In this document: positions 1-64,000 of the stretch, in pieces
How the letters are laid out: every line of letters begins with the position of its first letter
Position numbering within the stretch: the first letter of the stretch is position 1
DNA from: an uncultured delta proteobacterium
GTDB taxonomy: Bacteria; Desulfobacterota; Desulfobaccia; Desulfobaccales; 0-14-0-80-60-11
Assembly (NCBI GenBank): GCA_963705115.1
Contig: CAVPIX010000016.1
Location: 237,365-301,364 of the forward strand
Direction: 5' to 3'
DNA length: 64,000 nucleotides
Notes under the pieces: generated by a model
What the model saw: only the letters and a program-made list of their open reading frames with translations
Databases searched by the model: none
Told to the model about the DNA's origin: nothing
Program-made: the position numbers and the translations under genes

Positions 1-2361
1 ATTATCGGCCGGGCGTTGCCGGACGTGCGGGACGGCTTGAAGCCCGTGCACCGGCGCATCCTTTTCGCCATGGGGGAGGCGGGCAACGACTATAACCGCC
101 CCTACCGCAAAAGCGCCCGCATCGTGGGGGATGTCATCGGTAAATACCATCCCCACGGCGACATGGCGGTCTATGATGCCGTGGTGCGCATGGCCCAGGA
201 CTTCTCCCTGCGCTACCCCCTGGTGGACGGCCAGGGGAACTTCGGCAGCATCGACGGGGACTCGCCCGCGGCCATGCGGTACACCGAAGTGCGCCTGGCC
301 CGCCAGGCCCACGAGCTTTTGCAGGACCTGGAAAAGGACACGGTGGACTTCGTCCCCAACTATGACGGCTCCATGCAGGAGCCCCTGGTGCTGCCCACCC
401 GCCTCCCCAACCTCCTTATAAACGGCAGCTCGGGCATCGCGGTGGGCATGGCCACCAATATCCCGCCCCACAACCTGGACGAGGTCTGCGAGGCCCTCCT
501 GGCCTACCTCGACAACCCCCAGATCACCCTGCCGGAACTCATGGCCCTCTTGCCCGGGCCGGATTTCCCCACCGGCGCCTATATTTACGGGGCCGAGGGC
601 ATCGCCGAGGCCTATGCCACCGGCAAGGGGCTCCTTAGACTTAGGGCCAAGGTGGCGGTGGAGCACAAAGGCGGCCGGGAGACTCTCGTGGTGCGGGAAC
701 TTCCCTACCAGGTCAACAAGGCCCGCCTCATCGAGCGCATCGCCGAACTGGTCAAGGACAAAAAACTCGAGGGCATCTCGGAGATCCGGGACGAATCCGA
801 CCGGGAAGGCATGCGGGTGGTGATTCAGCTCAAGAAAGACGAACCCGCCCAGACCATCCTGAACCAGCTTTATCTCCACACCCAGATGCAGGTCACCTTC
901 GGCATCAATCTCGTGGCCATTGTGGAGAACCGGCCGGAGCTGTTGAATCTCAGGGATCTCTTGCGCCACTTCCTGGCCCACCGCCGGGAAGTGATTTTGC
1001 GGCGCACCCGCTATGAACTCAAGCAGGCCGAAACCCGGGCCCATATCCTGGCGGGCCTGCTCATCGCTCTTGATCACCTGGACGAAGTCATCAATCTCAT
1101 CCGGTCAGCCCCGGACGCAGCCACCGCCAAAGAACAGTTGATGAACCGGTTCGGCCTGGACGACCTCCAGGCCCAGGCCATCCTGGACATGCGCCTGGCC
1201 CGCCTCACGGGGCTGGAGCGCCAAAAAATCGTGGATGAGGCCAAGGAATTGGAGGCGGCCATTGCCCGCTTCCGCCTGATCTTGTCGGAAGAAGCCCAGG
1301 TCACAGCCCTCATCGCCGAAGAACTGCGGGAACTCAAGGAAAAGTTCGGGGATGCCCGCAGGACCGAAATCATCCCCCAGGCCCAGGACTTCACCGACGA
1401 GGACCTCATCGCCAACGAAGAGATGGTGGTGACCATCAGTCATCGGAACTACATCAAGCGCACCCCCCTGAACATCTACCGCAGCCAGCGCCGGGGTGGC
1501 AAGGGTCGGATGGGCATGTTTACCCGGGAAAACGACTTTGTCTCCCAGCTTTATGTGGCCACCATGCACAGCTATTTCCTGGTGTTCACCAACACAGGCC
1601 GGGTGTTCTGGATTAAAGTCCACGAAATTCCCGCGGGCTCGCCCACGGCCCAGGGCAAGGCCATTGTCAACCTCTTGAACCTGGCCCTGGAAGACAAGCT
1701 GGCCACCATCCTGCCGGTGAAGGAATTTGTGGAAGGGGCCTCCCTGGTCATGGCCACCAAGCAGGGCATCATCAAGAAAACCGAGCTTATGAATTTCTCC
1801 CGGCCCCGCAAGGGCGGCATCATCGCCATCAACATGGACGACGGGGACGAACTGGTGGGAGTGGGCCTGGCCGAGCCCGAGCAGGACATTTTCCTGGGAA
1901 CACGCTCAGGCAAGGTTATCCGTTTCCTCTCCTCCGAGGTCCGGGACATGGGCCGGGCCGCCCGGGGGGTCAAGGGCATCGACGTCTCCGGCAAAGATGC
2001 GGTGGTGAACATGGAGGTGGTCCTGCCCGAGGATATTATCCTCACCGTGACGGAGCGGGGTTTCGGCAAACGGACCCGGGCCGACGCCTACCCCCGGCAC
2101 CACCGGGGCGGCCAGGGGGTGAAAGGACTGCACATCACCTCGAAAAACGGCCCCGTGCTTGATCTGCTGCAGTTGGGGCCGGACGACGAGATTATGCTGG
2201 TCACGGACCGGGGCAAGATTATCCGCATGGCGGCCCAGTCCATCCCCATCGTCGGCCGGGTCACCCAGGGCGTGAAACTCATGGACGCCGAGCCCGAGGA
2301 AAAAGTGGTGAGCGTGGCCAAGGTGGCGGAAAAGGGCGATGACGGCGAAGGCGTCTCCTGA
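1..2361 (+). CDS. gyrA: DNA gyrase subunit A (5' end lies before the window)
   Basis: Frame open from base 1 ([16 protein letters not shown]); YHPHGD, AAMRYTE, GyrA-box QRRGGKG, C-terminal pinwheel repeats. Confidence 0.98.
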
Positions 2362-3389
2362 AACCCCAAAGCCTCCGGTTCTGGCGGTTATCGGCGCCGG
2401 CAGCTGGGGCACCGCCCTGGCCCAGCTTTTGGGGGAAAAAGGCCACACCGTCCGCCTGTGGGTGTTCGAGCCGGAAGTTTTCCAGGGATTGTCCCGAGAC
2501 CGCCTTAATGCCACCTTTCTCCCGGACGTCCGCCTTTCTTCCCACATCAGTTTCACCCAGGATTTTGGGGAGGCCGTCGCCGGGGCCGAGGTCATGGTCA
2601 TGGCCGTGCCCTCCCATGTCTTCCGGCAAATACTGGGGCAACCTGGCCCCCCATCTGCAACCTGGGGCGGTGCTGCTCTCCGCCACCAAAGGCATCGAAA
2701 CCGAGACGCTGCTCACCATGGACGGCGTGGCCCGGGAGGTCCTGGGGGCCGAGGCGCCTTATGCGGTTCTGGGGGGACCCAGCTTCGCCCGGGAAGTGGC
2801 GGAGAAATTACCCACTGCGGTGACCATCGCCTGCCGGGACAGCAAGGTGGCCCTGCGCCTGCAGCGCTTGTTTTCCACTTCCTATTTCCGGGTCTATACG
2901 AGCTATGATGTCACCGGCGTGGAATTGGGGGGCGCCCTCAAAAATATTTTCGCCATCGGCACCGGCATTCTGGAAGGCATGGGGCTCAGGGACAATTCCC
3001 GGGCGGCCCTCATCACCCGGGGCCTGGCGGAAATGACCCGCCTGGGCCTGCGCCTTGGGGCCAATCCCATGACCCTGGCCGGTTTGGGAGGCCTGGGAGA
3101 CCTGGTCCTCACCTGCTCTTCCCGCCAGAGCCGCAATTTCCAGGTGGGATTGCGCCTGGGGCAGGGGGAGAGCCTGGCTCATATCCTGGGCGGCACTCAG
3201 ATGGTGGCCGAAGGGGTGAAAAACGCCCAGGCCTTTCACCTGCTGGCCCAGCGCCTGGGGGTGGACATGCCCCTGGTGGAGGCGGTTTACCACATAATTT
3301 ATGAGGGTTTGGCCCCGAAAGAAGCCATCAAAAAGCTCATGAGCCGGGAGCTCAAAAACGAACTGGAGGCCATGAAAGAGACCTGGTAG
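2339..3389 (+). CDS. gpsA: NAD(P)H-dependent glycerol-3-phosphate dehydrogenase; +1 frameshift in G-run near 2637 (probable sequencing error)
   Basis: [10 protein letters not shown] in ORF 2339; [33 protein letters not shown] in ORF 2508. Confidence 0.95.
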
Positions 3390-3521
3390 GGCCGGGGAGA
3401 GATGATCCCTGCTTGTGCAATAGGTCCCGGCGTCCGATAAGGTTTTTGCCTCGCAGCACATTTGTACCGGTCACTAAATGGGGCAAGGGGTTGTTGCCCT
3501 ACCCCCAGGGGGAATTCATAT

Positions 3522-4901
3522 ATGGGTAAAGGCGAAGTCATCACCGTCAAGGACGAACGACCCTTTGTTTTTGATCATTTCGATACCTCCATACCCGCTT
3601 TGGGGGAGCCCAAGGTTGACTCTCCCATCAAAAGCATCCCGTTGTTCACCAGGAACGGCAAGCTGGTGGAAAAAAGCTTCGTGGATGATGAGGAAAAGAT
3701 CCTGGTGTATGACACCGTGGAATACCTGGAACAACTGCCAGCCGGAGAGCAGCCCCTGGCTTTCGAACTGGCCGGCCCCCGGGCCAAGATTTTCTTTGAT
3801 TCCTCGAAGGTGCACTGCGCCATCGCCACCTGCGGGGGCCTGTGCCCCGGCACCAATGACGTTATCCGGGCCATCGTCCTGGAACTGCACCATCTTTACA
3901 ATGTGCGCCACATTTACGGGGTGCGCTACGGCTTTCAGGGCTTTATCCCCCGCCATGGCCACGACCTCATGCGACTCACTCCCGATGAGGTGGCCGACAT
4001 TCACAATTACGGCGGCACCATTCTGTCTTCCTCCCGGGGGAGCCAGGACATCGAGGAAATCGTCGACGCCCTGGAACGGTTGAATCTCAGCGTCATCTTC
4101 CTCATCGGCGGGGACGGCACCCTGCGGGCGGCGCACCGCATCAGCGAGGAAATCGCCCGGCGGGAACTCAAGAAAAACGTCATCGTCATCCCCAAAACCA
4201 TTGATAACGACATCCCCCTGGTGTCCCGGTCCTTCGGCTTCGACACCGCGGTGGAAATGGCCACCGACGCCATCCGGGCGGCGCACACCGAGGCCCTGGG
4301 CGCGCCCAACGGCATCGGCTTGGTGAAGCTCATGGGCCGCTATGCCGGCTTCGTGGCCGCCAACGCCGCCCTGGCCCTGCGGGAAGTGAACTTTGTTCTC
4401 ATCCCCGAGTCCGACTTCGACATGGACGGGGAGCAGGGCTTGCTGGCCTGCCTGGAAGACCGTCTCAAACAGCGAGGCCACGCCGTCATCCTGGCGGCCG
4501 AAGGCGCGGGGCAAAAATTTTTCAAGGAAGAGGATTTGCCCAGGGATCCCTCGGGGAATATTAAACCCGGGGACATCGGCGTTTACCTGGCGGACCACAT
4601 CAGGCAGCACCTGTGCTCTAAAAATATTGAGGTCAATCTGAAATACATCGACCCGAGCTACATGATCAGGAGCATGCCGGCCAATTACAACGACCGCATC
4701 TACTGCGGTTTTCTGGGGCAAAACGCAGTGCACGCCGGCATGGCTGGCAAAACCGCCATGCTGGTCTCCCGCTGGCACGGCCATTTTGTCCACGTGCCCA
4801 TCAAGGCCACCGTGGGCAAGACCAAGGAAGTGGACCTGGACTCCCCCCTGTGGCGCAGTGTTTTGGAGTCCACCGGCCAGCCGCCGTTGAAGAATGCGTA
4901 A
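3522..4901 (+). CDS. pfkA: 6-phosphofructokinase (group X/long, probably ATP-dependent)
   Basis: TCGGLCPG, GGTILSSSRG, GGDGT, PKTIDND, KLMGR, YIDPSYMIRS motifs. Confidence 0.9.
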   Translation: MGKGEVITVKDERPFVFDHFDTSIPALGEPKVDSPIKSIPLFTRNGKLVEKSFVDDEEKILVYDTVEYLEQLPAGEQPLAFELAGPRAKIFFDSSKVHCAIATCGGLCPGTNDVIRAIVLELHHLYNVRHIYGVRYGFQGFIPRHGHDLMRLTPDEVADIHNYGGTILSSSRGSQDIEEIVDALERLNLSVIFLIGGDGTLRAAHRISEEIARRELKKNVIVIPKTIDNDIPLVSRSFGFDTAVEMATDAIRAAHTEALGAPNGIGLVKLMGRYAGFVAANAALALREVNFVLIPESDFDMDGEQGLLACLEDRLKQRGHAVILAAEGAGQKFFKEEDLPRDPSGNIKPGDIGVYLADHIRQHLCSKNIEVNLKYIDPSYMIRSMPANYNDRIYCGFLGQNAVHAGMAGKTAMLVSRWHGHFVHVPIKATVGKTKEVDLDSPLWRSVLESTGQPPLKNA

Positions 4902-4904
4902 TCA

Positions 4905-5354
4905 GTGAGCAGTGAGCAGTTATCAGATCACTGCCAAGAACGGGAGCATCTCGTGCAGGATATGAACAAGCACCCGGTATTCTCTTGCCGTCAGTGCGGC
5001 GAGTGCTGCCGGGGGGAAAAGGGCATTCTCGTGACTCCGGCTGAGCTTGAGGCCATGGCCGCGTACCTGAGCCTCCCCACGGCAGAGTTTGCGGCCCGGT
5101 ACCTGGTGGACACCGCCATGGGCCCGCAGATGGCCACCCGGAAAGGCTCCTGCGTCATGCAGCAGGACGAGCTCTGCCTGGTGCACCCGGTGAAACCCCG
5201 CATCTGCCGGGAGTGGCCCTTTCTTAAGGCCCTTATGGACCATGCCGATGAATTCGCCGCGGCCAAAGAGGCCTGCCCGGGTTTGGCCGCTGAAGCCAGC
5301 CACGCGGAATTTGTCAAGGAAGCGGGGGAACAGGCTGTAAGCTATAAGCTCTAA
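4905..5354 (+). CDS. YkgJ-family Cys-cluster (Zn/Fe-chelating) protein
   Basis: CRQCGECC...C...C..HPVKP.ICREWPF...CPG pattern; start could be ATG 4962. Confidence 0.85.
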   Translation: MSSEQLSDHCQEREHLVQDMNKHPVFSCRQCGECCRGEKGILVTPAELEAMAAYLSLPTAEFAARYLVDTAMGPQMATRKGSCVMQQDELCLVHPVKPRICREWPFLKALMDHADEFAAAKEACPGLAAEASHAEFVKEAGEQAVSYKL

Positions 5355-5485
5355 CAGAGAAATAGGGTGGCGCCGCCTGATGGCATGTTTAAAGCCTCGT
5401 TCCCAAGTACAACTTGGGAACGAGTAAAAAAGATTAAAAAAGGTGGGGTGGGCGTCCCTGTCCGCCAACAACCAGATTTCATCCA

Positions 5486-5614
5486 GAGACTTCTGCGAAA
5501 ATCATGGTGAACCGCCGCCCTTGGGCTGTATTTTGCCGGCGAGGGCGTCTGCTCTGCATCATAGCGCTTATAAAGAAACTTGTGGGATGAGGAAAGGATT
5601 TTCGCGGAGGCCTC
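5486..5614. mobile_element. MITE-like element with GAGAC(C/T)TCTGCGAAAATC terminal inverted repeats
   Basis: gagacttctgcgaaaatc ... gattttcgcggaggcctc; same ends at 26835-26962. Confidence 0.5.
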
Positions 5615-5744
5615 ACCCACTATGCGGCTCAAAACTCGAACCTTCCCATACCATTAAAATTTCTCAAAGTCCTCACGAGTCTCTTTCCTTTTCCATGAAA
5701 ATCCGGTACTAACACAGAAATCATTGCAGAGAATCGAGAGGCTC

Positions 5745-6515
5745 ATGATCAGACACCGCATTTCCTGGGGTTTCCTTGTTCTGCTGGCCGTCATCTTCAT
5801 TGCCGGGACCGCGGGGGCGCAAACCGCCCCCCCAAAGGACGCCGCCGAGAAGGCCTTCACAGAAGGCCTGGCCGCTCTCCAGGCCGGCAATGGCGCCCAG
5901 GCGGAGGCGCACTTCACGGAGGCCTTAAAGCTCGAAGAGGATTGGGCGGAGGCCTACGTTAACCGGGGCCAGGCCTTTGTCCTCCAGGGCAACTTGGACA
6001 AGGCCGTACAGGATTTCACCAAAGCCCTGGCCCTGGAGCCCGACTCATACGAGGCCTATTACAACCGGGGCCGGGTTTACACCAAACTGGACCAGCCGGC
6101 TAAAGCCATAACGGACTACACCCAGGCCCTGCAGCTCAAAAAAGACGACTGGCAGTTATATTACAACCGGGGGAACGCCTATTTGGACGCGGAGAAATAT
6201 CCGGAGGCCCTGAAGGACTACGAACAGGCCTTGAAACTGAACCCCAAAAATCCGGAAATCATCCACAACCGGGGACTGGCCCGCCTTTACACGGACAAGG
6301 CCGCGGCCGCCCTGGAGGACTTCAACCAGGCGCTGAGCCTTGACCCCAACTTCGTCCGGGCCCAGTACAACCGGGGCCGGGCCCTGGAGATGCTGGGACG
6401 CCTGCCCGAAGCCCGGGGGGCCTACCGGACCTTCCTCCAGGCCGCCAACCCGGTTGCCGACAAACCCCTGATTGAAAGAGCCCTGGCCCATTTGAAGGAA
6501 ATAAAGGAAAAATAG
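5745..6515 (+). CDS. Exported tetratricopeptide-repeat protein
   Basis: Signal peptide followed by repeated AYxNRG...A..DF..AL.L.P units. Confidence 0.9.
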   Translation: MIRHRISWGFLVLLAVIFIAGTAGAQTAPPKDAAEKAFTEGLAALQAGNGAQAEAHFTEALKLEEDWAEAYVNRGQAFVLQGNLDKAVQDFTKALALEPDSYEAYYNRGRVYTKLDQPAKAITDYTQALQLKKDDWQLYYNRGNAYLDAEKYPEALKDYEQALKLNPKNPEIIHNRGLARLYTDKAAAALEDFNQALSLDPNFVRAQYNRGRALEMLGRLPEARGAYRTFLQAANPVADKPLIERALAHLKEIKEK

Positions 6516-6581
6516 CTTTCGTTCGGAAAAATGACGAATCCTCCTGGCCCAGAAGCGGCTGGCAACATTTTTGACAGAACT

Positions 6582-8108
6582 ATGGCTTTTTACGTTACGA
6601 CTCCCATCTATTACGTCAATGCCGAGCCCCACCTGGGGCATGCTTACACCACCATCGTGGCGGACTCTCTGGCCCGCTTCCACCGGCTCATGGGCGAGGA
6701 AACCCGCTTTCAGACCGGCACCGACGAGCACGGCGACAAGGTCATGGAGGCCGCCCACAAAGCCGGCCTGCCGGTGAAGGACTTCGTGGACCGCATCAGC
6801 GGCAAGTTCCGCCAGACCTGGGATAATCTCGGCATCAGCTACGATTTTTTCGTGCGCACCACCCTGCCCGCGCACGTGCGGGTGGTGCAGGACATCCTGA
6901 GCAAACTTCACGCCCAGGGCGACATCTATTTCGGGGAATACGGCGGTCTCTATTGTTTCGGGTGCGAACGCTTCTACCTGGAACGGGAGCTGGAAGACGG
7001 CAAATGCCCCGACCACCAGACGCCCCCCACCTTCATCAAGGAAGAGAACTACTTTTTTCGCATGAGCCGCCACCAGGAATGGCTCATCGGCTTCATCGAG
7101 GACTATCCTGACTGGATCAGGCCCGAACGCTATAAAAACGAAGTCCTGGGCTTTTTGAGGGAACCACTGGAAGACCTGTGCATTTCCCGGCCCAAGCAGC
7201 GCCTGGAATGGGGCATCACCCTCCCCTTTGACGAACGCTACGTGGCCTATGTCTGGTTCGACGCGCTTCTCAATTATTTGACGGGCCTGGACTACCCCGA
7301 CGGGATTAATTTCGGCAAATTCTGGCCCGCAGTTCATCACCTCATCGCCAAGGACATCCTAAAACCCCACGCCATTTATTGGCCCACCATGCTCAAGGCC
7401 GCGGGGATTGATCCCTTCCGGCAACTTAATGTCCACGGCTACTGGCAGATCGCGGCAGGCAAGATGTCCAAGAGTCTGGGAAACGTGGTGGAGCCCCAGG
7501 CCCTCGTGGATACCTACGGCCTGGACCAGGTGCGCTACTTTTTCCTGCGGGAGATGGTTTACGGCCTGGACGCCACCTTCAGCGAAGACGCCTTGCACAC
7601 CCGCATCAATGCTGATTTGGCCAATGATCTGGGGAATCTCTTCGCCCGCAGTCTGGGAATGGCCTTTAAATACCGCCAGGGCATCGTGCCCGCGCCGGGC
7701 GATATTGCGGCGGAGGATCAGGAAGTGGCGGCCCTGGCTGCACAGGTGGGTGCGGACTTCCTGAGGCTTTTCCCGGACATGGAATTTTCCAAGGCCCTGG
7801 CCCGGGTCTGGGAGCTGGTGGGACATCTCAACCGCTATATTGTGGCCGCCGCACCCTGGGAGTTGGCCAAGGACCCCGCGGCGCAACCCCGCTTGGACAC
7901 GGTCCTCTATCATCTCTTGGAGGGACTCCGGTGGCTGGCAACGCTCTTAAGGCCCGTGCTGCCCGGCAGCAGCGGGAAAATGGCGGAGCAGTTGGGGTTG
8001 GAGGCTTCTGCCTGGGAGCGGCCCTTCCCTGAGGCCTTGAGATGGGGTGGACTGACCCCGGCGAGCACCCTGAAAAAGGGCCAGGCTCTGTTTCCCCGGC
8101 TGGAATAA
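6582..8108 (+). CDS. metG: Methionyl-tRNA synthetase (short form, no C-terminal tRNA-binding domain)
   Basis: TTPIYYVN..PHLGH, GTDEHG, Zn knuckle, YVWFDAL, KMSKSLGN, ends LFPRLE. Confidence 0.97.
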   Translation: MAFYVTTPIYYVNAEPHLGHAYTTIVADSLARFHRLMGEETRFQTGTDEHGDKVMEAAHKAGLPVKDFVDRISGKFRQTWDNLGISYDFFVRTTLPAHVRVVQDILSKLHAQGDIYFGEYGGLYCFGCERFYLERELEDGKCPDHQTPPTFIKEENYFFRMSRHQEWLIGFIEDYPDWIRPERYKNEVLGFLREPLEDLCISRPKQRLEWGITLPFDERYVAYVWFDALLNYLTGLDYPDGINFGKFWPAVHHLIAKDILKPHAIYWPTMLKAAGIDPFRQLNVHGYWQIAAGKMSKSLGNVVEPQALVDTYGLDQVRYFFLREMVYGLDATFSEDALHTRINADLANDLGNLFARSLGMAFKYRQGIVPAPGDIAAEDQEVAALAAQVGADFLRLFPDMEFSKALARVWELVGHLNRYIVAAAPWELAKDPAAQPRLDTVLYHLLEGLRWLATLLRPVLPGSSGKMAEQLGLEASAWERPFPEALRWGGLTPASTLKKGQALFPRLE

Positions 8109-8117
8109 GAAATTTCG

Positions 8118-8378
8118 ATTATGCCCTTTGCTCCACAAAAGGCAAAATCTAAGCTTAGCGGGGGAGGGGGCTAAGGGGCAGTGGCCCCTTACCCCCTCCC
8201 CCGCACCCCCTCCCCCAATCCCCTGAGGTGAGTAGTTTTCCGAGAAAGTCGGGGCCATGGGTCCCGCCTTTCTCGGACCCCCTGTGGGTTGGGAGGGGGG
8301 CGTGGGGGGAGGGCAGGGACCTCAGGTCCCTGCCCTCCCCCCACTAAAAAGATTCACTTTGCGGAGCAAAGGGAATTA
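8118..8378. repeat. Composite nested palindromic repeat (REP/REPIN-like)
   Basis: Outer ccctttgctcc(a/g)caaaag / ctttgcggagcaaaggg arms enclosing G/C-rich hairpins; close copies at 10533-10806 and 63786-63975, partial copies at 11942, 17290, 26205, 52795, 61720. Confidence 0.85.
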
Positions 8379-8410
8379 CCGATAGAAAATTCTCACCATC
8401 CACCCAGCCC

Positions 8411-9559
8411 ATGAGCGCACCCCCCCCCAGCCGCTGGCGCCGGTTTAGCCTGCAACTGCTGACCATGGCCGGCGGCCTGCTGGCGGCTTTGCTGCTCCTG
8501 GAAATTCTCCTTAATTTTCTCGACCCCGGCCGCCTCTACCGCACCCCGGATGACATGCTGGCCACCTTTAATTACCGCTTGGGCCACGGCCTCTATAAGC
8601 CCAACCGCCAGGGTGAGATGTTCATCCCCTTCGGCGATTTGGCGGCCATAGACCCCAAAGCCGGGGCAGCCATCGCCGAACCCCGCCTGGTACGCTATCA
8701 CACCGACGCTCTGGGCTTTCGCAATGACTCGAATTATGTGAATGCCAAGGTGCTGCTGGTGGGGGATTCCTTCATCGCCGGCAGCGGCAGCACCCAGACG
8801 GACCTACTCAGCGCCCAACTCCAGCGGGACTACGGCATCCCCGCCTATAACCTGGCCTTCCCCGGAGAGCTGCACAGCTACGCCCGTTATATCCAGGGCT
8901 TTTTCGAGACCCACAGGAGCGACGCCAAGGCCCTGATATTTCTGTTCGAGGGCAATGACTTCCCTGTGCCCAAGCCCGGGCGCGCCGGGCAACCCAAACC
9001 GGGCGACCCAGCAGCCCCCTCAACCCTGGAGATCGCCCGCAAAGAGCTGCAGCAGTCCCTCAAGGAACTCCTGGTGTACCGCTACGCCTTTTCTCTTTAC
9101 CATCTGCTCCAGAGCAGGTTCAGGCCGGAGACCTACGGCAAAGTGCTGGTGAAAAAATTGCAGGGGCCAGGGGACATGTATATGGGGTTTCTCAATGAAT
9201 ATGCGGCCGTGACCCGGCGGGCCGCATATGACGGCGGGGAGGAGTTCTTACCAAAACTGGCCCGCATCAAGGACCGACTGGGGGGAATTTTTTTTATTCC
9301 CACAAAGTACCGAGTTTATTATAACTTATTAGAGGGAGAGGCTGGACCGCCCCTGCCCGAGGCCCAGTGGGAGTTCCTGGAGGATCAGGCCCGCCGGTTG
9401 GGCATCATGTGCGTCAATCTCACCGGTCCCCTTCAGGAAGAATCCCGGCGGCTCCTCCCTGAGGGCAAACTGACCTTCTGGAAAGACGACAGCCACTGGA
9501 ACCGCTACGGCATGGGGGTGGCGGCCCGGCAGGTTAAGGCTTTCTTGCAGGAACAGTAG
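8411..9559 (+). CDS. Membrane-anchored SGNH-hydrolase-like protein (AlgX/AlgJ-type O-acetyltransferase-like)
   Basis: N-terminal TM helix, GFRN, GDSF nucleophile motif, EGND, D-S-H-W-N motif. Confidence 0.7.
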   Translation: MSAPPPSRWRRFSLQLLTMAGGLLAALLLLEILLNFLDPGRLYRTPDDMLATFNYRLGHGLYKPNRQGEMFIPFGDLAAIDPKAGAAIAEPRLVRYHTDALGFRNDSNYVNAKVLLVGDSFIAGSGSTQTDLLSAQLQRDYGIPAYNLAFPGELHSYARYIQGFFETHRSDAKALIFLFEGNDFPVPKPGRAGQPKPGDPAAPSTLEIARKELQQSLKELLVYRYAFSLYHLLQSRFRPETYGKVLVKKLQGPGDMYMGFLNEYAAVTRRAAYDGGEEFLPKLARIKDRLGGIFFIPTKYRVYYNLLEGEAGPPLPEAQWEFLEDQARRLGIMCVNLTGPLQEESRRLLPEGKLTFWKDDSHWNRYGMGVAARQVKAFLQEQ

Positions 9560-9729
9560 GGCGGTTTTCGGTGAACTAGTTTAAACTTATAAAAAAGTCC
9601 CCCTTTGCTCAAAGGGGATTAAGGCAGTAGTGTCCGGTAGGCCTTCGGCATATGGCGCTACACCTGAAAAAGAAGAAAATGTAGTCGCAAGGCTCAGCAC
9701 AGCATTTCATAGGGACAATAACATTTAAT

Positions 9730-9810
9730 GCTGTCATTCTGAGCCGCCAAAGGCGGCGAAGAATCTCAAATCATAAACGGAGACTCTTCGCCTTCGGCTC
9801 AGGGTGACAC
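9730..9810. repeat. Inverted pair of TGTCA(T)TCTGAG-type REP hairpins
   Basis: tgtcattctgagccgcc...gaatctc / gagactcttcgccttcggctcagggtgaca; related pairs at 12669-12739 and 26858-26937. Confidence 0.75.
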
Positions 9811-9956
9811 AAAATACCTTGGCGAAGTTATGAAGTGTCGTACTAAGCCTCCCGCCGGCACAGTCGGGACGCCTGCGTCACCAGGGATTTCTTTCCTTGG
9901 TGAACTCTCTGGTCATGGGCGGGTCTTATTTCTTTAGGATGGGGAAGCCACCATTG

Positions 9957-10521
9957 ATGAAACCGCACATCAGCTGGCAGGTTGCGGTCATGGTCGCCCT
10001 GGCGGCCGCCCTGTTTGTAGGAGGCTGCGGCAAGGGTCGCAAAATGCCGGTGGCACCGCCCCCGCCTCCGATCCCGGCCCCGCCGGCGCCCCCGGAATCG
10101 GCCCTGGAGCGGGCCCTGGTTGAATTTTACCGGCGCGCCTTACCGTTCCGGCGGCACCTCCCCCGCGGGGGTGGACTGCTCCGGCCTGGTGGTGGCGGCC
10201 TTTCAGCGGGTAGGAAAATCTGTCCCCCGCACCGCGGCTCAGCAATACACCTTGGGGCAGCCAGTCCCCCGGGCCGGGCTGCGCTTCGGGGACGTGGTCT
10301 TTTTCAACCGGTATTGCCAACTGGGCAAGTCCGGCCCTTATATGGCCAGTATGCTCTCCCCGGCTTATGTCTCCCAGATCTGCCACAACGGCATCTACCT
10401 GGGGCACGGACGCTTCATCCACGCCTCACCCCACGGGGTGGAGATCAGCAACCTAAACGACGAGGTCTGGCGCGCCTCCTTTATCGGCGCCCGAAGGTTC
10501 TTTCCGGGGGAAGTGCCATAA
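9957..10521 (+). CDS. NlpC/P60 (C40 peptidase) lipoprotein; +1 frameshift near 10130
   Basis: Lipobox LFVGGC and Pro-rich linker; then GAPYRSGG..GVDCSG, GDVVFF, HNGIYLG..FIHAS in the next frame. Confidence 0.88.
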
Positions 10522-10532
10522 TATCTTTACGA

Positions 10533-10806
10533 TTATGTCCTTAACTTATGTCCTTTGCTCCGCAAAAGACATAATCGTAGATTAGCGGAGGAGGGGGGTA
10601 AGGGCCGGTGGGCCCTTACCCCCTCCCCGGCACCCCCTCCCCCAATCCTTTGTGGGGAGTTTTTCCCGAGAAAGTCGGGGTCGCCCCGCCTTTCTCGGGC
10701 CTTCTGCGGGTTGGGAGGGGGGTGTGGGGGGAGGGCAGGGACCTCAGGTCCCTGGCCCTCCCCCCACTGAAATTTCTCTATTCCCTTTGCAGGGCAAAGG
10801 GAATAG
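10533..10806. repeat. Composite nested palindromic repeat, copy 2
   Basis: Colinear similarity to 8118-8378. Confidence 0.85.
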
Positions 10807-10820
10807 CCGGTATCTTTTTT

Positions 10821-11930
10821 ATGAAGCCGAAACAGGGTGAGCCCATTGTTCTGGAAGCCTTTGTCCCCAAAGGGCGTTCCCCGGCCTACCCCTGGATCGG
10901 CCTGCTGGTGGGCATGGGGGTGGCGGTGTTGCTGGCCTACCCCCTGGTCCTCATGATCAACCTCCTCCATGACCACTTCATTTTCGGGGTCCCCCTCAAT
11001 CTTCTCCCAGCCATTGCCCGGGGCTTGAAACCCCAGCTCTGGCCTCTTATTTTTCTGTACGGCCTGAGCGGCGGCCTGGCGGGCCTCATCCTGGGACGGA
11101 TCCTCCAGCGCATCCAGGAAAACCGGCTGCGCCTGGACAACCTGCACCATGAGTTTGAACTCCAGGTGACCACCCTCAGGCACCATTACAAGAATCTGGC
11201 CCTGGGCATTCAGGGTTTTTCCAACCGCATCAAAAGAAAAATGGTTAGCCTGGAGGAATATTTTAAAGCCTGCGCCCAGGAGGACTGCTCCACCTATAGA
11301 ATTTTCCATGAAGATTTTGAGGCCCTGAGTCAAAGTGTGGGCGTTCTGGAGGAAACCTCCCGGCGTCTCACCCACACCCTGGGGCAGGAACTACTGTTTC
11401 TCCGAGCCCTTACCAGCAACACCCCGGTTCTGGAGCCCCGGGACCTTCACCCTTTCCTGGAGCACTGCATCCAGGATCTGTTAGGGTTGCGCTTTCGGGA
11501 TAAGGACATTATGGTGGAAATCAACGGTCTTCCCCTGGGGGCCAGCCAGGACTCTTTGGTTTTGCCCTTTGATCCCCATATCATGGAGGTGGTCCTCCAA
11601 AACATCCTCACCAATGCCATGAAAAACGGCGATCACCTGCAGGTCCGGGTCATAGACCGCTATGACAAGGTGTGGGTGGAGGTGGAGGATAACGGGCCCG
11701 GCATGGACATTGGGGAAGTGAAGCGCCAGTTGATGGTGACTAACCGCCGCCGGGACCTGGAGAGCACCCACCTGGGCCTCAAGGTCAGCGTGCACCTGCT
11801 GGAAAAATGCCAGGGGAGATTAATGGCCCTCAGCGAGCCCGGAGCCGGGGCCATCTTTATTGTGGAAATCCCCAAAGCGCTCTTTAAGGTGAAAAGCGAG
11901 GCACCCGGGAGGTTGCTCCCCAGCCACTAA
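10821..11930 (+). CDS. Membrane sensor histidine kinase-like protein (atypical, orphan)
   Basis: Two TM helices, H-box-like LRHHYKNL, N-box QNILTNAMK, G1 EDNGPG, degenerate G2 STHLGL. Confidence 0.8.
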   Translation: MKPKQGEPIVLEAFVPKGRSPAYPWIGLLVGMGVAVLLAYPLVLMINLLHDHFIFGVPLNLLPAIARGLKPQLWPLIFLYGLSGGLAGLILGRILQRIQENRLRLDNLHHEFELQVTTLRHHYKNLALGIQGFSNRIKRKMVSLEEYFKACAQEDCSTYRIFHEDFEALSQSVGVLEETSRRLTHTLGQELLFLRALTSNTPVLEPRDLHPFLEHCIQDLLGLRFRDKDIMVEINGLPLGASQDSLVLPFDPHIMEVVLQNILTNAMKNGDHLQVRVIDRYDKVWVEVEDNGPGMDIGEVKRQLMVTNRRRDLESTHLGLKVSVHLLEKCQGRLMALSEPGAGAIFIVEIPKALFKVKSEAPGRLLPSH

Positions 11931-12137
11931 TTCCTTTATCGATTATCCCCTTTGCTCCGCAAAAGATATAATCGAAGTTTTACGGGGGAGGGCAGGTAGG
12001 GGCGGGGTAACCCCGCCCCTACGTCCCTGGTCCTCCCCCCACTGAAGAGATTTTATGCCCTTTACGGTGCAAAAAGCATAATCGGTCTTTTACAGAGGCA
12101 AAACTTGCCTTGCCCGGTTCAGGAAAAGGAGAAAATC

Positions 12138-12645
12138 ATGAGGCGACAAGGACGTTGGCTGCAGATATTTTTGGTGCTGCTCGTGGTGCTGGGAAGCGGC
12201 GCCTGGGTGTTCAACCCTTCCCAGGAACCCGGACGCGGCATAATGTGGGACCGCTATCAGACCCAAAAAACCCAGGAACGGGAAGCGGCCGTGGCCCGTC
12301 AGAATTACTGCCCCACCAGCGGGCTGTGTCATCCGCCTGGACAACGTTCAGCTCAAACCTGCCCGGGCGGTCCGGGGCGGCACCATGACCGTGACCACCA
12401 CTTACACCATCCTGACCCCGGATAACCTGCCCATCCCCATCACCATCTCCCGGGAACTGCTCTTCAAAGAGAAATCCCTGGGCCGGGTGAAGGCCATGAA
12501 CGCCAACAACAAAAACGGCACCTATGTGCAGAGCCTGGATTTCACCCTGCCCGGGGACGCCACCCCGGGCCAATATACCCTGATCACCCGGGTCAGCACC
12601 GGCTATGGCATGGACGAAAAGCGCCTGGAATTTCCGGTGAATTAG
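12138..12645 (+). CDS. Exported hypothetical protein; +1 frameshift near 12327
   Basis: RBS AGGAGA and signal/TM segment; removing one T joins ...TSGL to VIRLDNVQLKPARAVRGGTMTVTTTY (ORF 12385). Confidence 0.65.
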
Positions 12646-12781
12646 CCGGTGGTTGCAAAAGCTGCTTCTGTCTTCTGAGCACAGCGAAAGATCTCAACCT
12701 CTTGTATTGACGAGATTCTTCACTTCGTTCAGAATGACAACCATTGATACCGAGTTGCAGTGGAACGGTGGCACAGGCTAA

Positions 12782-13000
12782 TACCAAGTTTCGATCAAAA
12801 AATAAAGTTATACTAAACTGTTATGCCTATCAAATCCCCCCAAGTCCCCCTTTAGAAAAGGGGGACTTGGGCTTGCTGGTTTTTTGAACCCCCTTTTTAA
12901 GGGGCCAGGGGGGATTTATCTTTCCCGGTTTGACCAGGTCCACAATCTGCATGTCCCTCCAGCAACTCCTCTTAATTACCTCTATGACGGCAACTTGATA
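12782..13000. mobile_element. MITE-like element (TACCAAGTT ends) with TAA target duplication, inserted in a REP hairpin
   Basis: gcacaggc-TAA|taccaagtt...aacttgata|TAA-agcctgcggcta; carries an internal CCCC-type palindrome pair. Confidence 0.6.
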
Positions 13001-13157
13001 TAAAGCCTGCGGCTAAAAAAAATCGCTGATTGAGTGCAATTTGGTGTGAGTCAGGGAGCAGGGCGGGAAAGCGTCGCGCCTCCCGCCCTATTTAGCATGG
13101 CGGGCACGGAGGCCCGCCCCACCGGTTTGGTTTATTTCATCATAGAAGAAAATGGTA

Positions 13158-15356
13158 TTAGATCCCATTCCCCTCCGCTTGAGTAGCGGCTAACCCCGGA
13201 GCAAATCTGCTTCTCAAAGACGCCGGGGGCTGGCCGGCCTTCTTCTTCTCGTCCGCGGCCGATTTCACCCCAAAAATCACCCGCACCCCTCCCAGCATGT
13301 AAAAGCCGGGGGAAGAGAAACCGTAGGTCTCCTGATAGCGGGTGTCCAGGATGTTGTTCAACCGGGCCCAGAGCTGCACCGTCTTGACGTACCCCCGATC
13401 CCGCACCAGGTCATAGGTGGCCGCCAGGTTCAGGAGAAAATAGTCCCGGTTGTCCACCCGGGAGGCAGTGAACAGGAAGGGATACTCGAAGGTAAAGCGG
13501 GAGTCATCCCGCCAGCCGGTATACACCCCGTTGAAATTCACATTCAGGCGCTTCCAGTTGTAGTTGGCCACAAAACTGAAGGTGTTCCGGGGCCGGCGCA
13601 ACAGGGGCTTGCCGGTTTGGAAAAAGATGTTTTTGATGTCGCCGTCGTCCGCGACCCGGGTAAAGAGGTTGGTGTACACTATCCCCAGGGTGAAGCCGGG
13701 CGCGGGGTTGACGAACACCGAGGATTCCAGGCCGGAAATCCGCACCGCACCGATGTTTTCAAAGGTGGAGAGCAGGGGGAACACCCGGGGCACAAAGGTG
13801 ATGAAGTCATTAAAGTAGTTTTCAAAATAGGTGACGCTTATCTGGCCATGATTGTTGAAGAAGTATTGGTCTATGCCCACTTCCCAGGAGACATTCTGCT
13901 CGGGCTTGAGGTTGGGGTTGGCCGCGGAAAGCTGACTCCGGGAGAAGCTTTCCAGGAAGGTGGGTTCTTTGATGGCCCGGCCGCCCGCGGCCCGGAGGGT
14001 GGTGTTGGTCTTGGGGAAGCGCACCGCCGCCGAGGCCCGGGGAATAAACTCGGCCTGGTTGAAGACGCTGCTGTTTTCCACCCGGAAGCCCCCCACCAGA
14101 AAGACGCGGTTCTTCAGGTTGAGTTGCTGTTGGGCATAGAAGGCCGTGGCGCCCCGGCGGGTTCCCAAAAACGAGTTGGTGGGCGTGGAGAAAAGACCGT
14201 TGCCGGTCCACACCCATTGCTTGAAGTTCTCCTCCCGGGCATAAAATCCCAGGGTGGAAATGCTCTGCACCTTTTCCCGGGTCCCAAAGGTGAAATTGGA
14301 GCGGTAGTCGAGGGTATAGCGCAGCTCCCGTTCCTTGGAGTTGAAGGAGCCGAAGAAGTAATCAAAGACGGAACTGTCATTGCCGAACAACAGTTGGAAG
14401 TCGTTGGCCGGCGGATTGGCCGGGTCGTCCAGGTGCCGCTGCCGGGCGGTGAGGCCTAAAGTCAGCTGGTTCTGCCACCAGGGAAAAGGCGAGTAATTGA
14501 CGGCCAGGCCCTGGAGGAGGTCTTGCTTGCTGCTGTTTTGGTCAGGATCGAACCCCGGGCCTCCCCTGCTTTTACGATCCAGCAGGTCGCCCCCGTTTTC
14601 CGTGGGGAATTCGAACCGATTGTTCAAATACAGGGTGTAATAGGTGATGGACAGGTTATCCAACGGATCAAAATCCAGCCGGGCCACCAGGGCGTTATTG
14701 CGGTAGCGGTTGTTGAAGGCCAGGATGCCCGGGTCAAAAAGATGGGTGTAGCCTATGGAAAAGCCGAATTTTTTATAGGAACCCAGGAGAGTGGCCCGGT
14801 ATTCTTCGGTGGCGTAGCCGTTTTCCACATGGGGTCCCGCGCCCGCGGCCAGGTTCAAGGTGGGCGGCCCCACCCCCTTCAAGGTCATGAGGTTGACCAC
14901 CCCCACCATGGCGTCTGCGCCATAAAGGGCGCTCATGGGCCCCCGCACCACTTCGATGCGGCTTAAATTGTCGGTGGTCAAAGCGTTGAAATCAAAATTA
15001 CCCCCGGCATCATTTAACTGGATGCCGTTGAACAGCACCTGGGTGTTATTGGCATTGCCGCCCCGCAAAAACAGGGAAGTGGTGCCCCCCCGGCTGCCGC
15101 TCTGATTGATGGTGACGCCGGGCACGAAGCGCAGCATTTCCTCCACCCGCACCGCCTGCTGTTCCTGGATCTGCTTCTCGGTGATCACCGTCACCGCCTG
15201 GGTGGCATCTTTGAGGGGCACCTCGGTGCCCGTGGCAGTGACCACCACCTCCTCCATCTGGACGGTGTCCGGAGACACTGTAGTGGCCGCAGCGCTCCCC
15301 TGGAGCAGCCAGACCATAAGGATCGTCATCCCCCATATACTCCGATATGCTTTCAT
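13158..15356 (-). CDS. TonB-dependent receptor, probable cobalamin transporter (BtuB-like)
   Basis: Signal peptide, EEVVVTA TonB box, plug motif RIEVVRGPMSALYGADA, NPNLKPE; downstream of cobalamin riboswitch. Confidence 0.9.
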   Translation of the reverse strand: MKAYRSIWGMTILMVWLLQGSAAATTVSPDTVQMEEVVVTATGTEVPLKDATQAVTVITEKQIQEQQAVRVEEMLRFVPGVTINQSGSRGGTTSLFLRGGNANNTQVLFNGIQLNDAGGNFDFNALTTDNLSRIEVVRGPMSALYGADAMVGVVNLMTLKGVGPPTLNLAAGAGPHVENGYATEEYRATLLGSYKKFGFSIGYTHLFDPGILAFNNRYRNNALVARLDFDPLDNLSITYYTLYLNNRFEFPTENGGDLLDRKSRGGPGFDPDQNSSKQDLLQGLAVNYSPFPWWQNQLTLGLTARQRHLDDPANPPANDFQLLFGNDSSVFDYFFGSFNSKERELRYTLDYRSNFTFGTREKVQSISTLGFYAREENFKQWVWTGNGLFSTPTNSFLGTRRGATAFYAQQQLNLKNRVFLVGGFRVENSSVFNQAEFIPRASAAVRFPKTNTTLRAAGGRAIKEPTFLESFSRSQLSAANPNLKPEQNVSWEVGIDQYFFNNHGQISVTYFENYFNDFITFVPRVFPLLSTFENIGAVRISGLESSVFVNPAPGFTLGIVYTNLFTRVADDGDIKNIFFQTGKPLLRRPRNTFSFVANYNWKRLNVNFNGVYTGWRDDSRFTFEYPFLFTASRVDNRDYFLLNLAATYDLVRDRGYVKTVQLWARLNNILDTRYQETYGFSSPGFYMLGGVRVIFGVKSAADEKKKAGQPPASLRSRFAPGLAATQAEGNGI

Positions 15357-15413
15357 GTCTTTTCTCCTTTCTCCCTGCCAATGCTCTTAATAAACTTCGC
15401 TTAGGTTATCGCT

Positions 15414-15475
15414 GGTAGGAGCGGACCCATGTGTCCGCCCTGGGTGTAGGGCGCACCCGCGGGTGCGCCCCTACA
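15414..15475. repeat. GTAG-type REP doublet
   Basis: ggtaggagcggacccatgtgtccgccc / gtagggcgcacccgcgggtgcgccctac. Confidence 0.7.
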
Positions 15476-15511
15476 GCCAGCGACAGGTCTTACTCTGAGC
15501 ACAAAGTATTC

Positions 15512-15775
15512 CTACCCGCACAAACGCACAGCCGGCATCACCGCCCGCAGGGAGCCCTGCTCCTCAGGTTCAGCCACCACCAGGTTGATGCGGCCGCAGC
15601 CCCCTCGGGTGGCCAAAAAATGCCAGGCGTCCTCCACGGTAAAAAAGCCTGCGTCCTTTGAGACCAGCTCCACCCGGTCGGCGGGGCAGCCCAGGCTGCG
15701 CCCGGCCTCATGCAGATCACAGGTTTCGGGAAGCGCCTGGCCCCCCACCAGATACACAATCAGACCTTGTTTCAT
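15512..15775 (-). CDS. Small hypothetical protein (87 aa), first gene of the B12-riboswitch operon
   Basis: RBS GGAGGT before ATG; MKQGLIVYLVGG...VEDAWHFLATRGGCGRINLVVA. Confidence 0.75.
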   Translation of the reverse strand: MKQGLIVYLVGGQALPETCDLHEAGRSLGCPADRVELVSKDAGFFTVEDAWHFLATRGGCGRINLVVAEPEEQGSLRAVMPAVRLCG

Positions 15776-15845
15776 AGATACCTCCAGGGTGATGAGATAG
15801 GGGGAGGGCAACCCTCCCCTGTGCCGGCCCGCCGCCCCTGGTGGC

Positions 15846-15880
15846 AAAAAAAAACCCCGGGTCATAATGACCCAGGGATG
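15846..15880 (-). terminator. Intrinsic terminator (riboswitch expression platform)
   Basis: Minus strand ccctgggtcattatgacccgggg followed by a T-run, between aptamer and first RBS. Confidence 0.8.
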
Positions 15881-15959
15881 GCACCCAGCTTTCTTAATCC
15901 CAGGGGGACCCGAGGATTACCCTCGGGCCGGCCATGAGTCCCTGCCGCGGGGACGCCGG

Positions 15960-16130
15960 CCAACCGAACGGGCAGGTCTTCTGACTTCCGGATCGCCCTA
16001 CTCCCTGCGCCTTCCCACGCCTTTTTTAGCGAAGTGGCCTCGTGCAGGTTTCGTCCCCGGTTACAGCGGCGGGACCGCGCCGGATTCTCACCGGCTTCCC
16101 TTTTATCCCCTCCTGGGGACCCGTCGGCTT
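15960..16130 (-). ncRNA. Cobalamin riboswitch
   Basis: Minus strand aaaagggaagccggtgagaatccggcgcggtcccgccgctgtaa...gccact...gggaaggc...aagtcagaagacctgcc (B12 box). Confidence 0.95.
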
Positions 16131-16238
16131 CGTGCTATATCATGAAAAAAAAATTATTCTCCGTCAAGAAAAAAATGCCCCTCAGGCGTTCACCTTAGGA
16201 TAGAATAGTGACACCTTATCCATCTCAGGACTCTCCCC

Positions 16239-17216
16239 GTGACCAGCAATTTCATCCGAGACATCAATTATCTGCGCCTGTCTATCACCGACCGCTGCAA
16301 CCTGCGCTGCTTTTACTGCCTGCCCCGGCAAGGCTGGGAGAAACTCCCGGTCCAGGAGATCCTGCGGTACGAAGAATTCCTGCGCCTGGCCCGGGTGGCG
16401 GTCATGGCCGGCATCCGCAAAATCCGGGTCACGGGCGGCGAACCCCTGGTGCGCAAGGGCGTGGTGGACTTCCTGGGACGTCTCCGGGAAGTGCCGGGAC
16501 TGGGGGAAATCGCCCTCACCACCAACGGGGTGCTGCTAGCTGAGATGGCCCGGGACCTGTTTGCCGCGGGTCTGCGCCACCTGAACCTGAGCCTGGACAC
16601 CCTGAAGCCCGAGCGCTACCGGGATATCACCGGCAGCGACCGCTTCCACCAGGTCATGGGCGGTCTGGAGCGGGCGGCGGCGCTGGGGTTTCATCCCCTC
16701 AAGGTCAATTGCGTGGTCCTCAAAGGGCTGAACGATGACGAACTCCTGGACTTCGCCCTGCTGGCCCGGGATCACCCCATCCAGGTGCGGTTCATCGAGT
16801 TCATGCCCACCGTTTCTCACGACCACTGGGTCCGCCATTTCCTGTCCATGGACGAAGTGCGCCGGCGCCTCCTGGCCCTGGGCGTCATGGAGGAGGTGGC
16901 CCCCCAGCCCACGGCCGGCCCGGCCCGGATTCTCCATCCCCCTGGATTTCATGGGAATATCGGCTTCATCAGCGCGATGTCGCAGCATCATTGCCAATCC
17001 TGCAACCGCCTGCGCCTCACCGCGGCCGGCAGCCTGCGTCCCTGCCTCTTTTCCCCACAGGAACTGGACCTGAAAGGCCCCTTGCGCCGGGGCGCCGGCG
17101 ACCGGGAGCTTTGCCGCCTCTTTCAGCAGGCCATGGCGGAGAAAACCTGCTCTCCCCCGAGACATCTGGTGAAGCCCGACCACCCCTTCTCCCCCATGGT
17201 GAGCATCGGCGGCTGA
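16239..17216 (+). CDS. moaA: GTP 3',8-cyclase
   Basis: YLRLSITDRCNLRCFYC, TGGEPL, CQSCNRLR...PCL, C-terminal IGG. Confidence 0.96.
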   Translation: MTSNFIRDINYLRLSITDRCNLRCFYCLPRQGWEKLPVQEILRYEEFLRLARVAVMAGIRKIRVTGGEPLVRKGVVDFLGRLREVPGLGEIALTTNGVLLAEMARDLFAAGLRHLNLSLDTLKPERYRDITGSDRFHQVMGGLERAAALGFHPLKVNCVVLKGLNDDELLDFALLARDHPIQVRFIEFMPTVSHDHWVRHFLSMDEVRRRLLALGVMEEVAPQPTAGPARILHPPGFHGNIGFISAMSQHHCQSCNRLRLTAAGSLRPCLFSPQELDLKGPLRRGAGDRELCRLFQQAMAEKTCSPPRHLVKPDHPFSPMVSIGG

Positions 17217-17359
17217 ATTTTTTCTGCCATTCCCTTAACTTCTCCCTGATGATGCCGTCTAAACGTGGTATATTGAGACCTCTGCCAAGTGGGGGAGGGC
17301 CAGGGAGTTGAGGCCCCTGCCTTCCCCCGCCAAGCCTGCACACGAGGAGTCAAGGCGCC

Positions 17360-18049
17360 ATGAAATTAAGCATTGTCATTCCCGTTTATAACGAACAAGA
17401 CACCCTGGACGAAATCTTCCGCCGGGTTCAGGCCACTCCCTACGACAAGGAAATCATCGCGGTGGACGACGCCTCAAAGGACAGCTCCCGGCAGGTCCTG
17501 GAACGCCTGGCCGGGCAGTACGACAACCTCAGGGTCTTTTATCACGACAAGAACCAGGGCAAGGGCGCGGCCCTGCGCACCGGCTTTGCCCAGGTCACCG
17601 GGGACGTGGTCATCATCCAGGACGCCGACCTGGAATACGACCCTGTTGACTATCCAGCCCTGCTCTCCCCCATTCAGAAGGACCTGGCGGACGTGGTCTA
17701 CGGCAGCCGCCTCATCGGCGCTCAGCCCCACCGGGTATTGTACTTCTGGCATTATATGGGCAACCGCTGCGTCACCTTTTTATCCAACATGTTCACTAAT
17801 CTCAATCTCTCGGACATGGAAGTGGGCTATAAGGCCTTCACGGCTGAAGTGATAAAGGACATCAAAATATCCAGCAACCGCTTCGGGGTGGAGCCGGAAC
17901 TCACCGCCAAGGTGGCCAAAAAAGGCTGCCGGGTCTATGAAGTGCCCATCAGCTATCACGGCCGGGATTATGCCCACGGCAAGAAAATCACCTGGCGGGA
18001 CGGTATTGCCGCCATCTTCCACATCGTGCGCTACCGTTTCTTTGATTAA
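17360..18049 (+). CDS. GT2 glycosyltransferase (DPM1/GtrB-like polyprenyl-phosphate sugar synthase)
   Basis: SIVIPVYNE, VDDAS.D, NQGKGAA, QDADLEYDP, VYGSR, GKKITWRDG. Confidence 0.92.
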   Translation: MKLSIVIPVYNEQDTLDEIFRRVQATPYDKEIIAVDDASKDSSRQVLERLAGQYDNLRVFYHDKNQGKGAALRTGFAQVTGDVVIIQDADLEYDPVDYPALLSPIQKDLADVVYGSRLIGAQPHRVLYFWHYMGNRCVTFLSNMFTNLNLSDMEVGYKAFTAEVIKDIKISSNRFGVEPELTAKVAKKGCRVYEVPISYHGRDYAHGKKITWRDGIAAIFHIVRYRFFD

Positions 18050-18100
18050 TCCCGATTATCCATCAAACAAGCAATATGCAAGCCCATATGACTGCCCACC

Positions 18101-18191
18101 CAAATCCCCCTAAATCCCCCTTTAGAAAAGGGGAACTTGGGGTTGCCGATTTATTGAACCCCCCTTTTTTAAAGGGGGGCAGGGGGGATTT
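18101..18191. repeat. CCCCCTTT...AAAGGGGG-type REP pair
   Basis: Matches 12832-12917. Confidence 0.7.
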
Positions 18192-18287
18192 GTTATCTTG
18201 CGGAGCCGGCCGGATATGCAAGCACTGAGAGAAACTCAATACTTCCATGGCGGCAACTTGTCATAGGGTGCTCCCCAGAATGTCTAG

Positions 18288-18800
18288 ATGAACCTTAAAC
18301 CCCCGACACACCCAGGACCGTACCGGCTGCTCCGAGTGGTTCTCGTTCTCTTTGGGCTCCAACTGGCTTGGCTGGCCTGGCTGCTGCACAAAGATCTGGC
18401 GGACCTCACCCGGCGGCTGTGGTCCCGGACCTGGGGCACGGCGGTGCGCCAGGAAGACCCCTTTTACCGCTGGCTGGCTGACCTGAGCCGGGTCATCCCC
18501 CCCGAAAGCACTTACATTTTTTTGGACAACTACGAGGCCGGCAAGGAAATCGAGGCCCGCTACCATCTCTTCCCCCGGGAGCACCTGCTGCTCCTGCCCG
18601 CTTCCCCCCCCAGCCTGATGTTTCATGTCTTGAAGCAGCACCAGGCCTCTTATCTCCTCCGGCGCGACGGCAAGCCACCCCCGGGGCCGGGGCTCCAGGC
18701 CCTCCTGGACCTGGGCGCGGCCAAGCCCCTTGATCTCCCAGGAACGGGCCAGGTTCTTCGGGTTGATCCTCACCTCGTCAGCGGCGGTTTTTATGATTGA
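18288..18800 (+). CDS. Hypothetical membrane-anchored protein
   Basis: N-terminal TM helix; stop overlaps start of next gene. Confidence 0.7.
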   Translation: MNLKPPTHPGPYRLLRVVLVLFGLQLAWLAWLLHKDLADLTRRLWSRTWGTAVRQEDPFYRWLADLSRVIPPESTYIFLDNYEAGKEIEARYHLFPREHLLLLPASPPSLMFHVLKQHQASYLLRRDGKPPPGPGLQALLDLGAAKPLDLPGTGQVLRVDPHLVSGGFYD

Positions 18801-20169
18801 GGCCCTCCTGCTCCTGGCGCGCCTGAGCCTCGGATTGGCCGGGGTGCTGGGCCTCGGCTATGTTCTGGTCAATCGGCTGACTCCGAGCCTCACCCGCCTG
18901 GAACAGGCCGCCGCAGGCTTCGGGGTGGGGACCCTGGTAATCACCCTGTGGATGCTGGCCCTGAGCAGCCTGGAGCTTCCTTTTACCCTGCTCCTGGTTC
19001 TGGCCCCGCCGGTGTCCCTGGCCAGCGGGTTGTATGTGGGGCAACATATATTGGGACGCCGGCGCCCCCGGAAGCCCGATACCGCCCCGCCCCCGCCCCC
19101 GGCCTCGCCTCCCTGCGGCCTCTGGGACTGGCTGTTCATCAGCCTTTTGGCGGTCCTTTTCCTCTTTGTCACCCTGCGGGCCGTCATGTACCCCATGTGG
19201 TCCTGGGACGCCATCGCCACCTGGGGTTTCAAGGCCAAGGTTTTTTACCTGCGGGACGCCGTGGACCTGGGCGGCTTTGAGGCCCACAACTATTACCCCA
19301 ATCTGGTGCCCCTGCTCCTCTCTTACTTGTACCTCTGGTTGGGCCAGGTAAACGACCACGTGGTGAAGCTGGTGTTTCCCCTGTGGGGCGCCGCGCTCCT
19401 CATGCTGCTTTTCGGGATGCTCCGGCGCCTGGGTCTGGGCCGCACCCCGGCCCTGGGCCTCACCACCTTCTATGCCCTAAACGGCGTCACCCTCATCACT
19501 CACCTGTTTATTGCCTACGCCGACCTGGCCTTCACCTACTTTGCCCTGGGCGCGGCCGGTTTTTTATATATCTGGCTTAAAGGTGGTGTGTCGGCCCGCA
19601 TTCTCCCCCTAATCGCCTTATTTTTCGCCGGCATCACCTGGAGCAAATTTGAAGGAACGCCCCTGGCCGCTTCCATCCTCCTGGCCGCGGCTCTTACCCT
19701 TCTCTGGCTGAGACCCCCACACCTGGCCCGGCGCCTGGCCTTCCTGGCCTGGCCCCTGGGGGGCCTGCTGTTGGGATACCTGCCCTGGCGCCTGTTTGCC
19801 CTGTCCCACGGCATCGAAACCGGCTCCGACCATATCCTGGGCTTTTACCCCCAGCAATTTTTGCGGGCCCTTCCTGCTCTGCTCCTGGCTTTGGTGACCC
19901 CTACCCTTTTCGGCATCCTGTGGCCCACCGCGGCCCTGGCCGCAGTTCTGGCGAGGAAAAAGCTCTTCACCACCCCGGTCCTCTTCCTGGTCTTGTTTTT
20001 AGGCGGCAACTTCCTGGCCATCCTGCTGGCCTACGCGGTGGCCCCTACCTCCCCTTTTGAGTTTCACCTCTATTTACGGGCCACCCTGGACCGCCTGCTG
20101 CTGCACCTTGCCCCGGTGGCGGTTTTGTTGATTGGCGAGGGCCTAAAGAAACACTTGAGATTGTCCTGA
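18793..20169 (+). CDS. Polytopic membrane protein, probable GT-C (ArnT/PMT-like) glycosyltransferase
   Basis: Many TM helices, WDAIATW..KAK first-loop motif, H.YYP, K.EG; adjacent to GT2. Confidence 0.65.
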   Translation: MIEALLLLARLSLGLAGVLGLGYVLVNRLTPSLTRLEQAAAGFGVGTLVITLWMLALSSLELPFTLLLVLAPPVSLASGLYVGQHILGRRRPRKPDTAPPPPPASPPCGLWDWLFISLLAVLFLFVTLRAVMYPMWSWDAIATWGFKAKVFYLRDAVDLGGFEAHNYYPNLVPLLLSYLYLWLGQVNDHVVKLVFPLWGAALLMLLFGMLRRLGLGRTPALGLTTFYALNGVTLITHLFIAYADLAFTYFALGAAGFLYIWLKGGVSARILPLIALFFAGITWSKFEGTPLAASILLAAALTLLWLRPPHLARRLAFLAWPLGGLLLGYLPWRLFALSHGIETGSDHILGFYPQQFLRALPALLLALVTPTLFGILWPTAALAAVLARKKLFTTPVLFLVLFLGGNFLAILLAYAVAPTSPFEFHLYLRATLDRLLLHLAPVAVLLIGEGLKKHLRLS

Positions 20170-20179
20170 AAAAGGTATG

Positions 20180-21300
<1,121 letters not shown>

Positions 21301-21596
21301 ACCATGCCTCTTGGTGATGTGCGCCCCCCCACGAGAAACTGCTCCCAAAAGTTATCTGTAACTTTAGGAACAAGGGCGAAAAAGCGCCGCGCCTTCCCCC
21401 ATGGGAATTCCGCTGGCAACAACCCGTGCCCCCGCTTCATAGCACCCTCCAAGATTTTCCTTTCCTTGACTCACAAGTTTGTGCTAAATTGAACATGCTG
21501 TAACTGCCAGGGGTCTGTCGGTTTTTGCAGATAAACTCAGCCACTTCAGTCTGAGACCTTATTTATTCCCCATTTCACTAGGGAGGTAACTTAGGC

Positions 21597-24291
21597 ATGA
21601 GCAAGGCAACCCTCAACCTCAATGGGATGACGGTGGAGTTCGAGCCCGGTCAGACCATTTTAGAGGTGGCCCGGGGACATGGGATTTACACCATTCCCAC
21701 CCTGTGCTTCCTGAAGGACACCACGGCCACCGGATCATGCCGCATGTGCATGGTGGAAGTGGAAGGCTGGCGGACGCTGGTGCCGGCCTGCGCCACGGTG
21801 GCTGCGGCCAATATGGCAATCAAAACCGAGTCGCCCCGGGTGGACGCGGCCCGCAAAATGGTGCTGGAGTTGATCCTCTCCTCGGGGAACCACAACTGCC
21901 TCATCTGCGAAGCCAACGCCGAGTGCGAGCTCCAGGCCCTGGCCTACCGTTATGAAGTGGCGACGCCCAGCTTTGCCAATCCTCCGGACACCCGCTACTA
22001 TTACGAAGACAACAACACCATGATCGTCCGGGATTTCTCCAAGTGCGTCATGTGCGGCCGCTGTGTGCGGGCCTGCAATGAGCGCCAGGTGAACCAGGCC
22101 ATCAGCATCGGCTACCGGGGATCCCACAACAAGATCGTGGCCAAGGCCGATTATCCCTACATCGACTCTGACTGCGTGTTCTGCGGCGAGTGCGTCCAGT
22201 CCTGCCCCGTGGGGGCCCTGTTGGACAAAAACGCCATGCACCAGGGCCGTTCCTGGGAGCGCCGCACCGTGCGCACCACCTGCCCTTACTGCGGCGTGGG
22301 CTGCCAGATCGACCTCCACGTCAAGGGCGGCAACATCATCAAAGCCACCGGCGCCCCCATGCTGCCCAACGAAGGCCGCCTGTGCGTCAAGGGCCGCTTC
22401 GGCATGGGCTTCGTGCAGCATGCGGACCGCCTGCAGACCCCGCTTATCCGCAAGAACGGCGAGCTCAGAGCCCGCAACCTGGGACGAGGCCCTGGATTTG
22501 GTGGCCGCGAAGTTCAAGGACATCAAGGAAAAGAGCGGCCCCGAAACCATCGGCGGCTGGTGCTCGGCCCGCATCACCAATGAAGAAAATTACCTCATGC
22601 AGAAGCTGATGCGAGCGGTGATCGGCACCAATCACGTGGATCACTGCGCCCGTCTCTGACACAGCTCCACGGTGGCCGGTCTGGCCGCGAGTTTCGGTTC
22701 CGGAGCGATGACCAATTCCATCGCCGAACTGGAAGACGCCGACTGCATCCTGATAATCGGCTCCAACACCAACGAAAACCACCCGGTAATTGCGGCCCGC
22801 ATCAAGCGGGCGGTCCGGTTCAAGAATAAAGACCTCATAGTCGTCGATCCCCGCCGCCAGGATCTGGTACGTTTTGCCAAACTCTTCCTGCGGCAACTCC
22901 CGGGGACCGACATTCCCCTGCTCAACGGCATGATGCAGGTCATCATTGCCGAGGACCTCTACGACAAAGCCTACGTGGCCGAGCGCACCGAAAACTTCGA
23001 CGCCCTCAAGGAAACGGTGGCCAAGTACACGCCGGCATACGTGGAGAAGATCACCAGCATCCCTGCGGCCGACATCGTGGCCGCGGCCCGCATGTTCGCC
23101 AAGGCCAAGGCCGGCTCCATTGTCTATTGCATGGGCATCACCCAGCACACCGTGGGCACCGACAACGTCAAGTCCCTGGCCAACCTGGCCATGCTCTGCG
23201 GCAACCTGGGCATCTGGGGCGGCGGCGTCAATCCGCTCCGGGGCCAGAACAACGTCCAGGGGGCCTGCGACATGGGCGGCCTGCCCAACGTCTTTTCCGG
23301 CTACCAGCCCGTCACCGATGCCGCGGCCAGAAAAAAGATGGAAGACGCCTGGGGCGTCTCTCCCCTCCCCGACTGGGTGGGCAAAACCATGACCGACATG
23401 CTGCCCGCCATCTCCAAGGGCGGCATTAAGGCCTTGTACATCATCGGGGAAAACCCGGCCCTCACCGACGCCGATTCCAATCACGCCATCAAAGAGATAA
23501 AGCAACTGGAATTCCTGGTGGTTCAGGACATCTTCCTGACGGAGACCGGCAAGCTGGCGGACGTGGTCCTGCCGGCGGCCTCCTTTGCGGAAAAAGACGG
23601 CACCTTCGCCAACACCGAGCGGCGGGTGGCCCGGGTGCGCCAGGCGATCCGGCCGGTGGGCCAATCCAAGCCCGACTGGCAGATCATCTGCGAGATTGCC
23701 AAGCGCCTGGGTTATCCCATGGAATATTCCAAACCCGAAGAAATTTTTGAGGAAATCCGCAAGGTCACCCCGTCTTACGCCGGCATCACCTATCAGCGCC
23801 TCGAAACCGGGGGCTTGCAGTGGCCCTGCCCCAGCGAAGATCACCCCGGCACCGTGTTTCTCCACAAGGACCGCTTCGCCCGGGGTCTGGGCATGTTTTT
23901 CGCCATCGACCACAAGGACCCCGCGGAAATGCCGGACAGGGACTATCCCCTGTACCTCACCACCGGGCGGGTCCTCTATCATTACCACTCCGGCACCATG
24001 AGCCGGCGGGCCCCCGGTCTGCACGAAAAGTCGCCGGAATGCCGGGTGGAGGTGGCCGCGGCGGATGCGGCCAGCTATGGCATTGCCGACGGCGACCAGG
24101 TGCGCGTCCGCTCCCGGAGAGGGGAAATCACCGCCAAGGCCCAAATCTCCGAGCGGGCCGTCAAGGGCACCGTGTTCATCCCCTTCCATTATGCCGAAGC
24201 TTCAGCCAACAAACTGACCAATGCCGCGCTTGATCCGGTGTCCAAGATTCCGGAATTCAAGGTCTGCGCCGTGCAGATCGAGAAAGCGTAA
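21597..24291 (+). CDS. fdhF: Selenocysteine-containing formate dehydrogenase alpha subunit with N-terminal NuoG-like Fe-S domains; UGA 22657-22659 = Sec; +1 frameshift near 22467
   Basis: 2Fe-2S and 4Fe-4S motifs, [35 protein letters not shown], ends PEFKVCAV; no Tat signal. Confidence 0.93.
22670..22689 (+). promoter_or_regulatory. Bacterial SECIS hairpin
   Basis: gtggcc-ggtct-ggccgc about 11 nt after the UGA, resembling the E. coli fdhF SECIS apex. Confidence 0.85.
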
Positions 24292-24302
24292 GGAGGCCGA
24301 CC

Positions 24303-26154
24303 ATGACAGCTCATTCAGGATGCGCCTGCCGGACGGCAGCCACGATTGCTCCGGAAGTTTGGCAAAAGATCGACGCCATCATCGACCGCTACAAAGATCA
24401 GCCCGGCAATTTGATGCCCGTCCTCCAGGAGGTCCAGGAAGCGGCGGGGTATCTGCCCCCGGAGGTGCAGGAACGCATCGCCAAGGGCCTCAACGTCCAG
24501 GGCAGCGAAGTTTTCGGCGTCATGAGTTTCTACTCCATGTACGCCTGGCAACCCAAGGGCAAGTACGTCATCCGCTTTTGCGAGTCCCCGCCCTGCCACG
24601 TGCTGGGCGCCGAAAATCTGCTTCAGGCCACGGAGCAGGAATTGGGCGTCAAGGTGGGGGAGACCACCGCGGACGGGCTCTTTACCCTGGAAAAGACAGC
24701 CTGCCTGGGGGTCTGCGAAGTGGCCCCGGCCATGCAGATCAACGAAGTGGTCATCGGGCCATTTGACCCGGGACAAAATCAAGCAGGTGCTGGCCGACTA
24801 CCGGGCCGGCAAGGCCGCGGATTATAAGACCCTGCCTTACAGCACCAACGACTACCGCAAATACACCCAAAGCCCCCATGAGATGGTTTTGCTGGACAAC
24901 GTGGGGGTCATTGATCCCCAGAAGATCGACGACTACGTGGCCAAGGGCGGCTACAACTCGCTGAAAAAGGCCCTGACCACCATGACCCCGGAACAGGTGG
25001 TGGAGGAAGTGAAGACCGCTGGCATCCGGGGCCGGGGCGGCGCCGGCTTCCCCGCGGGCCTGAAATGGTCCTTCACCCGGCCCCTGGCCGTTCCCCAGAA
25101 ATACGTGATCTGCAACGCCGACGAAGGGGAGCCCGGGACCATCAAAGACCGCTACATCATGGAAGGCGACCCCCAGAAGGTCCTGGAGGGCATGGCCATC
25201 GCCGGCTATGCGGTGGGGGCCAGCAAGGGCTTCATCTACGTGCGGGGCGAATATTACCTTTCCAAATACCGCCTGAACCAGGCCATCGAACAGGCCAGGG
25301 CCAAGGGGTATCTCGGGGAGAAGCTCTTCGGCACGGATTTCTCCTTTGACATCGAAGTGCGCTCCGGGTTCGGCTGCTACATCTGCGGCGAGGAAACCGC
25401 GCTCATCGAGTCCATCGAGGGCAAACGCGGCTACCCCCGCATGAAGCCGCCCTTCCCCGGGGTGGCCGGCCTGTGGGGCAAACCCACCATCGTCAACAAC
25501 GTGGAGACCCTGGCCTCAGTTCCGGCCATCATCGCCAAGGGGGGAGAATGGTATAAGTCTTTGGGCACGGCAGACACCACCGGCACCAAGATTTACCAGA
25601 TCATCGGGCATGTCAAGAAGCCTCAGGTCACGGAGATTCCGGCGGGCATTACCCTCAGGGAACTCATCGACACCTACGGCGGGGGTCTAAGAGACGGGGC
25701 CAAGTTCAAGATGTGCCAAACCGGCGGCGCCTCCGCAGGGATTGTCACCGCGGCAGCCCTGGACACCCCCATTGATTTCGGCTCCATGTCCAAGGTCGGC
25801 GGGGCCTTGGGCTCCGGCACCATGCTGGTCATGGATGAGAGCGTCTGTGCGGTGGATTTCATCCGCTCCGTGGCGGTGTTCTTCGCGCATGAGTCCTGCG
25901 GCCAGTGCACCCCGTGCCGGGAAGGCACGCCCCAGATTCTCAGCACCATCACCCGCATCTGTAAGGGCCAGGGGACCATGGCGGACCTGGAATTCATGGA
26001 GCGCCTGGCCGGGGCCATGACGGACGCCTCCTTCTGCCCCCTGGGACAGACCGCGCCCGCGCCCATGATGAGCGCCCTGAAACATTTCCGCCAGGAATTT
26101 GAAGAACACATCAACGAGAAGAAATGCCGGGCGGGAGTCTGTAAGCTCGGTTAA
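24303..26154 (+). CDS. Fused NuoE-NuoF-like NAD(H)-binding flavoprotein subunit; +1 frameshift near 24762
   Basis: NuoE Cys motifs CESPPC / CLGVC; removing one T reads IGPLTRDKIKQ into NuoF (GRGGAGFPAG, NADEGEPG, YICGEET, ESCGQCTPCREG). Confidence 0.88.
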
Positions 26155-26256
26155 GGTGTTTTCCGGGGCGGGGGGTTATCACGGGCTGGAAGCCCATGCT
26201 ACCGGGGCCGATGGGCCCTTACCCCCTCCCCAAACCCCTCCCCCAATCCCATAACA

Positions 26257-26300
26257 ATAAAAGGGGTGGGCCGGAACAGGCGGCCCACCCCTTTTTTTCC
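26257..26300 (+). terminator. Intrinsic terminator after the fdh operon
   Basis: aaaaggggtgggccg...cggcccacccc followed by a T-run. Confidence 0.7.
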
Positions 26301-26473
26301 CCCTCACCCTAACCCTCTCCCCCGTTGGGTGGAGAGGGGATTTAAGGAAAGAACTTTTGGAAACAGTATGATTCCAAGTTCATGCTGGACTTTGAGGCGT
26401 ACACACGGGTGCGCCCCTACGGAAAGCGACATTCCTTACTTCTATGGACGCAACTTGGTATTACTCCCCAGAT

Positions 26474-26713
26474 TCATCCTGGTTCCGTCTTCGCCGGCGG
26501 GTTCAGTTGGTTCATGCCAATCAATAAACGCGAAACCACCCAGCCGAGCTTGGCCCCAAAGAGGTCCCAGAGGTAGCTGCCCAGCACCAAGGCCACCGCC
26601 GACCCCAGCAGCCGCACCGGTGTTTCCGCGCCCATGGTGGCCAGGATTAATTTGCTCACTAAAAAAGCCGCGAACAGTCTAATGAAAAAGCCGAAGATAT
26701 TTTTCATGTTCAT
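26474..26713 (-). CDS. Small hypothetical membrane protein
   Basis: Hydrophobic ORF with 2-3 TM-like segments; no clear RBS. Confidence 0.45.
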   Translation of the reverse strand: MNMKNIFGFFIRLFAAFLVSKLILATMGAETPVRLLGSAVALVLGSYLWDLFGAKLGWVVSRLLIGMNQLNPPAKTEPG

Positions 26714-26834
26714 GATATTGGCCTGCCAACACACAAATCATACCGTATTGAGACCCCTGCGAGAGTCTTTATTAATTCAAAGCGCCCAGATGCAGCTAAC
26801 CTCGGCTACATTAATCGCCACTTGAATGCGATTT

Positions 26835-26962
26835 GAGACCTCTGCAAAAAGCATTTTTGTCATCCTGAGCGAAGCGAAGGATCTCGTATTTTCAAATGGT
26901 TGAAGATCTTGGTCGCTTTGCTCCATCAGAATGCCACTTTTAAGGACTTTCGCAGAAATCTC
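26835..26962. mobile_element. MITE-like element (GAGACCTCTGC ends) enclosing a TGTCA-type REP pair
   Basis: gagacctctgcaaaaag ... ctttcgcagaaatctc. Confidence 0.5.
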
Positions 26963-27074
26963 GACTTGGTATGGCTGAAACAGACCAAAAGAATAATTAT
27001 TTTAATCCAATTATTCCCGTTGCTCTGCAAAGAGAATAATCGGATATTTTTTAACCGAAAACCGAAACGAGATA

Positions 27075-27126
27075 AAATTAGTAGGGAGATACGCCCGTTG
27101 CCACGCAGCGTATCTCCCTAAATTTA
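27075..27126 (-). terminator. Probable terminator of the hmc operon
   Basis: tagggagatacgc...gcgtatctcccta stem just past the hmcF stop. Confidence 0.6.
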
Positions 27127-27150
27127 TTGCCCAGCCTTTGGGAATGCCGG

Positions 27151-28557
27151 TTATTCCTCTTCTTCCTCTTCGTCCTTGGGCTTGAGGTGGTCGGGGACGA
27201 TGGCCATCTTGATGATGAGGGGCTTCAAGAAGCTCCAGCGGATGCCCAGTTCATAGACCTCTTCCAGGTCCCGGATGGCGTCCCAGCAGTTGTGGCAGGG
27301 CGCGATGACCAGTTTGGCGCCGGTGGCCAGGATCTGATCCCGCTTGACCTTCAACCCCAAGTTGCGCTGCTCCCGGTACATACCGATGCCGTTTAAGCCG
27401 CCCCCGCCACCGCAGCAGAAGTTGTGCTCTTTGCAGGGGTTCATTTCCACAAAGTAGCCGGGCTCCACCAGATAGCTCATGATTTCCCGGGTGACGTCTC
27501 CTAAGCCGTAGTTGCGCACATAGTTGCAGGAGTCCTGGAGGGTGACCAGCTCTTTGATGCGCTTGGCCGGGTCAATCTTGATTTTGCCGGTGCGCAGGGC
27601 TTCGGCGATCCATTCGGTGTAGTGCAGGTAAGGCACCGGCGGGCGGCCGTCTTTCCGGCCCACCCAGTAGGGGCCTTCGATGACCGTGGCCCGGTGGGCG
27701 TGGCCACATTCCGTCCCCATGACCCGCTTGGGCCGCAGGCGGTCGATGGCCTCATAGATGGTCTCGACCTGCATTTTACAGCCTTCCCAATCCCCGGCGA
27801 ACATGGTCAGTGAGGTTTGCTCCCAACCGCTGCTGGGCACCGTCCAGTTCTCACCCGCCAAGTGGAAGAGGATGGCGGCCTCGGCGATATCTTCCGGATA
27901 GTGCTTGGCTTCCCGGGCATTGAGGGTGTAGAGGATGTCCGCATCCTCTTTGTCCACCGGGATTTCCAGGTCCGGCCACTCTTCCTGCTGCTCCTCGGCC
28001 ATCCACTCGCAGGTTTCCACCCAGTCCTCGTTGGTCACGTCCATTTGGGCCCGATAGACCCGGTGCATGCCTGAGCCGATTTTGAGCTCCCAGGGCACAA
28101 AACCCTGGCCAAAACAGAGGCCCCTCAGATAGCCGAACATGACCCCCATGTCGATGCCGTAGGGGCAGAAGGAGCCGCAACGGTTGCAACAGGTGCACTT
28201 GGACCAGGCCACGTCCATGCAGTAGCGCATATGCTGGTTGGTGACGTTGCCGTTCTTTTTAACGATTTCCCCCAGGGTGGACTGGATCTTATAGGCCGGC
28301 ACCTGGGTGGGGTCTCTGCGGTTGGACAGATAAAGAAAACAAGAGTCCGCACACAGGCCGCAATGGGCGCAGATCTCCAGCCAGGTGCGCAAACGGGATT
28401 TCATGGTATTCTGCAGCGCCGTTTGCAGCTTTTCCACGTCAACATCCAGGTGCTCCATCTCTTCGTAATACTGGCGGCCGCGGGTATCGGCCAGGAGCGC
28501 GTCGAGCTGTTCCTTGGAATTGCAGGGTTGTTTGTTGCAGAGCGTTCCTTCGGGCAT
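27151..28557 (-). CDS. hmcF: Hmc complex Fe-S/CCG-domain protein (HdrD/DsrK-like)
   Basis: [34 protein letters not shown]; last gene of hmc operon. Confidence 0.9.
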
Positions 28558-28624
28558 ATCTTTACTCCCCTACTTAGGGCTTACCGCCTAAAATAATGTA
28601 TAGACATAATATAATACATGATTT

Positions 28625-29305
28625 CTACCAGGCAAATCCCCCTTTGGCCTTCCAGGCGCGCTTGATGCCGAAATCCATGCCTATCTGCCCCCGGGAGAGG
28701 AAGAAACCCACCACGTGGAAAAGCTTGGTGAAGGGGATGGCGATGAGCAAAGCCTGGGCGCTGAGGATATGGGTATAGACCCAGAAGGTGTAGTCCCCGA
28801 ACTGGTTCACCACCAGAAAGCCCGACAAAAATGGCATAACCGTAATCAGGATCAGGAAATAGTCATAAAAGGTGGTGAGGATGCGCACTTCGGGCAGGGC
28901 GAGACGCCGGACGACAATGAACACCGACGACACCAGGACCCCGATGGTGAGGAGGTCCGCCAGGGCCATGGAGATGGTGGGCCACCAGGTGATACCCCAA
29001 CGCTCCCTGAGAATAATGACATGCCCCTGCAAAAACAACGGCGTCACCACGAGCCCGATGTGAAAGACAAAGAAGATGATGGTGTACAGGGGCTTGGCCC
29101 GCCAGCCATACGACCCCATGGGCACCAGCCAGTGCAGGATGGACTGGAGGGCGCCCTTGATGCCTTTCCCGAAATACGGCTGGTAGGCCACCCGGTCAAG
29201 CTTCCAGTCCAGGCCCCGGATATACAGAACGACCCGGGCGGCCAGCCCGACGAAGAAAATCCCGAAGGAGAGCCACAGTAGGGGTCCGGTGATGAATTGA
29301 TACAT
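28625..29305 (-). CDS. hmcE: Hmc complex cytochrome b membrane subunit (NarI-like)
   Basis: MYQFITGPLLW, FHIG...GH, H...IPFTKLFH. Confidence 0.9.
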   Translation of the reverse strand: MYQFITGPLLWLSFGIFFVGLAARVVLYIRGLDWKLDRVAYQPYFGKGIKGALQSILHWLVPMGSYGWRAKPLYTIIFFVFHIGLVVTPLFLQGHVIILRERWGITWWPTISMALADLLTIGVLVSSVFIVVRRLALPEVRILTTFYDYFLILITVMPFLSGFLVVNQFGDYTFWVYTHILSAQALLIAIPFTKLFHVVGFFLSRGQIGMDFGIKRAWKAKGGFAW

Positions 29306-29344
29306 AATCGACTCCTCTGAAAGGCCGCCAGACGGCCCGCGGCG

Positions 29345-29488
29345 CTATTTGATAAAGGTTTCTTCGTCCCTACCGGTGATGAACAGCCAGAAGCCCAGAA
29401 TGGCCAGGATTACTGCGCCCATCAAATAGTAGGCCGCACCCTTGGTATAGAGCAAGAACTCCTGCAGCGAATAAAAGGTGTTTTCCAT
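29345..29488 (-). CDS. hmcD: Hmc complex small membrane subunit (47 aa, not in ORF track)
   Basis: RBS GGAAGGGAG; MENTFYSLQEFLLYTKGAAYYLMGAVILAILGFWLFITGRDEETFIK, between hmcC and hmcE. Confidence 0.88.
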   Translation of the reverse strand: MENTFYSLQEFLLYTKGAAYYLMGAVILAILGFWLFITGRDEETFIK

Positions 29489-29499
29489 GGCTCCCTTCC

Positions 29500-30727
29500 T
29501 CAGTGGCCGAAGCTTTGGGGGTGAGGTTTGACTGCGTGCTCGTGGAGATCAAGGGGCTTATGTTCCTTGAACCTCTCGTCCTCATAGAAAATGGGCATCT
29601 TGGAGGAAACAAACCGGAAGATCAGCACCCCAATGGTGACAATGAATAAAGACAGGGCTATTTCCATCCAGTGCGGGAAATAGCGGTCAGCCGGGGGCAG
29701 CTGCCAGTTGAAGGCCACCAGGGAGACGTTGAACCGATTGAGCACGATGCCCAGAACCGTAAGGATGGAGGTCCACTTGATCAGGTTCAAGTTCTGCTCC
29801 CGCACGGCCATGGCATAGAGCAAGGCCGGCAGGGCCACAAAGCCCAGAATCTCCAGAAGGTACCAGGCCCCATACCAGGTGAAGAGGTAGTGCCAGTTGT
29901 TATCCAGACCCAGGCCGATGACCTTGATGCAGAAATAGGCCACCAGGACCATGGAGGCGCCTTTGGCGAACCCCATGACCACCCCGTCGTGCTCGCCCAG
30001 GTAGGTCTCGTCCATTTTGTGATGCAGGTACCGGTGCGACAGGGAGCCCTCAAAAATGACCATGGACAGCCCCGCGGCGATACTGGAGACGAAGAAGAAT
30101 ACCGGCAGATAGGAGGAATACCACAGCGGGTGCAGTTTGGATGGGGCAATCAGGTAGAGGGCCCCGAGAGAGCTCTGGTGCATGGTGGACAGGACCACGC
30201 CGAAGATGGTCAAAGCCAGGGTCATTTTGACGATGACATTCCGGGGTTTTTTGATGCCGAGCCATTCCAGGCAGGCGGGCACCCATTCGATGAACAGGGT
30301 GATGAGATAAAGGAAGACGCACAAGCCCACTTCAAAGAGCACCGAGGTGGGGCCGGACTGCACGAAGAAGGGATAGGGCAGACGCCAGGGCCGGCCCACG
30401 TCGTAATGCAGGGCGAAGACCACCAGAGCGTAGCCCAGGAACGCGGTGAGAATCGCGGGCCGCACCGCCGAGTGATAGCGCTTGAGGCCGAAGACGTAGC
30501 AGGCCGCTGGAGGTGGTGTAGCCGCCGGCGGCCAGGGCCACGCCGCACAGGAGGTCAAAGGAGATCCAGATGCCCCAGGGGTTGTTGTCCGTGAGGTTGG
30601 TAACCCCGGCCAGCCCCTTGGTGAAGCGCAGAGAGGTGACCACGAGGCCCAAAAACAGGATGACGCCCACCACCACGTTAAAAGGCGTGAGCAGCGTTTT
30701 CTTGTCAGTAGGGAATGGGGCGGACAT
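29500..30727 (-). CDS. hmcC: Hmc complex NrfD/PsrC-family membrane subunit; +1 frameshift near 30508
   Basis: PWGIWISFDLLCGVALAAGGY joins AACYVFG..., DVGRPWRL, LSTMHQSSLG, KLHPLWYS. Confidence 0.9.
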
Positions 30728-30728
30728 G

Positions 30729-31787
30729 CTATTTGTCCTCCTCGGCTGGAGCATGGGCAGCTTCTTCCAGAGCCTTCTTCACTTCCCGCTCGATGGCAGC
30801 CTTCTTGTCTTTATCAGCTTTGGCCAGGGCCTGTTCGAGGGCTCCCTGGGCTTTCTCCTGAGCTCTTGCCAGAGCTCTTGCCACAGCTTCCTGCCTCTCG
30901 TCGTCCGCGACCTGTTCCTTGCGCTTGTTCACCGCGTAAATGCCCACCAGCAGCACGGGCCAGAGGCTGGCCACCAGGGGCACGGCCGCCAGGGCCCCGG
31001 AGGTCAATTCGGGGGCTGGCGTGATCCCTAAGTCTTCCCGCATGCCGATGGTCTTAAAGGGCACACCTGAGAGGTACAGCCAACTCGTGCCGCCCATTTC
31101 CCGCTCGCCATAAATATGGTTCAGGTAGCGCCCCGGAAAGGATTGGATGCGGGAGCGGGCCACGTTAATGAGATCGGTGCGTTTGCCGTAAACCAGGGCC
31201 TCCACCGGGCAGGCGCCCGCGCAGCCCGGCACCATGAGCTGACCCGCGCTGATCTGGGGGTAGCACATGGTGCATTTCATGATCCGGGGAGTCAGGACCT
31301 GGTCATACTCGAAGGCGGGAATGTCAAAAGGACAGGCGACCATGCAGTAGCGGCAGCCCACGCACACCGAGCCGTCCCAGATGACGCCGCCCTGGGGCGT
31401 CTTGGTGAAGGCGTTGACAAAGCAGGCTGAAGCGCAGGCCGGCTCCAGGCAGTGCTGGCACTGGTTTTTGCGGAAGACCGGCCCCATGGCGCCCGGAATG
31501 TTGTCGTAACGGTTGACCACGGTGTAGGTCTTGGCATCGGTCCGCCGTTTCTTGTCCAGGACGCGCAAGTCGTCGAAGGGCTCGGGCGGGGGCGGCAGAT
31601 TGTTGACCTGGTTGCACCCGGCCTCGCACCGGCGGCAGCCGATGCACCGGGTGGCGTCGAACAGCACGCCGAAACTCCCGGGGCGGCCCTCAAAATGCTT
31701 GACCCCTGCGGCATGGGCCGTCGTCTTGCCCAAAACGGCGCTTAACCCTCCGGCTCCAAGCAGGCCCAGAAACGTTCTTCGTTGCAT
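30729..31787 (-). CDS. hmcB: Hmc complex periplasmic Fe-S subunit
   Basis: Tat signal RRTFLG, ferredoxin Cys clusters, [12 protein letters not shown]-terminal TM and coiled tail. Confidence 0.92.
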
Positions 31788-31820
31788 GGAAACACTCCTT
31801 ATTTTACAGCCCTCAGCCGG

Positions 31821-33485
31821 TTACTTCTTTTCCTTATGACAATCGAGGCAAGCCGTGGCTTCCGGCTTGACTCCCATGGACTTATGGCAACTCATGCACT
31901 GACCGTGCTGCGCCGCCAACAGGCCCGGACGGTTCGCCTCTCGGGGGTCAAAGCTGACCTTGCCCACCTGCTTGGCATGGCAACTGACGCAAGCGGGGGG
32001 GTTCTTCGCAGGCGGGCTGTTGTGGTGGCAGCCCTGGCAGACGGTGCCGGGATCGTTGTGGAAGAAATTGGCCAGGCGGCTGTCCTTCATGCCGGCCATC
32101 AGCTTTTGGACGTGCTCCCGGTGCGCGAACTCCACCGGCATATATTTGTCGGCCAGTTCCTTGATCACCACCTTGTCCGGGATGTCATGCACGGCGTAGG
32201 TGCCCGGGTTCATATTCCGGGTCTTGAGCAGGCTCTCGGCCATGGCGTTCCGTTGGGGCGCGGGCAGCACCGCCTCCTGACGCTGGGTGTCGGACAGGGG
32301 CAGGTGGCACAGCTTGCAGGAGGCCTTGTCCGGCTGGCCGGTCTCCGCAATGCTGTGGTGGCAGCCGGCGCAGGTCGGCTGGGCCTGCTTGGCCGCGTGG
32401 CAGCCCAAGCAGCTGGTCTGGCTGGACTTAAGGTGCATGGCCTGCTCAAAGGTCACAAAGTTGCCGTCTTTGGCACCCCCCAGGGTGTGGCATTTCTGGC
32501 AGGAATCCATGGAGGCGTGATGGCAGGCCCGGCAGGTGTCGCTGAATTTTTCGTGGCCTTTGTGGTCGAAGGGCACCGGGGCCATGGAGATGGGCTTGGC
32601 GCCCTTCCCTTCCCCGGCTTTGGGGTCATAGGTGATGAGGACCGCATCCGGCTGGCCTCTCATAAGCCGCGGCACTTCCTGGTTCGGGAGCTTGGCCACC
32701 ACCTCCTGGTTTCTCTTGGCCACCTCGGCCATACCGGCGGCGCTGTGGCACTCGGCGCAGCCCAAGGGGACATTGGCCTTCACTCCCTTTTGGGCCAGGT
32801 CGAGGTGGCAGAGCACGCATTGCTGATGCGCGGCCTGCTCGAAGCTCTTGACGCCGTCCTTGGCCTTGTCCAGGTGGCAGTAGCGGCAACTGGCTTCCTT
32901 GCCTTTGGCGGGCACCAGCTTTTTGGCCCGCTGGTCATATTCGTGGTGGCAAACCGCGCAGTTGTCCTTGTCGCCGCTCGCTCCCGGAATATTTTTGGAG
33001 TCCACATGCCGGAAGTGCAGCACCTTGCCCAGGCCGGCGTCAACTCTTTCCGCCTTGGGCGGGGTGGCGCTGTGGCAATCGCGGCAGAAACCGTCCAGGG
33101 GCCCCGATGCCTTCCCCGCGGCCACCGTTTCCTGATGGCAGCCTATGCAGGTGGCATGATAGATGTCCTTCATTTCGGAGGACTTCGTGGTTTTCTGGCG
33201 TTTGTAGGCCAGGGAGAGCTTCCCGTCCTCCACGAAGTGGCAGGTCTCGCAGCCCTTGTTCTCCTTTTTTAACGCGTCGGTGTGTTTGTCATGGAAGAAC
33301 TTGACCGCCGGCAGCTCAAGCTTGCCGTAGGCGGCCAGGGTGTCGATCTTGATGAAGTCCGGCCGCGCGGTCTCAGGCGCCTTGACCGGCTCCTTTTCAC
33401 CCTGGGCCTCAAAGCACATGAATGAAATGGCCACGAACACCAACAGGAATCCGGCCCAGTGAAGCAGTGGTCTTCCTTTCTCCAT
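31821..33485 (-). CDS. hmcA: High-molecular-weight 16-haem cytochrome c
   Basis: Signal peptide and 16 CxxCH motifs counted in the translation. Confidence 0.95.
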   Translation of the reverse strand: MEKGRPLLHWAGFLLVFVAISFMCFEAQGEKEPVKAPETARPDFIKIDTLAAYGKLELPAVKFFHDKHTDALKKENKGCETCHFVEDGKLSLAYKRQKTTKSSEMKDIYHATCIGCHQETVAAGKASGPLDGFCRDCHSATPPKAERVDAGLGKVLHFRHVDSKNIPGASGDKDNCAVCHHEYDQRAKKLVPAKGKEASCRYCHLDKAKDGVKSFEQAAHQQCVLCHLDLAQKGVKANVPLGCAECHSAAGMAEVAKRNQEVVAKLPNQEVPRLMRGQPDAVLITYDPKAGEGKGAKPISMAPVPFDHKGHEKFSDTCRACHHASMDSCQKCHTLGGAKDGNFVTFEQAMHLKSSQTSCLGCHAAKQAQPTCAGCHHSIAETGQPDKASCKLCHLPLSDTQRQEAVLPAPQRNAMAESLLKTRNMNPGTYAVHDIPDKVVIKELADKYMPVEFAHREHVQKLMAGMKDSRLANFFHNDPGTVCQGCHHNSPPAKNPPACVSCHAKQVGKVSFDPREANRPGLLAAQHGQCMSCHKSMGVKPEATACLDCHKEKK

Positions 33486-33553
33486 AACCCCAAACCCCAA
33501 TCCTTAGCTGATATGCAGGCTGTTGAGAGACCCTGAACTTGAGGAGGATTTCT

Positions 33554-33571
33554 CTGTGAGAAAATTCACAA
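33554..33571. promoter_or_regulatory. Rex-like operator upstream of hmcA
   Basis: CTGTGAGAAAATTCACAA vs Rex consensus TTGTGAANNNNTTCACAA (2 mismatches). Confidence 0.65.
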
Positions 33572-33761
33572 TATAGTGCCTAAAAAATAGACATTGCTGT
33601 CAATCCAGTTCCCCCAGAGCCTCGCTGGTCATGTTTCTTAACATCAATAACTTACAGATAAAACAATCCTTTGCGCCCAGTACATGGCAATAATAGCACA
33701 ATTAGTTATCCAGTCAACATGAAAATTCCGGGGGTTCCCAAAAATTATGTGTTCAATATTT

Positions 33762-33798
33762 AAACAAAAAACGGCGGGCCCGTGGGCGCCGCCGTTCC
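33762..33798 (-). terminator. Intrinsic terminator after rplY
   Basis: Minus strand aacggcggcgcccacgggcccgccgttttttgttt. Confidence 0.75.
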
Positions 33799-33823
33799 GT
33801 GGGTTTGTCTGGGGTGAGTTTTT

Positions 33824-34465
33824 TTAGCTCTCAGCCTTTTCTTCCTTTTTGCCGCCCTTGACCAGCTCAGGTTCCGAGGGCACTTCTTCCACGGCTTCGG
33901 CGGCTTCCTCGGCCTTGGCCGCGGTGATGGAAACGATCACTTCATCCGGATCGGAGAGAATTTCCAGGGTGCCGGGCAGGTTGAGATCCCGGACGTGAAT
34001 GCTGTCGCCGGGTTCGGCCAGGCCGGAGATGTCCACCACCACCCGTTCGGGCATATCCTGGGGCAGGCACTCCACTTCCAGTTCCGTCAGGCTATGGACG
34101 AGGGTGGAGTCATAGGTTTTCAATGCGGGGGCGGTCCCCTGCAATTCGATGCCCACCTTGACGTGTGTCTTTTCCGTGAGGGACAGGACCTGGAAATCCA
34201 GGTGCAGGAGGTGGCGTTTTATGGGATGGCGCTGCTTTTCCCGGACCAGGGTGGGGTATTCTTTCCCATCCAGGCTGACGGTTACCAGGCTGGAGGAGGT
34301 CAGGCGTGACAGGGTCAGCGCGGTCTGGTGGGCGTCCAGCAGAATGGGGGTGGAATCAATACTGTGGCCGTAGAGCACCGCCGGGAGTTTGCCGGCCCGG
34401 CGCAAAGCGCCCACCTGTTTACCGATGACGTTGCGTTTGTCTGCTTTCAGAACAACCTTTTCCAA
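33824..34465 (-). CDS. rplY: 50S ribosomal protein L25 / Ctc (long form), TTG start
   Basis: AGGAG RBS; LRRAGKLPAVLYG, Q.HP....LLHLDF, EVECLP..MPE...VDISGL..GDSIHVRDL, acidic tail. Confidence 0.93.
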   Translation of the reverse strand: MEKVVLKADKRNVIGKQVGALRRAGKLPAVLYGHSIDSTPILLDAHQTALTLSRLTSSSLVTVSLDGKEYPTLVREKQRHPIKRHLLHLDFQVLSLTEKTHVKVGIELQGTAPALKTYDSTLVHSLTELEVECLPQDMPERVVVDISGLAEPGDSIHVRDLNLPGTLEILSDPDEVIVSITAAKAEEAAEAVEEVPSEPELVKGGKKEEKAES

Positions 34466-34517
34466 ATTGCGTACACTCCTTGTGACTTTTTCCGGATAAC
34501 TCCGGCAAAATCTAATA

Positions 34518-34791
34518 ACCTGGCCGTGCACCCTCCTTCGGGTCCGCCTCAGGCAGATAGGCTAAACCAGGGGGTTGAGGATTAGCGGTCGCCACGACAC
34601 AGCCGGCCCGGCTTACCGCTGCTTCCTTCCGGACCTGACGGGGTTCACCACCGTCTGTTGCGTGGGAGCCAATCCGCCCTTCTAGCCGCCGTCCCTGCCT
34701 GCGCCGCAACCCTCTTTGAGGGAGTTCAACCCCGCATAAGCGGTTTTCGGGCTACAGGGCACCGCTAGCTCCCCGTCTAGCACGACCAGGT
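34518..34791 (-). ncRNA. ffs: Signal recognition particle RNA, large bacterial type with Alu domain (~274 nt)
   Basis: Helix 8 gtcaggtccggaaggaagcagc; 5' Alu ggtcgtgctagacggggagctagcggtgccctgtagcccgaaaaccgct; terminal helix acctggtcgtgc / gcacggccaggt. Confidence 0.95.
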
Positions 34792-34802
34792 GTGGGTCTT
34801 GA

Positions 34803-35078
34803 TCAGTTGTCCACCAGTTCGCCCAGCTCCTTGCCGACCTTGAAAAAGGGGAGCTTTTTGCCCCCCACTTCAATGAGGTCCCCGGTCTTGGGGTTCCTCC
34901 CCTTGTAGCCGTTGTAAAATTTGACCTTGAAGCTGCCGAAGCCCCGGATCTCGATGCGCTCATGTTTGACCAAGGCCTCCGCCATATTCTCGAAGATAGC
35001 GTTAACCACCATCTCAGCTTTCTTCAAAGTGAGATTTTCTTCCTTGGCCAAAGCTTCAATGAGCTGAGACTTGTTCAT
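34803..35078 (-). CDS. IHF beta / HU-family DNA-binding protein
   Basis: MNKSQLIE, RIEIRGFGSF, GRNPKTG, PFFKVGKEL. Confidence 0.93.
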   Translation of the reverse strand: MNKSQLIEALAKEENLTLKKAEMVVNAIFENMAEALVKHERIEIRGFGSFKVKFYNGYKGRNPKTGDLIEVGGKKLPFFKVGKELGELVDN

Positions 35079-35577
35079 AGAGCGCTTCTCCTCTGGGGAA
35101 ATCGGCCGGCGGCCGCAAGGGCCGGAGCCGGGTGTGGGCTAATTGACTGAATAATATACAAAAAAAGATTGGGGGTAAAGAAAAAAATGTCAGCCGGAAA
35201 AAGAAGTATATCGGAATCTTGGCATAATAGTATTTGGTATTTAAAGTTGTTATATCAACAACCAGGGAGATGCCGCCTCACCTGCGACCATAATAGCATA
35301 TCCCGAATAGGATATCCTGGCTTGAAAGGGACTGCACGAAAAAAAAGCCTGTCACCCTTGGTTTGGCTCGCTTTAAAAAACGGAGCTTTTCCAGGTTTTT
35401 GCTGATTTACCCGCCATATTCATTATTCATCTTGGCAAGGGCTTGACAGGGCGTCTGGCTGACCCTAGGTTTGTTACGACAAATCCAAGCCCTGCCCGTG
35501 GAATCCCCGGCAAACCTGAGAGCTTCCCGTTGGCAGGATTTAAGAGAAAAAGATAACCCACACCTAAGGAGAATCGC

Positions 35578-36024
35578 ATGAAAGTATTAATCGCTTACGA
35601 CAGCAGGACCGGCCACACGGAGAAAATGGCGAAATATTTAGGGGAAGGCGTCCGTTTCGCCGGCCATGACGTGGTTACCAAGAAAATCAGCGAAATTAAA
35701 AGCGAAGGCGACCTGGCGGGTTACGATGGGTATATCTTCGGTTGCCCCACCTATCACCGGGACATGACCCAGGGCATGAAGACCTTCCTGTTTCTGGGCC
35801 AGAAAGCCGACCTGCGGGGCAAGGTGGGCGGCGCCTTCGGTTCCTACACCCACAGCGGCGACGCGCCCAAGTTCATTTTCGACACTATGCAGTACGTTTT
35901 TAATATGAACATGACCGACATGGGCTCCTTCAACCTGAAAGAGGGCATGATGGATAAGGCCGAAGGCATGAAAGCCTGCCAGGATTACGGCAAAGTGGTG
36001 GCGGAGAAATTAACCGCCGCCTAA
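35578..36024 (+). CDS. Flavodoxin-domain protein
   Basis: Y.SRTGHTEKMA, FGCPTY, GAFGSY; RBS AAGGAG; TTGACA-17-TAGGTT promoter at 35443. Confidence 0.88.
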   Translation: MKVLIAYDSRTGHTEKMAKYLGEGVRFAGHDVVTKKISEIKSEGDLAGYDGYIFGCPTYHRDMTQGMKTFLFLGQKADLRGKVGGAFGSYTHSGDAPKFIFDTMQYVFNMNMTDMGSFNLKEGMMDKAEGMKACQDYGKVVAEKLTAA

Positions 36025-36251
36025 GATTATTGCCCAGAGTTTTCGGGAGGGGGGCCACAGGTTAAAAACCTGTGCCGCCGGCCCGGCACCACCCCTGCCA
36101 CCTCTCCCAAACCTCGTAGGAGCGCAATTCATTGCGCCCATAAAGGGCTCGATGAATCGAGCCCCTACAGATGGGGGGGCAGGTAAGGGCGGGTTTAAAA
36201 CCCGCCCTTACCTCCTTGGCCCTCCCTTACCTGCAAAAACCCTACAAAACA

Positions 36252-36288
36252 AAGAAAAAAGCCGGTCCCCCAGGGCCCGGCTTTTTTC
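36252..36288. terminator. Bidirectional intrinsic terminator
   Basis: aaaaaagccgg...ccggctttttt between convergent genes. Confidence 0.75.
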
Positions 36289-36317
36289 ATCTTTACCTTA
36301 ATTATTATCGCCTTGGT

Positions 36318-36809
36318 TTAGTGGCCGCAGCCGCCTCCGCCCCCCGAAGAAGAGCAGGAACAGCCCGCCTGCACCTGGGTGGGCGCATTGCTGAACCCCA
36401 CCAGCTTGATGGAGAATTCCAGGTCTTTGCCGGCCAGGGGATGGTTGAAATCCACCGTAAAGGTCTCCCCGGCCAGGGTCAAGATCTTCCCGGGGACCGG
36501 CCCCTGGGGGGATTTGAACCACAATTCTTGTCCTTCCTCAACTTCCTTGCCGCTCAGCATGTCCCGGGGAAATTCCTTTTTCAATTCCTCCCGCTGGGGG
36601 CCGTAGGCATCGTCACAAGGAATGAGGAGCTTTTTCTCCTCGTTTACCGCCATGCCCTGGACCGCCTGATCGAAACCGGGGATGACCTGGCCGTTCCCCA
36701 CCTGGAATTCCAGGGGCTGCCGGCCCTCTGAACTGTCAAAAACCGTGCCGTCTGTCAGCCGACCGGTGTAATGCACCTGGGCGAACTGCCCTGACTGAAT
36801 TTTTTCCAT
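36318..36809 (-). CDS. slyD: FKBP-type peptidyl-prolyl isomerase (SlyD-like)
   Basis: VHYTG.L.DGTVFDSS, VIPGF, AYG, VDFNHPLAGKDL, short Cys/Gly/His tail. Confidence 0.88.
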   Translation of the reverse strand: MEKIQSGQFAQVHYTGRLTDGTVFDSSEGRQPLEFQVGNGQVIPGFDQAVQGMAVNEEKKLLIPCDDAYGPQREELKKEFPRDMLSGKEVEEGQELWFKSPQGPVPGKILTLAGETFTVDFNHPLAGKDLEFSIKLVGFSNAPTQVQAGCSCSSSGGGGGCGH

Positions 36810-37096
36810 TACGCCTCCTCTTTTTTTCACCATCACCTGACCGGGGGAATGATCTTGTCAGGAAAAAGCATTAGCTGGCGGGAGCAAAGCCGGCCACCTT
36901 GCCAAGCCGCAGGCAGCCCGCGTTAGTGACATTTCCCGACGAGGTGCAACCCCTGCACCTCGATGAGGTGATTTTCTCGAAGAATTATTTTTACTCATTA
37001 TAACATAATATCTGCTATCGGAAAGTGAAGAGCCCTCAGGGATTTGTTCGTCAAGACGACCAAGTTGGCATCTTTGCGCCTTGGCGTGACCCCCCA

Positions 37097-37903
37097 TCAG
37101 GACCCCGGCTCTTTATCACCGGCCGCCCTGGCCTCTTCCCCCGCCGCCAGCCGGGTGCGCACATACCAGTCGATCTGGCGGCAGATGCCCTTGATGACCT
37201 GGGTTTCCCGGGCCTGCAGGCCATGCCGGTTGAACAGGCGGCGCACATTGAGCATCCAGTGCTCGGGGTTCTGGGCGCCGATATAGTTGATCTTTACCAG
37301 GGTCTCCTGGAGCATGGCGTACATGGTTTCCAACTCGCGGGTGTTGGCCAGGCGGGGCCGGACCTGGGGAGTGTCGGGGCGGGCCACTTGGAGCTCATAG
37401 GCCATAACCATCACCGCCTGGGCCAGGTTGAGGGAGGTGCACTCCCCGGTGGGAATGGTCACCAGGGCCTGGCAGAAAGGCAGCTCCCGGTTGGTGAGGC
37501 CGAAGTTTTCCGGCCCGAAGAGCAGGGCGACGTTGTTGTGCTGGGACAGGTCGATGAGGCGGGCGGCTATCTCCCGGGGGCTATTCAGTTCCCGGCGGAT
37601 GCCCCCCAGACGGGCGGTGGTGCCCACCACATACTGAAAAGGCCCCAGGGCCTCGGCCAGGTCCTCGTGGATGGCCATCTTGTCCAGGAGGTGGGCCGCG
37701 GCGGGGGTGGCCATCATGTGCAAGCGGACCGGGTCCAGGGAAGCGGGCTGCACCAGGTGCAGGCGGCTTATCCCCATGTTGCAGGCCGCCCGGGCCACGG
37801 CGCCGACATTTTCCGGAATCTGGGGGCGAAAGAGCACGATGGCCACGTTGTCCAGATGCACCCGGCCGGTTTCATCCCGTTGCTTCTGCCCCTTTGCTTT
37901 CAT
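37097..37903 (-). CDS. trmJ: TrmJ/LasT-family SPOUT tRNA methyltransferase
   Basis: PENVGAVARA..NMG, VGTTAR, FGPE..GLTN, SLNLAQAV. Confidence 0.88.
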   Translation of the reverse strand: MKAKGQKQRDETGRVHLDNVAIVLFRPQIPENVGAVARAACNMGISRLHLVQPASLDPVRLHMMATPAAAHLLDKMAIHEDLAEALGPFQYVVGTTARLGGIRRELNSPREIAARLIDLSQHNNVALLFGPENFGLTNRELPFCQALVTIPTGECTSLNLAQAVMVMAYELQVARPDTPQVRPRLANTRELETMYAMLQETLVKINYIGAQNPEHWMLNVRRLFNRHGLQARETQVIKGICRQIDWYVRTRLAAGEEARAAGDKEPGS

Positions 37904-38538
37904 GAGGCTTCCAGCCCTTGCTGCTGTTCCATTTGGGCATCGTGCCATTTGGACAGCAGCAGCAAGGCCATTATCGAGCCCACTAAACACATGAGCATGT
38001 CCGATTGTGTGTCCCAGATGTAACCTTGCGTCCCCAGGAATGAGTCTCCCAGCGAGCCGGTGGCCACCGCCGCGCCCCACTCGATAAGCTCATAGGCCGC
38101 ACTGGCGCCTAAAATTACGAAAATGAGTATTGCCGGCAGCCAGCCTGTTCTTGCCACAACTCCCTCCCTGATAAATATTTCCCGGATAACCAAAACCGGC
38201 CCAAAACCCTGCATGAAATGGCCCACTTTATCATAGTTATTGCGGTTCCAGCCGAAAACGGGCTTGAGCCATTCGAAAAGGGGCACCTCAGCATAGGTGT
38301 AATGGCTGCCCACCATGAGCACCATCATGTGCAGCCAGATAAGCCAATAAACCAGGGGCGTAAAGGTAAAACGTCTGCGGGTGACGGCGAGTAGGGCAAG
38401 GCCGAGTAATACCGGCAGAACCTCGAGAAACCAGGTAAAGTAATCATGCGGGTTTATCGCCGACCAGATAAAGACTGCCAGAAGCGAGGCAATCCAGAAT
38501 ATGAGATGCTTGCCGTTGATTGGCATTTTCAGCAACAT
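37900..38538 (-). CDS. DUF2238 / YjdF-family membrane protein
   Basis: W.LEV.P, HYTYAEVP, RNNYDKVGH, YELIEW, FLGTQG..WDTQSDM; start uncertain. Confidence 0.88.
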   Translation of the reverse strand: MLLKMPINGKHLIFWIASLLAVFIWSAINPHDYFTWFLEVLPVLLGLALLAVTRRRFTFTPLVYWLIWLHMMVLMVGSHYTYAEVPLFEWLKPVFGWNRNNYDKVGHFMQGFGPVLVIREIFIREGVVARTGWLPAILIFVILGASAAYELIEWGAAVATGSLGDSFLGTQGYIWDTQSDMLMCLVGSIMALLLLSKWHDAQMEQQQGLEAS

Positions 38539-38759
38539 GTATTTTAAGAACCCCAAGCCAGCCCTAACCGGCTATGATGAGGCCACCTGGGCCTAACCCC
38601 TGGGGGGCATGGAAAAAGCCATCAATATAAAGGCCTTGGCGCGCCCAGGTTAAAGTATCCCGCCGCAACTTGCCCCATGCCTTTCTTATCATGGAATCTA
38701 TTCATAACAAAAACAAGGAAATCGAAAAAGCCGAACATTTCGCATATACTTGAGAAACC

Positions 38760-39101
38760 ATGCATATCGACAGCTATGATTTTGGGCAGATTGTCATCGA
38801 CGGGGTGCCCTACCGGCAGGATTTACTGATCTGGCCCGGTAAGATCAAGGCCGATTGGTGGCGGCAGGAGTCCCATCTCCTCCAGGTGAATGACGTGGCC
38901 GAAGCCCTGGCCGCCGCTCCGGAAGTCCTGGTGGTGGGCCAGGGCCAGCCCGGCCGCCTGGAAGTGGACCGCACCCTGGCCGCGTATTTGAGGGACAAGG
39001 GCATCGAGCTGGTGGCCGCGCCCACCAAAGAAGCCTGCCGGGTCATCAATTCCCTGGCGGGCAAGCGCCGGGTTGCCGCGGCGTTGCATTTGACCTGTTA
39101 G
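38760..39101 (+). CDS. Mth938/DUF498-like protein
   Basis: IDSYDFG.I.IDG..Y..D, H.L, VVGQG, ends AAALHLTC. Confidence 0.88.
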   Translation: MHIDSYDFGQIVIDGVPYRQDLLIWPGKIKADWWRQESHLLQVNDVAEALAAAPEVLVVGQGQPGRLEVDRTLAAYLRDKGIELVAAPTKEACRVINSLAGKRRVAAALHLTC

Positions 39102-39151
39102 GAGAAAAGTTACAGGCTCTCGCGAAGGCGCAAAGACAAGGGAAAGAAAAC

Positions 39152-39922
39152 TTGCCAGAAGATTTTCAGATCATCGACAGTCACCTGCACTGCGGCCGGC
39201 AAAACGTCTCCTGGCGGTGGGAGGACCTGCGCCCCCATCTGGCGGCCGAGGGCATCACTGGAGCCGGACTGATTCCGCCGGTGGAGGATGTTTACGACCG
39301 CTACGATCCCGCCTTTACCGACAACCCGGCCTGGCAGGCCTGCCGGCGCCGGGCCCACCGCTATCTGCTCGACCTTAACGACCCGGACATTGCCATCTAT
39401 CCGTATTTTTTTGTGTGGAACGATTTCGCCTGGGAGGACCTGGGGCCGGAGTTTGTCGGCGTCAAGTGGCACCGCCACGGCAATGAACCGGAGTATCACT
39501 ATGACTCCCCCCGCTGCCGGGAATTCCTAAAGGTAGTGCGCGGCCGGGGCATTCCCATTCTCCTGGAAGAAACCCTGCCCAACACCATATTATTCCTTGA
39601 AAAACTGGTCCCTGCCGGGGTGCCCGTCATTATCCCCCACCTGGGGGGCCTAAACGGCGGCTACCGGGCCCTGGACCGGGCCGGGGTTTGGGGCCTGCCC
39701 CAGGTCCATGCCGACACCGCCCTGGCCGATACCAGGGAAACTGAAGATTATCTGGGGCGCTACGGCTACACCCGGCTCATGTACGGCAGTGACTTCCCGT
39801 TCAGCTTTCCGGAGGTTGAACTGGAGAAGGTCAGGCGCCTCAACCTCCCTGTGGATCAGGCCCAGGCCATCCTGGGGGACAACTTTCGCCGTCTTTGCCG
39901 GCTACCGGGGCCAAAGCGATGA
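39152..39922 (+). CDS. Amidohydrolase-2 family metallohydrolase
   Basis: IIDSHLH, GVKWH, IIPHLGG, DT, MYGSDFPF, ILGDN. Confidence 0.85.
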   Translation: MPEDFQIIDSHLHCGRQNVSWRWEDLRPHLAAEGITGAGLIPPVEDVYDRYDPAFTDNPAWQACRRRAHRYLLDLNDPDIAIYPYFFVWNDFAWEDLGPEFVGVKWHRHGNEPEYHYDSPRCREFLKVVRGRGIPILLEETLPNTILFLEKLVPAGVPVIIPHLGGLNGGYRALDRAGVWGLPQVHADTALADTRETEDYLGRYGYTRLMYGSDFPFSFPEVELEKVRRLNLPVDQAQAILGDNFRRLCRLPGPKR

Positions 39923-40353
39923 GTGAAGCCCGCATCCTGGCCCTGGACGTGGGCAAAAAGCGCATCGGCCTGGCGGTGAGCGACCCCCTGGGCCTGACCG
40001 CCCAGGGGCTGGGGGTTCTGGAGCGCAAAGACTGGGACCGGGACCTGGCCCGCTTGGTGGAGATGGCCCGCCCTTACCAGGTCCGGGAAGTCCTGGTGGG
40101 ACTGCCCCGGCACATGGATGGCCGGATAGGGGAGCAGGCCGAGGAAATCCTGGTCCTGGCCCGGGCCCTGGCGGCAGCCCTGGGAGCCCAGGTGGCCACC
40201 TGGGATGAGCGCCTGACCACCATGGAGGCCGAGCGCCTGCTTATCCACGCCGATATGAGCCGGGGCAAGCGCCGCCGGGTTGTGGATAAGGTGGCCGCCA
40301 GCCTTATCCTCCAGGCCTATCTGGACCGCCGCCCGCAAGGAGAGGAAATCTGA
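39919..40353 (+). CDS. yqgF: YqgF/RuvX pre-16S rRNA nuclease
   Basis: ILALDVGKKRIGLAVSD, VGLP, WDERLTT, DKVAA.LILQ.YLD. Confidence 0.93.
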   Translation: MSEARILALDVGKKRIGLAVSDPLGLTAQGLGVLERKDWDRDLARLVEMARPYQVREVLVGLPRHMDGRIGEQAEEILVLARALAAALGAQVATWDERLTTMEAERLLIHADMSRGKRRRVVDKVAASLILQAYLDRRPQGEEI

Positions 40354-40580
40354 TGCAAAAACTCTTAGTCTTCCTGGCCCTTCTCTCCTGCCTGGCCTGC
40401 GCCGGCGCCAGGGGCAAAGCCATGACCGCTCAGGAGTACAGGGCCGCCCAGGATCAGCAGGTCTACGATTTGTACCGCCAATACCTGGAAACCTTAAACG
40501 CCCAGCGGGAGCGGGCCGGCCTGCCACCCGCGCCCATAAAGTCCTCTGAGGAATTCCGGCGCTCGCCCGGGACTGAGTGA
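40353..40580 (+). CDS. Small putative lipoprotein
   Basis: TGATG coupling to yqgF, GGAG RBS, hydrophobic signal with Cys. Confidence 0.65.
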   Translation: MQKLLVFLALLSCLACAGARGKAMTAQEYRAAQDQQVYDLYRQYLETLNAQRERAGLPPAPIKSSEEFRRSPGTE

Positions 40581-41085
40581 ATAATTGGGGAGAGCAAGGA
40601 CTGTCAGGCCTTGTGGGTGCAAAACCATAATTCATGAGCCGTTGGCCCACCCGCAAGATGAAAGGGTCGGTGGGGCGGGCGTCCCTGCCCGTCATTCTGG
40701 TGCGCAGTGCGCACCCTACATTTTTTTGTTGTAAAATCAAACTGATATAGACTGTCAACCACATTGACCCCATCCCTTTATCGACCCAAAATCTAGGGCA
40801 ATCAATATCTTGTGCAATGACTACCCTCCCGTACAAAATACAGGTAACAGGGGCTTTTCTGTGGATTTTTCGCAGAATTTCCAGCTCAGCCTCACCCCTG
40901 TCCAGGCCCCTGCCCCACCTGTTCCCGCGCCCCGGATAAAAACCGCAAGTCCTTGCCCCGCCTGAGTTTCATGACCTGAGCCTCAGGTTTTCCACCTGCC
41001 TCGTTTCCTCCAGGCGCCCCCCTTCCAGCCCCGGTCATGAGGTTCAAGACCCTGAATTGTGAAACTTTTCCCCTTACTTTTTTTC

Positions 41086-41170
41086 TTGACAATTCCCTAA
41101 GAAGAGCCTTATTTTAACCCTCAGTGGGAAAAAGTGGTATTTAGTGGTGAATGTTGGTAGCAACTGGGGC
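41086..41170 (+). promoter_or_regulatory. dcw promoter with five 10-bp-phased MraZ-binding repeats
   Basis: TTGACA at 41086, -10-like TATTTT at 41110; GTGGG/GTGGT/GTGGT/TTGGT/CTGGG at 41124, 41134, 41144, 41154, 41164. Confidence 0.85.
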
Positions 41171-41178
41171 TGGAGCCC

Positions 41179-41613
41179 ATGTTCAAAGGCAATTCCTTTC
41201 ACATCATGGACAACAAGGGCAGGGTAAGCATCCCCGTGCGCTACCGTGAGATTTTGCAGGAACGCCAGGACCGCCAGCTCGTGCTCACCAACTGGGATGG
41301 ACATATCGTGGCTTTTCCCCAATCCGAATGGGTGAAGGTGGAGGCCAAGCTGGGGGAACTGCCTTTGTTCCGCAAGGAATACCAGGCTCTTAACCGCTTC
41401 ATCATCTCCGGGGCCGAGGACTGCCCCCTGGACCGCCAGGGACGCATCCTCATCCCCCAGACCTTGCGGGATTACGCCAAGCTGGGCCGGGAGGTGGCCG
41501 TGGTGGGCCAGGTCCGCTACTTTGAAATTTGGGACAAGGAACGCTACGAAGCCCACCGGCAAGAGCTGGAAGCCAGCCTGGATGAAATGGTTCTTAAGGA
41601 AGTGGTCATTTGA
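41179..41613 (+). CDS. mraZ: Transcriptional regulator MraZ
   Basis: MFKG...D.KGRVSIP and D.QGRILIP repeats, FEIW. Confidence 0.96.
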   Translation: MFKGNSFHIMDNKGRVSIPVRYREILQERQDRQLVLTNWDGHIVAFPQSEWVKVEAKLGELPLFRKEYQALNRFIISGAEDCPLDRQGRILIPQTLRDYAKLGREVAVVGQVRYFEIWDKERYEAHRQELEASLDEMVLKEVVI

Positions 41614-41709
41614 TCAATCTTCTCACGACCTGCAACCGACAGGGACAGTTGCCGCAGGATGAGGCCCAGGGTGGGCAGGTGCAGGGAGGAACTTTTTACT
41701 TGAGGTAAC

Positions 41710-42609
41710 GTGGACCAGAATCCGGTGCATCAGCCGGTCATGGTAGGGGAGGTGTTGGCGGGCCTGGGTGTTCGGCCCGACTGCCTGTATGTGGATGGCA
41801 CCTTGGGCGAGGGGGGACATGCCGTGGCCATCCTGTCACGGATCACCGGAGCGGGGGAGCTCTGGGGGTTCGATCGGGACCCCATGGTCCTGCAGACGGC
41901 AGGCGCTCGGTTAGCCCCCTTCACCTCCCATTTTTCTCTGTTTCACCGTTCGTATGCCCAGCTGGGGGAGGTCCTGGAAGAAGCCGGTCGTCGGGGGGCG
42001 GCCGGCATCCTCCTGGATTTGGGCCTGTCATCCTTCACACTCCAATCTTCCGGCCGGGGGTTCAGCTTTCAACGAGACGAGCCCCTGGACATGCGCTTCA
42101 ACCCTGAGGGCCCCGACCCCACCGGCGCCCAGCTTCTCAACAAGCTCCCCCAGAAAGACCTAGAGAGAATTTTCCGGGAATACGGTGAAGAACCCCGAGC
42201 CCGGAGCCTGGCCCGACGTATCTGCGAGGCCCGGCGGCAGCGCCCCTGGCGCACCACCGGGCAGTTGGCGTCCATGGTCCTGGCGGCCGGCGGCCCCAGG
42301 GCGGCCAAAAGCCGGGTGCACCCGGCCACCCGGGTTTTCCAGGCTTTACGTATTGCCGTCAACCGGGAGTTGGCGGAACTGGAAAAATTTCTCGACGGCG
42401 CGCCCGGCTGGCTGGAACCGGGAGGGCGCCTGGTCATCATCTCTTACCATTCTTTGGAGGACCGCCTGGTGAAGCATCGGTTTCTCGCCTGGGAAAAAGC
42501 AGGGTTGATGCGGCGCTTGACCAAAAAACCCCTGATCCCCACCGTCGAGGAAGTCCGGCAAAATCCCCGGGCCCGAAGCGCGAAATTACGTCTGGCCGAA
42601 AAAATTTAA
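41710..42609 (+). CDS. rsmH: 16S rRNA m4C1402 methyltransferase
   Basis: H.PVM, DGTLGEGGH, DLGLSS, PLDMR, HPATRVFQALRI.VN, SYHSLED. Confidence 0.96.
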   Translation: MDQNPVHQPVMVGEVLAGLGVRPDCLYVDGTLGEGGHAVAILSRITGAGELWGFDRDPMVLQTAGARLAPFTSHFSLFHRSYAQLGEVLEEAGRRGAAGILLDLGLSSFTLQSSGRGFSFQRDEPLDMRFNPEGPDPTGAQLLNKLPQKDLERIFREYGEEPRARSLARRICEARRQRPWRTTGQLASMVLAAGGPRAAKSRVHPATRVFQALRIAVNRELAELEKFLDGAPGWLEPGGRLVIISYHSLEDRLVKHRFLAWEKAGLMRRLTKKPLIPTVEEVRQNPRARSAKLRLAEKI

Positions 42610-42627
42610 TCTTGGGGGAGTTCGAGG

Positions 42628-42984
42628 ATGCCCACCAACCTGGCTCTGCGTCTCAGCACCGTTAGTCACACTCTCGTTGCCCGCAACCGCAAAATGCGCA
42701 CCCAGGAAAGCTTCTGGGGGAAGGCCCTGATTTTCGGCCTCATCCTAACAGCGGTGGGGATAGTCCTGGTCAGCGTGCTCTGGGCCTGGAGCAATTTGCA
42801 GTGCACCGGCCTGAATTACCAGATTTCCCAGGCCCAGGAAGAAAAAAAGCAGCATATGGAACTCAACCGGAGGCTGCGGGTGGAACATTCCAACCTCACT
42901 TCCATAGCTCGCCTGGAAAAGCTGGCCGCTTCCTTTGACATGGGACCGCCCGCCCCAGGGCAGGTGGTGAAGGTGAGCTGGTAA
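42628..42984 (+). CDS. ftsL: Cell division protein FtsL
   Basis: TM plus coiled coil; between rsmH and ftsI. Confidence 0.88.
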   Translation: MPTNLALRLSTVSHTLVARNRKMRTQESFWGKALIFGLILTAVGIVLVSVLWAWSNLQCTGLNYQISQAQEEKKQHMELNRRLRVEHSNLTSIARLEKLAASFDMGPPAPGQVVKVSW

Positions 42985-45071
42985 TGAGCATCGGCCTCAC
43001 CAAATGGGCAAGGGTGCGCGTCATCATGGTGGGTCTGGGGCTGGCCTGCTGCGCCCTGGTCTTGGCAGGCCGATTCTTTCAGCTCCAGATTATCCAGGGC
43101 TCCCAGCTCAGAGAGCTTCTTGACCGGGAGGTTAAGAAGCAATGCCCGATTTTGCCGGTGCGCGGCCTGATTGTCGACAGAAATGGCGTTGAGCTGGCCA
43201 TCAGCACCCAGGTGTCGTCCCTCGTGGCCCACCCCAACCAGATAAAAGACCCGGACCTGATGAGCCGGGAGTTGGCCAAGGTTCTGGGCATGACCTACCA
43301 GGATATCAAAAAGACCATTACCCGGACCAAGCCCTTTGTCTTTGTCAAACGCTGCCTCACCCCGGAAAAGGAAGAGGCCTTCCGGGCCTGGAAAGAAGTC
43401 ACCAACAGCCGGGTGCTGGCGGCCAGAAAACGGGATGAGCGGGCCGACGAAGACGCCATCTATCTCATCCCCGAGGCTCGGCGCTACTATCCCCAACAGT
43501 ATTTGGCCGGCCCGATTCTGGGCTTTTGTGATATCGACGGCAACGGCCTTGAGGGCCTCGAGGGCTTTTTCAATCAGGACCTTTACGGCAAGCCTAAAAG
43601 TTGCGTCAGCACGCAGGATGCCCGGGGGCGCATTGTGGTTTCGGGGGAAAAAGCCTGGGACCCTGAAGTCATGGGGAACAACTTGGTGCTGACCATCGAC
43701 CGCACTATCCAATACATTGCGGAAAAAGAATTGCAAAAAGGGGTGGAGCGCTGGAGCGCCGCCGGGGGCATGGTCCTGGTTTCCAACCCCCAAACCGGAG
43801 AAATCCTGGCCATGGCCCAGGTGCCCCGCATGGACCCCAACCTGCCCGGCCACTACCCCAAGGAAGCCCGGCAGATTCGCCTGCTCACCGATGCCATTGA
43901 ACCGGGGAGCGCTTACAAAGTGTTCATTGTGGCAGCCGCCCTGGACGCCAAGATCGTCAAGCCCTCCGACCGCTATCATTGCGAAAACGGCAAGTGGCAG
44001 ATGAGCGCCAAGGAAGTAATTCACGACGTGCACCCCTACGGGGGCCTCACGGTTCAGCAGATCATCCAGAAATCCAGCAACATCGGCACCGCCAAAGTCA
44101 GCCATAAGATGGGCCCCAAGCTCATGGATGAATACCTGCGGAACTTCGGCTTCGGCAGAAAAACGGGCATTTCCTTTCCGGGAGAAACCACCGGGCTGAT
44201 GAAAAATCATCAACGCTGCCATTCTCTCATTGACCGCACCACCACCGCGTTCGGCCAGGGGGTGTCAGTGAGCGTCCTGCAGCTTTCCATGGCCTTAAAC
44301 GCCATCGGCAACGGCGGCGTGCTCATGGAACCCATCCTGGTCAAGGAAGTTGTCAACCCCTATAACGAGAAGCTGAAAGAGTTCAAGCCCCGGCCCGTGC
44401 GGCGGGTGCTCTCCCAGGAGACCTCGGCCACCATGCTGGGCATCATGGAAACCGTCACCCAGCAGGGGGGCACCGCCACCGAGGCCCCACCCCCGGGTTT
44501 CACGGTAGCCGGCAAAACCGGGACGGCCCAAAAGGTGGTGGGCCGGGCCTACTCTAAAAACAAGTACAACTCGGTGTTCATGGGGCTGGTCCCGGCCAAT
44601 AAGCCGGTGCTGTCCATTACCGTCATCATTGAAGAGTCCAAAGGGGCCATTTACGGGGGCGTGGTTTCTGCTCCCATTTTCCGGGAAATCGCCGGTCAGG
44701 CCCTGCGGGTTTTGGGTTACTATCCCACGCCTGAGAAGACTGACACGATTCTCACCAAAAACAAGGCGGGTGCGCCCCCAACCGCTGCGGCTCCCAAGCC
44801 GGACCCCATTTCTCTCCGGGAAGCCTCGGTAGTCGGGGCCCTGGATATCCAAAAGCTGGCCGCGTTCCAGGAGCAGCCGTTAACCGAACCTCTGAAGGTC
44901 ATGCCGGATTTGCGGGGCATGACCATCCGCCGGGCCATGAAAATTTTGAATCATTCCGGGGTCCGCTGCCGCACGCAGGGGAGCGGTCTGGCCGTGTCCC
45001 AACAGCCGCCGCCGGGCGCTCCCCTGGAACCGCATACTATTTGCGTGGTGAAATTTGAGCCTCATTCTTGA
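42984..45071 (+). CDS. ftsI: Penicillin-binding protein 3 with C-terminal PASTA domain
   Basis: RG.IVDRNG, EPGSAYK, SSN, KTGTAQK; PASTA (MPDLRGM). Confidence 0.95.
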   Translation: MSIGLTKWARVRVIMVGLGLACCALVLAGRFFQLQIIQGSQLRELLDREVKKQCPILPVRGLIVDRNGVELAISTQVSSLVAHPNQIKDPDLMSRELAKVLGMTYQDIKKTITRTKPFVFVKRCLTPEKEEAFRAWKEVTNSRVLAARKRDERADEDAIYLIPEARRYYPQQYLAGPILGFCDIDGNGLEGLEGFFNQDLYGKPKSCVSTQDARGRIVVSGEKAWDPEVMGNNLVLTIDRTIQYIAEKELQKGVERWSAAGGMVLVSNPQTGEILAMAQVPRMDPNLPGHYPKEARQIRLLTDAIEPGSAYKVFIVAAALDAKIVKPSDRYHCENGKWQMSAKEVIHDVHPYGGLTVQQIIQKSSNIGTAKVSHKMGPKLMDEYLRNFGFGRKTGISFPGETTGLMKNHQRCHSLIDRTTTAFGQGVSVSVLQLSMALNAIGNGGVLMEPILVKEVVNPYNEKLKEFKPRPVRRVLSQETSATMLGIMETVTQQGGTATEAPPPGFTVAGKTGTAQKVVGRAYSKNKYNSVFMGLVPANKPVLSITVIIEESKGAIYGGVVSAPIFREIAGQALRVLGYYPTPEKTDTILTKNKAGAPPTAAAPKPDPISLREASVVGALDIQKLAAFQEQPLTEPLKVMPDLRGMTIRRAMKILNHSGVRCRTQGSGLAVSQQPPPGAPLEPHTICVVKFEPHS

Positions 45072-45163
45072 AAACCTGGGGAGGGTTGCCAAGGTCAGCA
45101 CCTTGGGATAGGATTTTATTAGAATTCAAGAAAAGTCAGAAAAATTCATTTAGATTATAAAAA

Positions 45164-46696
45164 ATGGAGCCAAAACCAATAAAATCCCTGGCAGAGCTCC
45201 TCAGGGGGCTGGAAGGTGCTAAAACCTCGGGTGACGATCGCCTGCTGATCACCGGGGTGGCCTACCATTCCCAGCAAGTGACCCCCGGCGGGGTTTTTGT
45301 GGCCTTAAAGGGGGCCAAGACCGACGGGCACCGCTTTCTTAGCCAGGCCCTGGACCAAGGCGCCCGGGTGGTGGTTTCGGAAGAGCCTTTCGAACCCCCG
45401 GCCGGTGTGACCGTGGTGCGGGTGCCCCAGGCCAGGCTCGCCCTGGCCCATCTGAGCTCCGCTTTTTACGGCCACCCCAGCCGGGAACTGGTCCTGGTGG
45501 GCATCACCGGCACCAACGGCAAGACCACCACCAGTTTTCTGCTGGAGGCCATCCTGGGGGCGGCGGGACACCGGGTGGGGGTCCTGGGCACGGTGAATTA
45601 CCGGGTGGGAGAGGAGACCTGGCCGGCGCCGGTGACCACCCCCGAATCCCTGGACCTGCAGCGCCTCCTGCGGGAGATGCGGGACCGGGGCGCCAGCCAC
45701 GCCATTCTGGAAGTCTCCTCCCATGCCCTCATGCAGCACCGGGTGGATTTTTCCCGGTTCGCGGCCGGCATTTTCACCAATCTCTCCCAGGACCACCTGG
45801 ATTACCACAGCGACCTGGACGATTATTTCCGGGCCAAGTCACGGTTGTTCTTTGAGGTCTTAAAAAACGGCGCCGGTCGCCATGGCCTGTCGGTCCTCAA
45901 TCTGGACGACCCCTGGGGCCATGATTTACACGAGCGGGTGGCATCACCCAAACTTTCCTACGGCCATCACCTGGAAAGCACCGTGCGTCCCCTCTCCTTC
46001 CGGTATCAGCGTCACGGTCTGGAAGCAGTGCTGGCCACGCCCGCGGGGGAACTGGCCGTCAGGTCCCATATGGTGGGTCCCTACAACCTGGCCAATATCA
46101 TGGCGGCCGCGGCCACGGCCCTGGGGTTGGGGATCAGCCCCGAGGCCGTGCAGCAAGGCCTGGCCGGTCTTGCCGGGGTGCCGGGGCGCCTGCAGCGCCT
46201 GGGACCGCCGACGGGGCCCAGTGTTTTTGTGGATTACGCCCATACCCCGGACGCCCTGGCCCAGGTGCTGGCCGCGCTCAATGCCCTGGATTTCGGGCAG
46301 ATTATCACCGTGTTCGGCTGCGGCGGCGACCGGGACCGCACCAAGCGGCCCCTCATGGGGCAGGCCGCGGCCCAGGGGAGCGGCCTGGTGGTGGTCACCA
46401 GCGACAACCCCCGCACCGAGGACCCCGAAGCCATTATCCAGGACATCGAGGAGGGCCTCACGGCCCTGGGTTATCCCCGTTTGAGCCTGGCTGCGGCCCG
46501 GCGCGGGGAGCGGGGCTATCTCGTGACCCCGGACCGCCGGGAGGCCATTCGCCTGGCCGTTGACCTGGCCGGTCCCCCCGACGCGGTGCTGGTGGCCGGC
46601 AAGGGCCATGAAGATTACCAGATCTGGGGCGAGAACCGCGTCCATTTCGACGACCGGGAAGAGGTTCTTGACGCCCTGAAGGAGTATAGCCGCTGA
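45164..46696 (+). CDS. murE: UDP-MurNAc-tripeptide synthetase (mDAP-adding)
   Basis: TGTNGKTT, TTPES, EVSSH, DYAHTPD, DNPR, AGKGHE. Confidence 0.96.
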   Translation: MEPKPIKSLAELLRGLEGAKTSGDDRLLITGVAYHSQQVTPGGVFVALKGAKTDGHRFLSQALDQGARVVVSEEPFEPPAGVTVVRVPQARLALAHLSSAFYGHPSRELVLVGITGTNGKTTTSFLLEAILGAAGHRVGVLGTVNYRVGEETWPAPVTTPESLDLQRLLREMRDRGASHAILEVSSHALMQHRVDFSRFAAGIFTNLSQDHLDYHSDLDDYFRAKSRLFFEVLKNGAGRHGLSVLNLDDPWGHDLHERVASPKLSYGHHLESTVRPLSFRYQRHGLEAVLATPAGELAVRSHMVGPYNLANIMAAAATALGLGISPEAVQQGLAGLAGVPGRLQRLGPPTGPSVFVDYAHTPDALAQVLAALNALDFGQIITVFGCGGDRDRTKRPLMGQAAAQGSGLVVVTSDNPRTEDPEAIIQDIEEGLTALGYPRLSLAAARRGERGYLVTPDRREAIRLAVDLAGPPDAVLVAGKGHEDYQIWGENRVHFDDREEVLDALKEYSR

Positions 46697-48105
46697 TGCC
46701 AGCCACCTTCACCGCCGGCGGCATCGCCGCCGCCACCCGGGGCCTTTTGGTCCGGGGCCGGGCAGAACACGCTTTCGTGGGGGTAAGCACCGACTCCCGC
46801 ACCTGCCAGGCCGGGGAGCTTTTTGTCCCCTTAAGGGGCGAACGCCACGACGGCCACGCTTACATCCCCAAAGTCCTGGACCGGGGCGTGCGGGGGGTGA
46901 TGGTGGAAAACCGCATCCTGGGCCACAACGGCTTTTTGTCCCAACTGCCCCAGGACGTCACCGCGGTGGCCGTGGCCGACACCCTGGCGGCCCTGGGGGA
47001 CCTGGCCCAGGCCTGGCGCCGCCATTTTGCCATTCCGGTGGTGTCTCTCACCGGCAGTTGCGGCAAAACCACGGCCAAGGAAATGATCGCTCAGGTCCTG
47101 GCCCCCTATTACCGGGTCCTGAAAAACGACCTGAACCTGAACAACCTCATCGGCATGCCCCAAACCCTCCTGCAATTGGACGGCACTTATGAGGCGGCCG
47201 TGGTGGAAATGGGCATGAACCGCTTCGGGGAAATCCGCCGTCTCACCGAAATCAGCCAGCCCACAGTGGGGGTACTCCTGAACGTCTATCCGGCCCACAC
47301 CGAAGGGGTGGGTTGCATAGAAGGGGTGGCCCGGGCCAAGGGGGAACTCATCCAGGGCCTCTTCCCGAACGCAACCCTGGTCTACAACGCCGACGATCTG
47401 CGGGTTGCCTGCCAGGCCGGGGGCTTTAAGGGCCGCCGCCTGGGATTCGGTTTTGGTCCTGAGGCCGATGTACGGGCCCTGAGCCGCCATTCCCTGGGGG
47501 TGAATGGCCAGACCATCCAGGTGTCCTGGCGGGGGAAAAGCTGGACCATTTCTCTGGGGATTCCCGGGGAGCACCAGGCCATGAACGCCCTGGCCGCCGC
47601 GGCCGTGGCCCTGGCCCTGGGTCTGCCCGCTGAGGAAGCCACCGCCCATCTGGCCGGGTTCAACGCCATCCAGCGGCGCTCACAGTTGCAGGACCTGCCC
47701 TCCGGGGTGCACCTCTTGAACGATTGCTACAACGCCAATCCCGGCTCCATGGCCACGGCTCTGTGCACCCTGTCCGAGCTTAGGGGCAGCGGCCGGGCCG
47801 CGGCGGCCCTGGGGGATATGCTGGAGCTGGGGACCGCCGCCGCCGAGGCCCACCGGGAACTGGGCCGCCAGGCCGCCCAAGCAGGACTGGATTTGCTGGT
47901 GGTTTACGGCAACCACCGTGAGGAGGTGGCCGCCGGGGCCCAAGAGGCCGGCTTGCCACCGCCCCACCTCTTCCCAGTGGCCACTAAAGAGGAAGGGGCC
48001 CGGCTTCTCAAGGATTTTCTGAGACCGGGAGACTGGCTGTTAGTGAAGGGTTCCCGCTCCATGCGCATGGAGAACATCATCGAGCTTTTGAAGCAGCAAC
48101 ACTAA
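46696..48105 (+). CDS. murF: UDP-MurNAc-pentapeptide synthetase
   Basis: TGSCGKTT.KE, EMGM, D.YNANP.S, GDMLELG, KGSR. Confidence 0.96.
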   Translation: MPATFTAGGIAAATRGLLVRGRAEHAFVGVSTDSRTCQAGELFVPLRGERHDGHAYIPKVLDRGVRGVMVENRILGHNGFLSQLPQDVTAVAVADTLAALGDLAQAWRRHFAIPVVSLTGSCGKTTAKEMIAQVLAPYYRVLKNDLNLNNLIGMPQTLLQLDGTYEAAVVEMGMNRFGEIRRLTEISQPTVGVLLNVYPAHTEGVGCIEGVARAKGELIQGLFPNATLVYNADDLRVACQAGGFKGRRLGFGFGPEADVRALSRHSLGVNGQTIQVSWRGKSWTISLGIPGEHQAMNALAAAAVALALGLPAEEATAHLAGFNAIQRRSQLQDLPSGVHLLNDCYNANPGSMATALCTLSELRGSGRAAAALGDMLELGTAAAEAHRELGRQAAQAGLDLLVVYGNHREEVAAGAQEAGLPPPHLFPVATKEEGARLLKDFLRPGDWLLVKGSRSMRMENIIELLKQQH

Positions 48106-48179
48106 TAAGCTAGGGAAGATCACCAAGACTAGAAAACAGAAAATATCTGGTTGATGACACTATTTTGAGGGCCTAATCC

Positions 48180-49259
48180 GTGTTTTATCATTTGCTTTAT
48201 CCTTTAAAGGCATATTTCGGCGCCTTCAATGTATTCCGGTACATCACCTTCCGGACTTTTTCCGCCATTCTCACGGCCCTCCTGCTTTCTCTGATCATCG
48301 GCCCCTGGTGCATCAAAAAGCTCAAGGAACTGCAGATCGGCCAGTTCATCCGGGAAGACGGCCCCCAATCCCACCATTCCAAGGCGGGCACCCCCACCAT
48401 GGGGGGCCTCATGATCATCTTCACCATGCTCATCAGCACCTTTCTGTGGGCTGATCTGAAAAACCCCTATATCTGGGTTCTGGTTATGGTGACCCTGGGT
48501 TTTGGCGCGGTGGGCTTTCTGGACGACTACCTGAAAGTCATCAAGAAGCACAACCGGGGCCTCACCGGCCGGCAGAAACTGGTGGGACAATTCATGGTGG
48601 CCCTGGCGGCCTCCCTGTGGCTCTATTTTTTGCCAGATTTTCTGCCTACCCTGACCATTCCTTTCTTTGAAGATGTTCGTCCGGACCTCTCTTACTGGTA
48701 CATTCCTCTGGCCCTTCTGGTCATCGTGGGCACGGCCAACGCCGTCAATCTCACCGACGGCCTGGACGGCCTAGCCATGGGACCGGTAACCATTGCCGCG
48801 GGTTTTTACGCCATTTTCGCCTACCTGGCCGGCAATGCCATCATCGCCCGCTATTTGAAAATCACCTTCGTTCCAGGCGTGGGAGAAGTTTCGGTCTTTC
48901 TTGGGGCCCTGGTGGGCGCAGGTATAGGTTTTCTCTGGTTCAACTCCTATCCCGCCCAGGTCTTTATGGGGGACGTGGGCGCCCTGGCCCTGGGGGGCGT
49001 TTTGGGGACGGTGGCCCTGGCCACCAAGCAGGAAATCCTCCTCATCCTCGTGGGGGGGCTTTTCGTGGTGGAAGCCTTGAGCGTCATCCTGCAGGTGAGC
49101 TTCTTCAAGGTCACCAATGGCCGCCGCATCTTCCGCATGGCTCCCATTCACCATCATTTTGAACTTAAGGGCTGGCCCGAGCCCAAGGTTATCGTGCGTT
49201 TTTGGATTATTGCCATCATCTTGGGGATTTTGTCCCTGAGCACTTTCAAACTGCGCTGA
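48180..49259 (+). CDS. mraY: Phospho-MurNAc-pentapeptide transferase
   Basis: [40 protein letters not shown]. Confidence 0.97.
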
Positions 49260-49261
49260 TT

Positions 49262-50617
49262 ATGGACGTCACCGGGAAAAAGGTTTTGGTGGTAGGCTTG
49301 GCCCGCACCGGCGCGGCCCTGGCCCGCTTTCTGGCCCAGGCCGGGGCCCGGGTCACGGTCACCGACATGGCGCCGGCCGCTGATCTGGCGGAGATGCGGG
49401 CCCAAATCCACAACCTGCCGGTCACCGAAGAACTGGGAGTGCCCCAGCCGGCCGACGTTATGAGCTTTGACCTTATCCTGCCGAGCCCTGGCGTGCCGCC
49501 GGAACTTCCCTGGCTGGAGGCGGCCCGCCGCGCCGGCATCCCGGTGTGGGGGGAACTGGAGCTGGCCAGCCATTTCCTCACCAAGCCGGTCCTGGCGGTG
49601 AGCGGCACCAACGGCAAGACCACCACCACCACCCTGGTGGGGAAATTCCTCACCGCCAGCGGCCTCAGAACCCTGGTGGGCGGCAACATCGGCACCCCCC
49701 TGGTTTCCCTCCTGGGAAAGCAGGACGAAGCCGACCGCCTGGTGCTGGAGGTCAGCAGCTTCCAGTTGGACACCGCGCCCCACTTTCATCCCCAGTTCGC
49801 CGCGCTCCTGAACATCACCCCGGACCACCTGGACCGCTATGCCGATTATGCCGCGTATGTGGCCTCCAAGGCCGGTCTGTTCCGGGCCATGACCGCGGCG
49901 GAACCTAAAGTCCTCAATTACGACGACCCCCTGGTGCGTCCCCTGGGCCAGAATTTGGGGAAAGTCCATTATTTTTCGGCAATTGAGCCCCTCGCCACCG
50001 GGGCCTGGCTGGCGGCCGGAGTTATCAAGGTCTGTCTGACCCCGGACCGGGAGGAAGCCTTCCCCTTATCTGAGATCCGCCTTAAAGGGACCCACAATTA
50101 CGAAAACATCATGGCCGCGCTGCTCCTGTCTTTGGCCGCGGGAGCCCAGCCCCAGGCCTGCCGGGAGGTGTTGGCCGCGTTTGTGGGGCTTCCCCACCGC
50201 CTGGAATGGGTGGCCACCCGGGCCGGCGTGGACTACTACGACGACTCCAAGGGCACCAACGTGGGTGCGGTGGCCCGCTCCCTCGGTTCTTTTGACCGGC
50301 CCGTCGTCCTCATCGCCGGCGGCCGGGACAAGGACAGCGATTTCAGCCTGTTGAACGATCTCATCAAGGAACGGGTCAAGGCCCTGGTCCTGATTGGCGA
50401 GACCAAGGAGCATTTGTCCCGGGTGTGGGAGGGCCTGGCCCCGGCCTATGCGGCCGCGGACATGGCGGACGCGGTGGCCCGGGCCGCGGCCTTGGCCGGC
50501 CCGGGGGAAGTGGTGCTTCTGTCTCCGGCCTGCGCCAGTTTTGACATGTTCCGGGATTACGCCCATCGGGGCGAAATTTTCCAGAAAGCGGTAAAGGAGG
50601 GGGGACATGCTGAATAA
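49262..50617 (+). CDS. murD: UDP-MurNAc-L-Ala:D-Glu ligase
   Basis: SPGVP, GTNGKTT, EVSSFQL, DHLDRY, DSKGTN, SPACASFD. Confidence 0.96.
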   Translation: MDVTGKKVLVVGLARTGAALARFLAQAGARVTVTDMAPAADLAEMRAQIHNLPVTEELGVPQPADVMSFDLILPSPGVPPELPWLEAARRAGIPVWGELELASHFLTKPVLAVSGTNGKTTTTTLVGKFLTASGLRTLVGGNIGTPLVSLLGKQDEADRLVLEVSSFQLDTAPHFHPQFAALLNITPDHLDRYADYAAYVASKAGLFRAMTAAEPKVLNYDDPLVRPLGQNLGKVHYFSAIEPLATGAWLAAGVIKVCLTPDREEAFPLSEIRLKGTHNYENIMAALLLSLAAGAQPQACREVLAAFVGLPHRLEWVATRAGVDYYDDSKGTNVGAVARSLGSFDRPVVLIAGGRDKDSDFSLLNDLIKERVKALVLIGETKEHLSRVWEGLAPAYAAADMADAVARAAALAGPGEVVLLSPACASFDMFRDYAHRGEIFQKAVKEGGHAE

Positions 50618-51789
50618 AGTTGACCTGGCCTTGAATTCCCACCACGATCTCCCCTTGCTGGCCAGCGCCATGGCCCTGGTGTCCCTGGGGCTGACCATGG
50701 TCTTCATCTCTTCCACCGTCATGGCCAATTCCCAATACCAGGACCCTTATTTCTTCGTCAAACGCCAATCCGTCTATGCCCTGGTGGGGGTGGGCATCCT
50801 CGTCTTGGGGCGCTCCATTGACTACCATGCCTATCAACGTTACGTGTATTGGTTTTTATTAATAGCCCTCATCGGCCTCATCCTGGTGTTCGTCCCCGGC
50901 CTGGGGGCCAAAGTCAGAGGGCGCCGCCCGCTGGGTGCGCCTGGGGCCGCTGACCCTGCAGCCCTCTGAGTTCGCCAAACTGGCCGTGGTCATTTTCCTG
51001 GCCTATTCCCTGGCCAACAAGCAGGAAAAGATGAAATACTTCGCCATCGGCTTTTTGCCCCACATGCTCATAGCCGGGGTCTATATCCTCCTCATCATGA
51101 AGGAGCCGGATTTCGGCACCTCCCTCACCCTGGCCGGCATCGTGCTTATCATGCTCCTGGTGGGGGGCACCCGCCTCACCTATATTCTCGTTTCCGTGGG
51201 CTTGGCGGCCCCGCTGCTGGTGTTCATGGTCTTGAAAGACCCGAAAAAATTCTCCCGCATCCTGTCTTTTCTCGACCCCTGGAAGTATGGCCAGGACGTG
51301 GGCTACCAGCTGAAGCAATCTTTGCTGGCCATCGGCTCCGGCGGCCTCTTCGGCATGGGCCCCGGTCAGAGCCGGGCCAAGTTGTTCTACCTTCCCGACG
51401 CGCATACGGACTTTATTCTTTCCATCTTCAGCGAAGAACTGGGCTTCGTGGGCATCATTCTCGTCCTGACCCTGTTTGTTTTGCTGGTATGTCGGGGATT
51501 GCTCGTTGCTTTGCGGGCCCCGGATGCCTTTGGGTCGTACCTGGCTTTGGGCCTGACCCTGGTCATCGGCTTGCCCGCCTGCATCAACATGGGCGTGGTG
51601 AGCGGCATTCTGCCCACCAAGGGACTTTCCCTCCCTTTCCTGAGCTACGGCGGCTCCTCTCTCTTGGTCAACCTCCTGGCGGTGGGCATCCTCCTGAATA
51701 TCAGCAGTCAAATAAAACGGCCGGCGGCCAATGCTGCGCCCACCGGCCAGGCCGGGAGACTGAAGGCCCCGGCCTCGAGCGGAAAATGA
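50607..51789 (+). CDS. ftsW: SEDS peptidoglycan polymerase FtsW; +1 frameshift near 50920
   Basis: Restored GAARWVRLG; QPSEFAK, EPDFG, GYQ, LPDAHTDF, PTKGLSLPFLSYGGSS. Confidence 0.95.
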
Positions 51790-51872
51790 AGGGGAATTAA
51801 CCCTTTTATATACAGAACATCCGTGAACCAGGGGAGGTTCACCAACATAGCGCAGGCAGAGGGGGAACTGCC

Positions 51873-52616
51873 ATGGGATATGCCATTTTAAGGGATGAGG
51901 GGTCTATTCACGCCAAGATCCGGGAACTCTTCAAGGGCCGCCGCACCCGTTCCCGGCGGCGGGTTGTTTTGGGGCCATTGGCGGCCCTGGCTCCATTAGC
52001 GCCCCTGAAAGACATCCGCGACGTGGAGTTCTATTCCTGGGGCCAGGAAAACCTGCCGGACCAGGGGCCTTTGGCCTCCCTGGTGGACCGGGGGGTCAGG
52101 ATCAACTGGGTTAACCCCATGCACCTGCAGCTTTACTGGGTCAAAGGCAAGGGGGCCGTAATCGGGCCGGGTCTCAGGGCCAGCAACCTGCTGGCGGAAT
52201 ACGACCGGGACCACCAGGACAATTTGGCCCTCTATCTTGACGAGCGGGCTTTAACGGCCGTGGACGAAGTGTTGGGGCCTTTGCTTCTCGACCCGGCCGC
52301 CAGCGACACCTTTTCCGACTTGCAGGAAAGCTGCAATTTGTTATGGCGCCTGGCTGAGGGCATCACCTGGGCGGAGCCCCCCAGGGCCTACCCCTCCATA
52401 ACTCCTGTGCTCCCGGCCCAAGGCGAACCGGAAGACTCCCTGGCGGCCCTGGCAAACCGCCAGAAGGCTCAGACCCGGGAAAATTGGCACAGTTTTCTGG
52501 CCGAAGAGATGCAGGGACCGGAGGGCTTGCTGTGCTTTTACGATCAGCCCCGGTCCAAACTGGTGGAGCGCTGCTGCCATTTTTTTGTGGGCTTTACCGC
52601 GTTTTTTCTGGTCTGA
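51873..52616 (+). CDS. Hypothetical protein inserted in dcw cluster, possibly degenerate PLD-fold
   Basis: 247-aa ORF with purine-rich RBS; MHLQLYW..GKGAVIG resembles HxK-type PLD core; hydrophobic C-terminus. Confidence 0.6.
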   Translation: MGYAILRDEGSIHAKIRELFKGRRTRSRRRVVLGPLAALAPLAPLKDIRDVEFYSWGQENLPDQGPLASLVDRGVRINWVNPMHLQLYWVKGKGAVIGPGLRASNLLAEYDRDHQDNLALYLDERALTAVDEVLGPLLLDPAASDTFSDLQESCNLLWRLAEGITWAEPPRAYPSITPVLPAQGEPEDSLAALANRQKAQTRENWHSFLAEEMQGPEGLLCFYDQPRSKLVERCCHFFVGFTAFFLV

Positions 52617-52858
52617 GCTTGGGGCGGCATAGCCCATTCAGCATTGCCCCTTTCATTTATTGGGAAGGGCTTGCCTTGATTCCTTTTTCCCCCTCTCCCC
52701 AATGGGGGAGAGTGGCTGGGGTGAGGGGGAAAAATAATTCTTTAGTTAACCCTTAGAAAAACAGTCAACCAAAGTTTTGTTAACCTTGATCCGAGAGGGG
52801 GCAGGGGCTTGGGATCCTTGGCCCCCTCTCCCCGCCAGGGCCTTAGAAAGGACAAGCC

Positions 52859-53953
52859 ATGCATCCCAGGGTGGTCATTGTGGGCGGCGGCACGGGCGGT
52901 CACCTGTTCCCGGGCATCGCGGTGGCCCAGGAGTTTCGGGCCGGCCATCAGGCTGAGGTCATTTTTCTCACCACCCCCAAGCCGGTGACCATCCAGATCC
53001 TGGAAAAATACCAGCTTCCCTGGGAAGCCGTGGCCTCCCGCGCCGTCATGGGCATGGGGCTCATCAGCCGCCTCAAGGCCTGGTTCGGGGTGCCGGGCCA
53101 CGTCCTGGCGGCCCGCAGTCAACTGAAAAAACTCAAGCCCGACCTGGTTCTGGGCGTGGGCGGCCATGCCTCCGGACCGGTGGGAGTGGCGGCCTGGACT
53201 TTGGGGATTCCCCTGGCCATCCATGAGCAGAACGCCATCCCCGGCCTCACCAACCGCTTGCTGGGCCGCCTGGCCGGACGGGTTTTCCTGTCTTTCCCCG
53301 AAGAAGCAGGTCAGTTCGCCCCGGAAAAAAGCCGCTGGACCGGGAACCCCATTCGCAGTGAATTTTTCGAATCATCACCCCCCCGGCCGGCGCGGCCCTT
53401 CACCTTGCTGGTCATGGGAGGGAGCCAGGGGGCGCACCACCTGAACGTTGAAGTCTTAAAAGCCCTGCCTCTTCTGGCTGATCACCGGGATCACCTGAAA
53501 TTCCTCCACCTTACCGGGGAGGCCGACCTGGACCTGGTGCAGCAGGGCTATGCGGCAACAGGTTTTGCCGCCGAAGTTGCGGCTTTCACCCCGGAGGTGG
53601 CCGCCTGGATGGCTCGGGCCCATCTGTTGGTCTGCCGGGCCGGGGCCTCCACCCTGGCCGAGCTTACCGCCCGGGGCCGGGCGGCGCTGCTCATCCCCTA
53701 CCCTTTTGCGGCCAACAACCATCAGGAGGCCAACGCCCGCTTTCTGGAAAATGCCGGGGCAGCCACCCTCATCTTAAATAAACATTTTACAGGAGAGCTT
53801 TTGGTTGATAGGATAGGGCAGTTTTTGGCGGAGCCGCAGCGCCTTCAGGACATGGAGGCGGCCAGCCTGCGCTTAGCCAAGCCCCGCGCCGCCAGGGAGA
53901 TCGTGGAGGGCTGCCTGGAGATGTTGGGGAATCCACCTCACTATTCCAAATAA
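52859..53953 (+). CDS. murG: Lipid II GlcNAc transferase
   Basis: GGGTGGH, HEQN..PG..N, GNPIR, GGSQGA, RAGAST, HQ..NA. Confidence 0.97.
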   Translation: MHPRVVIVGGGTGGHLFPGIAVAQEFRAGHQAEVIFLTTPKPVTIQILEKYQLPWEAVASRAVMGMGLISRLKAWFGVPGHVLAARSQLKKLKPDLVLGVGGHASGPVGVAAWTLGIPLAIHEQNAIPGLTNRLLGRLAGRVFLSFPEEAGQFAPEKSRWTGNPIRSEFFESSPPRPARPFTLLVMGGSQGAHHLNVEVLKALPLLADHRDHLKFLHLTGEADLDLVQQGYAATGFAAEVAAFTPEVAAWMARAHLLVCRAGASTLAELTARGRAALLIPYPFAANNHQEANARFLENAGAATLILNKHFTGELLVDRIGQFLAEPQRLQDMEAASLRLAKPRAAREIVEGCLEMLGNPPHYSK

Positions 53954-54058
53954 ATATTATAACATTGGCTTGGCGAGAATCGTCTGTCTAACTTGCCTAA
54001 ATTACATGAATAATGTAGGGCGGGCACTTCCCGCCGTAACCCCTATAACAAGGCAACA

Positions 54059-55489
54059 ATGACTTCCTACCACTTCATCGGCGTGGGCGGCATCGGCATG
54101 AGCGGCCTGGCGGAGCTCCTGGTGCGCCAGGGCCACCAGGTGAGCGGCTCCGATGCGGCCGAAAGCGCCATTACCGGGCGGCTTCAGGACCTGGGGGTGC
54201 GGGTCTTCCTGGGGCACCGCCCCGAGCACCTGGGGTCCGCTGAGGTCGTGGTGCACACCACCGCGGTGAAGGAAGATAATCCCGAACTGATTGCGGCCCG
54301 GGCCTTAGGGCTCACCATCCTGCGCCGGGGGGAGATGCAGGCCCGCCTCATGGAGGGCTACTCCCAGGTGGCCATCACCGGGGCCCACGGCAAGACCTCC
54401 ACCACGGCCATGACCGCCGCGGTCTTAAGGGCCGGGGGTCTCGACCCCTCGGTGCTGGTGGGCGCGGTATGGGACAATCTCGGCAGCAACGCCGTCCTGG
54501 GCCAAAGCGATTACTTCGTGGCCGAGGCCGACGAGAGCGACGGCTCGTTTCTGCATCTGTCGCCCCAGATTGCGGTCATCACCAATATCGACCGGGAACA
54601 CCTGGATTACTACCGGGATCTGGACCACATCCTGGAAACCTTTGCCCGCTTCCTGGCTGCGCTGCCCCCGGAGGCCCAGATCGTGGCCTGGCGGGACGAC
54701 CCCCATCTCCCTGCTCTCCTGGCCGGGCGGCCCCAACGGACCATCTCCTACAGCCTCTCCCCCGGAGCCGATTTTACGGCCACGGATATCCGGGTGGAAG
54801 GCCTGGGCTGCCGCTACCGGCTCTGGCACCACGGGCAGGTCCTGGGGACCATCCACCTGCCTCTGGCCGGCTTCCACTACGTGCTTAATTCCCTGGCCGC
54901 CTGTGCGGTGGGCTCTCTTGTGTCCCTGCCGTTCTCAGCCTGGCAGGCAGGTCTGGCCAACCTGGGCCAGATTTCCCGGCGCTGCCAGGTAAAGGGGGAA
55001 GCGGAAGGCGTCCTGGTGCTGGACGACTACGGCCACCACCCCACAGAGATTGCCACGACGCTCTCCGCCCTGGCCCAGGCCTTTCCGGAGCGCCGCCTGG
55101 TGGTGGCCTTCCAGCCCCACCGCTACAGCCGCACCAAGGCCCTGCTGCCGGAATTTTTCCCGGTTTTCGGGGACGCGCCTCTGGTGTTTATCACGGAAAT
55201 TTACAGCGCCGGGGAGCCGGCGCTCCCGGGGATCTCTGGAAAGGACATGTTCCGGGGCATTGCGAGGCAGGGACACCCTGGGGTGATCTTTGTGGAAGAC
55301 CTGCCGGCATTTTCCCAAATGCTCCCCAATTATCTTCGGCCTGGCGACCTGTTCCTCACCATGGGAGCCGGAGATATCTGGAAAGTGGGGGAGGAACTCC
55401 TGAAACGGTTGAGCCAGACCTCCAGCCCGAATAACAGCCAACTCCCAGGAGAGACTGCATGCCAAGGACTACGCGCCCGTCGCGCCTGA
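54059..55489 (+). CDS. murC: UDP-MurNAc:L-Ala ligase
   Basis: HFIGVGGIGMSG, GAHGKTSTT, EADESD, DDYGHHPTE, FQPHRYSRT. Confidence 0.97.
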   Translation: MTSYHFIGVGGIGMSGLAELLVRQGHQVSGSDAAESAITGRLQDLGVRVFLGHRPEHLGSAEVVVHTTAVKEDNPELIAARALGLTILRRGEMQARLMEGYSQVAITGAHGKTSTTAMTAAVLRAGGLDPSVLVGAVWDNLGSNAVLGQSDYFVAEADESDGSFLHLSPQIAVITNIDREHLDYYRDLDHILETFARFLAALPPEAQIVAWRDDPHLPALLAGRPQRTISYSLSPGADFTATDIRVEGLGCRYRLWHHGQVLGTIHLPLAGFHYVLNSLAACAVGSLVSLPFSAWQAGLANLGQISRRCQVKGEAEGVLVLDDYGHHPTEIATTLSALAQAFPERRLVVAFQPHRYSRTKALLPEFFPVFGDAPLVFITEIYSAGEPALPGISGKDMFRGIARQGHPGVIFVEDLPAFSQMLPNYLRPGDLFLTMGAGDIWKVGEELLKRLSQTSSPNNSQLPGETACQGLRARRA

Positions 55490-56349
55490 TTCCCCAGCAG
55501 CCGGCCCGTAATAAGCAGACGATCCTGCGCCGGGGCCAGCCCCGCAACGCCAGGCGCCGGCGGAAGGAAGGCAAGGGGGTCTGGCCCGGTATTTTTTGGT
55601 TCACCGCGGGGCTCAGCGGCCTGGCCGGCATCAGCCTGGGCTTGGTGCTCCTCTATTATCAACTCTTGACCTGCTCGGTCTTTTGCATTAAAGATGTAAA
55701 TAATATTGAAGTGGCCGGCACTCAGAGATTTAACCGCAATCAGATTCTGGAAATGGCCCGACTGGACGCCCGGACCAACCTCCTGGCCTTAAAGCCGGTC
55801 CTGGTGGAACAGGCCCTGCAGGCCCACCCCTGGATTGCCAAAGCGGAACTGGATCGCCGGTGGCCGAACCGCATCACCCTGCGCATCACGGAGCGCACCC
55901 CGCTGGCCCTGGTGCAGTTGGAAGACCTGTATTACATAGATCGGAGCGGTTCACTGTTCAAGCCTTCTTCGCCCGCAGATCCGCATGATTTTACGGTAAT
56001 CACCGGTCTTGGCCGGGAGAATTTTCCCGCCGGCCAAAGTCTGCCTTCAACCCTGGTCACTCAGGCCCTGGATCTTTTGGAGTTGCTCAAGGAGGCCTCC
56101 GGGCCGGTGAAAAGCAGCAGCGTGGCTGAGATCAACGTGGACCCGGAGCGGGGCTTCACCCTGTACCTGGGCTCCCTGAAGACCGCCTTCTATCTGGGCT
56201 TTAACAACCTGCCCGAGAAAATCCAGAAGTTGACCAATGTCTGGCCCTTCCTGGCCCAGCGGGGCTATCTGGCCAACACCGGGCGCATCAATATAGATCA
56301 TCCCCAGCGCCTGCTCTTGTCTCTTCGGGAGGTTAAAACCACGGAATGA
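55459..56349 (+). CDS. ftsQ: Cell division protein FtsQ
   Basis: Basic N-terminus, TM, POTRA (PWI....R.WP....I.ER.P); precedes ftsA. Confidence 0.92.
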   Translation: MPRTTRPSRLIPQQPARNKQTILRRGQPRNARRRRKEGKGVWPGIFWFTAGLSGLAGISLGLVLLYYQLLTCSVFCIKDVNNIEVAGTQRFNRNQILEMARLDARTNLLALKPVLVEQALQAHPWIAKAELDRRWPNRITLRITERTPLALVQLEDLYYIDRSGSLFKPSSPADPHDFTVITGLGRENFPAGQSLPSTLVTQALDLLELLKEASGPVKSSSVAEINVDPERGFTLYLGSLKTAFYLGFNNLPEKIQKLTNVWPFLAQRGYLANTGRINIDHPQRLLLSLREVKTTE

Positions 56350-56379
56350 AATCTTTAGATAATTGATCGGAAAATTATT

Positions 56380-57630
56380 GTGACCCAGGAAATCATCGTT
56401 GGTTTAGATATCGGCACCACCAAGGTTTGTGCCGTGGTAGGCGAAGTCCGGGATCATCAGGTGGAGATCGTGGGCGTGGGGACCGCTCCCACCCAGGGCG
56501 GCCTACGCAAGGGCGTGGTGGTCAACATCGAAAACACGGTGCGGTCCATCCGCCGGGCCGTGGAGGAAGCGGAGATGATGGCCAACTGCACCATCGGCTC
56601 CGTGTACACCGGGGTGGCCGGGGCCCACATCCAGGGACAGAACAGCCAGGGCGTCATTGTCATCAAGGATCGGGAAGTCACCCCGGCGGAGGTTGAGCGG
56701 GTCATTGAGTCAGCCCGGCTCATGGTCTCCATCCCCTCCGACCGGGAAGTCGTTCACACCCTGGTGCAGGATTTTATTATCGACGGCCAGGACGGCATCA
56801 AAGACCCGGTGGGCATTCACGGCATGCGCCTGGAATGCCGCATTCACATCGTCAGCGCCGCGGTGAACGCCCTGAACAACATCATCAAATGCGTCAACCG
56901 GGCCGGCCTGGAGGTAAGCGAGGGGGGCAAGGGCTTTGTGCTCCAGAGCCTGGCCGCCAGCGAGGCCATCCTCAGTGAAGAAGAAAAAGCCCTGGGGGTG
57001 GCCCTCATCGACTTCGGCGGCGGCACCACCGACCTGGCCATTTTTGCCGGCAACTCCCTGCGGTACAACTCGGTCATCCCGGTGGGGGGCAATAACCTCA
57101 CCAACGACATCGCCGTGGGTCTGCAAACCTCCCTCAACAATGCCGAATTTCTGAAAACGGAATACGGCTGCTGCCTGAACGCCCTGGATGACGATGCCAC
57201 CACCATTGAAATCCCCGGCTTGGGAGGGCGTCAGCCCCGCTCGGTCCTGAGGAAAGACCTGGCCAACATCGTGGACATGCGCCTCAAGGAAATCCTGGAT
57301 TTCCTGGCCAAGGACATCCAGCGGGCCGGCGCCGGCAACCCGGTTCTGGCCGGAGCCGTCATCAGCGGCGGTTCGGCTTTGGTGCCGGGTCTGGCCAACC
57401 TGGTGGATGAGACTCTCATGCTCCCCACCCGCATGGGGTATCCCGAAGTCTTGGGAGGACTCACCGACGTTATTCACAACCCGGCCTATGCCACCGGCGT
57501 GGGCCTGGCGCTGTACGGCTTCTATCGGAGACAGGTCAGTCCCCGTGGTCGGGGCCCCCGCGGGGGTTCCCGGGGTAGTAAATCGGGAATGTGGTCCCGG
57601 ATTAAAAACTGGTTTCAGGAAGTCGTGTAA
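56380..57630 (+). CDS. ftsA: Cell division protein FtsA
   Basis: GLDIGTTK, DFGGGTTD, YATGVGL, C-terminal amphipathic helix. Confidence 0.97.
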   Translation: MTQEIIVGLDIGTTKVCAVVGEVRDHQVEIVGVGTAPTQGGLRKGVVVNIENTVRSIRRAVEEAEMMANCTIGSVYTGVAGAHIQGQNSQGVIVIKDREVTPAEVERVIESARLMVSIPSDREVVHTLVQDFIIDGQDGIKDPVGIHGMRLECRIHIVSAAVNALNNIIKCVNRAGLEVSEGGKGFVLQSLAASEAILSEEEKALGVALIDFGGGTTDLAIFAGNSLRYNSVIPVGGNNLTNDIAVGLQTSLNNAEFLKTEYGCCLNALDDDATTIEIPGLGGRQPRSVLRKDLANIVDMRLKEILDFLAKDIQRAGAGNPVLAGAVISGGSALVPGLANLVDETLMLPTRMGYPEVLGGLTDVIHNPAYATGVGLALYGFYRRQVSPRGRGPRGGSRGSKSGMWSRIKNWFQEVV

Positions 57631-57651
57631 TTTTGCAAAGGGGGTTGTACC

Positions 57652-58854
57652 ATGAAAATTCAACTCGTCCCCACTGAATTATCTGCCAGGATCAAGGTGT
57701 TAGGCATAGGCGGGGCCGGCGGCAATGCCATCAACGATATGATTAATTCCAACATGACTGGCGTGGATTTTGTGGCCGCCAATTCCGATGCCATGTCCCT
57801 GGAGCGGAACCTGGCTCCCCTCAAGATTCAACTGGGCCCCACCCTCACCCGGGGGTTGGGGGCCGGCGGCAATCCGGAGGTGGGCCGGGAAGCCACCCGG
57901 GAGGAGGCTGACCGCCTGCGCCAGGTGCTGGATGGCGCCGACATGGTCTTTATCGCCGCGGGCATGGGCGGCGGCACCGGCACCGGCGGCGCCCCGGTGG
58001 TGGCCGAGATCAGCCGGGAAGTGGGCGCCCTCACCGTGGCCGTGGTGAGCAAGCCCTTTGAGTTCGAAGGCAAAATGAAAATGCGCCTGGCGGACAAGGG
58101 CATTGAGGAGCTGCGCCGGGTATCCGACACCATCATCACCATACCCAACGACCGCCTGTTCTCCCTGGGCAGCAAGAATTCCCGCACCGCCGATATTTTC
58201 TCCATGGCCAATGAGGTCCTGGGCGCCGCAGTCCGGGGCATTTCGGACCTCATCGTCAAGCCAGCCTTCATCAAGGTGGATTTCGCCGACGTGCGCACCA
58301 TCATGAAGGAGGGCGGCATGGCCCTCATGGGCACCGGGATGGCCAGCGGCAACACCCGGGCCATTGAGTCGGCCGAACGGGCCATTTCCCATCCCCTGCT
58401 GGAGGATATCTCCATCAAGGGGGCCCGGGGCATCCTCATCAACATCACCACCTCCCAGGAATTTTCCCTGGAGGAGCTCCGGGAAGTGTGCACCATCATC
58501 CAGAGCGAAGCCCACGACGAAGCCCTCATCAAATGGGGCCTGGTGTTCGATGATACTATGAGCGACGCCATGCAGGTAACGGTTATCGCCACCGGCATCG
58601 GCCACCGCCTGGATGTCGAGAAGGGCCGGGATGTCTGGCAGGCCCCGCCCCCGGAACTGCCCGTGATCGAAGACCTGGAAATTCCGGCCTTTATCCGCAA
58701 GGGCAGCGAACCGCCCCGCACCACCGAGACCGTGGCCGCGGAGAAGCGGCCGCCTCTGGGAGTGGTGCAGGGTAAAAAGTACGTGGTGCACCCCGACCTG
58801 CAATACGAGGAGAGCGACCTGGACACCCCGCCTTTCCTGAGAAAGGTGGATTAG
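57652..58854 (+). CDS. ftsZ: Cell division protein FtsZ
   Basis: GGAGGNA, GMGGGTGTG, VDFAD, C-terminal DTPPFLRK. Confidence 0.98.
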   Translation: MKIQLVPTELSARIKVLGIGGAGGNAINDMINSNMTGVDFVAANSDAMSLERNLAPLKIQLGPTLTRGLGAGGNPEVGREATREEADRLRQVLDGADMVFIAAGMGGGTGTGGAPVVAEISREVGALTVAVVSKPFEFEGKMKMRLADKGIEELRRVSDTIITIPNDRLFSLGSKNSRTADIFSMANEVLGAAVRGISDLIVKPAFIKVDFADVRTIMKEGGMALMGTGMASGNTRAIESAERAISHPLLEDISIKGARGILINITTSQEFSLEELREVCTIIQSEAHDEALIKWGLVFDDTMSDAMQVTVIATGIGHRLDVEKGRDVWQAPPPELPVIEDLEIPAFIRKGSEPPRTTETVAAEKRPPLGVVQGKKYVVHPDLQYEESDLDTPPFLRKVD

Positions 58855-58921
58855 GGAACAATAGAGAGACAAGGGGCGCGTTTTCGGGATTTTCCGGTGG
58901 TCCGCCTCTGGGAGGGATGAT

Positions 58922-59692
58922 ATGCGCCGAGGCTTCCTGATGGTAGTGTGCCTGGTCCTGACCGGCGGGCTCTTGTGGCCCGGCGCGCTTTGGGGCCAGC
59001 GGCAAGTCCCGGAGGTCATCAGGGGCACCAAGAAGGTCTCCCCCGAACCAATGCCCGCAACCAAGGCCCAACCGGTGGCCGAACCTGCGGGCGAACCCGG
59101 CGCCGCCGAAATCAAGCAGGGTCTGAACTATCTTAATTCACAAGATTACGCCAAAGCCATCAAGGCCTTTCAGAGCGCCGTCACCGCCAATCCCAAATCG
59201 GCTGAGGCTTATTATTATCTGGGTCAGACCTTCAACGGCGCCGGAGACCAGGACAAGGCCATCAAGAATCTCGGTACGGCCGTGCGCTTGAATCCAAACT
59301 TTCCCCAGGCCAAGGAGGCCTTGTCCCAAATTTACAGCCAGCAGGGCCTCAACCTCATCCGCCAGGGCTATTCGGAAAAGGCCATCGGCCTCCTGAAAGA
59401 AGCCGTGACCCAGAACCCCAAGAATGACGGGGCGTATAACAATCTCGGGGTGGCCCTGGGCCAGCAGGGCCGCTATACTGAATCCCTGGCCGCCCTGGAG
59501 AAAGCGGTGGCCGCCAACCCCAACAACACCAAAGCCCAGTTCAACCTGGGAGTGGCGCAATACACTTTGGGCGATAAAAAAGCCACGGTCCAGCAATACA
59601 CCATCCTGACCATGACGGACCCGGCTGCGGCCGACGAACTTTTCCGGATAATCCAGGGGACCAAACAAATCGCCACACCATTCCGCTTTTAG
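58922..59692 (+). CDS. Exported TPR protein
   Basis: Signal peptide and several TPR units. Confidence 0.88.
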   Translation: MRRGFLMVVCLVLTGGLLWPGALWGQRQVPEVIRGTKKVSPEPMPATKAQPVAEPAGEPGAAEIKQGLNYLNSQDYAKAIKAFQSAVTANPKSAEAYYYLGQTFNGAGDQDKAIKNLGTAVRLNPNFPQAKEALSQIYSQQGLNLIRQGYSEKAIGLLKEAVTQNPKNDGAYNNLGVALGQQGRYTESLAALEKAVAANPNNTKAQFNLGVAQYTLGDKKATVQQYTILTMTDPAAADELFRIIQGTKQIATPFRF

Positions 59693-59721
59693 GTTCACTC
59701 CTGCGATACCCGTTTCTCCTG

Positions 59722-59750
59722 GGCCGGCGCCAACGACCGGCCCTTTTTTT
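59722..59750 (+). terminator. Intrinsic terminator
   Basis: ggccgg...ccggccc followed by a T-run. Confidence 0.7.
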
Positions 59751-59976
59751 CCTTTCCTGATGCCTTTCCACCCTGTTGCCAGTAATATAACGGGGCCACA
59801 GGCTTCCAGCCTGTGGCGGAACAGGCAAGATGCCTGTTCTCCCGCTATAATCAAGAGAACTCAGTGAAGGCAGAAAAAGGCCTTGCCATAGCCAAATCCT
59901 GTTTCTTAGGATAATCTAGAAAAAGAAGTGGCATTTTTTTACCGGAAACCGAAAACCGGAAACAGAAAACCGTTTT

Positions 59977-61707
59977 ATGGCCCGACTCCAAGCCCGTTTG
60001 CAAAAACTTTTGGCCCAGGAAAAGGGCAGCATTGTCCGGGACTGGGGCGCCCGCTGGCCCCTGGCCCTGGTTTTCCCCGAGATTTACCCCGTGGCCATGG
60101 GCAATCTGGGCTTCCAGACCCTCTACCACCTCATCAATGCCGAGCCCCGGCTGACCTGCGAACGGGCCTTTTTCCCCAGCCCCGAGGAGTGGCCCGAGTA
60201 TCAGCGCACCCAAACCCCCATTCTCACCCTGGAATCCCAGCGGCCCCTGCGGGATTTTGCCGCGGTGGCCTTCTCCATTTCCTTTGAGGCGGACTACCCC
60301 AAGGCCCTCCAGATCCTGGCTCAGTCAGGGATTCCCCTCCTGGCCGCACAACGGGGGCCGGGAGACCCCCTGGTCCTGGCGGGGGGCGTGGCCACCTTCC
60401 TCAATCCCGAACCTCTGGCCCCTTTCATTGACGCCTTTTTCCTGGGAGAAGGGGAAGTGGCCGCCATCCAGGCCCTGAATTTCCTGGCCGACACCGCGCC
60501 CCGGCAGGACCGCCTGGAAATGTGGCGGGAAATAGCCCGGGGTTTTCCGGGGACTTACGTGCCCGCCGGCTATCAGCCCCGCTACCACCCGGACGGCACT
60601 CTGGCCACGTTTGAGGCCCTGGCCGGATTCCCGGAGCGGGTCCTGGTGCCCCGCCTGTCGGACCTGACCGGCTGCACCACCGCCAGCCGCCTTTTGGCGC
60701 CCCGGAGCGAATGGGGGGAAATGTTCCTGGTGGAAATGGGCCGGGGCTGCTCCCGGGGCTGCCGCTTTTGCGCCGCGGGGTTCGTGTACCGGCCTCCGAG
60801 AGACCGCCAGTCCGGGGAACTCCTGCCGGCCATCGGCCAGGGTCTTGAGCAGGGACGCAAAATCGGCCTGGTGGGGGCCGCGGTCTCGGACCACCCGGAG
60901 GTCAAAGACATCTGCCGCTATATTCTGGCGGCTGGGGGTTCACTGGGCATCGGCTCGCTTCGGGCCGACTCTCTGGATGCAGAATTGGCGGGGCTCCTGG
61001 CCCAGGGCGGCGTCAAGACCGTGGCCCTGGCCCCGGAGGCGGGGAGCGAGCGCTTGCGACAGGTCATCAACAAGGGGCTTACCGAAGAAGACCTGGCCCG
61101 GGCCGCCATTGCCCTGGCCCAGGCCGGCATCGACCAGCTCCGCCTTTACTTCATGGTGGGCCTCCCCACGGAAACCTCAGAGGACATGCGGGAGATCGCC
61201 CGCCTCGCCAAATATCTGCAGCACCGGGTAATTAAGGAAACTCAGGGAAAGAGGAAATTCCGCCAGATTACTCTGAGCGTCGCCTCCTTTGTGCCCAAAC
61301 CCTGGACCCCCTTCCAATGGGCGCCTTTCGCCAGCATCAAGGAATTGAAAGAGCGCCAAAAATTATTGCGCCAGGAGTTGGGGGGCACCAAAGAAGTGCG
61401 GGTGCACACCGATCTGCCCAAATGGGCCTACACCCAGGCCCTCATCGCCCGGGGGGACAGGCGGGTGGGGGACATGCTGCTTTTGGCCCAAAAACACGGC
61501 TGGCAGAAGGCCCTGCGCCAAAGCCCCGTGAACCCGGAATTCTTCGTCACCCGGGAACGGCACCCGGACGAGCTTTTCCCCTGGGACTTCCTGGATCACG
61601 GCCTTAAAAAGACCTATCTCTGGGAAGAATACCGACTGGCCCTGGCCGGAAAAGAATCTCCCTCCTGCCAACCGGAGATCTGCCGCCGCTGCGGGGTGTG
61701 CGGGTAA
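59977..61707 (+). CDS. Radical SAM protein (TIGR03960/YgiQ-like, B12-binding-like N-terminus)
   Basis: MGNLGFQ, RGCSRGCRFC, APEAGSERLR, FVPKPWTPFQW, C-terminal C...CxxCGVC. Confidence 0.88.
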   Translation: MARLQARLQKLLAQEKGSIVRDWGARWPLALVFPEIYPVAMGNLGFQTLYHLINAEPRLTCERAFFPSPEEWPEYQRTQTPILTLESQRPLRDFAAVAFSISFEADYPKALQILAQSGIPLLAAQRGPGDPLVLAGGVATFLNPEPLAPFIDAFFLGEGEVAAIQALNFLADTAPRQDRLEMWREIARGFPGTYVPAGYQPRYHPDGTLATFEALAGFPERVLVPRLSDLTGCTTASRLLAPRSEWGEMFLVEMGRGCSRGCRFCAAGFVYRPPRDRQSGELLPAIGQGLEQGRKIGLVGAAVSDHPEVKDICRYILAAGGSLGIGSLRADSLDAELAGLLAQGGVKTVALAPEAGSERLRQVINKGLTEEDLARAAIALAQAGIDQLRLYFMVGLPTETSEDMREIARLAKYLQHRVIKETQGKRKFRQITLSVASFVPKPWTPFQWAPFASIKELKERQKLLRQELGGTKEVRVHTDLPKWAYTQALIARGDRRVGDMLLLAQKHGWQKALRQSPVNPEFFVTRERHPDELFPWDFLDHGLKKTYLWEEYRLALAGKESPSCQPEICRRCGVCG

Positions 61708-61719
61708 AGTGAGCGAGTA

Positions 61720-61945
61720 TGGGGGAGGGGGCTAAGGGGCAGCGGCCCCTTACCCCCTCCCCCAACCCCCACCCCCAAACCCATAGAGGGGGTACAGGCT
61801 TCCAGCCAGGAGTTAGCACGGTAGGACGGGCTTCCAGCCCGTCCAGGCGCGGGCAGGATGCCCGTGCAACCAGCCTAGGCGGGCTGGGTGAGAGCTTGGC
61901 AGGCAGGGTCCATAAGGGTGGTTTTCAAGCCCGCCCTCCGGCTAG
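61720..61945. repeat. REP-like hairpin cluster
   Basis: gggggagggggctaaggggcagcggcccttaccccctcccc plus gtaggacgggcttccagcccgtcc and others. Confidence 0.75.
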
Positions 61946-61955
61946 ACGTTGACCC

Positions 61956-62156
61956 TTACCCCTTCACCGCCACCAGGGATAGGCCCAGTCTGCTTTCCAG
62001 GGCTTTAATTTTGGCAAGTTGGGCTGCCGAGACCTCGGCGGGTTTGAGATCGGCTCGACAGGAAAAGGCCAGAAGCGGGGTTCCCAGTTCGTGTTCCAGG
62101 GCATTGATGGCCGCGAGGTCGTCTGACCCCAGTTTGGTGGAAAGACTGCACAGCAT
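61956..62156 (-). CDS. Small protein (66 aa) with internal duplication
   Basis: RBS AAGGAGG; two LAxIxALExxLGxxLxA units. Confidence 0.8.
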   Translation of the reverse strand: MLCSLSTKLGSDDLAAINALEHELGTPLLAFSCRADLKPAEVSAAQLAKIKALESRLGLSLVAVKG

Positions 62157-62526
62157 AAAAACCCCTCCTTACCTGGAAGTGTCCACTTGTTCACAATATA
62201 ATGCCTGTGGGGGACCTGTCAACCTGGGGTTATTTCAAGGCAGTTGGGGTTGGTATGGTTCATTCTCCCCCCTTCTGTTCAAAGAAGGCGTAGGTGCGCA
62301 TTGCTCACTATAAAAAATCCCCCTGCAAAGTGGTGGGGAGCACAGGTGAGGACACCTGTGCCACCAATTATTTCCTGGTTTTGGGGGAGCCAACCGCTGA
62401 TTAACAATGGTTTGAAGTTCTGACAGAGCTTTTATCAGGAAACGGTTGCAACTCCCTTGAACTTGCCATATGAATACACAAAAACACAATACTACAACAC
62501 AGAAGATATGAGAGGCCGGGCTGGTT

Positions 62527-63779
<1,253 letters not shown>

Positions 63780-63785
63780 ATGTTT

Positions 63786-63975
63786 TGCGGGGGAGGGGGC
63801 TAAGGGGCAGCGGCCCCTTACCCCCTCCCCCACGCCCCCTTCCCCAATCCCTTGAGGGTAAAAAGAGATGGCTTGCAAGTCGGGCCAAAGGCCCCGCCTT
63901 GCCAGCCCGTCTGCGGGTTGGGAGGGGGGTTTGAGGGGAGGGTAGGGACCTCAGGTCCCTGGCCCTCCCCCCAAA
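63786..63975. repeat. Composite nested palindromic repeat, further copy
   Basis: Colinear with 8159-8345 and 10585-10770, different central hairpin. Confidence 0.85.
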
Positions 63976-64000
63976 ATCCTGCTCATCTAGTCCATCAACT

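Follow-up and report, generated by a model that had tools for sequence, protein, structure and literature searches.

A long, Alu-bearing SRP RNA behind an IHF-beta-like gene in the Desulfobacterota class Desulfobaccia: inheritance and gene neighbourhood

The locus described here raises the question of how a Gram-negative bacterium came by a long signal recognition particle (SRP) RNA with an Alu domain. In the portion of the structural literature available to us, the Thermotogae are the only Gram-negative exception with such a domain that is named (PMC4231752). The RNA considered here is encoded in a Desulfobacterota genome, within a 64-kb stretch of DNA analysed as a whole (the window), between a gene of the HU/IHF family and rplY. 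An earlier note on this DNA had read the three as a possibly imported translation and targeting module that contains a potential HU-family partner of the RNA. Two points have to be settled: whether the RNA is a foreign element or the ordinary SRP RNA of its lineage, and whether the gene in front of it is linked to the Alu domain. The features concerned, in window coordinates, are as follows.

35151–35179, minus strand: candidate sigma-70-type promoter in front of the IHF-beta-like gene, based on consensus matching only (TTTACC, 17 nt, TATTAT)
34803–35078, minus strand: HU/IHF-family gene, IHF-beta-like, 91 aa (PF00216, 102.9 bits)
34518–34791, minus strand: ffs, long Alu-bearing bacterial SRP RNA, about 274 nt (Rfam core 34524–34785)
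34723–34785, minus strand: Alu 5' domain of ffs, with helices 2, 3 and 4, the UGUA turn and the complementary loops GCGG/CCGC (cmscan structure line)
34577–34674, minus strand: S domain of ffs (Ffh-binding helix 8 region, GGAA tetraloop), common to 4.5S RNA (RF00169, 58.6 bits)
33824–34465, minus strand: rplY (bL25/Ctc, two-domain form; TIGR00731, 138.3 bits against a cut-off of 73.1)
33762–33797, minus strand: intrinsic terminator behind rplY, a G+C-rich hairpin followed by UUUUUUGUUU

The SRP RNA and its neighbours in the window

Comparison of the whole window with Rfam (cmscan) returned a single SRP match, to RF01854 (Bacteria_large_SRP) at 34524–34785 on the minus strand, with 135.8 bits against a gathering threshold of 60, an E-value of 3.4e-21 and model positions 1–256 of 256 covered. 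The RNA itself is a member of a textbook family, detected by a standard Rfam model. Besides the Alu part, the cmscan alignment comprises the helix joining both ends of the molecule, a long helix 5 and the S domain with its GGAA tetraloop. In the fold of the single sequence 34516–34793 (minus strand), positions 3–14 pair with 265–276, and this 12-bp closing helix places the ends of ffs at about 34791 and 34518, which gives the length of 274 nt. R1, a covariance model confined to the Alu 5' domain (63 positions, 13 pairs), was built from Desulfobacterota sequences only and run under strict filters; it scores 90.7 bits on this RNA. The full-length RF01854 match and the closing helix bear out what the earlier note had described as an SRP RNA of about 274 nt with a full Alu domain, and the scores of the two models establish an Alu-type SRP RNA as genuine inside a Desulfobacterota genome.

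Covariation was assessed in an alignment of 63 sequences, the window's RNA and 62 distinct relatives. Compensatory changes are present in 40 of the 65 pairs predicted by RNAalifold, including pairs of helix 5, where such changes are many, and outer closing-helix pairs that lie beyond the ends of the Rfam model; ten pairs of the closing helix are predicted in this alignment, the outermost being C-G in 31 sequences and U-A in 28. The stems of helices 3 and 4 are kept throughout, with changes that are mostly one-sided or pairs that are invariant. The loop complement and the UGUA named in the earlier note are both found in the sequence, AGCGGU standing in the helix-3 loop and ACCGCU in the helix-4 loop. 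Their cores, GCGG and CCGC, do not vary among the 63 sequences, which fits a loop-loop contact but provides no covariation. Over the Alu 5' domain, 33 of 64 columns are invariant among 57 distinct sequences.

In architecture the RNA resembles the 6S-type scRNA of Bacillus subtilis and the RF01854 family along its full length: Alu helices 2–4, the UGUA and the complementary loops are followed by a long helix 5 and an S domain with a GGAA tetraloop, and a helix closes the ends. It differs from the scRNA in its host, here a Gram-negative Desulfobacterota class, and in its context, an IHF-beta-like gene preceding ffs here rather than ffs preceding dnaX; relative to the RF01854 model its closing helix is 5–6 pairs longer, and this extension covaries. 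With 4.5S RNA (RF00169, E. coli ffs) it has the S domain in common at 58.6 bits, and presumably Ffh binding, whereas neither the Alu domain nor most of helix 5 is present in 4.5S RNA.

The genome carries this SRP RNA as its only one. In the assembly (20 contigs, 96.9% complete) RF01854 matches once and RF00169, the 4.5S model, also once, inside the same RNA (G000:C16:271941-272038, equal to window 34577–34674); a second SRP RNA was not found anywhere in the assembly with these two models. The suggestion that the long RNA replaces or supplements a native 4.5S RNA consequently falls away, the small-SRP model matching inside ffs alone. The genome also encodes FtsY (346 bits, above the cut-off) and Ffh, the latter read in two overlapping frames (311.7 and 276.1 bits) around an apparent one-base frameshift near C10:265,705, which we take for an assembly error. 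Judged from its sequence, the S domain presumably binds Ffh.

The immediate surroundings of ffs agree with the earlier description. The stop codon of the upstream gene occupies 34803–34805, so that the RNA, with its 5' end at 34791, begins 11 nt past it. On the other side, the likely start of rplY is an in-frame TTG at 34465, 52 nt past the RNA 3' end and with AAGGAG 10 nt upstream of it; the GTG at 34531, which opens the longest rplY reading frame, would overlap the SRP RNA and is probably not the real start. The encoded protein carries both an L25 N-domain (PF01386, 71.3 bits) and a TL5 C-domain (PF14693, 86.8 bits). The terminator that had been placed behind rplY is there as well, its hairpin and UUUUUUGUUU folding at -25.5 kcal/mol (z -4.21), a value reached by 0 of 200 shuffles.

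The view of the three genes as one translation and targeting module did not survive comparison with relatives. In the window's genus (g1), rplY directly follows ffs in 7 of the 7 genomes where both genes were found. Of the other class genomes, 41 gave a match to rplY, and in none of these does it stand beside ffs; 35 of the 83 class genomes gave no match to the rplY query at E 1e-10. Downstream of ffs, relatives have pyrG (family f2), a flavodoxin-fold gene, a glycosyltransferase, pilM, an ABC transporter and others, and three further families (f42, f73 and f33) have dnaX. The supposed module is an old pair joined by a recent, genus-level neighbour, rplY. A chimeric join in the assembly, which the earlier note had considered, is ruled out, since the gene order recurs in 7 of 7 same-genus genomes from independent assemblies.

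Inheritance in Desulfobaccia and across the phylum

The class Desulfobaccia comprises one order and two families among the 83 genomes searched. A full-length large SRP RNA (model positions 1–256) is present in 75 of them, two of which, both poor bins, have two copies each; partial matches occur in two genomes and none in six. These six are 73–99% complete and also lack an orthologue of the IHF-beta-like protein, and because this linked gene is missing there too, the ffs locus is probably unassembled. In a maximum-likelihood tree of the 63 SRP RNAs the class forms one clade (28 rows, support 97/95), within which family f2 (97/96), family f1 (98/86) and the window's genus (100/98) are nested. 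Identity to the window's RNA (blastn) declines with taxonomic distance, being 90–92% at two same-genus loci, 78–85% in other genera of f1, 74–81% in f2 and, in the main matches, 72–77% at 11 of 12 loci from other families.

It is against this distribution that a foreign origin has to be weighed, namely that the IHF/HU–ffs–rplY unit came in by horizontal transfer from donors such as Bacillota or Chloroflexota, and took the place of a native 4.5S RNA or supplemented it. The attraction of this idea lies in the scarcity of the Alu form, which only 23 of 151 genomes sampled across the phylum possess, and in the statement, in the part of the source seen, that Gram-negative SRP RNA is Alu-less outside Thermotogae (PMC4231752). 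It conflicts, however, with the presence of a single SRP RNA in this genome, with the full-length long form in 75 of 83 class genomes and with an SRP RNA tree congruent with taxonomy. The upstream neighbour, moreover, is conserved across classes, Alu-less loci included, and rplY joined the locus in one genus only. Nor does the unit have a compositional or repeat signature: GC in 600-nt windows is 0.54–0.59 over 33600–34999 and 0.48–0.50 over the flanking intergenic stretches, all of these values lying within the local range of 0.48–0.68, and around the unit no flanking repeats were found beyond short chance matches. Acquisition of the unit in this manner is highly improbable, and any recent transfer is already contradicted; an ancient transfer into an ancestor of the Alu-bearing Desulfobacterota lineages is conceivable, the SRP RNA tree spanning this phylum only. 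Very probably, ffs was inherited vertically and is the usual SRP RNA gene of this Desulfobaccia genome (Desulfobacterota), its only one, of the long, Alu-keeping type. The large form is the usual one across this lineage, in nested and supported clades, the very finding that the earlier note had said would speak against horizontal acquisition.

Beyond the class, the Alu domain is scattered. The phylum sample consists of 151 evenly chosen Desulfobacterota genomes, each at least 90% complete, of which 23 have strong full-length RF01854 matches (at least 120 bits), the other RF01854 matches being weaker "global" alignments or confined to the S domain. A search with R1 found exactly the same 23 genomes, at 75–92 bits, and nothing else; R1 could miss a strongly diverged Alu domain, and its 23 genomes are those that reach at least 120 bits with Rfam's own model. 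The Alu-bearing genomes belong to 17 of 115 genera and to 13 of 74 families. Most of the sampled phylum thus lacks the form, in keeping with its expected rarity among Proteobacteria-like Gram-negatives, and yet it is fixed in Desulfobaccia.

How this pattern arose is suggested by loci that differ in the Alu domain and agree in their surroundings. In family f14, one Alu-bearing genome (G134) stands against four Alu-less ones (G094, G167, G197 and G226), and the IHF-beta-like gene is directly upstream in 5 of 5. At the same locus in Desulfarculus and Dethiosulfatarculus (L046–L048) there is a short, 4.5S-like hairpin SRP RNA without Alu motifs, whose best match is the small-SRP model, and a Desulfobacterium-labelled locus (L074) has a hairpin RNA of about 130 nt close behind the IHF-beta-like gene. 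Retention of the gene pair at loci with and without the Alu domain, in f14 and in Desulfarculus, supports loss of the domain in place. From these comparisons of sequence, repeated loss in place, rather than import, most likely accounts for the patchy occurrence in the phylum. It is moderately likely that the ancestor of this part of the phylum already had the Alu domain and that several later deletions at the locus left matched Alu-bearing and Alu-less pairs within families such as f14.

The IHF-beta-like gene and the question of an Alu-domain partner

The protein encoded upstream of ffs matches PF00216 at positions 1–89 of 90, with 102.9 bits against a gathering threshold of 22.4. Its best NCBIfam label is IHF beta; in the equivalog models tested (NF001222 / TIGR00988) it scores 101.1 bits, under the cut-off of 115, and 95 against 119.95 with the second, while IHF alpha reaches 64 and HU 57 bits. 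The genome has four PF00216 genes: one HU-like, 47 kb off, two IHF-alpha-like, and the IHF-beta-like one beside ffs. The score is below the IHF beta cut-off, yet this is the best label and the protein is the sole paralogue of its kind, so it is named here an IHF-beta-like HU-family protein and not IHF beta. It retains the motif RNPKTG, which we take to be the arm motif of an HU/IHF-family protein, and by its sequence it looks like a housekeeping DNA-bending beta subunit, not a specialised HU. On this neighbour, which it took for a potential HU-family partner, the earlier note is half right: an HU-family gene is indeed the immediate and deeply conserved upstream neighbour, but it is IHF-beta-like, and the HU-like paralogue lies 47 kb away.

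The pair is older than its connection with rplY. Of the 75 class genomes that have ffs in full length, 73 carry the IHF-beta-like gene upstream on the same strand at 15–185 nt; the two exceptions are a locus at a contig end (G043) and a 70% complete genome in which no orthologue was found (G054). Beyond the class, the gene is upstream at 5 of the 12 best-scoring large-SRP loci of other families (f28 and f50) and, by coordinates, also in f68, f14 and f31. Among 80 named orthologue loci (62–96% identical), a large SRP RNA lies downstream at 33, a small one at 5 and none within 1.5 kb at 42; the last group includes Syntrophobacter and relatives, relatives of Geobacter and Desulfuromonas, and Myxococcota, as labelled. 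The order IHF-beta-like gene, then ffs, is an old two-gene arrangement common to the whole class and to several other Desulfobacterota lineages.

It is tempting to ask whether such a pair has been kept for the sake of the Alu domain. The IHF-beta-like protein would then be its dedicated partner, a counterpart of HBsu in B. subtilis or of SRP9/14 in eukaryotes, and the two genes would have stayed together for co-production. This idea can call on the constancy of the pair in 73 of 75 class genomes while the gene downstream changes freely, and on its occurrence in 14 of the 23 genomes of the phylum sample that bear the Alu domain, as compared with at least 5 of the 128 that do not, the Alu-less count being based on the best 150 of 456 protein matches and the carrier lineages being related. 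HBsu, a member of the same family PF00216, is reported to bind the scRNA Alu domain (Nakamura 1999, as cited in PMC4231752 and PMC4359368). The protein studied here nevertheless scores best as IHF beta, not HU, and the HU-like paralogue, the nearer analogue of HBsu, is unlinked to ffs. In B. subtilis, hbs is not known to lie beside scr.

The distribution of the pair also speaks against a partnership. The gene keeps its place beside Alu-less SRP RNAs in Desulfarculus, Dethiosulfatarculus, one Desulfobacterium-labelled and one Desulfatiglans-labelled genome and G111, and in f14 the gene is upstream in all five genomes, the one Alu-bearing and the four Alu-less alike. The pairing is therefore independent of the Alu domain, and the HBsu analogy is weakened by it. 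At the Desulfarculus and Dethiosulfatarculus loci a hairpin followed by a U-run even separates the two genes. Conversely, 9 of the 23 Alu-bearing sampled genomes do without the pair, and five of these (four in f42 and f73, a fifth in f33) have dnaX downstream of ffs instead. Because the pair-carrying lineages are related, the enrichment among Alu-bearing genomes is no set of independent events, and the sole IHF-beta-like paralogue, with its RNPKTG motif, has the appearance of a housekeeping DNA-bending subunit. Prokaryotic Alu domains, furthermore, are protein-free according to Kempf et al. 2014, who state that no specific role could be established for HBsu. As far as such comparisons reach, the evidence leans against a strict link between the IHF-beta-like gene and the Alu domain, and a dedicated partner protein is unlikely. 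Equally doubtful is the combined proposal that the gene and an Alu-type ffs are transcribed as a single conserved unit and that the protein doubles as the Alu-domain partner of the SRP in Desulfobacterota; if this were true, the disputed connection of HBsu with SRP would be revived by independent comparative evidence from Gram-negative bacteria.

Expression, presumed function and significance

Leaving partnership aside, the arrangement has consequences for how ffs may be transcribed. Neither the 11 nt ahead of ffs nor the 52 nt behind it gave a promoter-like site in a consensus scan, and inspection by eye found no acceptable -10 box ahead of 34791; the candidate promoter listed above lies upstream of the IHF-beta-like gene. 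Between that gene and ffs the gap measures 11–17 nt in the window and is similarly short at the 28 class loci inspected, and neither the window nor 27 class relatives inspected have a hairpin with a U-run between the stop of the IHF-like gene and ffs. A terminator-like site at 34848–34866, inside the IHF-like reading frame, falls on codons of the conserved KLPFFK motif and is taken as coincidental. As the gap leaves no room for a terminator or for any promoter that can be recognised, this spacing suggests that ffs is most likely transcribed with the upstream gene. The SRP RNA would then most likely be cut out of this transcript at its closing helix. In B. subtilis, scRNA is likewise cut from a longer precursor.

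rplY reached its place behind ffs through a rearrangement confined to the window's genus, and it may be reached by read-through from ffs. It may also have its own unrecognised promoter: in many relatives a terminator-like U-run directly follows the closing helix, with nine U's at the same-genus locus L014, and the corresponding tract in the window is weaker, UUAUUAGAUUUU.

Metatranscriptomes touch the region lightly. Small shares of its words (0.05–0.12) are contained in 24 runs, and the contigs of four of these fall mostly on the conserved stretches of the S domain and the Alu domain, with loose ends and skipped parts in many of them, which indicates that they derive from the SRP RNAs of other organisms. 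In run X1, two 151-nt contigs without errors lie within the IHF-like gene, and in run X3 a 91-nt piece with one difference covers 34684–34774. Such contigs cannot show starts, ends or levels, and none of the 28 pieces listed bridges the junction of the IHF-like gene with ffs or that of ffs with rplY.

In established SRP biology the S domain binds Ffh, the Alu domain is linked to a slowing of elongation, and the nascent chain is targeted to FtsY and SecYEG. By this scheme, the S domain of the present RNA would bind Ffh, and the long helix 5 would bring the Alu domain to the factor-binding site of the ribosome, in a fold presumably held by the loop-loop contact; elongation would be slowed there during the targeting of the nascent chain.

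A full-text search found no literature on Alu-type SRP RNA in Deltaproteobacteria or Desulfo- taxa, and such bacteria may already be listed in Rosenblad et al. 2009 (Kinship in the SRP RNA family) or Regalia et al. 2002. Papers naming "Bacteria_large_SRP" included none on Desulfobacterota, judged by title, and nothing relevant was found on ffs together with ihfB. Reviews and structural papers, in the parts seen, still portray Gram-negatives as Alu-less apart from Thermotogae.

The interest of the locus is modest and lies in two things, the patchy distribution of the Alu domain in a Gram-negative phylum and the conserved pair of IHF-beta-like gene and ffs. The class Desulfobaccia and at least 11 further sampled families of Desulfobacterota keep the Alu domain, and close relatives lost it at the same locus. 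Matched Alu-bearing and Alu-less lineages of this kind could serve to ask what the bacterial Alu domain does and what compensates for its loss, and the conserved pair offers a lead on the old question of whether proteins of the HU family belong to the bacterial SRP.

SRP RNA loci with and without the Alu domain

Short SRP RNAs lacking the Alu domain were found in Desulfarculus and Dethiosulfatarculus relatives at the following loci:

L046, stretch 1774-2250 (gene junction and short Alu-less SRP RNA)
L047, stretch 1579-1900 (gene junction and short Alu-less SRP RNA)
L048, stretch 1774-2200 (gene junction and short Alu-less SRP RNA)

At all three the Alu domain is gone from what is otherwise the same locus. 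A hairpin followed by a U-run lies between the IHF-beta-like gene and the short SRP RNA, and the two appear to form separate transcription units. Many Desulfobaccia relatives carry 5-9 U directly 3' of the helix that closes the SRP RNA; within the first 15 nt past the RNA, the U-run was seen in L014 (from the genus of the window) and in the related loci L020, L038, L039 and L040. Helix 1 together with this U-tract may serve as the SRP RNA's own terminator.

Alu-type SRP RNAs also occur without the IHF-like neighbour, namely in L023-L027 from three Desulfobacterota families (f73, f42 and f33), where the gene after the RNA is dnaX; ffs-dnaX is the classical gene order in B. subtilis. The pair of IHF-beta-like gene and large SRP RNA is present in L049, a record titled Acidobacteriota bacterium MAG, whose phylum label is doubtful because the RNA tree groups its SRP RNA among Desulfobacteraceae-labelled sequences.

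The SRP54 homologue of the window's genome

The ffh gene lies outside the window (contig C10, 265124-266402) as two overlapping frames matching TIGR00959 positions 1-236 and 233-428; the reading frame apparently shifts by one base near 265,705. Since ffh is essential, the split is probably an assembly error.

Other genes and elements in the window

15954-16139 (-), cobalamin riboswitch (RF00174), full length, 115.3 bits (gathering threshold 31.5)
30729-33500 (-), cytochrome c3-family and 4Fe-4S gene pair, immediately beyond the rplY terminator
35578-36024 (+), flavodoxin (PF00258)
36318-36836 (-), FKBP-type peptidyl-prolyl isomerase, tail rich in Cys, Gly and His

Upstream of the IHF-like gene is an AT-rich intergenic region, beyond which lie the flavodoxin and isomerase genes. 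Past the rplY terminator, the cytochrome c3-family protein (559 aa) is multihaem, with four PF02085 stretches, and its 4Fe-4S partner has 352 aa; the pair represents Hmc-like redox genes of a type typical for sulfate reducers.
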